Source of the DNA: Hemiscyllium ocellatum
Lineage: Eukaryota
Length of the DNA: 64,000 nucleotides
NCBI RefSeq assembly: GCF_020745735.1
Contig: NC_083413.1
Span: 80,697,612 to 80,761,611, forward strand
Direction: 5' to 3'
Notes under the pieces: generated by a model
Databases searched by the model: none
What the model was told of the DNA's origin: nothing
Seen by the model: the letters and a program-made list of their open reading frames with translations, nothing else
Made by a program: the position numbers and the translations under genes
Shown: positions 1 to 64,000 of the stretch, piece by piece
Numbering within the stretch: position 1 is the first letter of the stretch
Layout of the letters: the number at the start of each line of letters is the position of its first letter

Positions 1-953
1 GTGCCACTTCCCAGCTCTCCCCACACAGTCCTGAAAGTTTTTCCTTTGCAAATATACGAACAGCTCTCTTTTGAGAGAGACTGTTGAATCTGCTCCACCA
101 CCCTTTAGACACTGCTTTCCAGATCATTACACCTATTGAAGACAAGTATTCTTTCAGTTTGATAGAACAGGAGCTGCTCAGATGATAGGTTCCTCAACAG
201 CTGCTGTCCAATCTACACAATGCGACATGGCCTTGGACGCATTCAATGCTCATCACCCCCTAAAAAGAGTTAGAGCAATGCAGGATGAAGATCATCTTAT
301 CTCAGGTTGCACTAGATAAGGTAGAAAAGGAGGAGTGGTGAGATGCTGCAACACCATGAATAAATAAATCAAGGTAAACACATTTTACTTGGGAGTAGTC
401 TAGTGAATTTCAAGGTCTTGCCAACTCCAACAATAGAACCCACAGGATACCAGTCAAATTCAGAACGGACAATGCAAGGAATCATGTGGAACTTGATGCT
501 GGAGGATATGGATGAGGATGGGTACAAGGCTGTGCAGAACAGAGTTGGGAACCCAAAGAATGAGAACACTACATGAATCCGCCTTACACCTGATGAAGGT
601 GTAAGATGTAGAGAACGGTTCACAGCAGTGGACATGATGAGGTGGACCTAAACAAGAGGTGAAAAAACATTCTTGACGATCAGCCTACCACAGGGCAGAA
701 AACCCAAGCTCAGGAATGGTCAACCAGGGAGGTTAAGAGAGTTCAGCATGCTAACAGCCTCTGGAGGTGTATTTCAGTCTTGCTTAGAGTTGAGAATTGT
801 ATCTCATCCAGATCCTTCTTTTGGAAAGTCTGTTGAATGTAAAGCCTTTTATCTTTAACACCACAACACACATCCTACCAGATCTCAAGAGCTCTGCAAT
901 TCTATCACAATAAAAGGCTTTAGTTTAGAAAGAGCTCAAAGTAAAGTACTTAC

Positions 954-1081
954 CTGTATAGGTAGGTGCAGAGAATGCTGCACAGCGGTCTGAGGATTTC
1001 CAGCTGTTGGTAATGGTGCCGGAGCAGGACGCAAAACCGTAGTTACTTTGGAACTCGATATTGCTGCTGCTACTGCTGCAC
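954..1081 (-). CDS. SAP130: SAP130 coding exon 5
   Basis: ACATAG acceptor, CAG|GTAAGT donor, 128 nt. Encodes GAAVAAAISSSKVTTVLRP...HLPIQ. Confidence 0.93.
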
Positions 1082-1852
1082 CTATGTATGAAAACACAAT
1101 TTCAAAATCTGTAAAAAGCATCTGAACAGGGCTCACCAGCAAGGAATTCCTGTACTGACCAGATATACTCTAGTGCAGAAAAGTCATGGAAACATGTGAA
1201 ATGACTGATCAGTTAATCTGAAATGGAGGGTTACCAGTGTATCAAGGCACCAGGAATGCAGCGTGACTATTTACAATAGTTCTTCCAAGTTACCAAAGTG
1301 TAGGCAGATGGATCTCAGTTTAAACTCATTCAAGGTGGATTCATCTAGTATGCAGTAGTCAACACTTCACTGAAGTGTCAGTATAGTTTATGATCCATGT
1401 GTGAAGCAGGGCTTGCATTCACAGACCCCAGACCCTGGGGGACAATGTCACCAAGACAGGCAAACGTGATTAGCCTTTAAACTGCATTATAGAATGGACA
1501 GATTGCTTAACAGGCTGTATCGAGGACAGTTTCAGCTTGTGGACCTAAAAACAGGAGAAAATGAATATGTCTGCAATTTTATTGGAACAATATGATGGGT
1601 GTTACCTCATCTGCACAGTTTATAAAGTATCCTGAGCCCAAATATGAGAAACACAAAGAAGGGAGTATGTATTAATCAATGTCATACACCCAGTTGACCA
1701 CTGGGCAATGCAACCTTTCAACTTTTAACCTAATTAAAAACCATAAAATTAATCTATGAAGTTAAATGCAACAATCCATTACTTTTACTTTATTTCCACA
1801 CACAAAACTCTACAGAAATATGTACAAAGACAGACTAGGCCTAATGCACTAC

Positions 1853-1985
1853 CTCTTGGCACATGCGATGAGAACATCTGTGGCTGTGCTGTGGAAGGTC
1901 CAATATGGAGCGAAGCTGGAACAGAGTTTCGGATGATAGACATTTGCACGTTGGTACCCATCAGATGAGGGATGTTAGGATGCCC
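1853..1985 (-). CDS. SAP130: SAP130 coding exon 4
   Basis: TACTAG acceptor, GAG|GTAGTG donor, 133 nt. Encodes GHPNIPHLMGTNVQMSIIRN...HVPR. Confidence 0.92.
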
Positions 1986-2115
1986 CTAGTAATGAAATGA
2001 TCCAGCGTCAAGTCAGCAATGGAAATGACAACTGCAGGATAAAATACTTTGCCCTTGTTTAAAGAGCTTGAGAGTGCACTTGTGAATTGCCATGTTAGGA
2101 GATTGGTCCTCTTAC

Positions 2116-2283
2116 CTGCTGCCCACTAATTGTTGCCACAGGGATTGCAGAGGCCTGTGCTACACTTGCGTCCATGCTAACAGGCACATGTCCTGAAACC
2201 TTCGGAGGAACAGCCAAATGTCCAAGGCCAGATGACGGAGCCGGAGCAATGGGCCGACTGGGCAAGGGGGGCTTCAGGGTGGT
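2116..2283 (-). CDS. SAP130: SAP130 coding exon 3
   Basis: TTCATAG acceptor, CAG|GTAAGA donor, 168 nt. Encodes TTLKPPLPSRPIAPAP...QASAIPVATISGQQ. Confidence 0.93.
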
Positions 2284-2479
2284 CTATGAAGACAAAATTA
2301 CCTTCTAACTTTGTGCAGGTGAGCAAAAAATGGCAATACTGGGACTGGAAAAGGCAGCAAGAATTTAGCTGGTTTGAAAATTTTCACAAGTACTTTGGAG
2401 CAAGACAGATAGTATCATGGGTGCTGTACCTCCAAACACTTTAACCACCTCAGCGGTGTTACCAGTTATTCTGTGGATC

Positions 2480-3460
2480 TCAAGGAAAAAAATTGAAAGT
2501 CAAACAAGAGTGTGATACAATCACTTACAACATAACAGATAGACAAACAGGCAGGCAAAGGGCAAAAAGAATTTCACACAAAGCAATCTGAAGTGACACA
2601 CTTTAGCAGGAGGGATAGGAAAAGGCAATATAAACTTATAATGCTACAGTTTTAAAATCTATACAGGAATAGAAGGAGCCAGAAGTTCATGTTAATCAGT
2701 CTTTGAAAATGGCAGGACATATTAGGAGAGTGTTTCACAAAGATTTGGGATTTTAGGTTTTATGGAGAGAGGTACTGAATTCCCACACTAGCTGAGGCTA
2801 CCACGAAGGACCATTCTTCTCAATCTCTTCCCTCATCCGAGACCCTGAGCTTAAACCACCATTGGTTGTCTCTTGAATGAGAGACCAATCTGACTAGTAA
2901 GACTATGGCAACACTACTGTATTCTTTTGGACTGAATATTACAACAGGGCCTTTATATTGAACCTTTTAAAAAAAAAGCCCTGATTAATGCCAACTAAAG
3001 ACAGTACAGAATCTTGGTTACTACCCTTTAGGATACAAGAGCTCTTGACAAAAAACAGAACAGATTTAGTAGAATATCCTGCAACGTTGAGGGATATTAG
3101 TTTTCAGGTTAGGGTGGAAAAACTAGGCTCTGCTTGGAAGGAAGAATGTTGACAGGAGATCTGATGAAAGTACACCAGATTATGGCAATTCAAGTAAGGT
3201 AGAAAAGGAAAAATTGTTCCTATTGGCTGATTGCACAAAGACCAAGAGAGACATATTTAAGATTTTGGGCAAGAGCTGTGGGAGTTTGAGGGGCAATTTA
3301 AAGAAAAAATTTGCTGTGGAATTTTCAAGCTCAAGGGAATGGAAGCAGAGATAAAGAATGATTTCAAAAGGATACGGGAAGAAGCCAAACCTGCAGGGCA
3401 ATGGAATTGATTTGATTTTCTTGCAGGGAGCCAACATAGATTCAACAGCTACCTCCTGTC
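2480..3460 (+). mobile_element. Highly decayed CR1 LINE 3' fragment
   Basis: Degenerate CR1 RT C-terminus and 3' UTR pattern. Confidence 0.55.
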
Positions 3461-4398
3461 TAATTTAATAAATGCCACAACTCAATGCTGTTGGCATCCA
3501 GTGAGTACTTGACTTGGAAGAATCAGAGCTGGTTAGGCTAGCATAATGTTATAGGAATAAAAACAGCAATTGCTGGAAAATCTCAGCAGGTCTGTCAGCA
3601 TCTGTGAAGACAAAGCACAGTTAATGTTTTGAGTCCAGTTATCTTTCTTCAGAACCTTTGAGGTTTCCATTTTGCTTTCTCTCCACATTTACTACATGGC
3701 AATAAAACCTCATTTTTGGGAAGGATTCCATATGCTTACTGCTGGAAACAAAAGTAAGGTCACATAAGCTATTGAAACACACAGACAAGCTGCTCAAAAT
3801 ACAGGCTCCCTGAGTATGCTGTCAGGCAGCAAGCAGGTCCATGCCTCAGTGAGGCAATGTGTTAATGAAGTCCTCCACCATAGTCATTTAACTCACAAAG
3901 CTGGCAAATTTCAACAAGGACCATGCCCTACTAGACCTTACATTATATTCAAACATGTCCCTGGAAAATAAATGTATTAAAAATCAATGATGGCATAAAT
4001 CAGACTTCAAAATGTGCCCCTAGTACAAAGGGTCATTGTTTTTCAACTGTTAACTTAATAAAAAAAAACTCATCAGGAATCATTCCTCAAGAAAAAAAAT
4101 GTATCAAATAGAATTGCCATATTCTTTGACTCACTACAAGTAATATCCCAGGAGATGCATGAGTCATTGTGAAATAATTGAGCCCGTCTGACAGATGCAG
4201 CACTGAAAGAATCGCGACGTGACTTCACTCGGGATAACGAGCCAGCTTGATGATCATGTTGAAAATCAAAGGACTGGAAAGAGCCACATGCAGCACACCA
4301 ACCTCAGCAAGGCACAAGCTCCAAGGGGCTTTGTAATTACTAGTAGCAATGCTACTCAGCTTCCTGGTGCTGGAATGCAAAAGAACATGATGCCAACT

Positions 4399-4505
4399 GC
4401 CAGTTCTGAGGAAGGGTCACTCGACCTGAAAGATTGACTCGGCTTTCTTTCCACAGATGCTGTCAGACCTGCTGAGTTTCTCCAGCAATTTCTGTTTTTG
4501 TCTGT
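4399..4505 (+). mobile_element. Second-family pLTR fragment with hammerhead-like motif
   Basis: AGTT-CTGAGGA-AGGGTC ACTC GACCT-GAAA. Related copies at about 3560-3655, 4740-4860, 17610-17735, 20795-21000 (inverted pair), 22295-22430, 28655-28780, 33719-33805 and 44170-44285. Confidence 0.65.
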
Positions 4506-5340
4506 GTTGACAACTGCATCGACTTTGGAGCAGTCCTGATTCCATTGCCAGCCTGCAAGGATGAGAAGTGGCCATAATGCTTCTCTCGGGTGCACCACCA
4601 ATGTGCTTGGTACCTCCACTCCATCTACCTCTAACAATATCCTTACCAAACAAAAAACTACTGATCCAAGTACTGAATACTCCAGCTGACCTCAGCGTCT
4701 TCAGCTTTACCCTGACAGTTACAGATTTCCATTCAGACAAAACAAAGAACTGCCGATGCTGGAAATCTGAAACCAAAACAGAAATTGCTGAGAATTTCAG
4801 GTCTGGTAGCACCTAGGGAGAGAGAAAGCAGAGTTATGGTTTCAGGTCTCACTCCTTCAGGGTCACTAGACACAACATTTAGATATCCATTATCCTAAGG
4901 CAGAAATTGTTCCCAGGTTTCAATTTTAATGGCCTGGCTCTAATTTTATGATGCCACCTTGTTTTAGACTTGCCCTCAAACCTACTTCTCTACACCTACC
5001 ACTTTGAACTCCTTTTATTGTTTTGAAGCAAGTCAAATGGATCATGCCTTACTGGCCCAAATACAAATGAGACAAGGCAGGAATACCTAACTTACAGTTA
5101 ACTCTAGTCCCCAGTCAGAAAGTACAGGTAAAACTACAATAAAAAAAAATCACCTATTTAAGTAGTGTCCAGGTTGCATAAGCAGAAGAAAACAACATAT
5201 GGCCACTCAAACTCAAAACCACCTGGGATGCACTGATATCATAATTAAAACACCAGCAATGAACAGAAACATGGTTAACACCATCTCAAATTTAAACTTA
5301 GAGGGGTTCAGTGAATGGTTTTTAGAAGAAGACAACATAC

Positions 5341-5597
5341 CTTCATTAGTCCTTCAGGGAAGGAGAGCTGGGTGCCTTGTGTGAGGTGTGTGGGAGGAGC
5401 ACCCAGAGTTACAGGCACCCCAGACTGCTGTAGATGGTGCTGTGCAGCTGGTAGTGGCTGTGCATGAGTCTGCACCTGCGGGTAAGGCCGAACCACAACA
5501 GTCTCCTGTTTCTCATCTCGGAATGGAAGTGAAGGGATCGGATTAGAATGCTCACGGGGCAAGTGCTCCACATCCCGATTCAGCTCCTCGTTGGGGG
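5341..5597 (-). CDS. SAP130: SAP130 coding exon 2
   Basis: TTCCAG acceptor, AAG|GTATGT donor, 257 nt. Encodes APNEELNRD...KQETVVVRPYPQVQ...SFPEGLMK. Confidence 0.93.
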
Positions 5598-5739
5598 CTG
5601 GAAGTAAACAGAAAATAATGGTTAATCCACACATCACACAATTGGAAAGAGCCACTGATAAAATGCTAAAACTCCAAAACACTTTGTAAATATTTACAGA
5701 TACAGTTTTCAGCTAGCTGGCATTTCAATTTAAAGATAA

Positions 5740-6950
5740 TATAGAAACATAAGAACTAGGAGGAGGTGGTCATCTGGCCCTCTGAGCCTGCTCCGCCATT
5801 CAATAAGATCATAGCTGACCTTTTCGTGGACTCAGCTCCACTTACCTGAACTCTCACCGCATCCTTTAATCCCTTTATTGTTCAAAAAAAAATCTAGCTT
5901 AGCTTTAAAAAATGTTTACTGAAATAGCATCAATTATTTCCCTGGGCAAAGAATTCCAGAGATTTACAACTCTGGGTGAAATAGTTCCTGCTCAATTCAG
6001 TCCTAAATCTACTCCCTCTAATCTTGAGGCTATGTCCTCTTGTCCTAGTTTCACCTGCCAGTGGAAACATCCTGTCTACTTTTGTCTTATCTATTCCCTT
6101 CATTACTTTACGTGTTTATGTAAGATCGCGTCTCATTCTTCTGAACTCCAATGAATATAATCCCAATCTACTCAGTCTCTAATCATAAACCAACCCCCTC
6201 AACTCCAGAATCAACCTTGTGAACCTCCTCTGCACCCCCTCCCATGCCAGCACACCCTTTCTCAAGCAGGAGACCAAAACTGCACGCAGTACTCCAGGTG
6301 GGACCTCACCAGCACCTTGTACAGCTGCAATATAACCTCCCTGCTTTTAAACGCAATCCCTTTAGCAACGAAGGGGAAAATTCCATGTGCCTTCCTAATT
6401 ACTTGTCATATCTTCAGACCAACCCTCTGCGATTCATGCTCAAGGTCACCCAGGTCCCTCGGCATAGCAATATGGTGCAACTTTTTACCCGGTGAAGGGT
6501 TTTTGCCCGAAACGTCGACTCTCCTGCTCCTTGGATGCCACCTGACCTGCTGTGCTTTTCCAGCATCACACTCCCGACGCAACTTTTCACCATTCAAGTA
6601 ATAATCCTTTTTACTGTCACTCCTACCGAATGTATGACTTCACATTTATTTACATTGTATTCCATCTGCCAGACCTTTACCCATTCGCTCAAAGTATCTC
6701 TGTTTCTCTGCAAAGTTTCACAGTACTCTGCACACTTTGCTCTCCCACTCATCTTAGTGTCACCTGCAAACTTTGACACACTGCACGTGTTCCCCAAACC
6801 CAAATCATCATCTATATAAATTGTAAATAATTGCAGAACCAACACCAATCCCTGAGGCATACCACTAGTCACTGATTGCCAGGCAGAATAGCACTCATTT
6901 AACCCCACTCTTTGCTGCTGGTATGGCACAAAGGGCATTGACTTGGGAGC
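5740..6950 (-). mobile_element. CR1/HER1 LINE 3' fragment with a nested pLTR (13-bp TSD at 6477-6489 and 6579-6591)
   Basis: VTSGMPQGLVL..LFTIYI...SKFAGDTK...WQMEYNVNKCEV. Confidence 0.85.
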
Positions 6951-7769
6951 TATCCTGAGCCACAACATGTCAGCATTTCTTTAAAGTTTCTTTCAGGGAA
7001 TGTCGATGTTGGCAAGGCCAGCATTTGTTACCTACCTCTAATTACCTTTGACTGTCCTCCGCCCTCCTCAGTTCAAAAGACAACCACACTGTGTGCATCT
7101 GGAATCATATGCAGGTCAGACTGGGTTCAAAAGGTAGATTTCCCTGCCTAAAGAATATTAATGAACTAGATGGATTCGCACAATGACTGAAGACAGTTGT
7201 CAGTGACGTGATAGCCCAGTGCTATTTTTGTTGGATTCGTAATCCACCCATGAAAAGGCTCTGGGAACCATGGCAGATGGTAGAATTCGAATTTAAAATA
7301 TTTGGATGAGATGCATTCGTCCATTACAGTATCAGTCTGATTGAACACCATACAGTCCTTATGAAGATGAAATTCCATCTTCATATAGATGAAAGCTTCC
7401 ATCATGAGACCCTGACAAACACTTCAGCTCAGCATTGAAAATTCATGCCCCAGAACTTGCCATGACCCTCTCTAAGTTGTTCCTGCACAGCCCTGGCATG
7501 TACCCAACAATCTGGAAAAGTGCCCAGGTTACATCTGGGGTTGTGTTAACTTTCAAAGGTAAAAATTGAAATAACTAAGGAAGCATTGGTTTAGATGAAA
7601 AAAAATCAAACATCTTCCATCAAACCAACCACTGATATTGTCACCTGTTTCAGCTGAATTACCAACAAAAACAAAAAAAGTCATGTTTACAGTAACCTTC
7701 ATAACATGCCATGGTCCGTTTTAGTGAATTGCAGTTCTTGTTAAAAATGTAGGGAGTGTGACAACGAAG

Positions 7770-8240
7770 ACTGCCCCCTTGACCTTGACCATGACCCCAC
7801 CTCCCACGACCAAACCATCATCTTCCAGTACATCCATAACCTCATCACCTCAGGGGATCTCCCATCCACCGCCTCCAACCTCATAGTCCCACAACCCCGC
7901 GCTGCCAGTTTCTACCCCCTGCCCAAAATCCACAAACCTGACTGCCCCGGCCAATCCATTGTCTCAGCCTGCTCCTGCCCCACCAAACTCATCTCTGCAT
8001 ACCTCGACACGGTCATGTCCCCCTTAGTCCAAGAACTCTCCACCTACGCTCGGGACACCACCCACGCCCTTCACCTCCTCCATGATTTTCGCTTCCCCGG
8101 TCCCCAATGCCTTATCTTCACCATGGACATCCAGTCCCTGTACACCTCCATCCATTCCTGAAGAAAGATTTATGCCCGAAACATCGATTCTCCTGCTCGT
8201 TGGATGCTGCCTGACCTGCTGCGCTTTTCCAGCAACACAT
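7770..8240 (+). mobile_element. Penelope-like element RT fragment with pLTR
   Basis: LPKIHKPDCPG..IVSACSCPT and FTMDIQSLYTSI motifs, followed by a hammerhead-type pLTR. Confidence 0.8.
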
Positions 8241-8384
8241 TTTCAGAACTAATTTGAACACAAAGTTCACTTTGCTGGTTTGTGGGAACTTTGTGTTCAA
8301 ATTAGTTCTGAAAATGTGTTGCTGGAAAAGTGCAGCAGGTCAGGCAGCATCCAACGAGCAGGAGAATCGATGTTTCGGGCATAA
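8170..8384. repeat. Near-perfect 99-bp inverted repeat with a 17-nt loop
   Basis: 8170-8268 versus the reverse complement of 8286-8384, one mismatch. Confidence 0.92.
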
Positions 8385-8756
8385 GCCTGAAGAAGGGCTT
8401 ATGCCTGAAACATCGATTCTCCTGTTCCTTTGATGCTGCCTGACCTGCTGAACTTTTCCAGCAACACATGAACATTTAACCACCTTAGTCCTGTCTGTTG
8501 AGGAAGTACACTGGCTCCGACAAAACTCCTTCTGTTGAACAACTGAGCTCATTTAAGACCTTTGTTTGTTTTTAAGAATATTATTTCTGCAATAACTCCC
8601 ACATGCTGAACTTTACAAAACACAAAATACTAATTATTTATGTTATCTTTATCTCACTTTCAGCAGATTCAGATAGATTCTTACTATCCCCAACCAGAGA
8701 GCTCCATTTCTGAGACTCGCCCAATGTAAGTGGCAATAGGCTATTGCGTAGTCCAT

Positions 8757-9152
8757 AGCTTAAAAATGTGTTGCTGGAAAAGGGATGAATGCAAATTTCT
8801 CCAGCTTTCTCATTTCCCCTCCCTCCACCTTATCTCAGTCCCAACCCTCAGACTCAGCACCACCTTCTTGATCTGCAATCTTCTTCCTGACCTCTCCGCC
8901 CTCACCCCCTCTCCGGCCTATCACCCTCACCTTAACCTCCTTCCACCTATCGTATTCCCATCGCCCCTCCCCCAAGTCCCTCCTCCCTACCTTTTATCTT
9001 AGTCTGCTTGGTACACCCTCCTCATTCCTGAAGAAGGGCTTATGCCCGAAACATCAATTCTCCTGCTCCTTTGATGCTGCCTGACCTGCTGCACTTTTCC
9101 AGAAAACCATTTTTAAGCTCTGATCTCCAGCATCTGTAGTCCTCACTTTCTC
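8757..9152 (+). mobile_element. Penelope pLTR composite with 16-bp TSD
   Basis: CTATTGC(G/T)TAGTCCAT at 8741-8756 and 9153-9168. Contains a hammerhead-like CTGAAGA-GGGCTTATGCCC-GAAA. Confidence 0.75.
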
Positions 9153-9284
9153 CTATTGCTTAGTCCATGCCAAACAATGCCTGGTGGAGCCAGGAATGAA
9201 GCTTCTGCTGATGCAAACTCTGTAATTGCAGTCCAGTTCTCACCAATTCTCTCCCACTGCAGAAAGTCAGATTAGCCAGTAGGA

Positions 9285-10197
9285 CAAACCTTCACATAAA
9301 CCAAATTATCCAATGACATTTCCGCCACCTCCAAAAAGACCCCACCACCAGGGATATATTTCCCTCCCCACCCCTTTCCACGTTCCACAAAGACCGTTCC
9401 CTCCGTGACTACCTGGTCAGGTCCACGCCCCCCTACAACCCACCCTCCCATCCTGGCACCTTCCCCTGCCACCGCAGGAACTGTAAAACCTGCGCCCACA
9501 CCTCCTCCCTCAGCTCTATCCAAGGTCCTAAAGGAGCCTTCCACATCCATCAAAGTTTTACCTGCACATCCACTAATATCAACTATTGTATCCGTTGCTC
9601 CCGATGCGGTCTCCTCTACATTGGGGAGACTGGGCTCCTCCTAGCAGAGCGCTTTAGGGAACATCTCCGGGACACCCGCACCAATCAACCACACCGCCCT
9701 GTCGCCCAACATTTCAACTCCCCCTCTCACTCTGCCAAGGACATGGAGGTCCTGGGCCTCCTTCACCGCCGTTCCCTCACCACCAGACGCCTGGAGGAAG
9801 AACGCCTCATCTTCTGCCTCGGAACACTCCAACCCCAGGGCATCAATGTGGACTTCAACCGTTTCCTCATTTCCCCTTCCCCCACCTCATCCGAGTTTCA
9901 AACTTCCAGCTCAGCACTGTCCCCATGACTTGTCCGGACTTGTCCGACCTGCCTAGCTCCTTTTCCACCTATCCATTCCACCCTCTCCTCCCTGACCTAT
10001 CACCTTCATCCCCTACCCTGCTCATCCATTGTACTCTATGCTACTCTCTCCCCATCCCCACCCTCCCCTAGCTTATCTCTCCACGCTTCAGGCTCACTGC
10101 CTTTATTCCTGATGAAGGGCTTTTGTCCGAAATGTCGATTTCGCTGTTCATTGGATGCTACCTGAACTGCTGTGCTCTTCCAGCACCACTGATCCAG
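9285..10197 (+). mobile_element. Penelope-like element 3' part (GIY-YIG endonuclease and pLTR) with 12-bp TSD
   Basis: YCIRCSRCGLLYIGETG, HFNSPSH and RRLEEERLIFCLGTLQPQGINVDF. TSD TAGCCAGTAGGA at 9273-9284 and 10198-10209. Confidence 0.88.
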
Positions 10198-10397
10198 TAG
10201 CCAGTAGGATGGTCAATGCATAAAAATACCTCAGCTGAAAGGATGCATTTGAACAAAACTTCTTTTTCTATCCTCAAAACACTTGATAGACAATAAATTA
10301 TAAAGGTAAAAACAATGACTGCAGATGCTGGAAACCAGATTCTGGATCAGTGGTGCTGGAAGAGCACAGCAGTTCAGGCAGCATCCAATAAGCAGCG

Positions 10398-10434
10398 AAA
10401 TCGACGTTTCGGGCAAAAGCCCTTCATCAGGAAT
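10398..10434 (-). ncRNA. Minimal type-I hammerhead ribozyme motif (Penelope pLTR), intact core
   Basis: Minus strand reads ATTC-CTGATGA-A-GGGC TTTT GCCC-GAAA-CGTC-GATT: CUGANGA core, 4-bp stem II, GAAA, palindromic ACGT stem III and a GUC cleavage triplet. Confidence 0.72.
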
Positions 10435-11131
10435 AAAGGCAGCGAGCCTGAAGCGTGGAGAGATAAATTATATGATAAAGAGTACTCCCTTACACAGGGA
10501 GCTAATTTGCACAGAGCAAAAGCTTAATTTGCTTATTTTTATTGTCATTTAGGGGTGAGCTTTGGGCATAAAATACATCTCCTTGCTCATAGAAGATGCC
10601 ACACAATTCTTTTGCATCAACCCAAATATACAGTTGTCATGTCTTGTATGCAAAACACCCCTCTGGCAATACAGCAACTGCTCATTACTGCACCAAAATA
10701 TCAATCTGAATGATCTGCTCAAATTCTGAAATGGTCTTAAGCTCACAGCCGGAGGAAAGAATGTCACGTCAAAGCAGAAACCAAAAGTGTAAAACAAAGC
10801 TGTAAGGGTTTGAGAATAAATCAGAGTGGACCAGCCTGTACAGGGGTTGCATGTTCCACATCCTGAAATATATTTGCCTACCATAATGTAAATGTATATA
10901 CAGCACAGAAACAGGCCCTTCAGCCCACTATGTCTATGCTAACAGAAAATCAGCAAACTACAGTCATCGAAGGGTCTGTTTCTGTGCTGTACATTTCTAT
11001 GATTATGACTATGACTTGCACTTGATCTATAGCTACTATGCCCTGGCATTAAGTAGTCATCCAGATGTTTTTGTAAATGTTGGCAGAGTACCATCCTCCA
11101 CCACCCTCTCAGACAGTGAATTCCCTCTCTG

Positions 11132-11660
11132 GGGAGGTAATGGCCTAGTGGTATTATCACCGGACTGTTAATTCAGAGACCCAGGTAATGTTCTGGGCGC
11201 CCATGCTTGAATCCTGCCATAGCAGAAGGTGGAATTTGAATTCAATTAAATAATAAAAAATCTGGAATTAAGAGTCTTACCATGAACATGATTCCATTGT
11301 CAATCATCAGAAAAATTCATCTGGCTTGCTAATGTCCTTTAGGGAAGGAAACCACTATCCTTACCTGGTCTGGCCTACATGTGACTCCAGACCCACAACA
11401 ATGTGGTTGACTCTTCACTGCCCTCTGGTCAATTAGGGATGAGAAATACAAAGGAACCTCGATTATCCAGCATTTGATTATCTGAACTTCAGATTATTTG
11501 AATAAGATCACAAGGTCCCGATGATTGGCTAAATGACATTATCCAGCATTTGATTAACCGATTGAAATTCTCCCCGCCCACGTCCTTCAGATAATCGAGG
11601 TTCCTGTCAATGCTAGCTTGGCCAGTAATGCCCTCATCCAGAGAATGAATAAAAAAAAAC
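11132..11660 (+). mobile_element. tRNA-derived SINE (second family) interrupted by a MITE
   Basis: Head TGGCCTAGTGGTATTATCAC and body CCTGGTCTGGCCTACATGTGACTCCAGACCCAC; a similar copy is at about 22745-23030. Confidence 0.7.
11449..11607. mobile_element. Tc1/mariner(pogo)-type MITE
   Basis: TIR GGAACCTCGATTATC (11453-11467) / GATAATCGAGGTTCC (11590-11604), preceded by TA, with internal ATTATCCAGCATTTGATTA repeats. Confidence 0.75.
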
Positions 11661-12000
11661 TACATCTGTTCTCAGAGTGAACCAGCTGGAAGGAAATGTC
11701 AGGTAACACTATTTGTTGAACTCATTTTTGCAACCCACAATGGTAGCTAGTCCCAGTGTCATAAACAAGTCCTCCAATCTAGCATCCATCATTAGGATCT
11801 ACATCATGCACTTGTTCATAAACTCAGCAAGGTAGGAATAAAAGAATCCTCACTGAACCACTGATGGCAGAATTAATTCCACAATTTCATGGAGTTCAAA
11901 AAGTCTAATGATGAGTCCCTGCTTAATGCTCTCCTGTCAAGACCTTCATTACAAATTCAGTAAATTTACAAAGATCCTGATGAGATAGCTTTCCACTTGC

Positions 12001-12124
12001 CTGTTGCAGCGTTGTTGCCTGACACTCCTGGACCACTGCTGTTCTGCATGCTGGTGACGGAAGACTGACCTGCTCCCAGGCCTGATGTGGGTGCACTAGG
12101 TCGTGGAAACTGTTGAGTGCTCAT
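12001..12124 (-). CDS. SAP130: SAP130 first coding exon (exon starts 12130, ATG at 12124)
   Basis: Polypyrimidine tract then TTCCAG acceptor at 12132-12131. Encodes MSTQQFPRPSAPTSGLGAGQ...NNAAT. Donor is CAG|GCAAGT (GC type), phase 1. Confidence 0.9.
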
Positions 12125-12769
12125 TGGAAACTGGAACAAAATAGTAAAGGGGAAATTAGATAAAACCATTGGATGGTGCAAGTAGTACACTGCTGTGGTT
12201 TTGTTTCCCCATTGATATAAAGAAGAAGCAAGAGCAGGCCGTTCAGTCCCTCACACCTGCTTTTCATTAATATGACGGCTCAGCTTATTGCAACCACAAA
12301 TTCACATTCCTTTCATCCCATCACTTAAAAATCCATCCATCCCAACCTTAAAAATATTCAAGGTCTCTACTGCAACTGCCTTTTCAGGAAGAGTGTTCCA
12401 AAGATGCTCAAGCCTAGATAAACGTTTACCTCATTATTTCAAATGGGCAATTTGGCTTTTAAAATCTTTAAATAAGGTGTTGTCTCAATAGTGTCCTGAA
12501 TAACTAGCACAGATGGGCATGGTGGCTCAGTGGTTAGCACTTGTTGTGAAGGTGTAGCTGTGTACTGTATCTTTAAGAGAGACAGGAAGCTGGCAAGGAC
12601 TGAGAGCACAGAGTGTGCTGAACAATTTAAAACTGTAACATCTGGTTAACACAAATAGCTGGTTGTGTGTTGCCATGGTACAAAAACAAATTCAAATCTG
12701 GTCAATCAGTTTAAATAGTGCCAGAGACCAAAATCCAATCTAATTAGCATTTTACTGGATTATAGGTCT

Positions 12770-13295
12770 GCTCGGTGAGCTGGAAGGTTCATTTTCAGAT
12801 GTTTCATCATCATACTAGGTAACATCGGCAGTGAGACTCTGGCTGAAGCACTGGTGGCATGGCCCGCTTTCCATTTATGTGTTTAGGTTTCCTTGGGTTG
12901 GCGATGTCATTTCATATGCTGACATCATTTCCTGCCCCCCCCCCCCCAAAGTGGGTGGTAAATAGGATCCAAGTTAATGTGTTTGATGATAGGTTGGATG
13001 CTATGCTTCAAGGAATTGTTTGTTTGGCTTGTCCTAGGATGGATGTGTTGTCCTAGTCGAAGTGGTGTCCTTCCTCATCTGTATGTAAGGATACTAGTGA
13101 GAGTGGATCATATCATTTTGTGGCCAGTTGATATTCACGTATCCTAATAGCTAGTTTTCTGCCTGTTTGTTACAGTTCTTGCACGGTAATTTGTAAATGA
13201 CATTAGTTTTCCTTGTTGTCTGTATAGGGTCCTTCATGTTCATTAGCTGCTGTTTTAGTGTGTTGGTGGGTTTGTGGGCTACCAAGATATCTGAG
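12770..13295 (-). mobile_element. Penelope-like element 3' fragment (second family)
   Basis: HKPTNTLKQQL..KDP....NVIYKLPCKNC GIY-YIG-type motif; degenerate hammerhead region at about 12795-12835. Confidence 0.75.
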
Positions 13296-13299
13296 GCTT

Positions 13300-13730
13300 T
13301 CTCCTCGCCACTGCCCCCCCCTCCCCACCACACCCCCTCCGACTATCCCTCCCCTCCCCACCCCCAAACACCCCCTCCCCACTCCCCCACCCCCAAACAC
13401 CCTGCCTCACCCCCCTCCCCCACCCCCAAACACCCTGCCTCACCCCCCTCACCTCCGCACCCCCTCCCCAATCACCTCCACCTCTGCCCCACCACTCCAC
13501 CACACCCACCCACCTCTGCATCCCCTGGTTCCACCCCCCCAGCCCTTCCCTCACCTCCGCCCCGACCCGACCCACCCCACCCCACCCTCCTCACCTTTGC
13601 CCCCGCCCCACCTCCACCCCCTGCCGTCCTCATCTCTGCCCCCTCCCCACCTTCCGCCCCCTCCCCTGTCCCCCTTCCCACCCGCCCCGCCTCCCCTTCC
13701 CCTCCACACTCTCCCCTCTTCCTTACCCCC
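13300..13730. repeat. C-rich low-complexity tract (G-rich on the SAP130 sense strand)
   Basis: About 430 bp of C-runs, with a short tandem duplication CCCCCAAACACCCTGCCTCACCCCC. Confidence 0.85.
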
Positions 13731-14170
13731 CCGAGTCGGGCCTCACTTTGTCACTCCTCCTCTGTCATTAACACAGTGCCGGAGCTCACGGTGCGGATGT
13801 GAGTACCCCCTCCCTCCGCCGGGGTGGGCTGGGGGCGAGTTACCCACCTGACCCTCTCCTCTGGTTATCTTGCTGTTGGGGTTGAGATCGCGGGCTTCTG
13901 TCCGTCTTCACTTCCCGAGGCTCCACCGCCCCTCGACGGCCTTCCCAACAACTGGACAGCGGATTGGCCAGACCTCACCGCCTCCTGTATCGCTATTGGT
14001 GGAGGCGAGCCCGGCCGCCGAACACCGCCCGCCGCGATTGGGTGGAAGCGCCCGGAGCCGACCTTGGATCCCGGCTGCCATGGCAACCGGCGGCCGCGGG
14101 CTGGTCCCGCAGGGCCCTCTGGGAGGTGTAGTCTTTTGCATACTTCCGGTACCTGTTGTTGGAGGTGAGA
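13730..14170. promoter_or_regulatory. CpG-island promoter of SAP130, likely bidirectional
   Basis: CpG-rich. Three CCAAT boxes (ATTGG on + at 13963, 13995, 14037). RFX X-box GCTGCCATGGCAAC at 14074-14087. ZNF143/SBS-like ACTACACCTCCCAGAGGGC on minus at 14114-14132. ETS/GABP ACTTCCGGT at 14142-14150. Confidence 0.8.
13848..13920 (-). other. SAP130: Probable SAP130 non-coding first exon
   Basis: Minus-strand donor CAG|GTGGGT at 13847 inside the CpG island, just downstream of the CCAAT boxes. The transcription start position is approximate. Confidence 0.5.
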
Positions 14171-15229
14171 TACTGTCTTCAGGAGCGAGTATCGATGTCA
14201 AACACTAACTCTGTTTGTTTACACCGGATGTTCCCTGCAGTTGCGTATTGTTTCTAAATGAAATTTGAGATCACCAGCCTCTTGCAGTCTTTATTCTTCT
14301 CATTAAAAGGCTGAAATGAGCGAGCTGTCTGTCCCCAGTGGGGCCTTTACTGAGTAGGCCCTCCCTGGAGCCTGGACACCGAGTGAAAATGGCCACTGTA
14401 GAAGATACCAGCCCCAGGGATTCACCATGGGATTCTCCCCCCCCCCCGAGAGTGTCTCCTCCTCCCCACCCCATTCCCCCAAGCAAAATGTCCCCCAGAA
14501 ACTGCCTCTCAAAGCCCACCGTCAAACAAAGCACATGAAGGGTTGACAAAACAGAAATGGCTTGAAAAAACAAAGAAGAGTAGCTGGACCCAAAACCAGT
14601 CACTTTGCTACTCTTCTCCATGGACGCTGCCAGACCCGCTCCATCAGTTTCTGGTTTTACTTCTGACCACCAGCATCTGCAGTTCTTTTTTTGTAATCAT
14701 TAAGCATTGCCAACCATGCCGGGATCCGTGTGATGCCCCGGCTGCTCTGCACTCACTCAATAAAGTGGACAGGGGTGTGTGGTCACTTGGGTACCAAAGG
14801 CTCACATTTTCATCACAGGGCTGTGGCTGCATGTCTCATCATTCGAACACCTCAGGCACCCCAGCACATGCTGGATGGTTCACCAATTGCACGTGGTTTT
14901 ACACCTGAAACTTCTTGACCAAAGAGCAAATGACCCCTGAGCCAAGACATCCAAGTAAAGCGCAGTGGGCCACTGTAAATAGGGTGGATGTTCAAGTGAC
15001 CAGAGTTGAACCACATTGGCTGGATCAGGAGAGTGCTCTGCAATCTTGGTTACAAACCACATCTCAGCTCATCTGACTGTAACCTCAAATCCACATTTCC
15101 CCCATATCAGTGATAATCTTTCACCTCCTTCCTTGACAAGAATTTATCTATGCCTGAAAAATATTCAATGGCCCTGGCTTTGACTGTCTTTAAAGGAAAA
15201 GAGGGTCAAAGAGAAATCTCGGGTGATTT

Positions 15230-15810
15230 AGAAAGCATATGAAATACTTGCCTTTATTAGCCAAGAAATTAAACACAAAAACAAGGTGGTTATGGTGGAG
15301 CTGTATATAGCCTTAGTTCAGCTACAGTTGGAATACTGTGAGCAGTTCTGATCACGACAGTATAGGAAGGATGTAATTGAATTAGAGAGGATGCAGAGGA
15401 GATTCACCAGGGATGGGTGGAGGAGTGATTGAGACATGAAGTGAGGTTAGATAGGCTCGAGCTATTTTTTAGAGTATAGAAGGCTTGAGGGGAGTGTGGG
15501 ATTTGATTGAGATGTACAAAGTTCAGAGGGGTATAGATAGGGAGAAACTTTACCCCTTAGTAAAAGGATCAATAACTAAGAAACTAAGTTTTTAGATAAG
15601 AAGCAGGAGATTTTGAGTGAATTTGAGGGAAAAATTTAGAGAGTAAAGACAGGAGTCCTGAAGACATTTAAGAAATATTTAGATGAGAACTTAAAATGCC
15701 AAAACAGACAAGGCTACAAGCCAAGTGTTGGGAAATGGGGTTAGATAGATGATTGATGTAGGCCTAATTGGCCAACAGGTCTTTAACCATTTAGTAAAAG
15801 CTTTATAACT
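15230..15810 (+). mobile_element. Decayed CR1 LINE 3' fragment
   Basis: LEYCEQF*S..YRKDV..LERMQRRFTR. Confidence 0.7.
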
Positions 15811-15879
15811 CTATAGGGTTACTTGGAACATGTCCAAGTCTAATTTACAATCCTATTCATTTATTGTCACTCCCCCATG

Positions 15880-18800
15880 CCTCAAAATTCAGACAATAAA
15901 GCAGCAGCCATTTCATTTGGTCAATGGTATGTTCCAAAAAGTTTAAGCGAATTGTTAACCTCCCAGAAGTTAATTTATTACGTTCACTGTACAGGCAGCA
16001 AGGTGCCTGCAGTCAGATGTTTCCCGCCCAAATTGGCAAATGCCGTCACCATGTCACATGATCAGGCTCTTTCTTAAAGCGGCAGTCCAACATACAGAAA
16101 AGCAATATCCCTCCACTTTTACATTAGAGGTTCCTGGAATGTAAGAATTCATAATATTTCCAAAATAGGTAATTTCAGAGTTCATTGATTCCTGTATGGC
16201 TTTTGGTGCAGCCCAGGCTTTCGTTTATTCTTCTTGCTGGCTTTAACTTGTTATTTTAGGTATACTAGGAACACCATCTGTTGTTATCTTTTCCCAAGAC
16301 AACTGAATGTTCAGAGGTTCACAAAATGCCTCATTAATCTCCACTGAGTCCCTCAGATATTCCAGTTACTGCTCTGTCCTCAGGTATATCTGGGTTTTTG
16401 TTGGCACAGTTAATAGTGGATCTTCAACTAATGTTCTCCCTGGCATATTAATCTCATTGCCAAGTTGATCTGCACATCTCCATACTACATCGTCTCAGTT
16501 GTCCAGTGTAGGAGAGTGTAATCTGTGCTATAATAATGGTATAATGCTAACACTTCTTGATATTTTTTGGAAAACGTGGCATTTGGCCTTGTTTTCTCAT
16601 TGGAAAACCTGATTCTATTGTTTCCTGTCAACAATGTCTATTGTCAGGAGTGGTTTCACCAAATCAAATGCTATGTGAAATTGACAATTTACCATGAGCA
16701 ATACCGAAACTACGAAGTGTCGAGTGGGTTATGTTCCAGTATGTTAACAAAAATTAGCTGAATCTTTTGGATAGTGATCTTGTTCTTGAATTACCTTTAA
16801 CAAACAAACCTTTGCAAAACCATTTGTGGCTGAGTGATAAGGAGTTGATCGGATATGTTGATTTCCATTCAGCTTCAGTCCATAAACACTTGTCATTTAA
16901 ACTGTCGTCCATTATCACTAACAAGTTGTTCTGGGGATCCAAATCTCACAAAGATCTACCCCATCTTTCTATGGTTTTCTCTAAAGATGTTATCTTCATT
17001 ATGGCAACTTAAGGCTACCTAATATATGGGTCAACCATGATGAAAAATATTCACCTTTCAAAAAAGGTCCAGCATAATCAACATAGATTCTTTGCTATGG
17101 CCTTGCTGGCAATTCCCATGGGAATTTTCATGGTATTAATGGAGGTAGGTTGTTTACCCTTTCACAACTTACACATATTCCCATCTCCTCCTCAATTTTG
17201 GAGTCAAGCCCTGACCACCAAAAATAGCTTCTGGCTATCAACTTCATTTTGACAATGCCACAACCACCTTTATACAGTTGATTTAACACGCGTTTCCTTA
17301 CTGTGGTGAATGACGACCCTCATTCCCCAGAGGAGATATCCTGCTTGTATAGATAGTTCTAGCCACCATGCAACTGTATGGCTTCAGATCTGGGATTGTT
17401 CCTATGATCTTTTCACAAAGTACCATGTCTATCATTTTTGATAATATTCAACCCATTTCCAATGTCTTTCCTAACTTGTCCTGTCATGACCAAAGTGTTC
17501 TCTACTTATTTGAAGTAGAAAATGTCTAAATTAGGGCTGTTTATAGTCAACTTGCTTGGCAAAGGTAACATAGAGAGCCCATCAACATTCCCACATGAAT
17601 TGCAATAAAACAAAGAACTGCAGAGGCTGGAGGTCTGAAACAAAATCAGAAATTGCTGAAGGGACTCAGCAGGCCTGGCAGTATCGCTGGGAAGAAAGCA
17701 ATGTTAACATTTAGAGTCCTGTGAATCTTCATCAAAACCCATGTAAATTGGGTCACCGTTACTTAATTGTATAAACGTGAGCTGATAGCAACAACAACCA
17801 GCTCTGGATTTGGCTGGCTGCTAGAAAAGGTATCTGTGTATGAGATACTGTTGCCTGTGGTCTGTTGGTAGGTAAATTCCCGCCATGCAGCCATTGTTGG
17901 AAATGATCTAATATCAAAACGATTTCTCTATCTGTGCATTTTCCATTTCTGCTTCATTTAATGATTTTGATGCAAAAGCTATTGGTTTCTCTTCACCATT
18001 GGGTAATATGTGAGAAACAACTGCTCCCTCTCCATATAGTCATTCATTACATGCTCGTTGCAACAGTAACTTTGGGTCAAAATGGGTCAGGACTTTGACT
18101 TTAATAAAGCCTATTTGGCTTGTTTAAAGGCCCTTTCACATTGATCTTCTCCTTTCCAATTCCAGTTCTGTCATAATAAATTGTGCAACTGCATGAGAAT
18201 GGGTGCAAGATTTGGGACTAACTTGCTGTAGTCATTTAGCAGATTAAAGAAGGTCTTTTTCGTTTCTTCCTGTAACTAAAATATTCTCCAGGTAACACTG
18301 GGCTACTTCCAATCCACTTAAAGTCTGATCCATGTCATGTTGGAATAGCGCAGGTGATCCCAAATGGAAGTCTCTTGTGTTTGAATAGTCCTTTATATTT
18401 TACAATCAGCCAATATTTCTGTGACTCAGGATTTACATTCATATGGAGATAGTCTTGACTAAGGTCAATTTTACTGAAAAGCTGACCTCCAGCTTGATCA
18501 CCAAATAATAGGTCATCGGTTAAAGGTAAAGGTATTGCTCAGTACATATAACCAGATTAATAGTGACCTTAAAATCACTGCAGATGTGTACCAATTTATA
18601 TCAGCCCAGTATGTATGTTATTCAGGTTTATTTCCTGTTCAGTGCGCCCTGTTTGGCTGCAGTTTCTGCATCTAGCTTCTTTATACCAGCAATTTGCTGC
18701 TATGTGACCTGCTTGTCCACACCAGTGGTAATTTTGAGTCTGTATTGGTACTTATCTCTCAGCCACCATTTTGCAAACTCTCATACCAGAGCTGCTGAGC

Positions 18801-19260
18801 TTCCTTGGCTGCTAGCTCCACCAAGATTGCTATTTCTGGTGCTTTAACTCTAGGTCCCTTTCCATCAGTAATCTTTTCTGGATTGTTTCATACATTAGAC
18901 CAGCAGTGTGTGTCTGCTACTTTCTTTAAAGTTGCTACAAACTAGGAGTTAGATTCACCATCATGCTGGCAGCATTTGGGGAATCTGTTGGTGAAAAATG
19001 ATTCTGTAGGATTCTGACAACTTCATCACAAGTTTTGGAACCTGACTTCTCTGATTATACCAGACTCCTCAGAAGGTTAAACCCCTCCCCCCCCCACCCC
19101 ACCCCATTAATGTGCAGGCACTGTATCTGCTTCAATTTTCTTGGCTTGAACAAATTAAGAGAGTCTCTCTGTGAAGGACTTACACATCTTTTGTATTTTC
19201 ATGATATTGTATTCTGGCACTGAACTTTCCTGCCATTGTCTTTTTAAGTGGGAAGGCTAT
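15880..19260 (-). mobile_element. Decayed Gypsy/Ty3 LTR retrotransposon (pol region)
   Basis: Minus-strand RT motifs FSKIDLSQDYLHM (about 18480-18440) and GLFKHKRLPFGI (about 18390-18355). Integrase PWELPARP*QRIYVDYAGPF (about 17120-17060). Many stops; boundaries approximate. Confidence 0.75.
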
Positions 19261-19269
19261 GATGTTGCT

Positions 19270-19485
19270 CATCCTCCCCGTGTCTGCATGGATTTCCTCC
19301 GGGTGCTCCTGTTTCCTCCTACAATCCAAAGATGTGCAGATCAGGTGAATTGGCCATGCTAAATTGTCCACAGTGTTAGGTGCATTAGTCAGAGAGAAAT
19401 GGGTATGGGTGGGTTGCTCTTCGGAGGGTTGGTGTGGACTTGTTGGGCCGAAGGGCCTGTTTCCACACTGTAGGGAATCCAATCT
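19270..19485 (+). mobile_element. 5'-truncated HE1-type V-SINE
   Basis: V-domain and 3' tail present, no head. Confidence 0.8.
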
Positions 19486-19569
19486 AAAAAAAAAGTTGTT
19501 AAGACACACCAATGAACGGTACTGTCTCATTAAGTACTTTTAAGTATCAATGGTAGCCATGATGAGGTG

Positions 19570-20065
19570 CTGGTTTTGAACTGGGGTGGACAAAATTAAA
19601 AATCACACAACACCAGGTATTAGTCCAACAGGTTTATTTGAAAGTACCATCTTTCAGAGTGCTGCTCCTTCATCGGGTAGCTAGTGGGGGAGGATCATAC
19701 GACACAGAATTTATAGTAAAAGGTCATAGTGTCATACAACTGATGCGATGTATTGAACAAACCTAGATTGCTGTTAAGTCTTTAATCACTTAGAATCTGG
19801 ATGCAGGTTTCATTGATTAGTATATAAATCCCAGAACTTGTTCCACGTCACAGTCCCGAGATAACTTAAAGTATTATCAGTATAAACAAAGGTGACATCT
19901 CAGCTCAATCAATGCATTAAAGGTGTGAGGTTAGACTCTGTCTGTATCATAATCTTGAGTCAGACTGATTCTATTTCCAAAGTAGGAATTTATAAAAAGT
20001 CACATTGACTGACTTCCTACAGATTATGTGCTTTTTGAATAAAATAGAATGTATCTGCAAATACA
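19570..20065 (-). mobile_element. Penelope-like pLTR fragment (third family)
   Basis: Minus strand reads CCGATGAAGGAGCAGCACTCTGAAAG (degenerate hammerhead), followed by AATAAACCTGTTGGAC...CCTGGTGTTGTG. Confidence 0.6.
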
Positions 20066-21460
20066 TTTAACTCAGAATTGTATAGAGAGGAGTTGATAGA
20101 ACACTGAGGGAGTTGAGAGGTCAACATTTGTAACACTTCACTAATTAAATAAACAAACTATCAAGAAAAAGGTTTTATACTTTCAGGTAGAATACTTCAA
20201 CATTGGTTGCTTAAGAACCGTGTGAAAACTGGACGATTTTATAATCTTCCTTATTTGATTAAAATTAAATAAAACATTTCCTTGACAAGTCTTTAGATGG
20301 TACTTTGGAACAGTGAGGGTTCAGTCTAGTTACTGGCTTCACACCCCACTCTATCCTGCACTTCAAGCAACTCTTGACTCCAACTTAGATTCACCTGAAC
20401 CACTCACAGTCTAAACTCACCGATCTGAAATTTGGAAATATCTGGGATCCAGCATCAGTCCCAAGGTTGAGGTCTGGCATGGGATTTGTTTATCAGACTA
20501 GTTCAGCAGAAGAGCCAGTAGCAAAGAAATGTGACAAGAAAAGTAACCATTCAGAGAGAGAGAACTGTGACAATATGCAGAACATCTAACACTTTGTTGA
20601 GTAAAAAATCTTAAAACATCTGGTATTCCAAGTATTAATGAAGGATGACACTGTTTGGTTTTCCAGACCAAATCAGATTGGGATCTTTCAGAGTAATGTG
20701 GCAATAGTTTTTTGCTTCTTTTCATTTCTCCTTAATGTCTCTTTCAGTACCTCATTAGCTTTGTGTGTTCAGACAAGGGCGAGTGTGTTTTTTGATAGGA
20801 AAAGCTCAGCAGGTCTGGCAGCATCTGTGGAGAGAAATCCGAGTTAATATTTTGGGTCAAGTGACCCTCAGAACTCCGAGAACTTCCTTAGTTCTTAAGC
20901 AGAGTCACTCAACCCAAAAATTAACACTGATTTCTCTCTCCACAGATGCTGCCAGACCTGCTGAGCTTTTCCAGAAATTTCTATTTTTATCTTTTATTTA
21001 CAGCATCCACTGTTCTTTTTGGTTTTTATGATAGATATATTCAATTTTAAACCGATTACGACATTGTGATGATTCCTCGACCAGTTTTAGCTACCGAAAT
21101 TAAACTGTAAGCTGTTACCCATGACATGTATTAATCTATTGAATGTGAAAAACTGGCCAAAAGATATTTTCTTATATTCTTTAAGTAGTTTCACAGTTTA
21201 GAGAGAACATTCCTTCCAATCATATACCATTGTGCCATCACATCTGCTGGGTTTGTCCAGTCAATGGGACAGGACATATCCAGGGATGGTGATGATAGTA
21301 TCTTGGCCATTGCAAGATATGATATGATTCTTTAAACATTATGATTCTTTGTAAGGAATGATTTCTTCTTCAAGTGTCTGTGAACAGGGGCCTCAGGCAG
21401 CAGGAGTGCAGGAATCGCAGTCTTTGCAATAGACCAACAGATTTGAGTTTCTTTCACGTC

Positions 21461-21795
21461 AGTGGTTAGCACTGCTGCCTCACAGCACCAGAGACCCGGG
21501 TTCAATTCCACCCTCAGGCAACTGTCTGTGTGGAGTTCGCACATTCTCCCGTGTCTGTATGGGGTTCCACCTGGGTACTCCAATTTCCTCCCTCAGTCCA
21601 AAGATGTGCAGGTTAGGTGGATTGGCTGTCCTAAATTGCCCATAGTATCCAGAGATGTATAGACTAGGTGGATTAGCCATGGGAAATACAGAGTTACAGA
21701 GATATGTCAGAAGAGTGGGTTGGATGGGATGCTCTTCAGAGGGTTGATGAGGACCCGATGGACCAAATCACCTGCTACAACACTGTAGGGATTCT
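21461..21795 (+). mobile_element. HE1-type V-SINE
   Basis: AGTGGTTAGCACTGCTGCCTCACAG head and V-domain. Confidence 0.8.
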
Positions 21796-24239
21796 ATAAT
21801 TCTTATTTGGATGAAGATGAGGTCTACAGGGTAAATGAGCAAACTGGCCATGGCACCATGGTCCAGGAAGCTATTCAAATGGGGCATAGGGAGGGCAGAG
21901 GAGTGAATAGGAATATAATGACAGTGTAGTGAGGAAGATTGACACTGTTCTTTGCAGAAAAGAGGCTGACTCCACCTGACTGTGTTGCCTGCCCAATGCC
22001 AGAGTTTGGGGCACCTGCTCAGGGCTGGAGAGGAACTTGCAATGGGATGGTCCATATAAGTACCGGTGGCACAAGCAGGACAAGAAGAAAGGTCTACATA
22101 GTTAGTAATGAGAAGCAAGCCACTAATTGAAACAGAACGTCAAAAGTAGTAATCTTTGGATAATTATCTGAGCCATGTGCAAATTGGCAAAGGGAAAATG
22201 AGACTAGAGAAATAAATGTGTCGCTTACACACTGACTTACCAGAACTGGGGAATGGGATATGGACCATTAGAATGATCTACACTTGCGCAATAAAAGAAC
22301 ACATGGAACTGCTGATGCTGGAGGTCAGAAACAAATACAGAAAGATCTGGAGAAACTCAGCAGATCTGGCAGTATTTGTGGAGAAGAACGCAGAGTTAAT
22401 GTTTTGAGTTCAATGCCTCTTCGTCAGAATGGAAACCAACTGGGAAATGGTAGATAATATGCTGATTGGTGGTGGAGTTGGAGCAAATTGGTGTTCGGGT
22501 CAGGGGTTTGGGATTGGGAAGCTTGAGTCATGCTAGGACCTATACTCTAGCAAATCAAATGATGGGAGAAGTGGAGAGGATTGTATGCAAAACATTGAGG
22601 CTAGTATTCCACGTGGGACGGTGTGGAAATCAAAAAGTAGAGTGAAATAGATATCGGGAATAGTACAGAAAATGACAAACCATGACAGGAAGGAATGGAA
22701 GGTATAAATATGAGAGTAAATTATATTGTTGCCTGAGGATGCAAAGGCCTGTGTTGTATTATCACTGGACTGTTAATCCAGAGACCCAGGTAATGTTCTG
22801 GGGACCTGGGTTCAAATCCATGGCAAAAGGTAGAATTTGAATTCAATAAATATCTGGAATTAAGAATCTAATTACTACTATAAATCCATTGTCAATTGTT
22901 GGAAAATCCCATCTGTTCACTAAAGTCCTTTCAGGAAGGAAACTGCCATCCATACCTGGTCTGGCCTACATGTGACCCCAGACCCACAACAAAGTGGCCC
23001 TCTGGGCCATTAGGGATGGGCAATAAATGTTGTGTTAGATCCTGTTAAAGAGAGAAAAAAAACAACAAAAATAATAATCAGTAGAAAAATAAATAAAAAC
23101 GAAGGGCTTAGTACCTGAATGCACACTGCTTTCAAACCAATAAACTGAGAATGCAAATAGAAATAGGTACGACCTCATAGCCTTTACAGAGACTTAACTA
23201 TATGACATGGATTGGGACCCAAATATTGAAGGGTACAGCATATTTAGGCAACACAGAAATCTAAGAAAAGGTGGAGGGTGGCTTTGTTAGTCAATGATGG
23301 TGTTAATACAATAGAGAGGTAAGAATTAGGTTCAGGCAACTGAGATATAGAAACAGTTTGTGTAGCAGTGAGAAATGACAAAGGCAAGAAGCCACTTGCG
23401 GGAGTATCAATAGACACCCTTAATCGTATCCATATTCCATTCCATCTGTCACAATGTTACCCACTCAGTTAGTTTGATTATATGTTGTTGAAAAGACAGA
23501 CGAGTTGTCCAAGCCTTTAAATTTACACCCATTAGGACAAGTGCACAAATGCTAACTATCAAACAGTCAACACAATTTGATACTACAGGAGAAATGGATA
23601 CTGAATGATCAGCAAGTCAACTCTCATTGGCCAAAGGATTGCCTTGGAGAATGCAACTGGAACTATAGACGCCTCAACCTCCTGGGTAATTCAAAACGGG
23701 GCAAGGCTTGAACATGTTCCTTTTTTTGCAGAAAACAGGTTCTTGTGTCTGAAATCTAGATTAGAGTGGGGTTTGAAAAGCACAGCAGGTCAGACAGCAT
23801 CTGAGGAGCAGGAAAATTGACGTTTCGGGCAAAAGCCCTTCATCAGGAATGCGCTTGCCACATTTGGCCACATAATGAGCTTGACTGACTAAATTGGATT
23901 GGGATATCTGGTGGCCATGGACAGGTTGGACCAAAGGGTCTGTTTCTGTGCTGTCCATCTCTATGACTCTAATAGCACACTTGGGATTGCTCAGCAAGTG
24001 CTGCCCAACTGTGGACTCACATCAAACAGTAGGTGTTTAGTTTTGTAGTTTGCACGTATAGGCTGTAAGTTGTTAGAAATAGCCAAAGGAATATGTTATT
24101 GATCTGATCAGCCAATTGGTCTTTGTATCTGGCATAGCCCTAGCGCTGAAATTGATAACAACATTGCTGAATGTGTGGTGGGCAGAAGATCATTTTGAAC
24201 TGATGGCAACATGTTTGAACAATAGGTTAAGTAAGTCAA

Positions 24240-24915
24240 ATAAAAACCAAAAGAATTGCGGATGCTGGAAATTAGAAACAAAAATTGCTAGAAAAGCTCA
24301 GAAGGTCTGGCAGGATCTGTGGAGAGAAATCAGAGTTAACATTTCAGTCCAGTGACTCTTCCTCGGAACTGATGGTAGCGAGGAAAAAGTTTTTTTTATG
24401 CAGAAGATTGCGTGGAGGGCGGGTATAAGGAGTAAACAATAGAAGGAGATGGAGTCCAATGAGAGAGAAGAACAGTTGGACAAACGATAGAGTGGTTAAC
24501 AATCAGCCTGGGAGAATGGATAGCTATTAATGGGGTCAATTAGTGGCTAACAATGGGTAATGTGTGTAATAGCAGACCACATGATAACAAGGCCTGCTGG
24601 ATGGCGGGGGGAGGTTGGAGTAAGCATGTGGGAGAAGGTGCCTGAAGCCCAAAAATTATTGAACTCGATATTGAGTTTAGAAGGCTATAGAGTTCCCAAG
24701 CAGAAAATGAGGTGCTGATCTTCAGCTTACGCTTAGCTTTTCTTGAGCACTGCAGCAAGCCTGAGACAGTGATGTTGGTCAGGGCACACAGTGGTGTGTT
24801 GAAGTAGCAGGCATTGGGAGCACACAGTCGTTTTGCGGGACAGTACATACTTTGTTACCCCAAATGTAAAGGGGACCACATTGTGAGCAGCAAATGCAGT
24901 AGACTAGATTGAGGT
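24240..24915 (-). mobile_element. Penelope-like element 3' fragment
   Basis: NLVYCICCSQCGPLYI GIY-YIG motif plus a pLTR with a hammerhead remnant at about 24325-24370. Confidence 0.75.
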
Positions 24916-25099
24916 TGAGTAGGCTGTTTTGCAAGCAGTGGCTATTTTCATTACAGGCCCAAATGGTTTTGCTGGTGGTTCCAGCTCTAATTTCAGATGT
25001 GCTACTTAACCATGTTTTCCCTATTGTCCCTTCCCACCCCCTTTCTGGTTTCATTGGCCTCTCCCACACCCTTTCTCCTCACCTTACCTCATACCAAAC

Positions 25100-27311
25100 A
25101 GTTGGATTGAATTTATTGTCATGTGTACCAAAGCACAGTGAAAAACTTTGTCTTGCAAACAACACAGGCAGATTACAGAGTTAAGTAGCATAGATAAGTG
25201 ACTAATAGGTACAGAGTGGCAAAAACAAAAACACAGGTACAGGTGAATGTTAAGAGTATGTGAGTCCATTCAGTATTCTAACAACAGTAGGGTAGAAACT
25301 GTTTCGAAACCAACTGGTGCGTGTTCAGGCTCCTGTACCTTCTCCCCGATGGTAGAGGTTGTAAAAAACATTGCCAGTGTGGGATGAATCTTTGAGAATG
25401 CTGGTGGCCTTTCCTTGACAGCGGGCTGGTAGATGGATTCTATAGATGGGAAGTTGGCCTTTGTGATTGTCCGGGCCAAGTTCACCACTCTCTGTAACCA
25501 TCTCCGATCTTGAATGGTACAGGTGCCATACCAGGTAGTGATACATCCAGACAGAATGCTCTCGATGGCACACCTGTAAAAGTTGGCAAGGATATTCGCC
25601 GTCATGCCAAATTTCCTCAGCTGCCTGAGGAAAAAAAGACATTGTTGGGCCTTTGTGACCAGTGCGTCCACATGAAGAGTCCAAGAAAGCTTTTTGTGGA
25701 TGACCACTCCCAGGAGCTTGACACTCTCCACTCATTCCACCTCTGTGCTGTTAATGTGTAGGTGGGTATGAGTAACATCCTGCTGAAAGTCAGTAATGAG
25801 TTCCTTAGTTTTGTCGGCATTGAGAGCTAGGTTGTTCTCTGTGCACCATTTGTCCAGGTCTCCCACCTCCCATCTGTAGTTTGTTTCATTGCCATCTGAG
25901 ATTCGACTGACCATGGTGGTGTCATCAATGAACTTGTAAATGGCATTAGTCTGGTATTTGGTGACTCAGTCATGGGTATACAGTGAGTATAGTAGGGGGC
26001 TGAGTACGCACCTCTGGGGGCTCCAATGTTGAGTGTTAATGACAATGAAATATTGTCTTCAATCTTCACTGATTGTGGTTTGTGGGTCAGGAAACTGAGA
26101 GTCTAGCTGCAGAGAGTGGGGCTTAGTCCGAGATCACTAAATTTAGTAATCAGTCTCAAGGGCATAATAGTGTTGAAGGCTGAATTGTAGTCAATGGGTA
26201 GGATTCTTACATAGCTGTTCTTGGTGTCAAGATGTTCTAAGGAGGAGTGAAGGGCAAGTGATATGGCATCTGATATGGATCTGTTGGTCCGATAGGCAAA
26301 TTGGAGTGGGTCAAGAGTAGTGGGGAGGCTGGAGTTGATTAATGCTATGACCAGCTTTTCAAAGCACTTCATGACCACTGAAGTTAGGGCTAGTGGGCAG
26401 TAGTCATTCAGACATGCTGCATGAGACTTCTTAGGCTCAGGGATGATGTTGGTCCTCTTGAATCAGGCAGGGACAGTGGCCTGCTGCAGGGAGAGGTTGA
26501 AGGTGTCCGAGAAGACCTCTGCCAGTTGATCTGCGCATGCCCTGAGTGCACGGCTTGGTACTCCGTCTGGTCCCATCGCTTTCCTTGGATTCACACGAAG
26601 GAAAACTGATCTGACCTCTGATGCAGTGACTGTTGGAACAGGTTCGTCAGGACTTGTTGGAATAGGTGTTACCTCTCCGCCGAAATGCTGCTCAAAGCAA
26701 GCATAGAAGAGACGGTCTGGGAGGGATGTGTCATCGTCTGCTATCTTGCACTGTCTCTTTTTAGAACCTGTGATGTCATTCAGTCCTTGCCATAGTCACT
26801 GGGTGTCTGTCTGGGTCTCTAGTTTGGATCAGTATTGGTCCTTGGCTGTCTTAATGGCTCTGCGAAGGTCATACTTGGATTCCTTATATTTGAGTGGGTC
26901 TCCTGATCTGAAGGCCTCATGCTTGGTTTTTAGCAGGTTCTGTATGTCCTTATTCATCCAGGGTTTCCTGTTGGGGAACACCCGGATTGACTTCCTCGGT
27001 ACGCAGTCCTCCACACACTTGCTGATAAAGTCTGTGACAGTGGTAGCGTACTCACCTGTGGACTATTTGAACACGGCCCAATCAGCCAATTCCAGACAGA
27101 GTTGATCCTCTGCCTCCTCCGACCAGCACTGGACCTGTATCCACGAGGGCCGTTTCTCCAGCTTGAGCTTTTGCATGTAAGCTGGGAGAAAAAACACGGC
27201 ATTGTGGTCGGAGTTCCCGAAATGAGGGCGGGGGATGGAGCGGTAGGCATCCATCACAGTGGTGTACCAGTGCTCTAAAATGTTCGGGTCCCTGGTGGAG
27301 CAGGTAATCAA
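25100..27311 (-). mobile_element. Rex1/Babar-clade LINE, 5'-truncated and frameshifted
   Basis: PHFGNSDHNAV, FPNRKPWMN, MKCFEKLV...LDPLQFAYR, KAQQCLFFLRQL...FYRCAIESILSGCITTWYG; AATAAA followed by a short-repeat tail at about 25100-25120. Confidence 0.85.
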
Positions 27312-28178
27312 CTGACTTTCAGAAGGATCTGTATGTGGAAATGTTTACTGAGCAGGGCAACCATTGCTGACAGATGACGTGGGGAACACCAGGGATCCGT
27401 GAGGGAAGTTTCAATTGTATTCTTTCACCTAGCTCCCAGATCTTCCTGCCACTGCTTCGGAGAGCTTTAGTTCAAAGGCAGGATAATGTGGCAAATGCAT
27501 TAATTGAAAGCATAAGTAGCACTGCCACTTAAATAGAAAAAACTGACCATCCATCACCTGGTCTGCCAAGTTATGCTCTGCACACCCACAGCTTCACTCG
27601 ACTGAGTAAATCAAGTTCAGAATTCAATGCAGCACGTTTTAGAGAAACCACATAAAATCACATCAGCTTCTCTACAGGAGACAAAAACATTGGCTCCCAG
27701 AAGGAAAACCCAGGTACTGGCATTAGTGTAAAATCAGCCTGCTGTGATATGTTGTGCACTGTTATATAATTCATGAATAATGGGTCATAGCACAGGTAAT
27801 GCTAGTCAGGATGCCTGATGCCAGTTGGTCATCTGTCATTATGGTCATAGATTTAGCAGTCATGGCACCCATATGCATTAATGAGTGTGGTGCTCTATAA
27901 TATAGGTAGTTGCCCAAATAGGATTTATTAGGTCAGTTGTGAAGAACTAAAATGAAAATTGCATATGGAAAAGCTCCTGAGGCTGGCAGGGGCCCCTGGT
28001 GCTTGTGTGGGTGAGGGCCCACAGCCATCTTATTGGCAACATCAATTGAAGCACTCATTGAAGATTCTGAAACCTATTTTATTGGAAATCTAAATCATAA
28101 CAGCGTACACCACTCTATGAAAATGGCAACACTTAAAAAAAAAGACATTAATAAAAATGCAGAGTCCCTCCCTCCTCT

Positions 28179-28330
28179 TCACTGTGACACCGACTCTTGT
28201 GCTAGGCTGCTTTTTCTCGTTCTGTTTAGGTCCATGATCTTCTCTGATATATAACCATGGACCCGGGCTTGCTCCTTACAGACCCCTTCAGTACTCATCC
28301 CCTTAGATCTGAGGTAGTGGCCGTAGCAAG
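28179..28330 (-). CDS. BEND5-like coding exon 6 (BEN domain C-terminal helices, stop codon)
   Basis: Long polypyrimidine tract then TTCAG acceptor. Encodes ACYGHYLRSKGMSTEGVCKEQARVHGYISEKIMDLNRTRKSSLAQESVSQ*. Minus-strand AATAAA at 28083-28078. Confidence 0.88.
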
Positions 28331-29144
28331 CTGAAGATAGGGAAGAAAAGGGGGGGGAATATAATTAATGAAGTCATAGTACTGCAGTGTGAATTAAATA
28401 ATATTTTACAGAAAGGGTTTACAACAGGGATATAATGACACCTTACAAGCTAATACAATAAGACACATTTTGACAGGTGTGAACCTGGAACACCATCAGA
28501 AATGATTGGAGGGGAACCTTGTACACCCCAAAGCCTATATCAGCCCTTGGCAGCAGACTAGAGAATTTAAACAGATTTCTGTGCACAGGTTAAGAGAAAG
28601 GACAGAGATTTCTGGTCATTGTACAGGAATGAAATGAAAACAATGACGGCAGAGAGTCTGAAGAAGCCATTCCAGACTTGAAATATTTACTGTTTCTCTC
28701 TCCACAGATACTACCAGACCTACTGAGTTTCTCCAGCTATTCTCTGTTTGGTTTAGATTTCCAGCATCTGCGGTAGTTTGTTTTTTTTAAAAAATACATT
28801 TTTATTTATTTCAATATTACAACAATACAAAACAATATAATCAAAACAGTACAAGGAAAGTACAATAAAAAAACCAAACTACACTCGTGTACAAACATAC
28901 AAATCTATATACAAAAAACTAAATATGTAAATAAATAATAACAACTAACTAATGAATAATAATAATAATAATAATGTAGCTCAATGAGACAAAACAGTAG
29001 TTCTCAGCCATCAAGAGCATTAATTTACACATATCCATACATTCGCAGTTCCCCCTCTCTTGGTATTAAACTCTTAAAACCCAATCATTACAGCTATATA
29101 ACAGATCTGTGTCCAGGTAGTCGAAAAAGGACTGCCATGTCTTA

Positions 29145-29460
29145 TTAGATTAGATTAGACTTACAGTGTGGAAACAGGCCCTTCGGCCCAACAAGTACAC
29201 ACCGACCCGCCGAAGCGCAACCCACCCATACCCCTACATTTACCCCTTACCTAACACTACGGGCAATTTAGCTTGGCCAATTCACCTGACCCGCACATCT
29301 TTGTGACTGTGGGAGGAAACCGGAGCACCCGGAGGAAACCCACGCAGACACAGGGAGAACGTGCAAACTCCACACAGTCAGTCGCCTGAGTCGGGAATTG
29401 AACCCGGGTCTACAGGCGCTGTGAGGCAGCAGTGCTAACCACTGTGCCACCGTGCCGCCC
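29145..29460 (-). mobile_element. HE1-type V-SINE (tRNA-derived), young full-length copy nested in the L1
   Basis: tRNA-like head GGCACGGTGGCACAGTGGTTAGCACTGCTGCC, V-domain TGTGTGGAGTTTGCACGTTCTCCC, (TCTAA)n tail. Confidence 0.9.
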
Positions 29461-31562
29461 ATAAAATTCTCAATCTTATGATGCACCATTGCTTGTAAGA
29501 AAATCCAAAGGGATATGCTCGACAACTGTCTTATGCCAACCCGACAAACTCAAAGGATTTTTAGACACCCAATCTAATAGAATATTCTTTCTTGTGCAAA
29601 AAGTAAGGATGTTGAAAAGTTTTTTTCCTTATGCGCATTTACAGGGAAGAAGAAAAATCGAGTCCACCTCCTCCCTCGTCCCAAAGATCCTCTCTATTGC
29701 ACCTACCACAGCGCTCCAGTACATTCGGAGCCTGCAGCAGGACCAGGGACAATGAGTGAGAATGCCCGCACTCACTTTGCACTTGGGACATGTCGAAGAT
29801 ACTCCTGGTTTAAATTTTGATAAACTATCTGGAGTCAAGTGGACTCTGTGGAGAATCTTCAACTGTAAAGCATGGGTCTGATTGCAAATTGAGATCTTTC
29901 TTGCATTCTCCTAAATAGCTTGCATGTCTCCGAGGGGATCTCGACACCCAACTCTCTCTCCCACACCCTGCAAAGCTGTTCAATCTCACCCCCCCCACCC
30001 CCCAAAAAACAGATGATAAAGAGTGCTGACAGAAAGCGTGTTCTTAGCATTGAGCACCCCCTTCTCTATGTCAGATCTGTACAGATCGGTTGAAAGTGTT
30101 GTCCTTTTTTGAATGAAATCCCTAATTTGAAAAAAAAAGGAGATCCCTGCTAGATAGCTTGTATTTCCGTGCTAACTGGTCAAATGCCATCATTGTGTTC
30201 CCCTCAAATAAATCACCCATGCAAGACACACTCCTAGCTGTATCGAGAGAGTGTTACTGGAAAAGCACAGCAGGTCAGGCAGCATCCAAGGAGCAGGAGA
30301 ATCGATGGTTCGGGCATAAGCCCTTCAGCTGCCCAAATTTAAACTCAGAGTCCACCATCCCTGTTGAAAACCTGGCACACTCACTATAGCTGAAAAAAAA
30401 ATGTTTTGGCAATATTGCCTGCAATCTGCCACACGGCCCTCCATGCTTTAACAGTTTTAATAACTATTGGGTTGTGGCAATATTCCTTAACTGTCGTCAT
30501 TTTGTCCAGGAACAGCACGAGAAGTTTCAATATCTAATCATATTGAAAGAGGGTCCCTACAAGCCCAGTCACTCACATAAGATAAAAGCGAGCTTAGATG
30601 ATAGTTTTTAATGTCCAGGAGATCCACTCCCTCCAGTCCTTGAGTTTAGCTAAGTTAATAAGGGGCTGCTTACAATGCCAGATAAAAGCTGAACCAGCCG
30701 CTCAGTTTCCTGAACATTTGCCTAGTGAAAATCAGGGGGAGCACTCACATAGGGTACAATAGATGGGGGAGAATGTTCATTTTAATGAGGGCTATCCGAC
30801 CTAACCAAGTAACCGGAACCACCTCCCATCTGCGAAGATCTTGTTTGATTTTGTCAAATAAATGAACAAAATTAGGTTTAAAGAGCTGATCAAAAACTTG
30901 AGTAATGAATATGCTCAAATAAAGAAAGCCCCCTGTGACCAATTAAAAGGGAATAGAGATTCGCCCTCAAAACCTAGAACTTTCGTGAGACCACCCATAG
31001 GCATAACCTCTGATTTTGCAAAACTGATCTTGTAACCCAAAAAGGTGCCAAACGAATTGCTACATTGTATCAGACGAGACACCAAAACTGCTGGATTTGA
31101 CACAAAGACAGGGACGTCATCTGCATACAACAAAATCTTATATGATTTTGACCCCACTTCTGGAGCCAATATATTAGGATCCCTACAAATGGGCTCCACC
31201 AGCAGCTCGATCACCAATGTAAAAAGCATGGTGAAAGGGCACAGTCCTGTCGGCCGCCCCTAAAGATATTAAAATTGCTTGATCTCACACCATTGGTGAG
31301 AACCACGGTGAGAGGATAACTATAGAGAACCTTATAAAAGTTCCACCCAAGCCAAAGTGCTCTAGAGTATAAAAAAGGTACGGCCACTTGACCTGGTCAA
31401 ATGCATTCTCTGCATTTAGAGAGATCACCAATCGCTTAAATTACAATAAGCAACTTCCGAACATTATTGGAGGAACAGTGCCCCTTTATAAATCCCGACT
31501 AGTCTTCTTTAATAATAGAAGGCAACAACACAGTTTCCAGCCTTAATGCAAGATGTTTTTTA

Positions 31563-31860
31563 TGATTAGATTCCTTATAGTGTGGAAACAAGCCCTTCAA
31601 CCCAACCAGTCCACACCGACCCTCCAAAGAGTAACCTACCCAGACCCATTTCCCTCTGACTAATGCACCTAATACTATCTAGCACGGCCAATTCATCTGA
31701 TCTGCACATCTTTGGATTGTGGGAGGAAACCAGAGCAAACCCACGCAGACACGGGGAGCATGTGCAAACTCCACACAGACAGTCGCCTAAGGCTGGAATC
31801 GAACCTAGGGTCCTGGTGCTATGAGGCAGCAGTGCTAACCACTGAGCCACTGTGCCACCC
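31563..31860 (-). mobile_element. HE1-type V-SINE nested in the L1
   Basis: Same head, V-domain and tail as the copy at 29145. Confidence 0.88.
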
Positions 31861-33996
31861 AAGTTTTGGAAAAGATTTTAAAATCAACATTTAAAAGTGA
31901 AACGGGTCTACAGGCAGCACAGTCTACTGGGACTTTCCAGTTTTTAAGCAGGAGAGGTACTGGCCTCTCTTAGAGCTGGGGGGAGGGCGAGCATGACTGT
32001 ATGAGCATTAAATGTGTTGAGCATCGGGGCTGACAATATGCTCGTAAATTCCTTATAAAATTCACTGGGAAATCCATCAGGACCAGACTCCTTTCCATTC
32101 TGAAGCTGCTACACAGCCTCCTGCACCTCTTGCTCTGATAAGGAGCATTGAGAAAACAACTCTTGTTCAGGGGGTTACACCTGGAAGCTCCAAATTCTTG
32201 ATAAAAGACTCCATCCTAGCCCGCCCATCCTCACAAACTTCAGACTGGCAAAAATCTCTGAAATGCCGCATTGATCTTTTTAAAATCACAGGTTGGGTTT
32301 CCAGCAGATTCCCTAATCGACATAATAGACTGGGGGGAGCGGGGTGGGGGGTCACTCTTTTTCCTGGCAAGCACTTGCCTGGTTTGTCACCATGCTCAAA
32401 CAAGCTTTTGTCTTGCAAAAGCAAGCTTCTTCTTTCCTGTCTGCGTGAGCGTGGAGTTCAATGCAGACCGAAGCACTTAGCCAACAAGGGCCTGTCAGAG
32501 TAAGCCTTCTCAGCTGCCTTCAACCATGCTTCAGGCAGACATTGCTGTTCACCCATCTGCCGCTCCCCACTGGTGGAATGGGAATGGACTAACCCTCTGG
32601 CATAAGCTTTAGCTGTTTCCCAAAGAACAGACAAAAAAACTAGCCAAACCTGAACTAATGTCTAGAAGTGCCCTGTATTCATTAGAGGAATACTCCACAA
32701 ACTTACTATCCTTAAGGATTAAGGGATTCATTTACCAGTGCCTTAGACGCGCTACAGGATTTCCTTTTCCGAATTAGCGCCACGGAGAAGTCCTGGAAAA
32801 ATATGATCCTACAGCCCTCATAAACTAAGGCCTTTAGATCCTTCCCCTGGACTCTGGAAGCTTTCATGATTCTCTGCTTTGTCTCTTATAATTGTGGAAC
32901 GGCACCAGGATAGGGCAAGGATGTTGGTCCAGACCTGGCCTCCAAGCCGTGACCCAATGAGCCCTCTCAATCTTCAGACCTCCCATTCCAGCCTCCAAGT
33001 TAAGGAATTTCAGCAGCCAATCCTCAGTAAATTCCATTGGTTGCTCACCTTCCTTACTCTCCGGCAAACCAACCATCCAAATATTTTTCCTCCTGCCTCT
33101 GTTCTCATGATCAATCAACCCAGTCAAGCAAAGCACGGACCTGCATCTCCTGGGCCTAGATCCTATCCTTGGAGGAATCAGTCTCAGCTTCTACCACTGT
33201 GACCCTGCGTTGGACCTCGTCCGATCTTTTCCCTGAGGTCTCCCAGCTGCAGCTCGTCTTTCTGAAGCATCACAGAGATCAGGGCCAGCTTCTCCAATTT
33301 GCTTACCCAGCATCTCGCGAGATTTCGTGAGTTCCGATACCAGGGCCAAGTCAGAAATAGCATCTGAGGATCCTGTGGGTTGGGCTGTGGTCCCAGCCTC
33401 AGATGAGCCTGCTTCCTTCTTAGGCATCCCTGGACGGCATGACCCGCAGATAAGTGACTTCTTAGAACTTTCTAGAACTCTGTGACCTTTTCAGATTCCT
33501 AGAATACCACAATGACTTGGGTAGGGTGGGTTAGGGCTTTGTCCTGCCCGCGATGCAGTGCGGAGCTCTGCAAAGAGATCTTCCTAGATTGCCACCATCT
33601 TGGTTCGCCCAGTATTTTGCTTTTATTAGAGCATGAAAGTTGTTAATTTTCTGAGTGTATCAGACTGATCTGGACAGAATGATCTGCTTAGCCAGCTTGA
33701 GACCCTCTCTCTGAGTTTCATGAACAGCAATTGTTGGAAAAGCTCAGCAGGTAGACAGAAATCAGAGTTAATGCTTTGGGTTGAGTGACCCTTCCTCAGA
33801 ACTCCCTCTGAGTTTGTTTGAGTAAAGACAACTTTGATCTGCAAACATTAGTCCTCAGTGATCTGTGTAGGAAACTAAGCACAACAATGTGAATGGTACA
33901 TTCAAAGCTGGCATGATGTTTAGGATCCTGAAGGCTAGGTATCAAGGGCATGTAAGGGTAAACATAAATGCAATTACAGTTTGCAATTGAGCTTAC

Positions 33997-34222
33997 CTTT
34001 AACAGCACTCAGTTTAACAGGAGAAAGTGCAGGTTTCGGTACCGGAGGTGTGTCCGCGTTGATGAAGCGGGCACACACTCTACCATGAATCGACCTATTA
34101 CGGAGCACGTCCGAGCCCCATACAGCGGCAGCCAGGGTCTTGACAAACATCGAGTTTGTCTTCGATCGCAGAACATTTTCCCATTGGCGCTCTGTAATCT
34201 CCAGACCACCCTGAAGTTGAAC
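33997..34222 (-). CDS. BEND5-like coding exon 5 (BEN domain, N-terminal part)
   Basis: CCACAG acceptor. Encodes VQLQGGLEITERQW...AVWGSDVLRNRSIHG...PKPALSPVKLSAVK. Donor AAG|GTAAGC, phase 1. Confidence 0.9.
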
Positions 34223-34389
34223 CTGTGGCAGAAAAAAAGTGTACACACCGGTTTTCTGCTGGAAATAATGCAGTTTAGTGCACTGTGAACATACAGAGGC
34301 TACATACACAAAGATGAGATGCGGAAGACTGCGGACAGAGTCCAATTTTTAACATCACAGCCGCCATACTACAGCTGCACCATTACTTG

Positions 34390-35285
34390 GTGCAATGTGA
34401 TGATAATTAGTGGTATAGTGGGCAGTGAATCTGATCATCTAAAAGCACAACAGGATCTAGATCAACTGTGCCAATGGGCCAAGGAATGGCAAATGGAGTT
34501 TAATTGAGAGAAATGCGAGATGTTGCATTTTGTTAAGACAAACAAGGGCAAAACTTATACTGTTATTGGGAAGGCAAGTTCTCGACCAGAGAGATCTAGG
34601 GGTTCAGGTACACCATTTCTTGAAAGTGGAGTTGCAGTTAGACAGGGTGGTGAAGAAGGCGTTTGGCACGGTTGTCTTCATTGGTCAGAGCATCGAGTAT
34701 AGGAATTGAGATATCATGTTTCGGCCATACAGGACATTGATGAGGCAAGTTTTGGAGTACTGCATACAGTTCTGGTCACCCTGCTGTAGGAAGGATGTTA
34801 TTAAATTGGAAAGGATGCAAAAAAAGATTTACCAGGATGTCACCAGGACTGCAGGGTTTGAGTTATAAGATGAGGTAGGCTGGGACTTTTTTTCACTGGA
34901 ACGCAGGACTTTTTTTCACTGGAACGCAAGGAGTTGAGGGGTGACCTTATTGAGGTTTATAAAATCATGAGGCGCAGAGATAAGGTGAATAGCCAAGTGA
35001 TTTTCCCTAGAATGGGGGAGCTCAAAACTAGAGGACAGTGAGAGGGGAAAGATTTTAAAGGGACCCGAGGGGCAACATATTTACACAGAGTTCATGTCTA
35101 GAATGAGCTGCCAGACGTAATGGTAGAGAGTTACTACATTTAAGAGATATTTGGACAGGTACATGGATAGGGAAGGTTTAGAGGGATCTGGGCTAAATGC
35201 AGGCAAGGAGGACTCGTTTCGTTTCAAAATCTTGTCGGCATGGACAAGTTGGGCTGAAGGGTCTGTTTCAGTTCTGTATGACACT
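34390..35285 (+). mobile_element. CR1/HER1 LINE 3' fragment in BEND5-like intron 4 (antisense to the gene)
   Basis: QQDLDQLCQWAKEWQMEFN, LEYCIQFWSP, and a HER1-type 3' tail. Confidence 0.85.
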
Positions 35286-35293
35286 ATAATTAC

Positions 35294-35451
35294 CATTCCA
35301 TCGATAGGAATATAGAGATTGTCTGCACAGGCGCTGGTCTCTCCGTCCGTGCCAGTGAATGTGGGTGAAGGCTCCGTATTCATCTGCACTGATCTGGGCA
35401 GTGCTGGTCTCGTCAGATTCACGGCCCGTCTGGACAGTGCAGGTTGGCGTG
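35294..35451 (-). CDS. BEND5-like coding exon 4 (linker)
   Basis: TTGTAG acceptor. Encodes SRQPALSRR...LYIPIDGM. Donor ATG|GTAATT, phase 0. Confidence 0.78.
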
Positions 35452-35562
35452 CTACAACACATAGCAAATAGAAAAAAGTTAGCTCCTTATTCTCAGCTTC
35501 CCCAGACTTGAATCTAAAACATGAAATCACACCATCACATATTCAGCAAACAGATCAGTTAC

Positions 35563-35923
35563 ACTGCGCGCGGTTTAGGAGTTGCTCTTGGAGTCGACAG
35601 TTGAGGTCCTGCAGCTGGTCCATTCTCTCCTGCAGGCGACGGATGATTCTTGTAGCCTCCTGCAGGTCACTGTTTAGGGACTCCACCTTCTGCCTGAGGA
35701 CTTTGTTCTCAGCTTCCACCTGCATGAGCCCTGGTTTCCTTTCCTGCCAGTCATGTCCAACCATCCTTGGTGGAATGGTCATCTCATTCACAAACCCTCC
35801 TGATACAGAGAGGGCATCTGTCATATTCCCCCGAGCACAGTCGGGCATCTCGGTCTTAAAACCATCTATTAGCCTCTGCAGATGTTTTCTCCATGCACTT
35901 TCTGTCCGAGCTCTCTTATCCTT
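35563..35923 (-). CDS. BEND5-like coding exon 3 (coiled coil)
   Basis: TTGGCAG acceptor. Encodes KDKRARTE...ENKVLRQKVESLNSDLQEATRIIRRLQERMDQLQDLNCRLQEQLL. Weaker donor T|GTAACT, phase 1. Confidence 0.8.
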
Positions 35924-36075
35924 CTGCCAACAAAGAGAAATTGAAGGTTACCTTTTTGGCATGGGTGAGAGATACGGCTCCATACATCAAGTGGTACTCT
36001 TTATTAGATGTGTCTCTGCAGTTTGCATTGTTGACCATATCTCAACAATTCCAAATGAATGGCTTAAGCACCTAC

Positions 36076-36233
36076 CCTTGTCACACCGGTGACCTCCAAT
36101 GCTCTCTTCCCCTGTATGTTTCTGCTTGGGCCAGGCCCATCACTGGCACTGTCTGATTCCACATTGCTATCCCAGGTAGGATACTTCAGCAGTCTATGTT
36201 TAGCTCTTTCTGCTCTGATCTCTTCAGGGGACT
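36076..36233 (-). CDS. BEND5-like coding exon 2
   Basis: CTCCAG acceptor after a 77-nt intron. Encodes ESPEEIRAERAK...VTGVTR. Donor AGG|GTAGGT, phase 0. Confidence 0.8.
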
Positions 36234-36310
36234 CTGGAGATGAGATCACAAAAAATTTAATCAATATCTCATCATCAAACACAACTATTATCTCAGATGA
36301 TCACACTTAC

Positions 36311-36548
36311 CTGCCAGAAGCATGATCTGTGCTTTATAATATGGATCATTGGAGCTCCGCGTATATTCACCAGAGTTATAGTCTTCTGACTTGCCAATGC
36401 TCGCCTGGATCCATCGAACCATATATACCCTGCTGGGATTGTGGGTCAGGAGCTTAAACTTTTGGATGTCCTCCTGAATGGACACAATCCTAGATACCCC
36501 ATTGTCATCAAGGAATCTGACAAATGCAAATTTTGCGACTGCCGCCAT
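36311..36548 (-). CDS. BEND5-like coding exon 1
   Basis: Kozak ACAATGG. Encodes MAAVAKFAFVRFLDDNGVSRIV...PYYKAQIMLLA. Donor CAG|GTAAGT, phase 1. Confidence 0.88.
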
Positions 36549-36682
36549 TGTATCTGAATGAGGTGGAAAACATTCAAAAATTACATCCAAAGCAGACTGT
36601 TTTCAACTAACTTTGTAAAAAGATTTAATTTCCAGCAAAAAATGCTGCCTTTAGTTTCCCCGGTTGGTTTCGGAAATCTTAC

Positions 36683-36751
36683 CTGACCATAGAGCTTAAT
36701 GCTGCTATTGATTTGTGAATGCCATTTTCAAACACCGCACCAGGGCAGGTT
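36683..36751 (-). other. Probable 5' UTR exon of the BEND5-like gene
   Basis: ATGCAG acceptor (36753-36752) and CAG|GTAAGA donor (36682). A matching acceptor TTCAG at 36555-36554 lies 5 nt before the ATG. Confidence 0.55.
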
Positions 36752-36876
36752 CTGCATAGAAACAAGCACACAACAATACCTTTACATACTAATATGAGTA
36801 AGCATATATCTGTTTCTTAAAATCTTTTCTAAAACACACCTTACATGCAGCACTTCCACATAATGAAGGGAAAGTG

Positions 36877-37489
36877 CCCATCCAGGCGGGAAAACCAGTA
36901 AAACTTGTGAAGGATGTATACTGGTCTGCTGCAGTACAACCAATGTATTAATTTCCAGGTACCTTTTTTTTAAAAAGAAAATTTTGTTTTTCACTTCTGA
37001 GTGTGCTTATTAATTCATTTGAAAATAGACCCTTCAAACAAAGATAAAAGGTGGACACCCACTGCTGAGCACAGTTTTTTGAAAGACTGGGCAAGTTTGC
37101 AACATTCACTGTGACTGCTGGCCTCCCTAGGCCCCTTTCACTTCTCCAGTTTGTTCTTCTAGTAGAAGTCCCATCTCTCTGTGTTCAGTTCTGCTGTGGA
37201 GTGATTAATAAATTAACATTATCTTCAAATGATTAACAATTATTAAATTAATAATGATGAAAATGCAACAACATCAGTGATAAAAAGAAACAACAGTGAA
37301 CAAAATTAAGATTTTTTTAAAAAAATTGTGTGGGCTGCAAAAACCTGCCCAGTGGGAAAAACCAGTAAAAACAACACAGGTGGAAGTAAGCGTACTGGTC
37401 CTACTGGTCGTCCATTTTGAGGGTATACAAGATGAGTCAGACCAGTATGTGTCATTCACAACTTTTACTGGTTTCTCCTTCTGGGTGGG
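36877..37489. repeat. 52-bp imperfect inverted repeat (TIR/MITE-like) between the two divergent genes
   Basis: 36877-36928 matches the reverse complement of 37438-37489 at 42/52 positions, ungapped. A third partial copy CCCAGTGGGAAAAACCAGTAAAA is at 37348-37370. Confidence 0.75.
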
Positions 37490-37679
37490 AACAAAAATTG
37501 TCTAGGCAGCAAACAAAAGGACAACAAAAATTGTCTGGGTTGCAAGGAAAAAAAAAGGCCCGTGCATTCATGTTTGTATTAAAAAGAATAATTAACATAA
37601 TGTAGTGAATTTGATAGTATTGTGATGAGTGTTATTTGTTCTTATAACAATCTTCAGGGAATTGAGTGAGAAACTGTTT

Positions 37680-38370
37680 GTTGCCACGCGGAACGCAAGC
37701 GCGGGGCCCAGGTTTGCCGCCGGGGCTTCTTTGGGCGGTGCACCAAGAGGGGCGGAGAGGTGCAACCAGCTCCCCCGTCCCCGCCCACCAGCTCCACTTC
37801 CGGCACGGCGTCATGGCGGCCGAGGTGTCGGATCCCCTGGAGGAGGAGCTGACCTGCCAGGTGTGCCTGGAGGTTTACACCGAGCCGGTGATCCTGAGCT
37901 GTAAGCACAGCTTCTGCCGGGGCTGCCTGGAGGCGGTATGGAGGGAGGCGGAGGGTTACTCGTGCCCGCAGTGCCGGGCGGCCTGGGCGGACAGGCCCCG
38001 CCTGGAGAAGAACTTCCAACTGGCCAACATCGTGGCCGGTTACCTGGCGCTGGAGCCCCGCCACGGCGTCGTGCCCTGCACCTACTGCACCAAGAAGAGG
38101 CGCTCGGCCCTGAGGAGCTGCCTGCAGTGTGAGGTGTCCATGTGCTCCCTGCACCTCCGGCTGCACCAGGAGAACGCGGTGCTGAAGGGCCACCCCCTGA
38201 CCGAGCCCACCGCGGACATGGCGATGGCCAAGTGCGCGCAGCACCACAAGCTGCTGGAGATCTACTGCAAGGACGATGCTGCCTGTGTCTGCAGCCTCTG
38301 CGCTTTAATAGGAAGCCACAAGGGCCACGACTTAATCAGCATCAGTGAAGCAGCGAAGGAGCTGAGGGTA
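37680..38370 (+). promoter_or_regulatory. CpG island over the TRIM promoter and first exon
   Basis: Sharp rise in GC and CpG content, GC boxes (GGGCGG, CCCGCCC), and ETS site CACTTCCGG at 37795-37803. Confidence 0.75.
37813..38367 (+). CDS. TRIM exon 1 (RING, B-box1, B-box2)
   Basis: RING LEEELTCQVCLEVYTEPVILSCKHSFCRGCL...CPQCR; B-box1 CTYC...SCLQCEVSMCSLHLRLH; B-box2 CAQHHKLLEIYC...CSLCALIGSHKGH. Donor AGG|GTATGT. Confidence 0.95.
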
Positions 38371-39744
38371 TGTCTGTCTGTGTCTCTGTATGTGTGTCTG
38401 TGTGCATCTCTGTCTCTGTCTGTGTGCATCTGTGAACTGGCCAAGTTTCATTGACAGCGGGTCATCTGTGGACTCTCATACATAATGCAGTAGAATTAGC
38501 ACATGAATACATGTACAAGATGCGTCTGCACCAGGCAGGTGTCATAGCATGTCTGAACAGATTTATTAAAATATCTTACAAATAAGCCCTTCCAGTTTCC
38601 TTCCTATAACCTGAGGCCTGCACAATGCAGCACATTGTTATTACGAACTGAGTCAGCCTTTCGGCCCCTCAAGACTTGCCATCATTCTCTAGATTCATGG
38701 CTGATCTGACATTCCTCATTCTGGATTAGTGGTGCTGAAAGAGTACAGCAGTTCAGGCAGCATCCAAGGAGCAGCAAAATCGAAGTTTCGGGCAAAAGCC
38801 CTTCATTAGGAATAAAAATGTCAACTCTCCCCTGTTTTCCCTGTAACCTTTGATTCCCCTCCACATCAAGAATCAGCCTACCTCAGTCTTAAAGTTGCAC
38901 AGTGACTGCTCCCCACAGGTCTCTGTGTTAAGTAGTTCCAAAGACACAACCCTCAAGAGAAAAACTACACCTCATTTCAGTTTTAAATTGAAACCTCTTT
39001 ATTCTCCCCCTCTGGTCCTAGACTCTCCCATGAGAGTCCTGTCAGCATTGACCCTGTCAAGCCCCTTAAGAATCCTATAAGTTTTAATCTCTCATTCTTC
39101 TCAATCCAATGAGAAAAGTGCTTTGATTGTGACCCCATATCCATTTTCTTCCCTGTTCCCCCTCTTCACTTTGGTTCCATTGTCAGGAATCTCCACCGTT
39201 TTTTCAAAAAATGTCCAATAACCCAGCCTCCACTGCAGCATAGGAAAGAGAATTTCACAGGCAAACAACTGAGTGAAAAAGTTTATTTCTTAATGTCTGT
39301 CTTAAATCTTTGTCTTAGTCTAAAACTGTGGTCGCCCATCTATGTCCTCAAGTACCAATGAGTTTTATTTGTATAGCATAGCTTTGATAGTTGTGCAGAT
39401 CTTTCAGTTAGATCCAAGAATATTTGGTTAATTAATAATCATCATGATAGCTGGTATTGAATTGGGTTAATATAAATAAAACAAGTAATTGTAACTCCAT
39501 AGTTACAGACAATCATTGAATTGAAAGCAGAATAAAAGAAAGTACTATACAATTATGAACGTTTAAGTTAATATATGAAAAATGCAGATCTCTGTAATTT
39601 ATAGAATAAAAATTAAAAGTTGACTAATACTTATGTTAAAACCTGAGTCTGTTGATTTTTGTTTCATTCATCATGTACACTATTTATACATTTAAAAATA
39701 ATATAACAACCTGGAATGATTTTATCTCTGCTGCTTCATGTTAG

Positions 39745-39840
39745 AATAATTTGGGAGATCAACAGGAGGAACTCAGGCAAAAAGTTAAAGTTTCCCAAGT
39801 TGCTCTCGAAGATGTTAAGAAAGAGAAGGAAAATGCTTTG
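39745..39840 (+). CDS. TRIM exon 2 (96-nt coiled-coil exon)
   Basis: TTAG acceptor, TTG|GTGAGT donor. Encodes NNLGDQQEELRQKVKVSQVALEDVKKEKENAL; 96 nt is the canonical TRIM size. Confidence 0.9.
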
Positions 39841-39889
39841 GTGAGTAAACTAGCCAGTTGATGAATTTAAATTTTGAAAAGCTTAATGT

Positions 39890-40255
39890 CGTATGGTGTC
39901 AGCTGTTACTCGGTCGGTAGCACTCACCCCTCTGAGCCTGCCACCTGGTTTGAGGTCCCACTTTGAAGACTTGAGCATTTAATCCAGGCTGAAACTCCAA
40001 TTCAGTACTTGGAGCAATCTCTTTCAGTTGATAATTGAAACTGAAGCTCTGCCTAAGATTCTATGGCAATATTTTAGAAAAGAGTGGGTGGGTTTTTCCT
40101 GTTGTCCTGACCCATATTTGCCTGTCTATCAGCCCCTAAAAACACGTTATCTGATCATTAACAGATGTTTGTTGGATTTTGCTATGGGCAGTATAACGTT
40201 GCTTTTCCTCTATTACAATAGTGACTATACTTTAAATGTATGTCATTGCCTGTAA
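39890..40255 (+). mobile_element. Old Deu-domain-like SINE (SacSINE1-like)
   Basis: GAGCATTTAATCCAGGCTGAAACTCCAATTCAGTAC motif; related decayed minus-strand copies at about 10540-10790, 40800-41230 and 51290-51640. Confidence 0.5.
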
Positions 40256-41300
40256 AGACCTCATTGAATGGCAAAGTAACTTGAAGGACTGGTTGGCCTC
40301 CTTTTGCTGATATAGATCAGCTGAGCTTCCGGTCTTATCCAGTGATTGTCTTCTATCATCTATTCAAATTATTCAATGTGCTGACCCTCAGCTATACTGC
40401 CCCCCACCCCCTCGACCCCAGTTAATTTGCAATCTTTATTGATTGGTTAAATGAATGGTGTTAACCCAAGGAAGTTCCTTTTGACCAAAATCATCATCTA
40501 TGCACATTGTGTGGTTGATGGAGTGACAGGGAACAATGGGGACACCAGGGGGTGAACTGAGAGAAAGTTCACAACTATCAGTGGTGCCCTAGTTTTTGCT
40601 CTTCAAGTTTTCCATCCTAGGCCTATTCCTCCTGTTTAAGGTTCACACAACATCAAATGCAACAGATGTTATATGCAGTTTTGATGTGAGGGTAAAAAAT
40701 TATGTTTTCAATGTGAATGGATCAGAAATGGGATGAAATTGTTCATTTATTACGTTCCTTCCCTCTGTTTTTATAATATGGTCTTACTATTGAAATACTA
40801 TATGAGAATAGAAAGATTTGCATTTCTGTAGTGCCCTGAATAATCTCTGGACACTTAAGCACTTTACATTATAACAGTGATTGGCTGTAGGGAATTTGGG
40901 TGCAATGGGTTTCTGCAGTGACAAGGCAATGAACAAGTCATCAGCTTGAGATGTTAGTGTGGAGGGGCAAATATTGACCAGGACACTGCCAACTCTTTAT
41001 CAAATAGTGTTGTGGATATTTTCTGTCCATTGGAGAGACATATAGGATCTTGGTTTAATGCTTCAACCAAAAAAATAGCCTGCGTAATGTTGCCCACCTC
41101 TCCCTCAGAACTGTACTGCCTCTGTTAGTCCAGAGCTGGAGTTTCTGGAGTGGGGCTAGAACTCTCAACCTTCCTCCCTATAGGAGAGATTACCAGCCCC
41201 GAGGTACAGCTGACATCACTGATGACGAAGAGTGAATACGTAAGATCTGCCTTGTGTAAAGCCCCTGTATTATCTACTTACTCAAACCTTGCCACCAAAG

Positions 41301-41534
41301 GCAGCAATAAAGGAGAAGGAAATAAATGTTGAGGAGAAATACGAAGCTCTCAGGAGGCAGATTGATGATGAAGAGAGGAAAGCTTTCGAAGAGCTAGACA
41401 AGGAGAAGATCCAAGTAACAGCAGAGATCGATGCAAGGATCCTCAACGTCCAGAATGCAGCCAAAGAATTTGACAAGTCTCTAATGGATCTGAACAATCT
41501 GTCAGAAAAGTACGATGACATCCCGTTTATACAG
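41301..41534 (+). CDS. TRIM exon 3 (234-nt coiled-coil exon)
   Basis: AAAG acceptor, CAG|GTGATG donor. Encodes AAIKEKEINVEEKYEALRRQIDDEE...DDIPFIQ. Confidence 0.88.
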
Positions 41535-43947
41535 GTGATGAATATGTTAATATAGCTTTTACTTGCAATCTATAAAACTGTTCAATATACTAAATGATCA
41601 ATAATATTTCACACAAACTGAGCCCCTTTCGTTGACATTATTTGTGCATAATAATTGATGGCAGTGATCATCTATGTGCCTGCCTTTGCAATAGCTTGCT
41701 CCATAAAACTTCCATTTTCCCAGCTTTCCTCCTCCGAATGACAGTGGTTGATGGAGTGTTGGTCTTGCAGGTGCACCGCAGTCAGTCATGAAGCAGGAGT
41801 CAATGAAGGACATTACACTCATTTTGGACAGGCATTTGCACTGTTGGTGTGAACGGTGTGTTTAATTCTTGTGGTTCGCAGTCGAGCTCAGCTCCCAACC
41901 TGATTTTGAAACCCATTCTCAGAAAATAAATGTTAGTCCTGTTCTGTTTGTCCTCTCCCTGTCCTGAAGGGAAGGTACTTGGGCTATGCATGTATTACTG
42001 CCTGGTTAAAATTGCTGAGCTACTTGTGCTGTTCAGGAATAATTCAGGTAAGTGTGGAATAAACCCACTCTCAGCAGCTTCCCACAAAGTTCCCTCTAGG
42101 TTGCAAATGGAATGCCATCATTTGTTGCAAGGGAAATGAAAATAGAGAAGTTTTATTGGAGCTGTTCCACTATATCTGCAGTACTGCATCGTTTTGGCCT
42201 CTTCATTTGAAAATAAATGATATTCATGTTTTTGAAGCAGTTCAGAAAGAATTCATTGGACTGATTTCTGGGATGAGGAAAGGTTATGTGAAAGGTTGGG
42301 TTTCTACCCAGTGGAGTTTAGAGGAATGAGAGATGTTCTTATGGAAACACACAATATCCTGGACTGAAGAGGGTGGTTATTTGATGAATATTTTCTGTGG
42401 CGCAGACTAAAACTAGGGAACATGCTTTAAGAGTAGGAATTCTCCCCTTTAAGACAGATGAGGATTTAGGGTTATTGGAGTCTGACATTCTCTTTCCCAA
42501 AAGGTAGTTGAGGTTGGGTCTTGTTATTCAAACCTCAATTGGATAAATTTATGATGAGAAAGGGACTTGTGTGTTATGAAGTGCACACAGAAAATTGGAA
42601 TTCAGACCACAAGCAGAGAAGCCATGATCTCCTTGAACTGTGAAGCAAGTCTGAAGGACTCGGAGTAGGAGTATTCCACTTCATGTTCGTATAATTAATG
42701 TAATTAGTACTAGGTGCAGTAGTTTTTCATCTGCTCTCTTGTCTTGTCATTGTTGGGTAACTTTCTCAGTTGGATGGTGTAGACAGGCTTGCTTTTCAGC
42801 TTCCATGTGCGGGGCCAGTGATAGCTCTCTTTGTCATCTTCTGTCCCCATTTAAAAGGAATTCCTTTAAAGTGGATCCATTCTCTTTCCATGGCCAGTGA
42901 GAGTGACCATCTGAGCATGGTTGGTTTTGTCTCAGACACCGCATATCCCTCACCATGTTGCTTACTTCCACCTCGGGCAGCTGTTGCTGAATTCATTATC
43001 TGTGGCTCTATCATCGTTGTGCCAGTACTCTAAATGCCAGACTCCAAGTTTCTCACCCCCCACCCCACCTCACCCCACATCTCTCTCTCCCTTTCTCTCT
43101 CTCCCCATTTTTTTCCTTTGCCTTTCTCCTCTTTTTTTTTTCTTCTTTCGATTTCCCTTTCAGACTCCCTCTCATGCACCACACTTGCAGGCACTTTGTC
43201 ACCTCTTTCCCCCTCACCCTGCACACTGTTCCTTTGGCTGTTTTCTCTTCAGGACAAGTGTGGTTGAGTTGTTTGTTATATCCCACTCCTATAGCAGTAA
43301 TGCTTTCAGTTTCTGAGCTCATACAGGCTGAACCTCACTGTCTTTAAAAAGCCTTAACCTGCTTAAACTACCTCCTAGAATAAATTACCTGTCACCCTTG
43401 TCTAATCTCTGATATTGGGGCTTGACATACACCTCTGTGAAATACTGGGCAGTTCTGTATGTTAACATGCAACAAAGGTAAATATATTGCTGAACAAAGA
43501 CATGTTTGTCAAAGCTTTTCATCTTGTGCTCGTCAGAGGTAATTCACGAGGATATCAGTGGAAGGGGAGCACCAGCACTGAGAGGACAGTGCTGATTGGT
43601 TTGGATGGTGGTACAGAGGGTTGATTTTTCTATAGCTGTGGGTTCAGGCACTTTCCAACCAATGAGCATTAACCTCACATACAACAGAAATATTGGCTTT
43701 CCCTTTAAAATAGCATTCTTGTGAAATGATTTGGAGATTTCTTGTGAAATGTCCTGATGAGTGCAAGACAGGAAAAAAAAAGTTTTTTTTGTATCATTAT
43801 TCAAGCTCTCTGTTGCCAAACCACTAAAGGTAAATGTGTGGTAATGCTGTTCCACTTGTGGGTGTAACCCTTCCTGCCAGCCTTTCAGTAAGATTGAGCC
43901 TGTTAATGTCCTGTATTACACTGTGTTCCCTGTCTGTTTTGTTTCAG

Positions 43948-43970
43948 GAATTTAACTCCATCACTGCCCG
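43948..43970 (+). CDS. TRIM exon 4 (23-nt micro-exon)
   Basis: Strong TTTTGTTTCAG acceptor and CG|GTAAGT donor. Encodes EFNSITA(R). Needed to keep the frame with exon 5. Confidence 0.88.
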
Positions 43971-44529
43971 GTAAGTAAAAACCTGCTCATGTCATTCAGC
44001 CAAACCGAAAGACATCACCAGACCAGCTGTTTTATACTCTACTAAGTTGTTCTTTGCAGTTTAAAATCTCATCCCTCTATCTGATCCCTGACACTCCCTT
44101 TGACCTTACTTTCCCCCATCCACTCCACCCCACCCCACCTCAGTGGCATAAAACCCTCTTGCTCTGTCTTCTGTTCTGAAGGAAACTCCTATTTGATTCA
44201 CCTTTGATCAGTATCTCTGTTTGCAGATGCTGCTGAACCCACTGAGTATTTTGTTTCAAAGTTTCAGCATCGGCCTTATTTTTGTTCTGGTCTTATACTA
44301 TTTTACATCGGTCAGTTCAAAGATTGCACTAACACAGCCAGTTGCAGTGCTGCGTGGCTTGTTGAAATATGATTTTATTTTGTGCTGATTTGTGCTCGGC
44401 TGTCTGAGCAAGTCCAAATAAACAGGCCCAGTGTGTGCAACCTAGGTCTGTTTGATACTAGTGATCTGTAATGGTCACTACAGTTCACTATAAGATTGTT
44501 AGACCTTTGTATTAAATACAAGTGCAGTG

Positions 44530-45310
44530 AATGGGACAAATGACAGATGGAGTGTAATTTGGATAAATGTGAGGTATTGTTTTTTGGTAAAATAAACGAG
44601 GGGAGGACTTGTACAATTAAAAGTAGGGCCTTGGGATTTGTTATACAACAGAGACCTAGGAATTCAGGTACATGATTCTTTGAAGGTTGTGTCAAATGTA
44701 GACAGGGTGATTAAGAAGGCTTTTAGCACGCTTGTGTTCATTGCTCAGACCTTTGAGTGTGGGAGTTGGGACGTCATATTGAGGTTGTACAGGATATTGG
44801 TGAGGTCTCTTCTGGAGTACTCTTCCCAGTTCTGGCTGTCCTGTTACAGGAAGGATATTATTAAGAGAGTTCAGAAAAGATTTGCCAGAATGTTGAAGCT
44901 TTGTGTTACAAGGAGAGGCTGGATAGGCCAGGACGTTTTTCCCTGGAGAGTGGGAGATTGAGGGGTGGCCTTATAGAGGTTTATAAAATCATGAGGGGCA
45001 TAGCTAAGGTGAATGGCAGATGTCCTTACCCCGGGGTGGGGGTTTTCATGACTAGAAGGCATATTTTTAAGGCAAGAGGAGGAAGATTTTTAAAAAGACA
45101 CAAGGGGCAATTTTTTTTCATGTGCAGGATGAACTTCCAGAGGAAGTGGTGGATCCAGATACAGTTACGACATTTAAAAGGCATTTGGATAAGTACACGA
45201 ATAGGAAAAGTTTAGAGGGATATGGGCCAAATGCAGGTAGGTGGGACTCGTTTAGTTTGGGATTGTGGTTGGTGTGGACTATTTGGGCTGTAGGGTCTGT
45301 TTCTGTCATT
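44530..45310 (+). mobile_element. CR1/HER1 LINE 3' fragment in TRIM intron 4
   Basis: RDLGIQVHDSLKV...LYRILVRSLLEY...RLRGGLIEVYKIMRG. Confidence 0.85.
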
Positions 45311-46635
45311 GTCTCCGAGTGTAAACAGCTTTGTCATATTGAATGGTTGAGAGGCCAAGTGACCTGCTCCTAATCCCATATGTATGGTTTGTTTGCCTTT
45401 TTGTTGTCTCTGTGGTTGTGCTCAGGTGGATCTGCATGTATGACATTTGTTATTCAGTTCTCTATGAACTGAGGCTGGAGAAAGATGGTTAGAGGCAGAT
45501 CTTTTCCTTGCTGGAGTATAATGTTACAGGGAGTTCAGTGTGTATGTGTTAGTTACAGGTGGTGGGAGTGTGTTTGAGATATTTGTCTTTGAGGATATCA
45601 GTGAATGTCCCAAGAGAAGAAGTGGATAAAGGTTCACTGTTGTTGTTTTTTGAGTATATTATAAATGTTTGAGAATCACAGTGAATGTCATGACACTGAC
45701 CTTGTCTACTTTGACTGAACTAATGTCACAAATGATTGCTGCAACAGGGCAACCACATTCCCATTTTGCAGAGTCCCAGGGACACAGCCCCTCTCTGGTC
45801 TTATGGATGTAAGGGAATGCAAGAGAGCACAGAGGGTACATGTTACCCAAGTCAGTCAGTCAGTCCGAATTCAAAGTAGGTCAAAAGCAATATAATCTGT
45901 TTTTCATTTTCAGTCACCTAATGTAAGGCTGGGAAGGCTACAAGCTCTACTTTCTTGCCACCATGTTCCAGGGAATAGAAAGATCCCACTGTGCTAATTG
46001 AAGAAGAGTGAGGAGTTCTTGTGGTGACCTGGCCAATGTTAGCCCTTCATGCAATATTACAAAATAAGACACCTACTTGTCAGATTTCTATTTTTGGCAC
46101 TGTGCTGGTTTCAAGTAGCTTCTATATTTGCTTCCAGAACAGGTGTCTCCCCTAAATGGATAATTAGTCACATGAAATGGTGAGACATTTCACTGTGACA
46201 GGTAGGTCTGTACATGATATAGCAATAGTGCTCATTATATTCAGGATTTGTGAATAATATTCACTCCGCATGAATAGCCACGATCCGACTGGGTATGTTT
46301 CTCAGCATGAGCATGTTGATTGGATTGGTTGAGACATGATCCTCATGTTAAACCTGATGAAGCTGGTCTTAACATCAGCAGAACAGACAGTTTTTGAACC
46401 TGAGTATGTGATTTCACCAGAATGGATGACCTTTCTTAAAACTGAACCTTAGAAGGGCCTGTTTAATTTAATTAACTGTGTAGGGTGTAGGTTTGCTCGC
46501 TGAGCTGTAGGTTTGATATAATTAACTGTTGCACCTTCATGGAAGTTTTGCACTTTGCTGCTTAAATGCTTATTGAGAAATCACAATGTATTATTTCACA
46601 TGTCTTATTCTCATTTAATCTACATATGTTTCCAG

Positions 46636-46766
46636 CTTGAAGGATATCTCGCTGCCACTCGAGTCGATGCCTTATTCTTTGAATAGCGTGCAAGTGAAAG
46701 ACCATATAAAATGTTCAGTTGAGGGAAGTGAGGAGCAGAGGAGCAGACAGATAATGGTCAAACTCT
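46636..46766 (+). CDS. TRIM exon 5 (linker)
   Basis: TTTCCAG acceptor, T|GTAAGT donor, phase 2 in and phase 1 out. Encodes LKDISLPLESMPY...IMVKL. Confidence 0.85.
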
Positions 46767-48139
46767 GTAAGTACGCTACAACAGTCCACTTTTTAAAAGT
46801 CATGCCTCCTGTTTTATAAATATTTGCCCATTGGTTCCTGTTCAGTTGTGCTGCTGTATTTCAGCTGTCATATATAGTTGTGACCACCAAGTGGCTCTGT
46901 GTCAGAAGTTATTGGATCATAGGAACAGGAGTAGGCCATTTGACCCATTGAGTCTGCTCTGCTACTTAATGCTGATGGCTGATCAAACACTTTGGTATCT
47001 TCTACCCATACTATTACCCTAACCCATTGCACCACTGATAATTGGATACTTTCCCACTAACATACTCAAACACTGTACTTCCACAGCCCTCTGGGATAGA
47101 GAATTCCAGAGATTCACTGCCCTGTGTGGAAAGAAATTTCTCCTCATCTTGGTCCCAAATGGTTTTTTTTAAATTTTATGACCTCCGTTCCAGGCTCCTC
47201 AACCAAGGGAAACGCTCTACACTCGATTTAAATATTTTGTAGATTTCAATGAGATCATCTGACATGCTTCAAAAATCTAGGCTTTCTCTGGTTGTCACTA
47301 TTTTGGGCATGAAAATTTCAATTTGTTAATTGACTGTGGACAGATTTGAGGATTTATCATGACTATTGAAATTAACTCAAGAAAAATGGTTATTTTGCCC
47401 TGACATATCTTTTGACAGAAAAGTGAAAGTTTTGGATGTTCCTAGTGAAATAGAAGTGCTGTGGATAACAGATTTCGCGTATACAAATACAGGAATGACC
47501 GTACAGAGGTTTATAAAATCATGAGGGGTGTGGATAGGGTGAATAGCCAAGGTATTTTACCTTGGATGGGGGAAGTCAAAAACTAAAGAACATAGATTTA
47601 AGTTGAGGGGGACAGATTTAACTTTTTCACCCAGAGAGTGGTGTGTGTATGGAACAAGCTGTCAGAGGAAGTGGTGGAGGTGGGTATAATTACATCATTT
47701 AAAAGGCATCTGAATTGGAATTTGAGATGTTCAGAGGGATATGGGCCAAATGCAGGAAAATGGGACTAGGCCAGATTGGGATATCTGGTCAGCATGGATG
47801 AGTTGGACTGAAAGGTCTGTTTTGATACTGTATGACTATTATCACATTGTGAGAGACTGGAAATGCGCACATGCTGGGAGATCTTGTTTCACGGGAATCA
47901 AGCTAACACTGGTCTTTTATCACGTGTAATGAATGTTAGTAAAAACAAGTAGTTTTATGATCATCATTGTAGAAAGAGGCCTCCAAACACTCACCCAATG
48001 TCGATGCTAGTGGTCAGGCAAGGTGAGAATGGAGTGTGTGTGAACTGTGTAGTTTAATTACTGTCAACCCTGAAAAAGTGGTGCCCCCCCCCCCCCCCCG
48101 TGATTAGCTGAGGACAGTTGTAAGGGACAGAAGTTGAAG

Positions 48140-50060
48140 GAGCAAATTACTGCAGACGTTGGAATCTACTGAAAACAACAAATGCTGGCGATCCCAGTGG
48201 ATCAGACAGCATCCATGGACAGAAAGCAAGCTAATGTTCAGAGTCTAGGTGGTTCTTCTTCAGAGCTGAAGTGAAGTGTGGAGGGGACAGCATTTATGCA
48301 ATAGTTTAGAGGAGGTGAAATAATGGGTGTAGAGTGCTGGTTGAGAAAAGGTGTCAATAGTTCAGATTAAGTGATTGGAATGTAAGAATTGCAGAACATT
48401 GGTGTGTCTCCTGCCAGACTTGAAAGGACAGAATCAACAAGGTAAAAACAAGGGCTGCAGATGCTGGAAACCAGAGTCTAGATTAGAGTGATGCTGGAAA
48501 AGCACAGCAGGTCCGGCAGCATCCAAGGAGCAGGAAAATCGACATTTCGGGCAAAAACCCTTCATCAGGAATGGAGCATGAAGGGCTGTTGCCTGAAACA
48601 TCAATTTTCCTGCTCCTCGGTTGCTGCCTGACCTGCTGTGCTTTTCCAGCACCACTCTAATCTTGAAAGGACAGACACTAGGACTGGGGGAAGAGGACAT
48701 GATAACAAGCTCAAAGAAAAGGAAGAAATGGTTCACGATTTGAAGGTGTTGAACTCCATATGAAGTCCCACAGGCTGTAAAGTGCCTCGCCTGAAGGTGA
48801 GATGTTGTTCTTCCAGTTTGCGCTGTGATTCACTGGAGCACTGCTGCATGCCAGAGACAGACGTGAGTAGGAAGCCGTGTAAAAATGACCAACTATGGGA
48901 AAGTCATGCTTGTGCACAGACTGGAGTGGTCACCCTGTCTCCATTTGGTTTCTCCAATGTAGAGTAGGCCACTTTTGGTGTAGCAAATACAATATTCAAG
49001 ATTACAGGTGAAATGCTGCTTCACCTGGAAAGATGGTGAGCAGGCAGGAGGTGAAAGGGCAGGTGTTGCACCTTCTGCAGTTACTGGGAAAGTGCATGAG
49101 AGGGGAGGTGGAGATTGTGGAATTGACTAGGGAGTCTCAGGGGGAATGATCCCTGTGAAGTACAGACCGGGGGAAGGGAGGTATGTTTGGTGGGATTGTT
49201 CTGGAACTATCTGAAATGGCGGAGAATGATCCTTTGAATGCGGACACTGGTGGGATGCAAAGTGAGGACAAGGGGAACCCAATCATGTTTTTGAGTGATG
49301 GGCAGGGATAAGGGTGATAGGTCAGATGGGGTTGAAGGCCCTGTTAACCACAGTGGGTGGGAAACCACAGTTATGGAAGAAGCCAATCCTCTCAGCAGCA
49401 TTGTTTTGGAAGTTGGCATCATCTGAACAGATGCAATGTAGGTGACTGAGAGAATGCAGGACATGGGGTGTGAGGAGTGTAGTGAAAGGAGCTATGGGAG
49501 ACAGTGGCTTTGTAGTGGATGGCAGTAGATAGTTTATTCCCTGAAATGTAGACAGAAAGGTCAAGTAGACGAAGGGAAATGTCAGAAATGGACAATGTCA
49601 GAAATGGACAATGTGAATATTGTAGAGGAGTGGAAATTGGAGGCAAAATGAATGAAGTTTTCAAGGTCCAGATGGGAGCGTGAAGCAGCACTGAACCAGC
49701 TGATGTAACAAGGAGAGAGTTGTGGGAGGGAGCTAGTGTAAGATTGAAACAAGGATCATTCTACATACCCCGTAAAGAGGCTGGTATAACTGGGACCCAC
49801 GTGAGAGCCCATAGCCACTCCTTTTGACTTGGCAGAAGCGAGATTAATTAAAAGAGAAATTATTCAGAGAGAATAAGTTCAGCCAGGTGGAGGAGAGTGG
49901 TGATGGATGAGGATTGTTCAGCCATCCTGATGGGGAATGGAGGGAAAGAGGGATTAGACATCCATGGTGAACAGGAGACAGTTAGGGCTAGGGAACTGGA
50001 AATTGTCAACGTGGTGCGGGGCATCAGAGGAATTGCAGGTGTAGGTGGGAGGAGAGGATG
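48140..50060 (-). mobile_element. Decayed Penelope-like element (RT and GIY-YIG) in TRIM intron 5, with a nested hairpin pLTR unit
   Basis: PLVLTLHP..IQRIILRHFR, GVAMGSHVGPSY-like RT motif, YIGET-like remnant near 48950, and a pLTR at 48140-48270. Confidence 0.75.
48433..48661. mobile_element. Inverted (hairpin) pLTR dimer with perfect 14-bp TSD
   Basis: CTTGAAAGGACAGA at 48419-48432 and 48662-48675. Confidence 0.85.
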
Positions 50061-50747
50061 GAGTCTGGGTAGGTTGAAGTTAAGCTTTCTATGACTGCTC
50101 TGGATTCCGTACAGAAATAGGAAAATGGAAACAAAATACAGTGGACTTTGGCCTCTCCTGGGTCCTGGTCCCAGATTAATTAAAAAATAAAATTTGAAAA
50201 AATATTTAGGAAGTATAAAATAGGAGGCCTCCTGTTTTAAGACCAAGGTGTGAAGAATTTTTTTCTCTGTGGAATGAGAGTCATTGGAGTGTTCTTTCCC
50301 AGAGAGCGATGAAGTCAGGCCCATTGATTTTTTTTTTAAAGACAGAGGTAGATAGGTTTTTGACAAATGACTAAAGACCAGGGTTGTGGGAGAGTAGGTG
50401 GGAAAATGGACTTAAGGTCGCATTGAGATCACCTGTGTTCTTACGGAGCAGACTCAAGGCACTGAATGGCCTACTCCTGGTTCTCATTCACATGTTCCTA
50501 CCTGAGTGTTGGTCTCGTGGGAAGCTTGGGGAGCCTTCATCCCACACAAACACCTCGAGTTACAATCACAATTGGCTGGCTGCTAAATTCATTTACATCT
50601 GATTAGCATATATAAAACAGGTGCTGCTGGACTGAAATAGTTCAGGAATCAATTTATTAAATATGTTTATTAATCTACTAAATTAAAAACGTTTATTAAT
50701 AATTCAGGAATTGATCATTAATAAAAAATTAACTAGTTATGCCAGAA

Positions 50748-51042
50748 TGGCATGGTGGCTCAGTGCTTAGCACTGCTGCCTCACAGCACCAGGGACCCGG
50801 GTTCGATTCCAGCCTCGGGCGACTGTGCAAACTCCACACAGACATTCTCCCCGTGTCTGCGTGGGTTTCCTCCCACAGTCCAAATATGTACAGACCAGGT
50901 GAATTGCCCATGCTAAATTGCCCCATACTGTTAGGTGCATTAGTCACAGGGAAATGGGTCTGGGTGGGTTAATCTTTGGAGGGTCGGTGTGGACTTGTTG
51001 GGCCGAAGGGCCTGTTTCCACACTGTAGGGAATCTAATCTAA
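50748..51042 (+). mobile_element. HE1-type V-SINE
   Basis: Head GGCATGGTGGCTCAGTG..., tail CACACTGTAGGGAATCTAATCTAA; short internal inversion/deletion. Confidence 0.85.
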
Positions 51043-51743
51043 TTCCAAGTCTTGAGTCACACTAGCCAGTTTTTGTCCTCCAGGCAGTATTCTGATTTAT
51101 TAGAAATCTTGCAGGAAAGGAAAGTAATCTTGTACTTCTGTCATCATGTCCAAAACTGCCTGATAACGAGATAATACTTCTGAATTTTGGTAATGGTTAT
51201 AGTCATGGGATGGTTTCAGCATGTTAGTAGGCTGTTCAGTCCTTCACAGCTAGCTGTTTGCCCCCATAAGCACCTTGCCGAGTGAGATTCCCATGTCTTC
51301 TCTCTGTAACACAGCACAGTCTTCCTTAATGAGAAAATATGGCTGCTTGATTTACATGCGAATGTTAGTTAAAGAAAAACTATTGGCCATCAAGTGGGGA
51401 GAACTCCCTTACTTTTTAAGTTGTCCCAGTTTTTAATTTGTGCCCACCTGAGTGGGAGAATGGGTTATTCATTTAACATTTCATCAAATGATGCCTCTTC
51501 CAACAGTGCACACTGTGTTGGTGCTGAACACTGTTGGTACTGCACTGTATGTCAGTCTGGAATTTGTGTTCAAGTCCCTCGGGGTGGACTTGACCTTCTA
51601 ACCTGACTGCCAAGGTGAGTGTGCCACCAATAAGCCAAGGATTTGGAAATGGAGTGTTTGAAGAAAGTGAAATGCATAAAAGGGTGGAGATTCTGCAGGA
51701 AGTGAGCAAGTCATTTACCCTCACCATCTTCTTTCACTGACAG

Positions 51744-52282
51744 ATGGCCAATCACCAACTCTCGATCCAGACACAGCAAACCCATACCTCGTTCTGACAG
51801 ACAACAATAAAACAGTGTCGGCGTCGAATTACATCCAGGTGTTTCCGAAAAGTACACAAATCTTTGACCGGTGGCCCCAGATCCTTGGTGCTAAGGGTGT
51901 GAGTTATGGCCAGTCTTACTGGGAGATCCAGGTGAAGGATGGTGACGGGGCCTGGAGCATTGGAGTGTGCTACAAGAGTATCAACAGGAAAGGAGAGGGT
52001 AATGACTGTCTGCTGGGGTTTAATGATAAATCATGGTGCATCCACTCTGGGCCAGATGCCCTATCAGGTCTACACAACGGCAGGAGAATTGCAGTGAAGG
52101 CAGAGAAACCCTCCACAGTTGGAGTGTATATCAATTTTGAAGGTGGGATAATCTCCTTCTACAGTGTGCCAGGGAGTGAACTCACCTTGTTGCACACCTT
52201 CAATGGAAGATTCACTGAGCCTCTCTACCCAGCCCTGCGGGTCCGAATGGGAGTGACCCTGTCCCTGTCTGTTCTGAAGTGA
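51744..52282 (+). CDS. TRIM exon 6 (PRY-SPRY/B30.2)
   Basis: GACAG acceptor. Encodes YGQSPTLDPDTANPYLVL...QSYWEIQV...WSIGVCY...LGFNDKSW...VGVYINFEGGIISFY...FTEPLYPAL. AATAAA signals follow at about 52658, 52671 and 53894. Confidence 0.95.
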
Positions 52283-55149
52283 TTGTTAAAACTCTGATAT
52301 ACACTGCATTCCACCATTGTGTTCGGTTTCTCTGTCAAAATTGCCTTCGTCACAAAAATTTGAACCTACAATATTGCAAAAAGTTGGTTTTCCTCATGCT
52401 GTTCCTATTGACGATGTGATCGATCCTTCAGCCCAGGCATGTCCAAATCTGGTTTGGTTCTAGTGGTTTACATGCTATTCTACTAAACTTCAATCCTCCT
52501 AAAAGGGCCAGTCAGGCATAATCTGTATCTGTCTTGCTTCAAATCAGGGTGCATGTATTTATTTAATATCTTCATGTGTAATTTAATATTGGTCAATATG
52601 TTCCTGAATTTGAAGTGAATGGATTGGTGAAAATCGAACTCCTATAGGAGAGAAAGAAATAAAATCTGGAAATAAAGATTAATTGCAAAAAAAAAGCTGC
52701 AGCTTGCATATTTGTCAGTGTGTCTGATTAGAATGGGCTCATTGCCAAGTTCTTTGAGAGATTGAATGTGAAGCACTAATTTGCTATTACAGAAGTCTCA
52801 TCAGCACATCGAACAAAGCCAAATTTCAAATGATAGCTGCAATTTATATTATTGGAGAAATGGTGTAACGTGGTTGAGCGTTGCCATGAGAAAGCATTGA
52901 TTCCTTATTCCCCCAGATAATTTGATAGAAGGCTCGAGGCTTGAACAATATGTCTGTAGAGCACAGGCCCTGTGTATGAATATTTGTCACTTCTAACAAG
53001 CCACAAGATGAGCTCAATTGATTATCATCATTGGCTGTTAGTATAACTATTAGTGCAGTTGGGATTGTTCAGCACCTGCAGGCCAATCACCTGTTTCTAA
53101 CTCGTTTTATTTTCAAGCTTTGTAAATGCAGGCTGGTTGAGTATGATCTGTTCTCTGCCTGTTATGAGCAGCAAAAGGAACATGCTGTTTGATTCAAACA
53201 ACCAATCACCAATCTGTGGCTTATTTTCCTGGCATTCCAGTGACACTAAAATCCATACACAGTCTTGCTCAACTGTGTTTGATAAGTAGAACCTTATTTA
53301 GCACAGCACTTTGTTAGTAGGAAACTGTGGCATTCTTGTTTCTGTCCTGATGATTCCAAGACAAATCTGTAGCACCACATCTTTCTGTCTCTCTTAAGCA
53401 ATGTTCCACGTACGTTAAAACTCTGAATGCATACATCAAATTGGTCTCTATGATTCAAACTATAGGTTCCAAGGTAATAAATAGTAGGCATCCTTGTTAG
53501 ATTTCAAAAACACACAGAAATAATTCTCACTACTGTCCAGTGTCTCACATCTGAACTTGAAGACGAATTAATTCTTGCATCAAACCCATCAAAAGTCGCT
53601 CATCTTGAAGAGAAATAGATTAATGTGCATGGTTTACTATCTGTGATATGAAAGGATGTTGCCATAAAAGGTTATACATTACCAGCCGAGTGATATATAC
53701 GTGAACAGCTTGAACTCTCGTGACCAGCACAGAATGTAGAACCACATGCGAAGAAGTCAACAAGTCTTGACCTTTATCAGTCTATGTAAGAAATTCATTC
53801 TGAATAAGAGCCTTGAATGTGTCTGATATCTGTGATATTGTTGTGTACATGGTGTATACTTTCGTTTTTCTATAATTGTGATTTTTAAAAAAAAATAAAT
53901 TTGTTTTAGTCAATCATTTGCAGCGCATTGCTGTATGATCGATGTGAAAAGTAATCATGGGGTAATTGCTAATCTCGTGGGGGCTGGGGGCTCTGCCAGT
54001 TCTCTCGTGGCTCTCTACCCATTCTATAACTAGAAACATGACCACTGAGGTTAGTCAAACCCTTACCTTGCCAGCAGTTTGACTTCAATCTTATTTCCGT
54101 GAATGTGTACTGGTTGTCAATGCTTTGAGATTAAGATGGATGGAGAAGTGAGGTTTTGAATGCTGTTGACATACAATAAACCTCACTTTAAACACCGACT
54201 GCATGCACTAAGCAGGATGGCAGGATGCAAGATTTATAATGTTGTCCTAACACGAACAGGCCACTCTGCCAAACTATTGCCATCTTGATGTTCCACACCA
54301 GCCTTTTTCAGCTTCTCTTCAGCAAGATCTGTCCTTCTAGTCCCTTCTCCTGCATATCTTTCTCTATCTTATTGGAAATCAGGGTCCCTCTTTAAAATTG
54401 AATTCCTCTACTATTTCATAATCAGTATTTTCTGTGTTATGGTAGCATCTCACCTTCAAATATAAGCAGGTCATTAACAGCAGGAGACAGAGGTAATAAT
54501 CTCAAAAAGCACTGAGGTAAAGATGCCTCATTAAGCATGCATTACCAATTTACAGTACTGTAAATATTCTGTTCTCAAATATTGTTTGGGAAAATAAATT
54601 CTTACTTATAAGCCTCACGTGGAGGTGGGCTAATGGCCTTTTGGGAGGAGAGTCTACCATCCTGACCAGTCTGGTCTATATGTGACTTTAGATCTACAGA
54701 AAAACGTTGACTTGTTAGGGCTGGGCAGTAAGTCTAGGCCTAGCCAGCAATGGCCACATCCTGTAAATGAATAAACTAAAAGGGGGAACAGTTAGTCTGA
54801 TGACTCTCTGCACATCAGAGACCATGTTAAAAGGACTTCACACAGGTTGACCCAGCACAAGCACCTGCTGTCATGATCAGGTACATCAGTGGGATGAGGT
54901 GGAGAAAGAGGATCCAGGGGAATGTCAGACTGAAGGAAGAATAAAGACTTGCCCACAAAGACTGCAAGACAGATGCTCCATTGCCCCCCAAACTGCTTGC
55001 CCTGCTCCTCCATTCTGTAGGATGGCCTTGGGTAAAGTGCTCTCATCCTTCATGGATCATATCCTTTCTTTTCTAACTGAGTCATGCATTGTATCTATAC
55101 TACTGGTACAGATGGGGAAAGGAGCGAGTTAAACAGTCAGGCAGGCCGG

Positions 55150-56700
55150 AACAAAGCAGAGAACAAGGTAGGACTGATAAATTAAACCACATTTATTTCA
55201 ATGCAAGAGGCCTAACAGGGAAGGCAGATTAACTCAAGGCATGGTTAGGAACATGGGACTGGGCTATCATAGCAATTACAGAAACATGGCTCAGGGATGG
55301 ACAGGACTAGCAGCTTAATGTTGCAGGATACAAATGCTATTGGAAGGACAAAAAGGGGGCAAGAGAGGAAGGGGAGTGGCATTTTTGATACAGCATTATG
55401 GCTGTACTTAGGATATTCCTGGGAATACATCTAGGGATGTTGTTTGGATGGAACTGAGAAATAAGAAAGGGAGATCACCTTATTGGGATTTTATTATAGA
55501 TCCCCCAATAGTCAGCAGGAAATTGTGAAACAAATTTGAAAGGAGATCTCAGCTATCTGTAAGAATAATAGAGTGGTTATGGTAGGGGATTTTAACTTTC
55601 CAAACATAGACTGGGAATGCCATAGTGTTAAGGGTTTAGATGGAATGAAATTTGTTCCGTATGTACAAGAAAAACAAGATTCGGTATGTGGATGTACCTA
55701 CCAGAGAAAGTGCAAAACGTGACCTATTCTTGGGAAATAAGGCAGGGCAGGTGACTGAGGTGTCAGTGGGGGATTACTTTGGGGGCCAGTGACCAGAATT
55801 TTTTGGTTTTAAAATCGTGATGGAAAAGGATAGACCAGATCTAAAAGTTGAAGTTCTAAATTAAAGGAAGGCTAATTTTGACGGTATTAGGGAAGAACTT
55901 TCAAAAGTTGATTGGGGGGCAGATGTTTGCAGGTAAAGGGACGGCTAGAAAATGGGAAGCCTTCAGAAATTAGATAATGAAAGTCCAGAGAAAGTATATT
56001 CCTGTCAGGGTGAAAGGCGAGGCTGGTAGGTGTAGGGAATGCTGGATGACTAAAGAAATTGAGGGTTTGGTCAAGAAAAAGACGGAAACATATGTCGGGT
56101 ATAGACAGCAGAGTTCGAGTGAATCCTTATAAGAGTATAAAGGCAGTAGGGGTATACTTAAGAGGAAAATCAGGAGGGCAAAAAAGGAGACATGAGATAG
56201 CTTTGACAAATAGGGTTAAGGAGAATCCAAAAGGATTCCATAAATATGTAAGGACAAAAGGGTAACTAGGGAGAGAATAGGGTCCCTCAAAGATCAGCAA
56301 GGCGGCCTTTGTGTGGAGCTGCAGGAGATGGGGGAGATACTAAACGAGTATTTTGCATCAGTGTTTACCATGTAGAAAGCCATGAAAGATGTAGAACATA
56401 GGGAAATAGAGGGCAACATCTTGAAAAATGTCCATATTACAGAGGAGTTGGTGCTGGATGTTTTAAATGCATAAAGATGGATAAATCCCCAGGACATGAC
56501 CAGGTGTACCCGAGAACTCTGTGGGAAGCTAGAGAAGTGATTGCTGGGTCCCTTGCTGAGATATTTGTATCATCGATAGTCACAGGTGAGGTGCAGGAAG
56601 ACTGGAGGTTGGCAAACGTGGTGCCACTGTTTAAGAAGGGTGGTAAGGACAAGTCAAGTAACTATAGACTGGTGAGCCTGACCTCGTTGGTGGGCAAGCT
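55150..56700 (+). mobile_element. CR1 LINE ORF2 fragment (endonuclease to RT)
   Basis: YRSPNS...VGDFNFPNIDW, DKSPGHDQVYPRTL...DWRLANVVPLFKKG...NYRLVSLTS. Confidence 0.88.
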
Positions 56701-57882
56701 ATAGTATCATAGAGATGTACAGCATGGAAACAGACCTTTTGGTCCAACTCGTCCATGCCGACCAGAAATCCCAATTCAATCTAGTCCCACCTGCCAGTGC
56801 CTGGCCCATATCCCTCCAAACCCTTCCTATTCATATATCCATCTGGATGCCTTTTAAATGTTGCAATTGTACCAGCCTCCACCAATCCCTCTGACAGCTC
56901 ATTCCATACATGCACCACCTTCTGTGTGAAAACATTGCCCCTTTTATATCTTATATATCTCTTTTATATCTTATTGGTCTCTTTTATATCTTATTCCTCT
57001 CACCCTAAATGTATGCCTTCTAGTTCTGGACTCCCACACATCGGGGAAAAGACTTTTGTCTCTTCAGGTGAAAGTGGGTACTGCAGATGCTGGAAATTAG
57101 AGTCTAGATTAGAGTGGTGCTGGAAAAGCACAGCAGATTAGGCAGCATCCAAGAAGCAAGTAAATTGACGTTTCGGGCAAAAGCCCTTCATCAGGAATTC
57201 CATCATAAGGTAGCCTATGGCACCCTCCCGTGTGCCTTACCTCTGAGTAAAATATTCACAGCTAGGGAACTAGTTACAAAGGGAAAATGACAGTTTAGAC
57301 ACTCAATTAAGATGGGAAACAGAAACGTGTGAGGGGTGCAGTCATCAGTCTGTAGTGTATTGGCTGTGCACACAGTAAAATGATAGTCTGGGATGTGTTG
57401 ATCTATGATGCTAACATGTTCTGGGGACAGGTTCAATACTAATCTTTGCAGGAGTTGGGGAAATGCTCACACAGCAGCTGTAGAGAGCTCCTTATCCAGT
57501 CAGAAGGCTGGAGCACTTAAAAGTCTTGTGCAATGAAGATGTAACCAAATTCACTTTCCACTGAAATCTGAGGAGTTGCTGCGCCTAGGATTGCTGCAGT
57601 GAACAGGAAGTGGGACAGCCTGACAAGGAACGCCAGTTTTACATCCTACCTTCACTCCCTCCTGTACACCTGAGTCTCGACCCATTTTAACAGTGGTTAC
57701 AGAGAGTAGAAGCAGCAATCAGAGCCAAGAGGATCAAACAGGAGACTCAGCTAGTGCCTGTGTGGTGACCCAAAACTCCATGCTAACGTGCCAAAGTCTG
57801 TTGTGATTCCTCCAGGAATCACAGGGAGAGATGCTGTCCTCTCTTCAATACAATGGTTGTGTTGATTTGATGATAATGGGGT

Positions 57883-58111
57883 GCAGATTAGAGTGGTGCT
57901 GGAAAAGCACAGCAGGTCAGGCAGCATCTGAGGAGCAGGAAAATCGACGTTTCGGGCAAAAGCCCTTCATCAGGAATTGCTCATGAAGGGCTTTTGCCCG
58001 AAATGTCAATTTTCCTGCTCCTCAGATGCTGCCTGACATGCTGCGCTTTTCCAGCACCACTCCAATCTTGACTCCAGTCTCCAGCATCTGCAGTGCCAAC
58101 CTCCGCCTAGT
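57883..58111. mobile_element. Inverted (hairpin) pLTR dimer with 12-bp TSD
   Basis: TGATAATGG(G/A)GT at 57871-57882 and 58112-58123; arms of about 85 bp. Confidence 0.8.
57944..57977 (-). ncRNA. Minimal hammerhead ribozyme motif, intact core
   Basis: Same CTGATGA-GGGCTTTTGCCC-GAAACGTC. Further intact copies at about 23816-23850 and 57163-57198. Confidence 0.7.
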
Positions 58112-59009
58112 TGATAATGGAGTCCGTCAGCAATTAACACTGGTTCTCCTACCACCACTATCCAGGACCTTTGCCCAGACTGCATGAAACGATGCAGTCA
58201 AATAGATCATCTTGACTGCAGTCTTGGAAAGAGAGGTCAGATGGCTTTGAAACTTGCTGGGACAATGTGAGAGATTTCAGCTGGGTATGGGAGCATTGTT
58301 GAAGATGTTCACCTTTCTGCTCTGCCTTTCCAATGTAGTGAAGCGAGGGTGGACACCCTGGTCATCCAGCATAGTTTGAGAAGAGGTTACAACTGAACAG
58401 AAGCCCCTTGCCATCAGTGAGATTATAGGGGCCCCAGTGAAAATTGGAAACCATTCAGAAAGAGATTCCATGATTGATACAAAGAGACTACATCATACAT
58501 TCAAGTTTAAGTTAAAAACAGTGTGTTTGCAAACATCAAGGATTTATAGTTGATTTGAGAAAAAAGTCAAAAGTTTGGACAGAAGTTTGACAATAGGACG
58601 AGCTTTACTTTTCAATTTCAGTTTTAAAAAATATGTTTTGTAAGAAGCTCTCAAAACGTACACATACTCTGAAGCTTGGCTGACACCCAGTTTGAACTCA
58701 GAATTTGGCAATTGAAGGAAAAAAATGAAAGATATGAGAAATAATCTTGTCCCTCCGTTTGTATTGTTTCTTGTTAAGGTAGACTTAAGAAAAAAAACTA
58801 ACAAGATTTTTAAGACAATTGGAATGAATGAGTAGGTCAAAGAAAAGACAATGATAATTGAAAAGGACTACTAGTCCATAAGATATCGGAGCAGAATTTG
58901 GCCATTTGGCTGGTCAGGTCTGCTCTGTCAGTTAATCAAAGCTGATATGTTTCTCAACCTCATTCTCCCGCCTTCTTCCTGTATCCCTTGATCCCATTAC
59001 TAATCAAGA

Positions 59010-60970
59010 TCAAGTATCAAAGGAAAAGAGAGAGCCTATAAAGTGGCCAAGAGCACTGGGAAATCAGAAGATTGGGAAGGCTACAAAAACAGAGGATAAC
59101 AAAGAGAGAAATAAGGAAGGAGAGGATCAAATATGAAGGTAGGCTAGCCAGTAACATTATAAATGATAGTAAGAGTTTCTTTCAATACATAAAAAACAAA
59201 CGAGAGGCAGAAGTAAAAATTGGGCTGCTCCAAATTGATGCTGGAAGCCTAGTGCTGGGAGATAAGGAAATAGCTGAGGAACTTAATAAGTACTTTGTGT
59301 CAGTCTTCATAGTGGAAGACATGAGTAACATCCCGACAATTAAGGAGAGTCAGGGGACAGAGTTGAGTATGATGGCCATTACAAAAGAGAAAGTGCTAGA
59401 AAAGCTAAAAGGTCTTAAAATCGATAAATCTCCTGGCCTTGATGTACTACATCCTAGAGTTCTGAGAGAGGTGGCTGAGGAAATAGCGGAGGCGCTGACT
59501 GTGATCTTTCAAAAATCACTGGATTCAGGGAAAGTCCCAGATGATTGGAAAATCGCTGTTGTTCAAGAAAGGATCAAGACAAAAGATGGAAAATTATAAG
59601 CCGATTAGCCTAACCTCGGTTGTTGGTAAAATTCTAGAATCCATTGTCAAGGATGAAATTTCTAAATTCTTGGAAGTGCAGGGTCTGATTAGAACACTTC
59701 AGCATAGATTTAGTAAGGGGAGGCCATGCCTGACAAACTGGTTAGAATTCTTTGAAGAGGTAACAAGTAGATTGGACCAGGGAAACCCAGTGGATGTGGT
59801 CTATCTAGACTTCCAAAAGGCCTTTGATAAGGTGCCTTATGGGAGGCTGCTGAGTAGGGTGAGGGTCCATGATGTTCGAGGGGAGCTACTGGCATGGACT
59901 GGGGATTGGCTGTCTGACAAAAGGCAGAGAGTTGGGATAAAAAGTTCTTTTTCAGAATGGCAGCTAGTGACAATTGGTGTTCAGTATTCAGTGTTGAGGC
60001 TGCAGCTGTTCACTTTATATATTAATGATTTGGATGAAGAGACTGGGGGCATTCTAGCGAGGTTCGCCGATGATACGAAGTTAGGTGGACAGGCAGGTAG
60101 TACTGAGGAAGTGGGGAGGCTGCAGAAAGATTTAGACAGTTTAGGAGAGTGATCCAGGAAATGGCTGATGAAATTCAATGTGAGCAAATGTGAGGTCTTG
60201 CATTTTGGAAAAAAGAAAATAGGCATGGACTATTTTTCTAAATGGTGAGAAAATTCATAAAGTCAAAGTACAAAGGGGTCTGGAAGTGTTAGTCCAGGAT
60301 TCTCTAAAGATTGACTTGCAGGTTGAGTCAGTGATTAAGAAAGTGAGTGTAATGTTGTTGCTTATCTCAAGAGGGTTGGAATATAAAAGCAGCGATGTGC
60401 TTCTGAGACTTTATAAAGCTCTAGTTAGGTCCCATTTAGAATACTGTGTCCAGTTTTGGGCCCCACACCTCAGGAAGGACATAGTGGCACTGGAGCGTGT
60501 CCAGCGGACATTCACACAGATGATCTCTGGAATGGTTAGTCTAACATACGATGAATGGCTGAGGATCCTGGAATTGTGTTCATTATAGTTTAGGTGGTTG
60601 AGGGGAGATCTAATAGAAACTTACAAGATAATGCATGGCTTTGAAAAGATGGACTCTGGGAAGTTGTTTCCGCTAGGCGGGGAGACTAAGACCTTAGAGT
60701 TAGAGGGGGGTCAATTTAGAACAGAAATGAGGAGACATTTCTTCAGCCAGAGAGTGGTGAGCCTGTTGAATTTATTGGTACGGAGCGCAGTGGAGGCCGG
60801 AACGTCAAATGTCTTCAAGGCAGGGACTGATAAATCCTTGATCTTGCAAGGAATCAAGGGCTATGGGCAGGTAAGTGGAATTGAAATAGCCATCAGCCAT
60901 GATTAAATGGCAGAGTGGACTCGATGGGCTGAATGGCCTTGCTTCCATTCCCATGCCTTATGGTCTTATG
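59010..60970 (+). mobile_element. CR1 LINE ORF2 RT and 3' end, frameshifted
   Basis: KSPGLDVLHPRVL, NYKPISLTSVVGK, VDVVYLDFQKAFDKV, FADDTKLGG, LEYCVQFWAP. Confidence 0.92.
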
Positions 60971-61379
60971 GTCTAAGAACCTGTCTGTTTCTAGCAATGA
61001 TTCACCACTTGAAGAAATTCCTCCTCATCTCCCTTCTAAAGGATTGTCCCTTCAATCTGATGCTGTGCCCTCAGGTCCAATCTCTCTTCCTAGTGGAAAC
61101 ATCGTCTCCATGTTCATTCTGTCCAGGCCTCTCAGTGTTTACTAAGTTTCATTCCCCCCTCATCCTTCTAAACTCTATCGGGTACAGACCCCAAGTCATC
61201 AACTGAACCTCCTACGTCAAGCCTTTCATCCCTGGGTTCGATGTTGTAAACCTCCTCTGGAACCCCTCCAATACCAGCACATCATTCCTTATGGGCCCAA
61301 AACCATTCACAATATTCCAAATGCCGTCTGACCACAGGTTCATTCAGCCTCAGCAGTACATCTCTACTCTTGTGTCTAG

Positions 61380-61975
61380 CTCTTTACCTGTACCTCTACC
61401 AATGTCATCTACTGTATCTGTTGCACCTGATATGGTCTCCTCTACATCGGAGAGCCAGGAAGCCTTCTTGCAGATCATTTCAGAGACTATCTCTGGAACA
61501 TCCATACCCACAACCCAATTGCTCTTTGGCTGAACACTTCAACTCCCCCTCCCACTCTGTCAAGGCCTCTTCCACCACCAAGCCATTACCACCCGACGCC
61601 TGGAGGAGGAAAGCCTCTTTTTTGCAAGGTATGAGGAAAGCCTCATATTCTGCCTTGGGACCCTGCAACCATATGGGATAAATGTGGATTTCAACAGCTT
61701 ACTCTTCCTCTCACATTATCCTAGTCCCAAGCCTCCAACTTGGCACCACCCTTCGGACCTGATCATCATTCCCCTCTCTCTGACCTCTCACCTTCTCCCT
61801 CACCTTCATCCACCTATTGCTTTCTGAGCTACTTGCCCCCATACCAGACCCCCTCCCATTTTTCTCAGCCCCAACTCACAAGCCTCATTCCTGATGAAGG
61901 GCTTATGCCCTAAATATTGATTCTCCTGCTCCTTGGATGCTGCATAACCTGCTGTGCTTTTCCAGCAACACACTA
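61380..61975 (+). mobile_element. Penelope-like element 3' fragment inserted in CR1
   Basis: LYIGE..., AEHFNSPSHS, and a pLTR with CTGATGAAGGGCTTATGCCC. Confidence 0.75.
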
Positions 61976-64000
61976 ACAAGATTTTTAGGTATGAGCACCC
62001 CTTCATGAAGCAGTGCTGACTCAGCCCTATGTATCCACGTGCTTCCAATTACTCCACAAACGCATCCTTAATAATGGTCTCTAAAATCTTACCAATGACT
62101 GAGGTCAGAAGTCTCCTGTCTTCTGCCTCCCTCCTTCTTAAACAAGGATATTACACTAAGGATGTCCAGTCCTCCAGAACCTTCCCAGACTCCAGTGATT
62201 GCTGAAAGGCCACCACCAATGCATCTACAATCTCCTTGGCTATTTCCTTCGGAACCATGGGGTGTAGTCCATCTGTTCTGGGTGATTTATCCACCTTCAG
62301 ACCTTTCAACTTCTGCACCACCTTCTCCTTAGTGATGGCCACTACGTTCATCTCTACCCCCTGACTCTCTTGAAGTTCTGGTATGCGGCTGGTGTTTTCC
62401 ACTGTAAACACTGATGCAAATTACCTGTTTAGTTCTTCCATCATTTATTTGTTCCCATCATTACTACTCCAGCCTCATTTTCCAGTGATCCAATGCCCAC
62501 TCTTACCTCGCTCTCACCTTCTAAATATCTGAAAAAAAACTCATGCAATCTTCTTTAATTGCTATCTCATATTTCAGCTACTCCTTCTTTATTGCTTTTT
62601 TACAGTATCCTCTGCTGGTTTTTAAGGCTTCCCAAACCTTTAGCTTTCCTCTAGTCTTCACCACACTGTATACTTTTGTTTTTGTTTCTATGCTGTCCCT
62701 GACTTCCCTTGTTAGCTAGGATTGCATCATCTTTCCATCAGGAACCTTCTTTCTTGGCATGAATTTAAGGCCATAAGACCATCAGACATAAGAGCAGAAA
62801 TTAGGCCATTCAGCCCATCGAGTCTGCTCTGCAGTTCAATCATGGCGATACGGTTCTCAACCCTATTCTCCCACCTTCTCCCCGTAACCCTTGATCTCCT
62901 TGATACTCAAGAACCTTTTTATTGGCGTCTTAAATATACTCAATTACTCGGCCTCCACAGCCTTCTGTAACAATGAATTCCATGATTCCCCACTCTCTGG
63001 CTGAAGAAGTTTCTCCTTATCTCCATTCTAAAAATGTCTTCCCCTTTACTCTAAGGCTGGGCCCTCAGGTCCTAGTCTCTCCTACCAATGGAAACACCCT
63101 CCCAACACCCACTCTGTCCAGGCCATTCAGTATTCTGTTAGTTTCCATTGGATCCCCCCTCATCCTTCTAAACTCCATCGAGTATAAACCCAGAGTCCTC
63201 AAATGTTTGTCATATGTTTAGCTTTTCATTCCTGGGACCATTCTCATGAACCTCCTCTGAACATGATCCTGGGTCAGTACATCCTTCCTGAGAGATGGGG
63301 CCCAAAACTGTGCACAATTCTCTAAATGTGACCTGACCAGGCCCTTATAGAGCCTCAGAAGTACATCGAGGAGAAAGTGAGGTCTGCAGATGCTGGAGAT
63401 CAGAGCTGAAAATGTGTTTCTGGAAAAGCACAGCAGGTCAGGCAGCATCCAAGGAGCAGGAGATTCGACGTTTCGGGCATAAGCCAAGAAGGGCTTATGC
63501 CTGAAACGTCGAATCTCCTGTTCCTTGGATGCTGCCTGACCTGCTGCGCTTTTCCAGAAACATATTTTCACCTCAGAAGTACATCCCTGCTTTTATATTC
63601 GAGTTCCCTCAAACTAAATGCCATCATTGCTTTGCCTTCATAACTACTGACTCAACCTGCAAATTTACTTTGAGTGAAGCCTGGACTTCAGAATTTTCTC
63701 CCCATTTTGAAAATAGTCCATGTCTCTATTCTTCCTACCAAAGTGCATGACCTCACACTTTCCCACGTTGTACTCCATCTGCCACCTCTTTGCCCACTCT
63801 TCTAACCTGTCCAAATCCTTCAACAGCCTCCCCACCTCATACTACCGGTCCCTCTCCGTATCTTTGCATCATCTGCAAATTTAGCCAGAATGCCCTCAGT
63901 TCCTTCATCTAAATCGTTAATGAATAAAGTGAAAAGTCATCGTCCCAACACTGAGCCTTGCGAAACACCACTTGTCACTAGCTGCCACACCGAGAAGGAT
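61975..64000 (-). mobile_element. Two CR1 LINE fragments on the minus strand
   Basis: KLKGLKVDKSPRTDGLHP at 62151-62411; LYKGLVRSHLENCAQFWAP and FADDT toward the right end. Confidence 0.85.
63368..63570. mobile_element. Inverted (hairpin) pLTR dimer with perfect 15-bp TSD, inserted in a CR1
   Basis: CCTCAGAAGTACATC at 63353-63367 and 63571-63585. Confidence 0.88.

Follow-up and report, generated by a model that had tools for sequence, protein, structure and literature searches.

The stretch of Hemiscyllium ocellatum DNA analyzed here (64,000 nt, referred to as the window) carries on its minus strand a BEND5-like gene which is intact and under selection, which exists beside a canonical BEND5 elsewhere in the same genome, and which probably encodes a dimeric DNA-binding factor of the repressor or boundary type. 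The gene is real, conserved and strongly constrained in orectolobiform sharks. Its model was already known from automatic annotation, and its status is that of an unstudied family member and not of a hidden gene; a literature search for "BEND5-like" found no paper mentioning the shark gene. New in this analysis are the decayed copies of the gene which are scattered through the genome.

Joining of the six coding exons (Table 1) gave 1293 nt, equal to 430 codons followed by TGA. All five introns have GT..AG ends and pyrimidine tracts; introns 1 to 5 measure 77, 152, 111, 1071 and 5666 nt, and their phases are 1,0,1,0,1. An earlier note on this DNA had proposed an uninterrupted six-exon frame of 430 residues with canonical splice sites and three tiny introns of 77, 152 and 111 nt, and both were recovered exactly. 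The predicted product is identical, residue for residue, to RefSeq XP_060690978.1 (P0161), "BEN domain-containing protein 5-like isoform X1" of Hemiscyllium ocellatum. While the gene is intact, as that note stated, its description as hidden and undescribed does not hold, since five orectolobiform sharks already have a RefSeq model of it under the name "BEND5-like". Because the gene is spliced, it appears as fragments in the open-reading-frame list.

Table 1. Features of the BEND5-like gene in the window (positions are those of the window).
Feature	Position	Strand	Description
Coding exon 1	36311..36548	-	Residues 1-79, phase 1 end; putative N-terminal Tudor-like barrel; ATG at 36548
Coding exon 2	36076..36233	-	Residues 80-132, phase 0 end; acidic disordered linker, pLDDT <50
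Coding exon 3	35563..35923	-	Residues 133-252 plus one base, phase 1; helix and long coiled coil
Coding exon 4	35294..35451	-	Residues 253-305, phase 0 end; disordered linker
Coding exon 5	33997..34222	-	Residues 306-380 plus one base, phase 1; predicted BEN domain core
Intron 5	28331..33996	-	5666 nt, enlarged by repeat insertions
Coding exon 6	28179..28330	-	Residues 381-430 plus TGA; predicted C-terminal helices of BEN domain
3' untranslated region	27905..28178	-	AATAAA signals at 28083 and 27929

The boundary of exon 1 lies after AQILALG and coincides with that of canonical BEND5. A tandem NAGNAG acceptor at the start of exon 3 (35925-35921) results in isoform X2, which lacks K133; the RefSeq isoforms of this gene are of the NAGNAG and alternative-donor kinds. 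The linker of exon 4 is closed by a conserved LYxPxDG motif, located immediately N-terminal to the BEN domain, and the exon 6 product shares homology with the C-terminal ends of Mustelus P0003 and of echinoderm proteins. The repeats in intron 5 include SINE copies (~29142-29470 and ~31549-31865) and a LINE reverse-transcriptase fragment (~30915-31229). The same intron is 852 nt long in the whale shark and ~135-280 nt in old dispersed copies. The ancestral gene was compact, at ~2 kb. Both neighbors named in the earlier note were identified: the C-terminal exons of SAP130 lie on the same strand, just left of the window, and a TRIM gene (RING/B-box/SPRY) is arranged head-to-head with the BEND5-like gene, its start ~1.1 kb upstream. 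The head-to-head TRIM neighbor is also present in C. plagiosum and Rhincodon.

In two runs of the same species which resemble RNA (X1 and X2), the RNA label being a guess, a fraction of 0.40 of the sampled words from the exon 1-5 span was found; exons make up 0.43 of that span. The corresponding fraction in DNA runs was 0.83-0.87. Words of exon 6 were also found in the RNA-like runs, again with a guessed label, and the adjoining intron was absent from them.

The domains of the product were investigated using profile, alignment and structure-model comparisons. An N-terminal domain spanning FVRFL...YKAQIL, a coiled coil and, at the C-terminus, a single BEN domain could be aligned with vertebrate, echinoderm and tick members of the family, which agrees with the BEND5-type architecture claimed previously. 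The Pfam BEN model (PF10523) matched P0161 with 18.1 bits (E=0.003, model positions 2-54 of 76), under the gathering cut-off of 23.2, which relatives pass (28.1 bits for P0187 and 43.5 bits for BEND5, P0171); exon 5 alone gave E=0.0016. The window protein keeps the residue of every column that is invariant, or nearly so, in a 32-protein alignment, namely W319, S329, K333, W340, G341, L345, R348, S349, G352, L371, P373 and K375. The BEN region (residues 300-425) was modeled by AF2 with a pLDDT of ~90, and Foldseek matched it with a probability of 1.0 to the DNA-bound BEN domains of Insv (4ix7, TM 0.78) and Bsg25A (4x0g, TM 0.81). Overall, the BEN-DNA structures of Insv, Bsg25A, BANP, NACC1 and BEND6 were matched with probabilities of 0.99-1.0. 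A single-sequence search of the PDB returned no BEN structure, whereas the fold search did. Based on these models, the C-terminal domain is predicted to adopt the Insv-type BEN fold. Its best structural matches, Drosophila Insensitive and Bsg25A/Elba1 (TM 0.78-0.81), are DNA-binding single-BEN proteins, and the site of Insv is a palindrome (PMC4281564); they differ from the shark protein in sharing only 19% sequence identity with it and in lacking the N-terminal barrel.

The coiled coil of exon 3 covers residues ~195-253 (positions 35737-35563). Modeled as a homodimer it scored 0.54, compared with 0.01 for the best control; among solved structures, 21 of 30 homodimers and none of 23 monomers attain 0.54. 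The runs showed at least 86% contact agreement, a pLDDT of at least 80 and a parallel register. A parallel dimer is predicted from this score, part of which may come from generic helix pairing. The top three matches of the N-terminal barrel among 48,161 chains were all Tudor domains, those of ARID4B (Z 5.5, rmsd 3.2, 56 aligned), RBBP1 (Z 5.4, rmsd 3.4, 56 aligned) and JMJD2C (Z 4.8, rmsd 2.9, 55 aligned), while the fourth match had a Z of 3.0. In Foldseek, the barrel gave E-values >0.3. The Tudor matches hint at a Tudor-like barrel, a Z near 5 being modest.

Judging from its relatives and from the models, the C-terminal BEN domain would bind DNA with sequence specificity. The central coiled coil would form a parallel homodimer, so that two BEN domains would read a paired or palindromic site, and the Tudor-like barrel may dock on chromatin or on a protein partner. 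The whole factor may repress transcription or serve as a boundary factor, as BEND5 and Drosophila Insv do. DNA binding by BEND5 requires its BEN domain (PMC9233729), and in vitro this domain shows weak binding to the Insv site (PMC4281564).

The same genome was found to contain decayed copies of the BEND5-like gene, at least 18 in number and scattered over many chromosomes. Most still carry the tiny introns, three are without intron 4, and many show 5' truncation and stop close to the second polyA signal; homology with the gene reaches ~27910 in the 3' untranslated region. This dispersal of at least 18 copies, most with tiny introns, could mean that the window gene is a domesticated DNA-transposon gene, or is still element-borne, and that the scattered copies are dead elements. 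Multiple copies of BEND5-like genes are also present in ticks, in sea cucumbers and in some teleosts, and the compact ancestral gene (~2 kb) would also suit a mobile element. Such an origin is nevertheless unlikely. The sole terminal-repeat pair is 18 nt long with 89% identity, and its right arm is part of a local 620-bp inverted-repeat element (36874-37492). Near 16 dispersed copies no transposase-like ORF was found, only LINE fragments, and no homology is shared among the copies beyond the transcribed unit. The intron positions, moreover, are those of an ordinary host gene, BEND5. The 5' truncation, the ends near the second polyA signal and the three copies without intron 4 fit retroposed, incompletely spliced RNA better. 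If the copies did arise by retroposition, and only then, they would point to transcription of the BEND5-like gene in the germ line. A literature search combining the BEN domain with transposons found nothing relevant.

In the phylogenetic tree the shark BEND5-like clade fell outside the canonical BEND5 clade, with a support of 100/98. Closest to the window gene are genes from lamniform and carcharhiniform sharks that RefSeq lists as BEND5-like or uncharacterized, with 46-63% identity to the window protein. Those of Carcharodon (P0187 and LOC121275425, P0002), Cetorhinus (P0186) and Mustelus (P0003) form its sister clade (100/98) and have the same architecture, and the best match of P0187 in the H. 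ocellatum genome is the window gene. On the other hand, they are 86% identical among themselves across two orders, their proteins are shorter (342-379 aa), and LOC121275425 adjoins an MTHFD1-like gene and not SAP130 or TRIM. Because of the lower identity to the window protein, the shorter length and this neighbor, they are regarded as candidate orthologs only. No decayed copy beside MTHFD1 or MTHFD1L, which would match LOC121275425, was present in the hit list for the H. ocellatum genome. The Mustelus gene is the sole gene on a 57-kb contig, and the BEND5-like copy of Megalobrama has no called neighbors.

A shark-specific duplication, in which the BEND5-like clade is joined with Scyliorhinus BEND5, was rejected by the AU test (p=0.003, 46 log-likelihood units); a vertebrate-level duplication was not rejected (p=0.09). 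These results support a split of the BEND5-like gene from BEND5 that would predate the divergence of sharks and bony vertebrates, although long-branch effects could mislead the AU test, and they are in line with the second BEND5-family lineage which had been proposed. Long stem branches of the clade (0.44 and 0.68), and close relatives known from galeomorph sharks only, would also be expected of a recent, shark-specific and fast-diverging duplicate of BEND5; in view of the AU rejection, long-branch effects notwithstanding, that origin is quite improbable.

Word-based protein searches matched orectolobiform orthologs only. Co-linear orthologs of 430 aa with 90-96% identity were identified in two species of Chiloscyllium, in Rhincodon and in Stegostoma, so that five orectolobiform species share an open frame of 430 codons. 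In the whale shark (locus L033) all six exons recur at unchanged lengths and align without gaps, with 87-95% nucleotide identity; exon 5, which codes for the BEN core, is 95% identical, compared with 82-90% for the introns. The dN/dS ratio against Rhincodon, an elasmobranch comparison of the kind which had been suggested, is 0.19 overall, a clear sign of purifying selection, with values of 0.047 for the BEN domain, 0.10 for the N-terminal domain, 0.13 for the coiled coil and 0.29 for the linker. A Fisher test on this comparison gave p=5e-17. A dying or dead copy, with a frame open by chance or through an annotation artefact, might be suspected from the many relatives in the same genome which are pseudogenes with stops, and from the Pfam BEN score under threshold. 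It is very hard to reconcile with a frame open in five species, with identical exon lengths in the whale shark, with the dN/dS values overall and in the BEN domain, and with introns that are less conserved than the BEN exon, and is considered highly improbable.

Canonical BEND5 was found at C4:26511181-26537434, a locus 81-94% identical to Scyliorhinus BEND5 (XP_038665700) and the best match of the latter in the genome, ahead of the window gene. A separate BEND5 had been looked for on the suggestion of the earlier note, which held that the window gene is not the BEND5 ortholog and that human BEND5 has the phase series 1,0,1,0,1 at the same positions; the former is upheld by the C4 locus and by the tree, and the latter agrees with the shark's own BEND5, used here in place of the human gene. 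The coding region of both shark genes is split into six exons by introns whose five aligned positions and phases coincide, and both products have the FVRFL...KAQIL barrel, acidic linker, coiled coil and single C-terminal BEN domain. A tiny intron precedes the BEN core in each case (96 nt in BEND5 and probably 200-290 nt in the ancestor of the window gene). They differ in sequence (~26% identity overall and ~43% in the BEN core), in chromosome, in neighbors (SAP130 and TRIM belong to the window gene) and in Pfam BEN score (43.5 bits for P0171 versus 18 bits for the window protein). The idea that the window gene is the 1:1 vertebrate BEND5 ortholog, relocated in the genome, which its architecture, shared introns and RefSeq name "BEND5-like" might suggest, can be dismissed given the BEND5 at C4, the BEN core identity of only ~43% and the position outside the BEND5 clade. 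Human BEND5 is nested in AGBL4. An insensitive search of C4 near 26.5 Mb with Pfam PF18027 and PF00246 detected no exon of this cytosolic carboxypeptidase, and no overlapping AGBL4 call was present among the gene calls at the Scyliorhinus BEND5 locus.

A wider history can be imagined, in which the gene would represent an ancient second BEND5 lineage of at least jawed-vertebrate age, perhaps a whole-genome-duplication twin, that survived in galeomorph sharks only, became in carpet sharks an unusually prolific source of the intron-bearing copies and was a germ-line-expressed chromatin factor whose past included a selfish or mobile phase. Taken as a whole this scenario is rather doubtful.

The practical value of these findings is modest: the name "BEND5-like" is not to be taken as BEND5 in shark expression studies, and the decayed copies will produce spurious BEN-domain matches in scans of shark genomes. 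Few vertebrate BEN-solo factors have been studied, BEND5 and BEND6 being examples. The conserved N-terminal barrel, perhaps Tudor-like, is a feature of the BEND5 family which is absent from one BEND5 domain scheme. Besides canonical BEND5, sharks retain a further, strongly constrained BEND5-type gene.

The six coding exons, joined on the minus strand, gave 1293 nt, corresponding to 430 codons and a TGA stop. All introns were of the GT..AG type with a pyrimidine tract, measured 77, 152, 111, 1071 and 5666 nt, and had phases 1,0,1,0,1; frame, lengths and phases agreed exactly with the earlier note. The gene had also been described there as hidden, which was not borne out, since the 430-aa model equals XP_060690978.1 at every residue and is thus already present in RefSeq. 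RefSeq carries in addition an isoform without K133, matching a tandem NAGNAG acceptor at 35925-35921, and an alternative-donor isoform lacking residues 60-79. Two AATAAA signals were located 96 and 250 nt beyond the stop. With exon 5 as query, the protein-cluster representatives yielded a shark protein of 97% identity, and no mention of BEND5-like was found in the literature searched.

Features of the BEND5-like gene, its protein, its surroundings and canonical BEND5 (window positions unless stated otherwise)
Feature	Position	Strand	Remarks
Coding exon 1	36548-36311	-	spliced frame
Coding exon 2	36233-36076	-	spliced frame
Coding exon 3	35923-35563	-	spliced frame
Coding exon 4	35451-35294	-	spliced frame
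Coding exon 5	34222-33997	-	spliced frame
Coding exon 6	28330-28179	-	spliced frame
Repeat in intron 4	34498-35278		~780 nt, present at many further loci
Intron 5	28331-33996		holds SINE and LINE insertions
Inverted-repeat element	36874-37492		~620 bp; 55-nt arms, 80% complementary; between gene start and TRIM gene
Further copy of the element's end	27696-27713		
TRIM gene	37666-38454, 51815-52282	+	RING, B-box, then PRY/SPRY
GC-rich segment	13197-14200		GC 0.52; long proline-rich ORFs on both strands
AF2 region	residues 1-91		four-strand barrel and helix
AF2 region	residues 195-253		one long helix
AF2 region	residues 300-429		confident helical domain, pLDDT ~90
C4 BEND5 intron 1	after AQILALG		phase 1
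C4 BEND5 intron 2	after acidic exon		phase 0
C4 BEND5 intron 3	after coiled coil		phase 1
C4 BEND5 intron 4	before VHIG		phase 0; 96 nt
C4 BEND5 intron 5	after VQIIK		phase 1

A separate BEND5 is present in the same genome. The Scyliorhinus BEND5 protein (P0171) identified its ortholog exon by exon at C4:26511181-26537434 (C-numbers are H. ocellatum chromosomes) with 81-94% identity, versus only 43% for the window. The five introns of C4 BEND5 occupy aligned places and have phases equal to those of the BEND5-like gene, and the two are therefore paralogs at the DNA level. The tiny intron of C4 BEND5 (C4:26532219-26532301) directly precedes the BEN-core exon, its remaining introns being of kilobases in this 4-Gb genome. 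An insensitive search detected no cytosolic-carboxypeptidase exon near C4 BEND5 that would indicate nesting in AGBL4. At C8:113.00 Mb and C53:10.52 Mb a cytosolic-carboxypeptidase N-domain and an M14 domain lie in one open frame (278-294 aa); because the exons of other AGBL-type genes in the genome are split, these loci may be retrocopies.

In a maximum likelihood tree of 50 proteins, canonical BEND5 of Scyliorhinus, gar, one teleost, frogs and archosaurs formed one clade (support 100/97), and the shark BEND5-like proteins formed another apart from it (100/98), composed of an orectolobiform group (100/100) and of Mustelus, Cetorhinus and two Carcharodon genes (100/93). Its nearest neighbours were echinoderm and tick proteins, weakly placed. 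Constraining this clade to join shark BEND5 cost 46 log-likelihood units (AU p=0.003), which places the split before the shark/bony-vertebrate divergence of BEND5; together with the separate gene on C4, this upholds the proposal of a distinct BEND5-family lineage alongside true BEND5. A constraint uniting all vertebrate members was not rejected (p=0.093), which makes the split possibly, but not necessarily, vertebrate-specific. Among themselves, the lamniform and carcharhiniform genes share 86% identity in the BEN region; to the H. ocellatum protein they show only 46-63%, their best match in that genome being the BEND5-like gene. The second Carcharodon gene adjoins an MTHFD1-like gene. None of the other representatives, including those of echinoderms, ticks and teleosts, exceeded ~50% identity to the H. 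ocellatum protein.

Annotations of four further sharks include a co-linear protein of 430 aa: Chiloscyllium punctatum (96% identity), C. plagiosum, Rhincodon typus (90%) and Stegostoma tigrinum. The annotated S. tigrinum isoforms P0001 and P0144 keep the 78-nt intron 1 in frame, adding 26 residues; in one isoform of this species the BEN C-terminus is replaced by a repeat-derived alternative last exon. The whale-shark (R. typus) locus showed six gapless exons of equal lengths (87-95% nucleotide identity) and introns of 78, 153, 113, 1040 and 852 nt, of which introns 1-4 were 82-90% identical to those of H. ocellatum. Intron 5 was enlarged in the latter by SINE and LINE insertions, from an inferred ~150 nt to 5666 nt. 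By the Nei-Gojobori method, dS was 0.27, dN 0.051 and dN/dS 0.19 (Fisher test for dN < dS, p=5e-17), with regional ratios of 0.10 for the N-terminal domain, 0.13 for the coiled coil, 0.047 for BEN and 0.3-0.7 for the linkers. Indirect evidence of expression came from two H. ocellatum runs, presumed to be RNA, which contained 0.40 of the sampled words from 33950-36600, where the exon share is 0.43, versus 0.83-0.87 in DNA runs; for 28060-28600, half of it intron, the values were 0.25-0.27 versus 1.00.

The TRIM gene is arranged head-to-head with the BEND5-like gene at a distance of ~1.1 kb. The same layout occurs in C. plagiosum and Rhincodon, and the pair may thus be driven by a common bidirectional promoter. 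Apparent terminal repeats around the BEND5-like gene were rejected as one 18-nt pair: the right arm lies within the inverted-repeat element and the left is the further copy of its end. The GC-rich segment probably represents the SAP130 promoter, a CpG island, together with the first exon; the C-terminal exons of that gene were found at C17:80657309-80677739, immediately left of the window.

Exon 5 as a protein query matched 51 places in the H. ocellatum genome, 18 of them at E < 0.001 besides the BEND5-like gene and BEND5, about half with stops; exon 6 with the 3'UTR, as a DNA query, matched ten places (68-84% identity). At least 18 decayed copies are scattered over many chromosomes (e.g. C3:81.81 Mb, C2:130.63 Mb, C14:59.67 Mb and C6:61.85 Mb). 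Sixteen fetched loci (L034-L049) were collinear, with 66-77% nucleotide identity reaching into intron ends and 3'UTR. In an exon-5 tree, thirteen copies and the orectolobiform genes formed a star-like clade (99/98) with the lamniform/carcharhiniform lineage outside, so that the copies descend from the gene's own lineage. Carriage by a transposon would be one explanation, and no transposase was found near the fetched copies. Most copies are 5'-truncated, retaining 3' exons only; their homology with the gene passes the first AATAAA and reaches roughly the second, near 27910, and outside the transcribed unit the copies have none in common. Introns 1, 2, 3 and 5 are kept wherever covered (intron 5, ~135-280 nt), while intron 4 is missing in three copies (L036, L037 and L045) and kept in one (L041). 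No polyA remnants were seen at the copies. Retroposition of incompletely spliced transcripts would account for this pattern somewhat better than transposon carriage.

The protein was modelled with AF2 on a 32-sequence alignment; in the model the acidic linkers were disordered. Residues 300-429 matched the DNA-bound BEN domains of the Drosophila factors Insv (TM 0.78) and Bsg25A (TM 0.81) and, more weakly, those of BANP, NACC1 and BEND6; the Pfam BEN model scored 18.1 bits, below its cut-off of 23.2. For the barrel, the top three matches among 48,161 chains were all Tudor domains (Z 5.5, 5.4 and 4.8; fourth match, Z 3.0), with weak support from Foldseek. Two copies of residues 188-258 were modelled as a parallel, in-register dimer with a score of 0.54 versus 0.01 for the best control, a value that 21 of 30 solved homodimers attained, as against none of 23 solved monomers; runs agreed in at least 86% of contacts with pLDDT of at least 80. 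DNA binding by BEND5 depends on its BEN domain (PMC9233729); in vitro, this domain shows weak binding to the Insv site (PMC4281564). Taken with these reports, the structural models and matches suggest a regulator that would bind specific DNA sequences as a dimer and dock through a module at its N-terminus. The gene is an ordinary further member of a known family; mildly unexpected are only its scattered copies and the barrel at the N-terminus of its protein.
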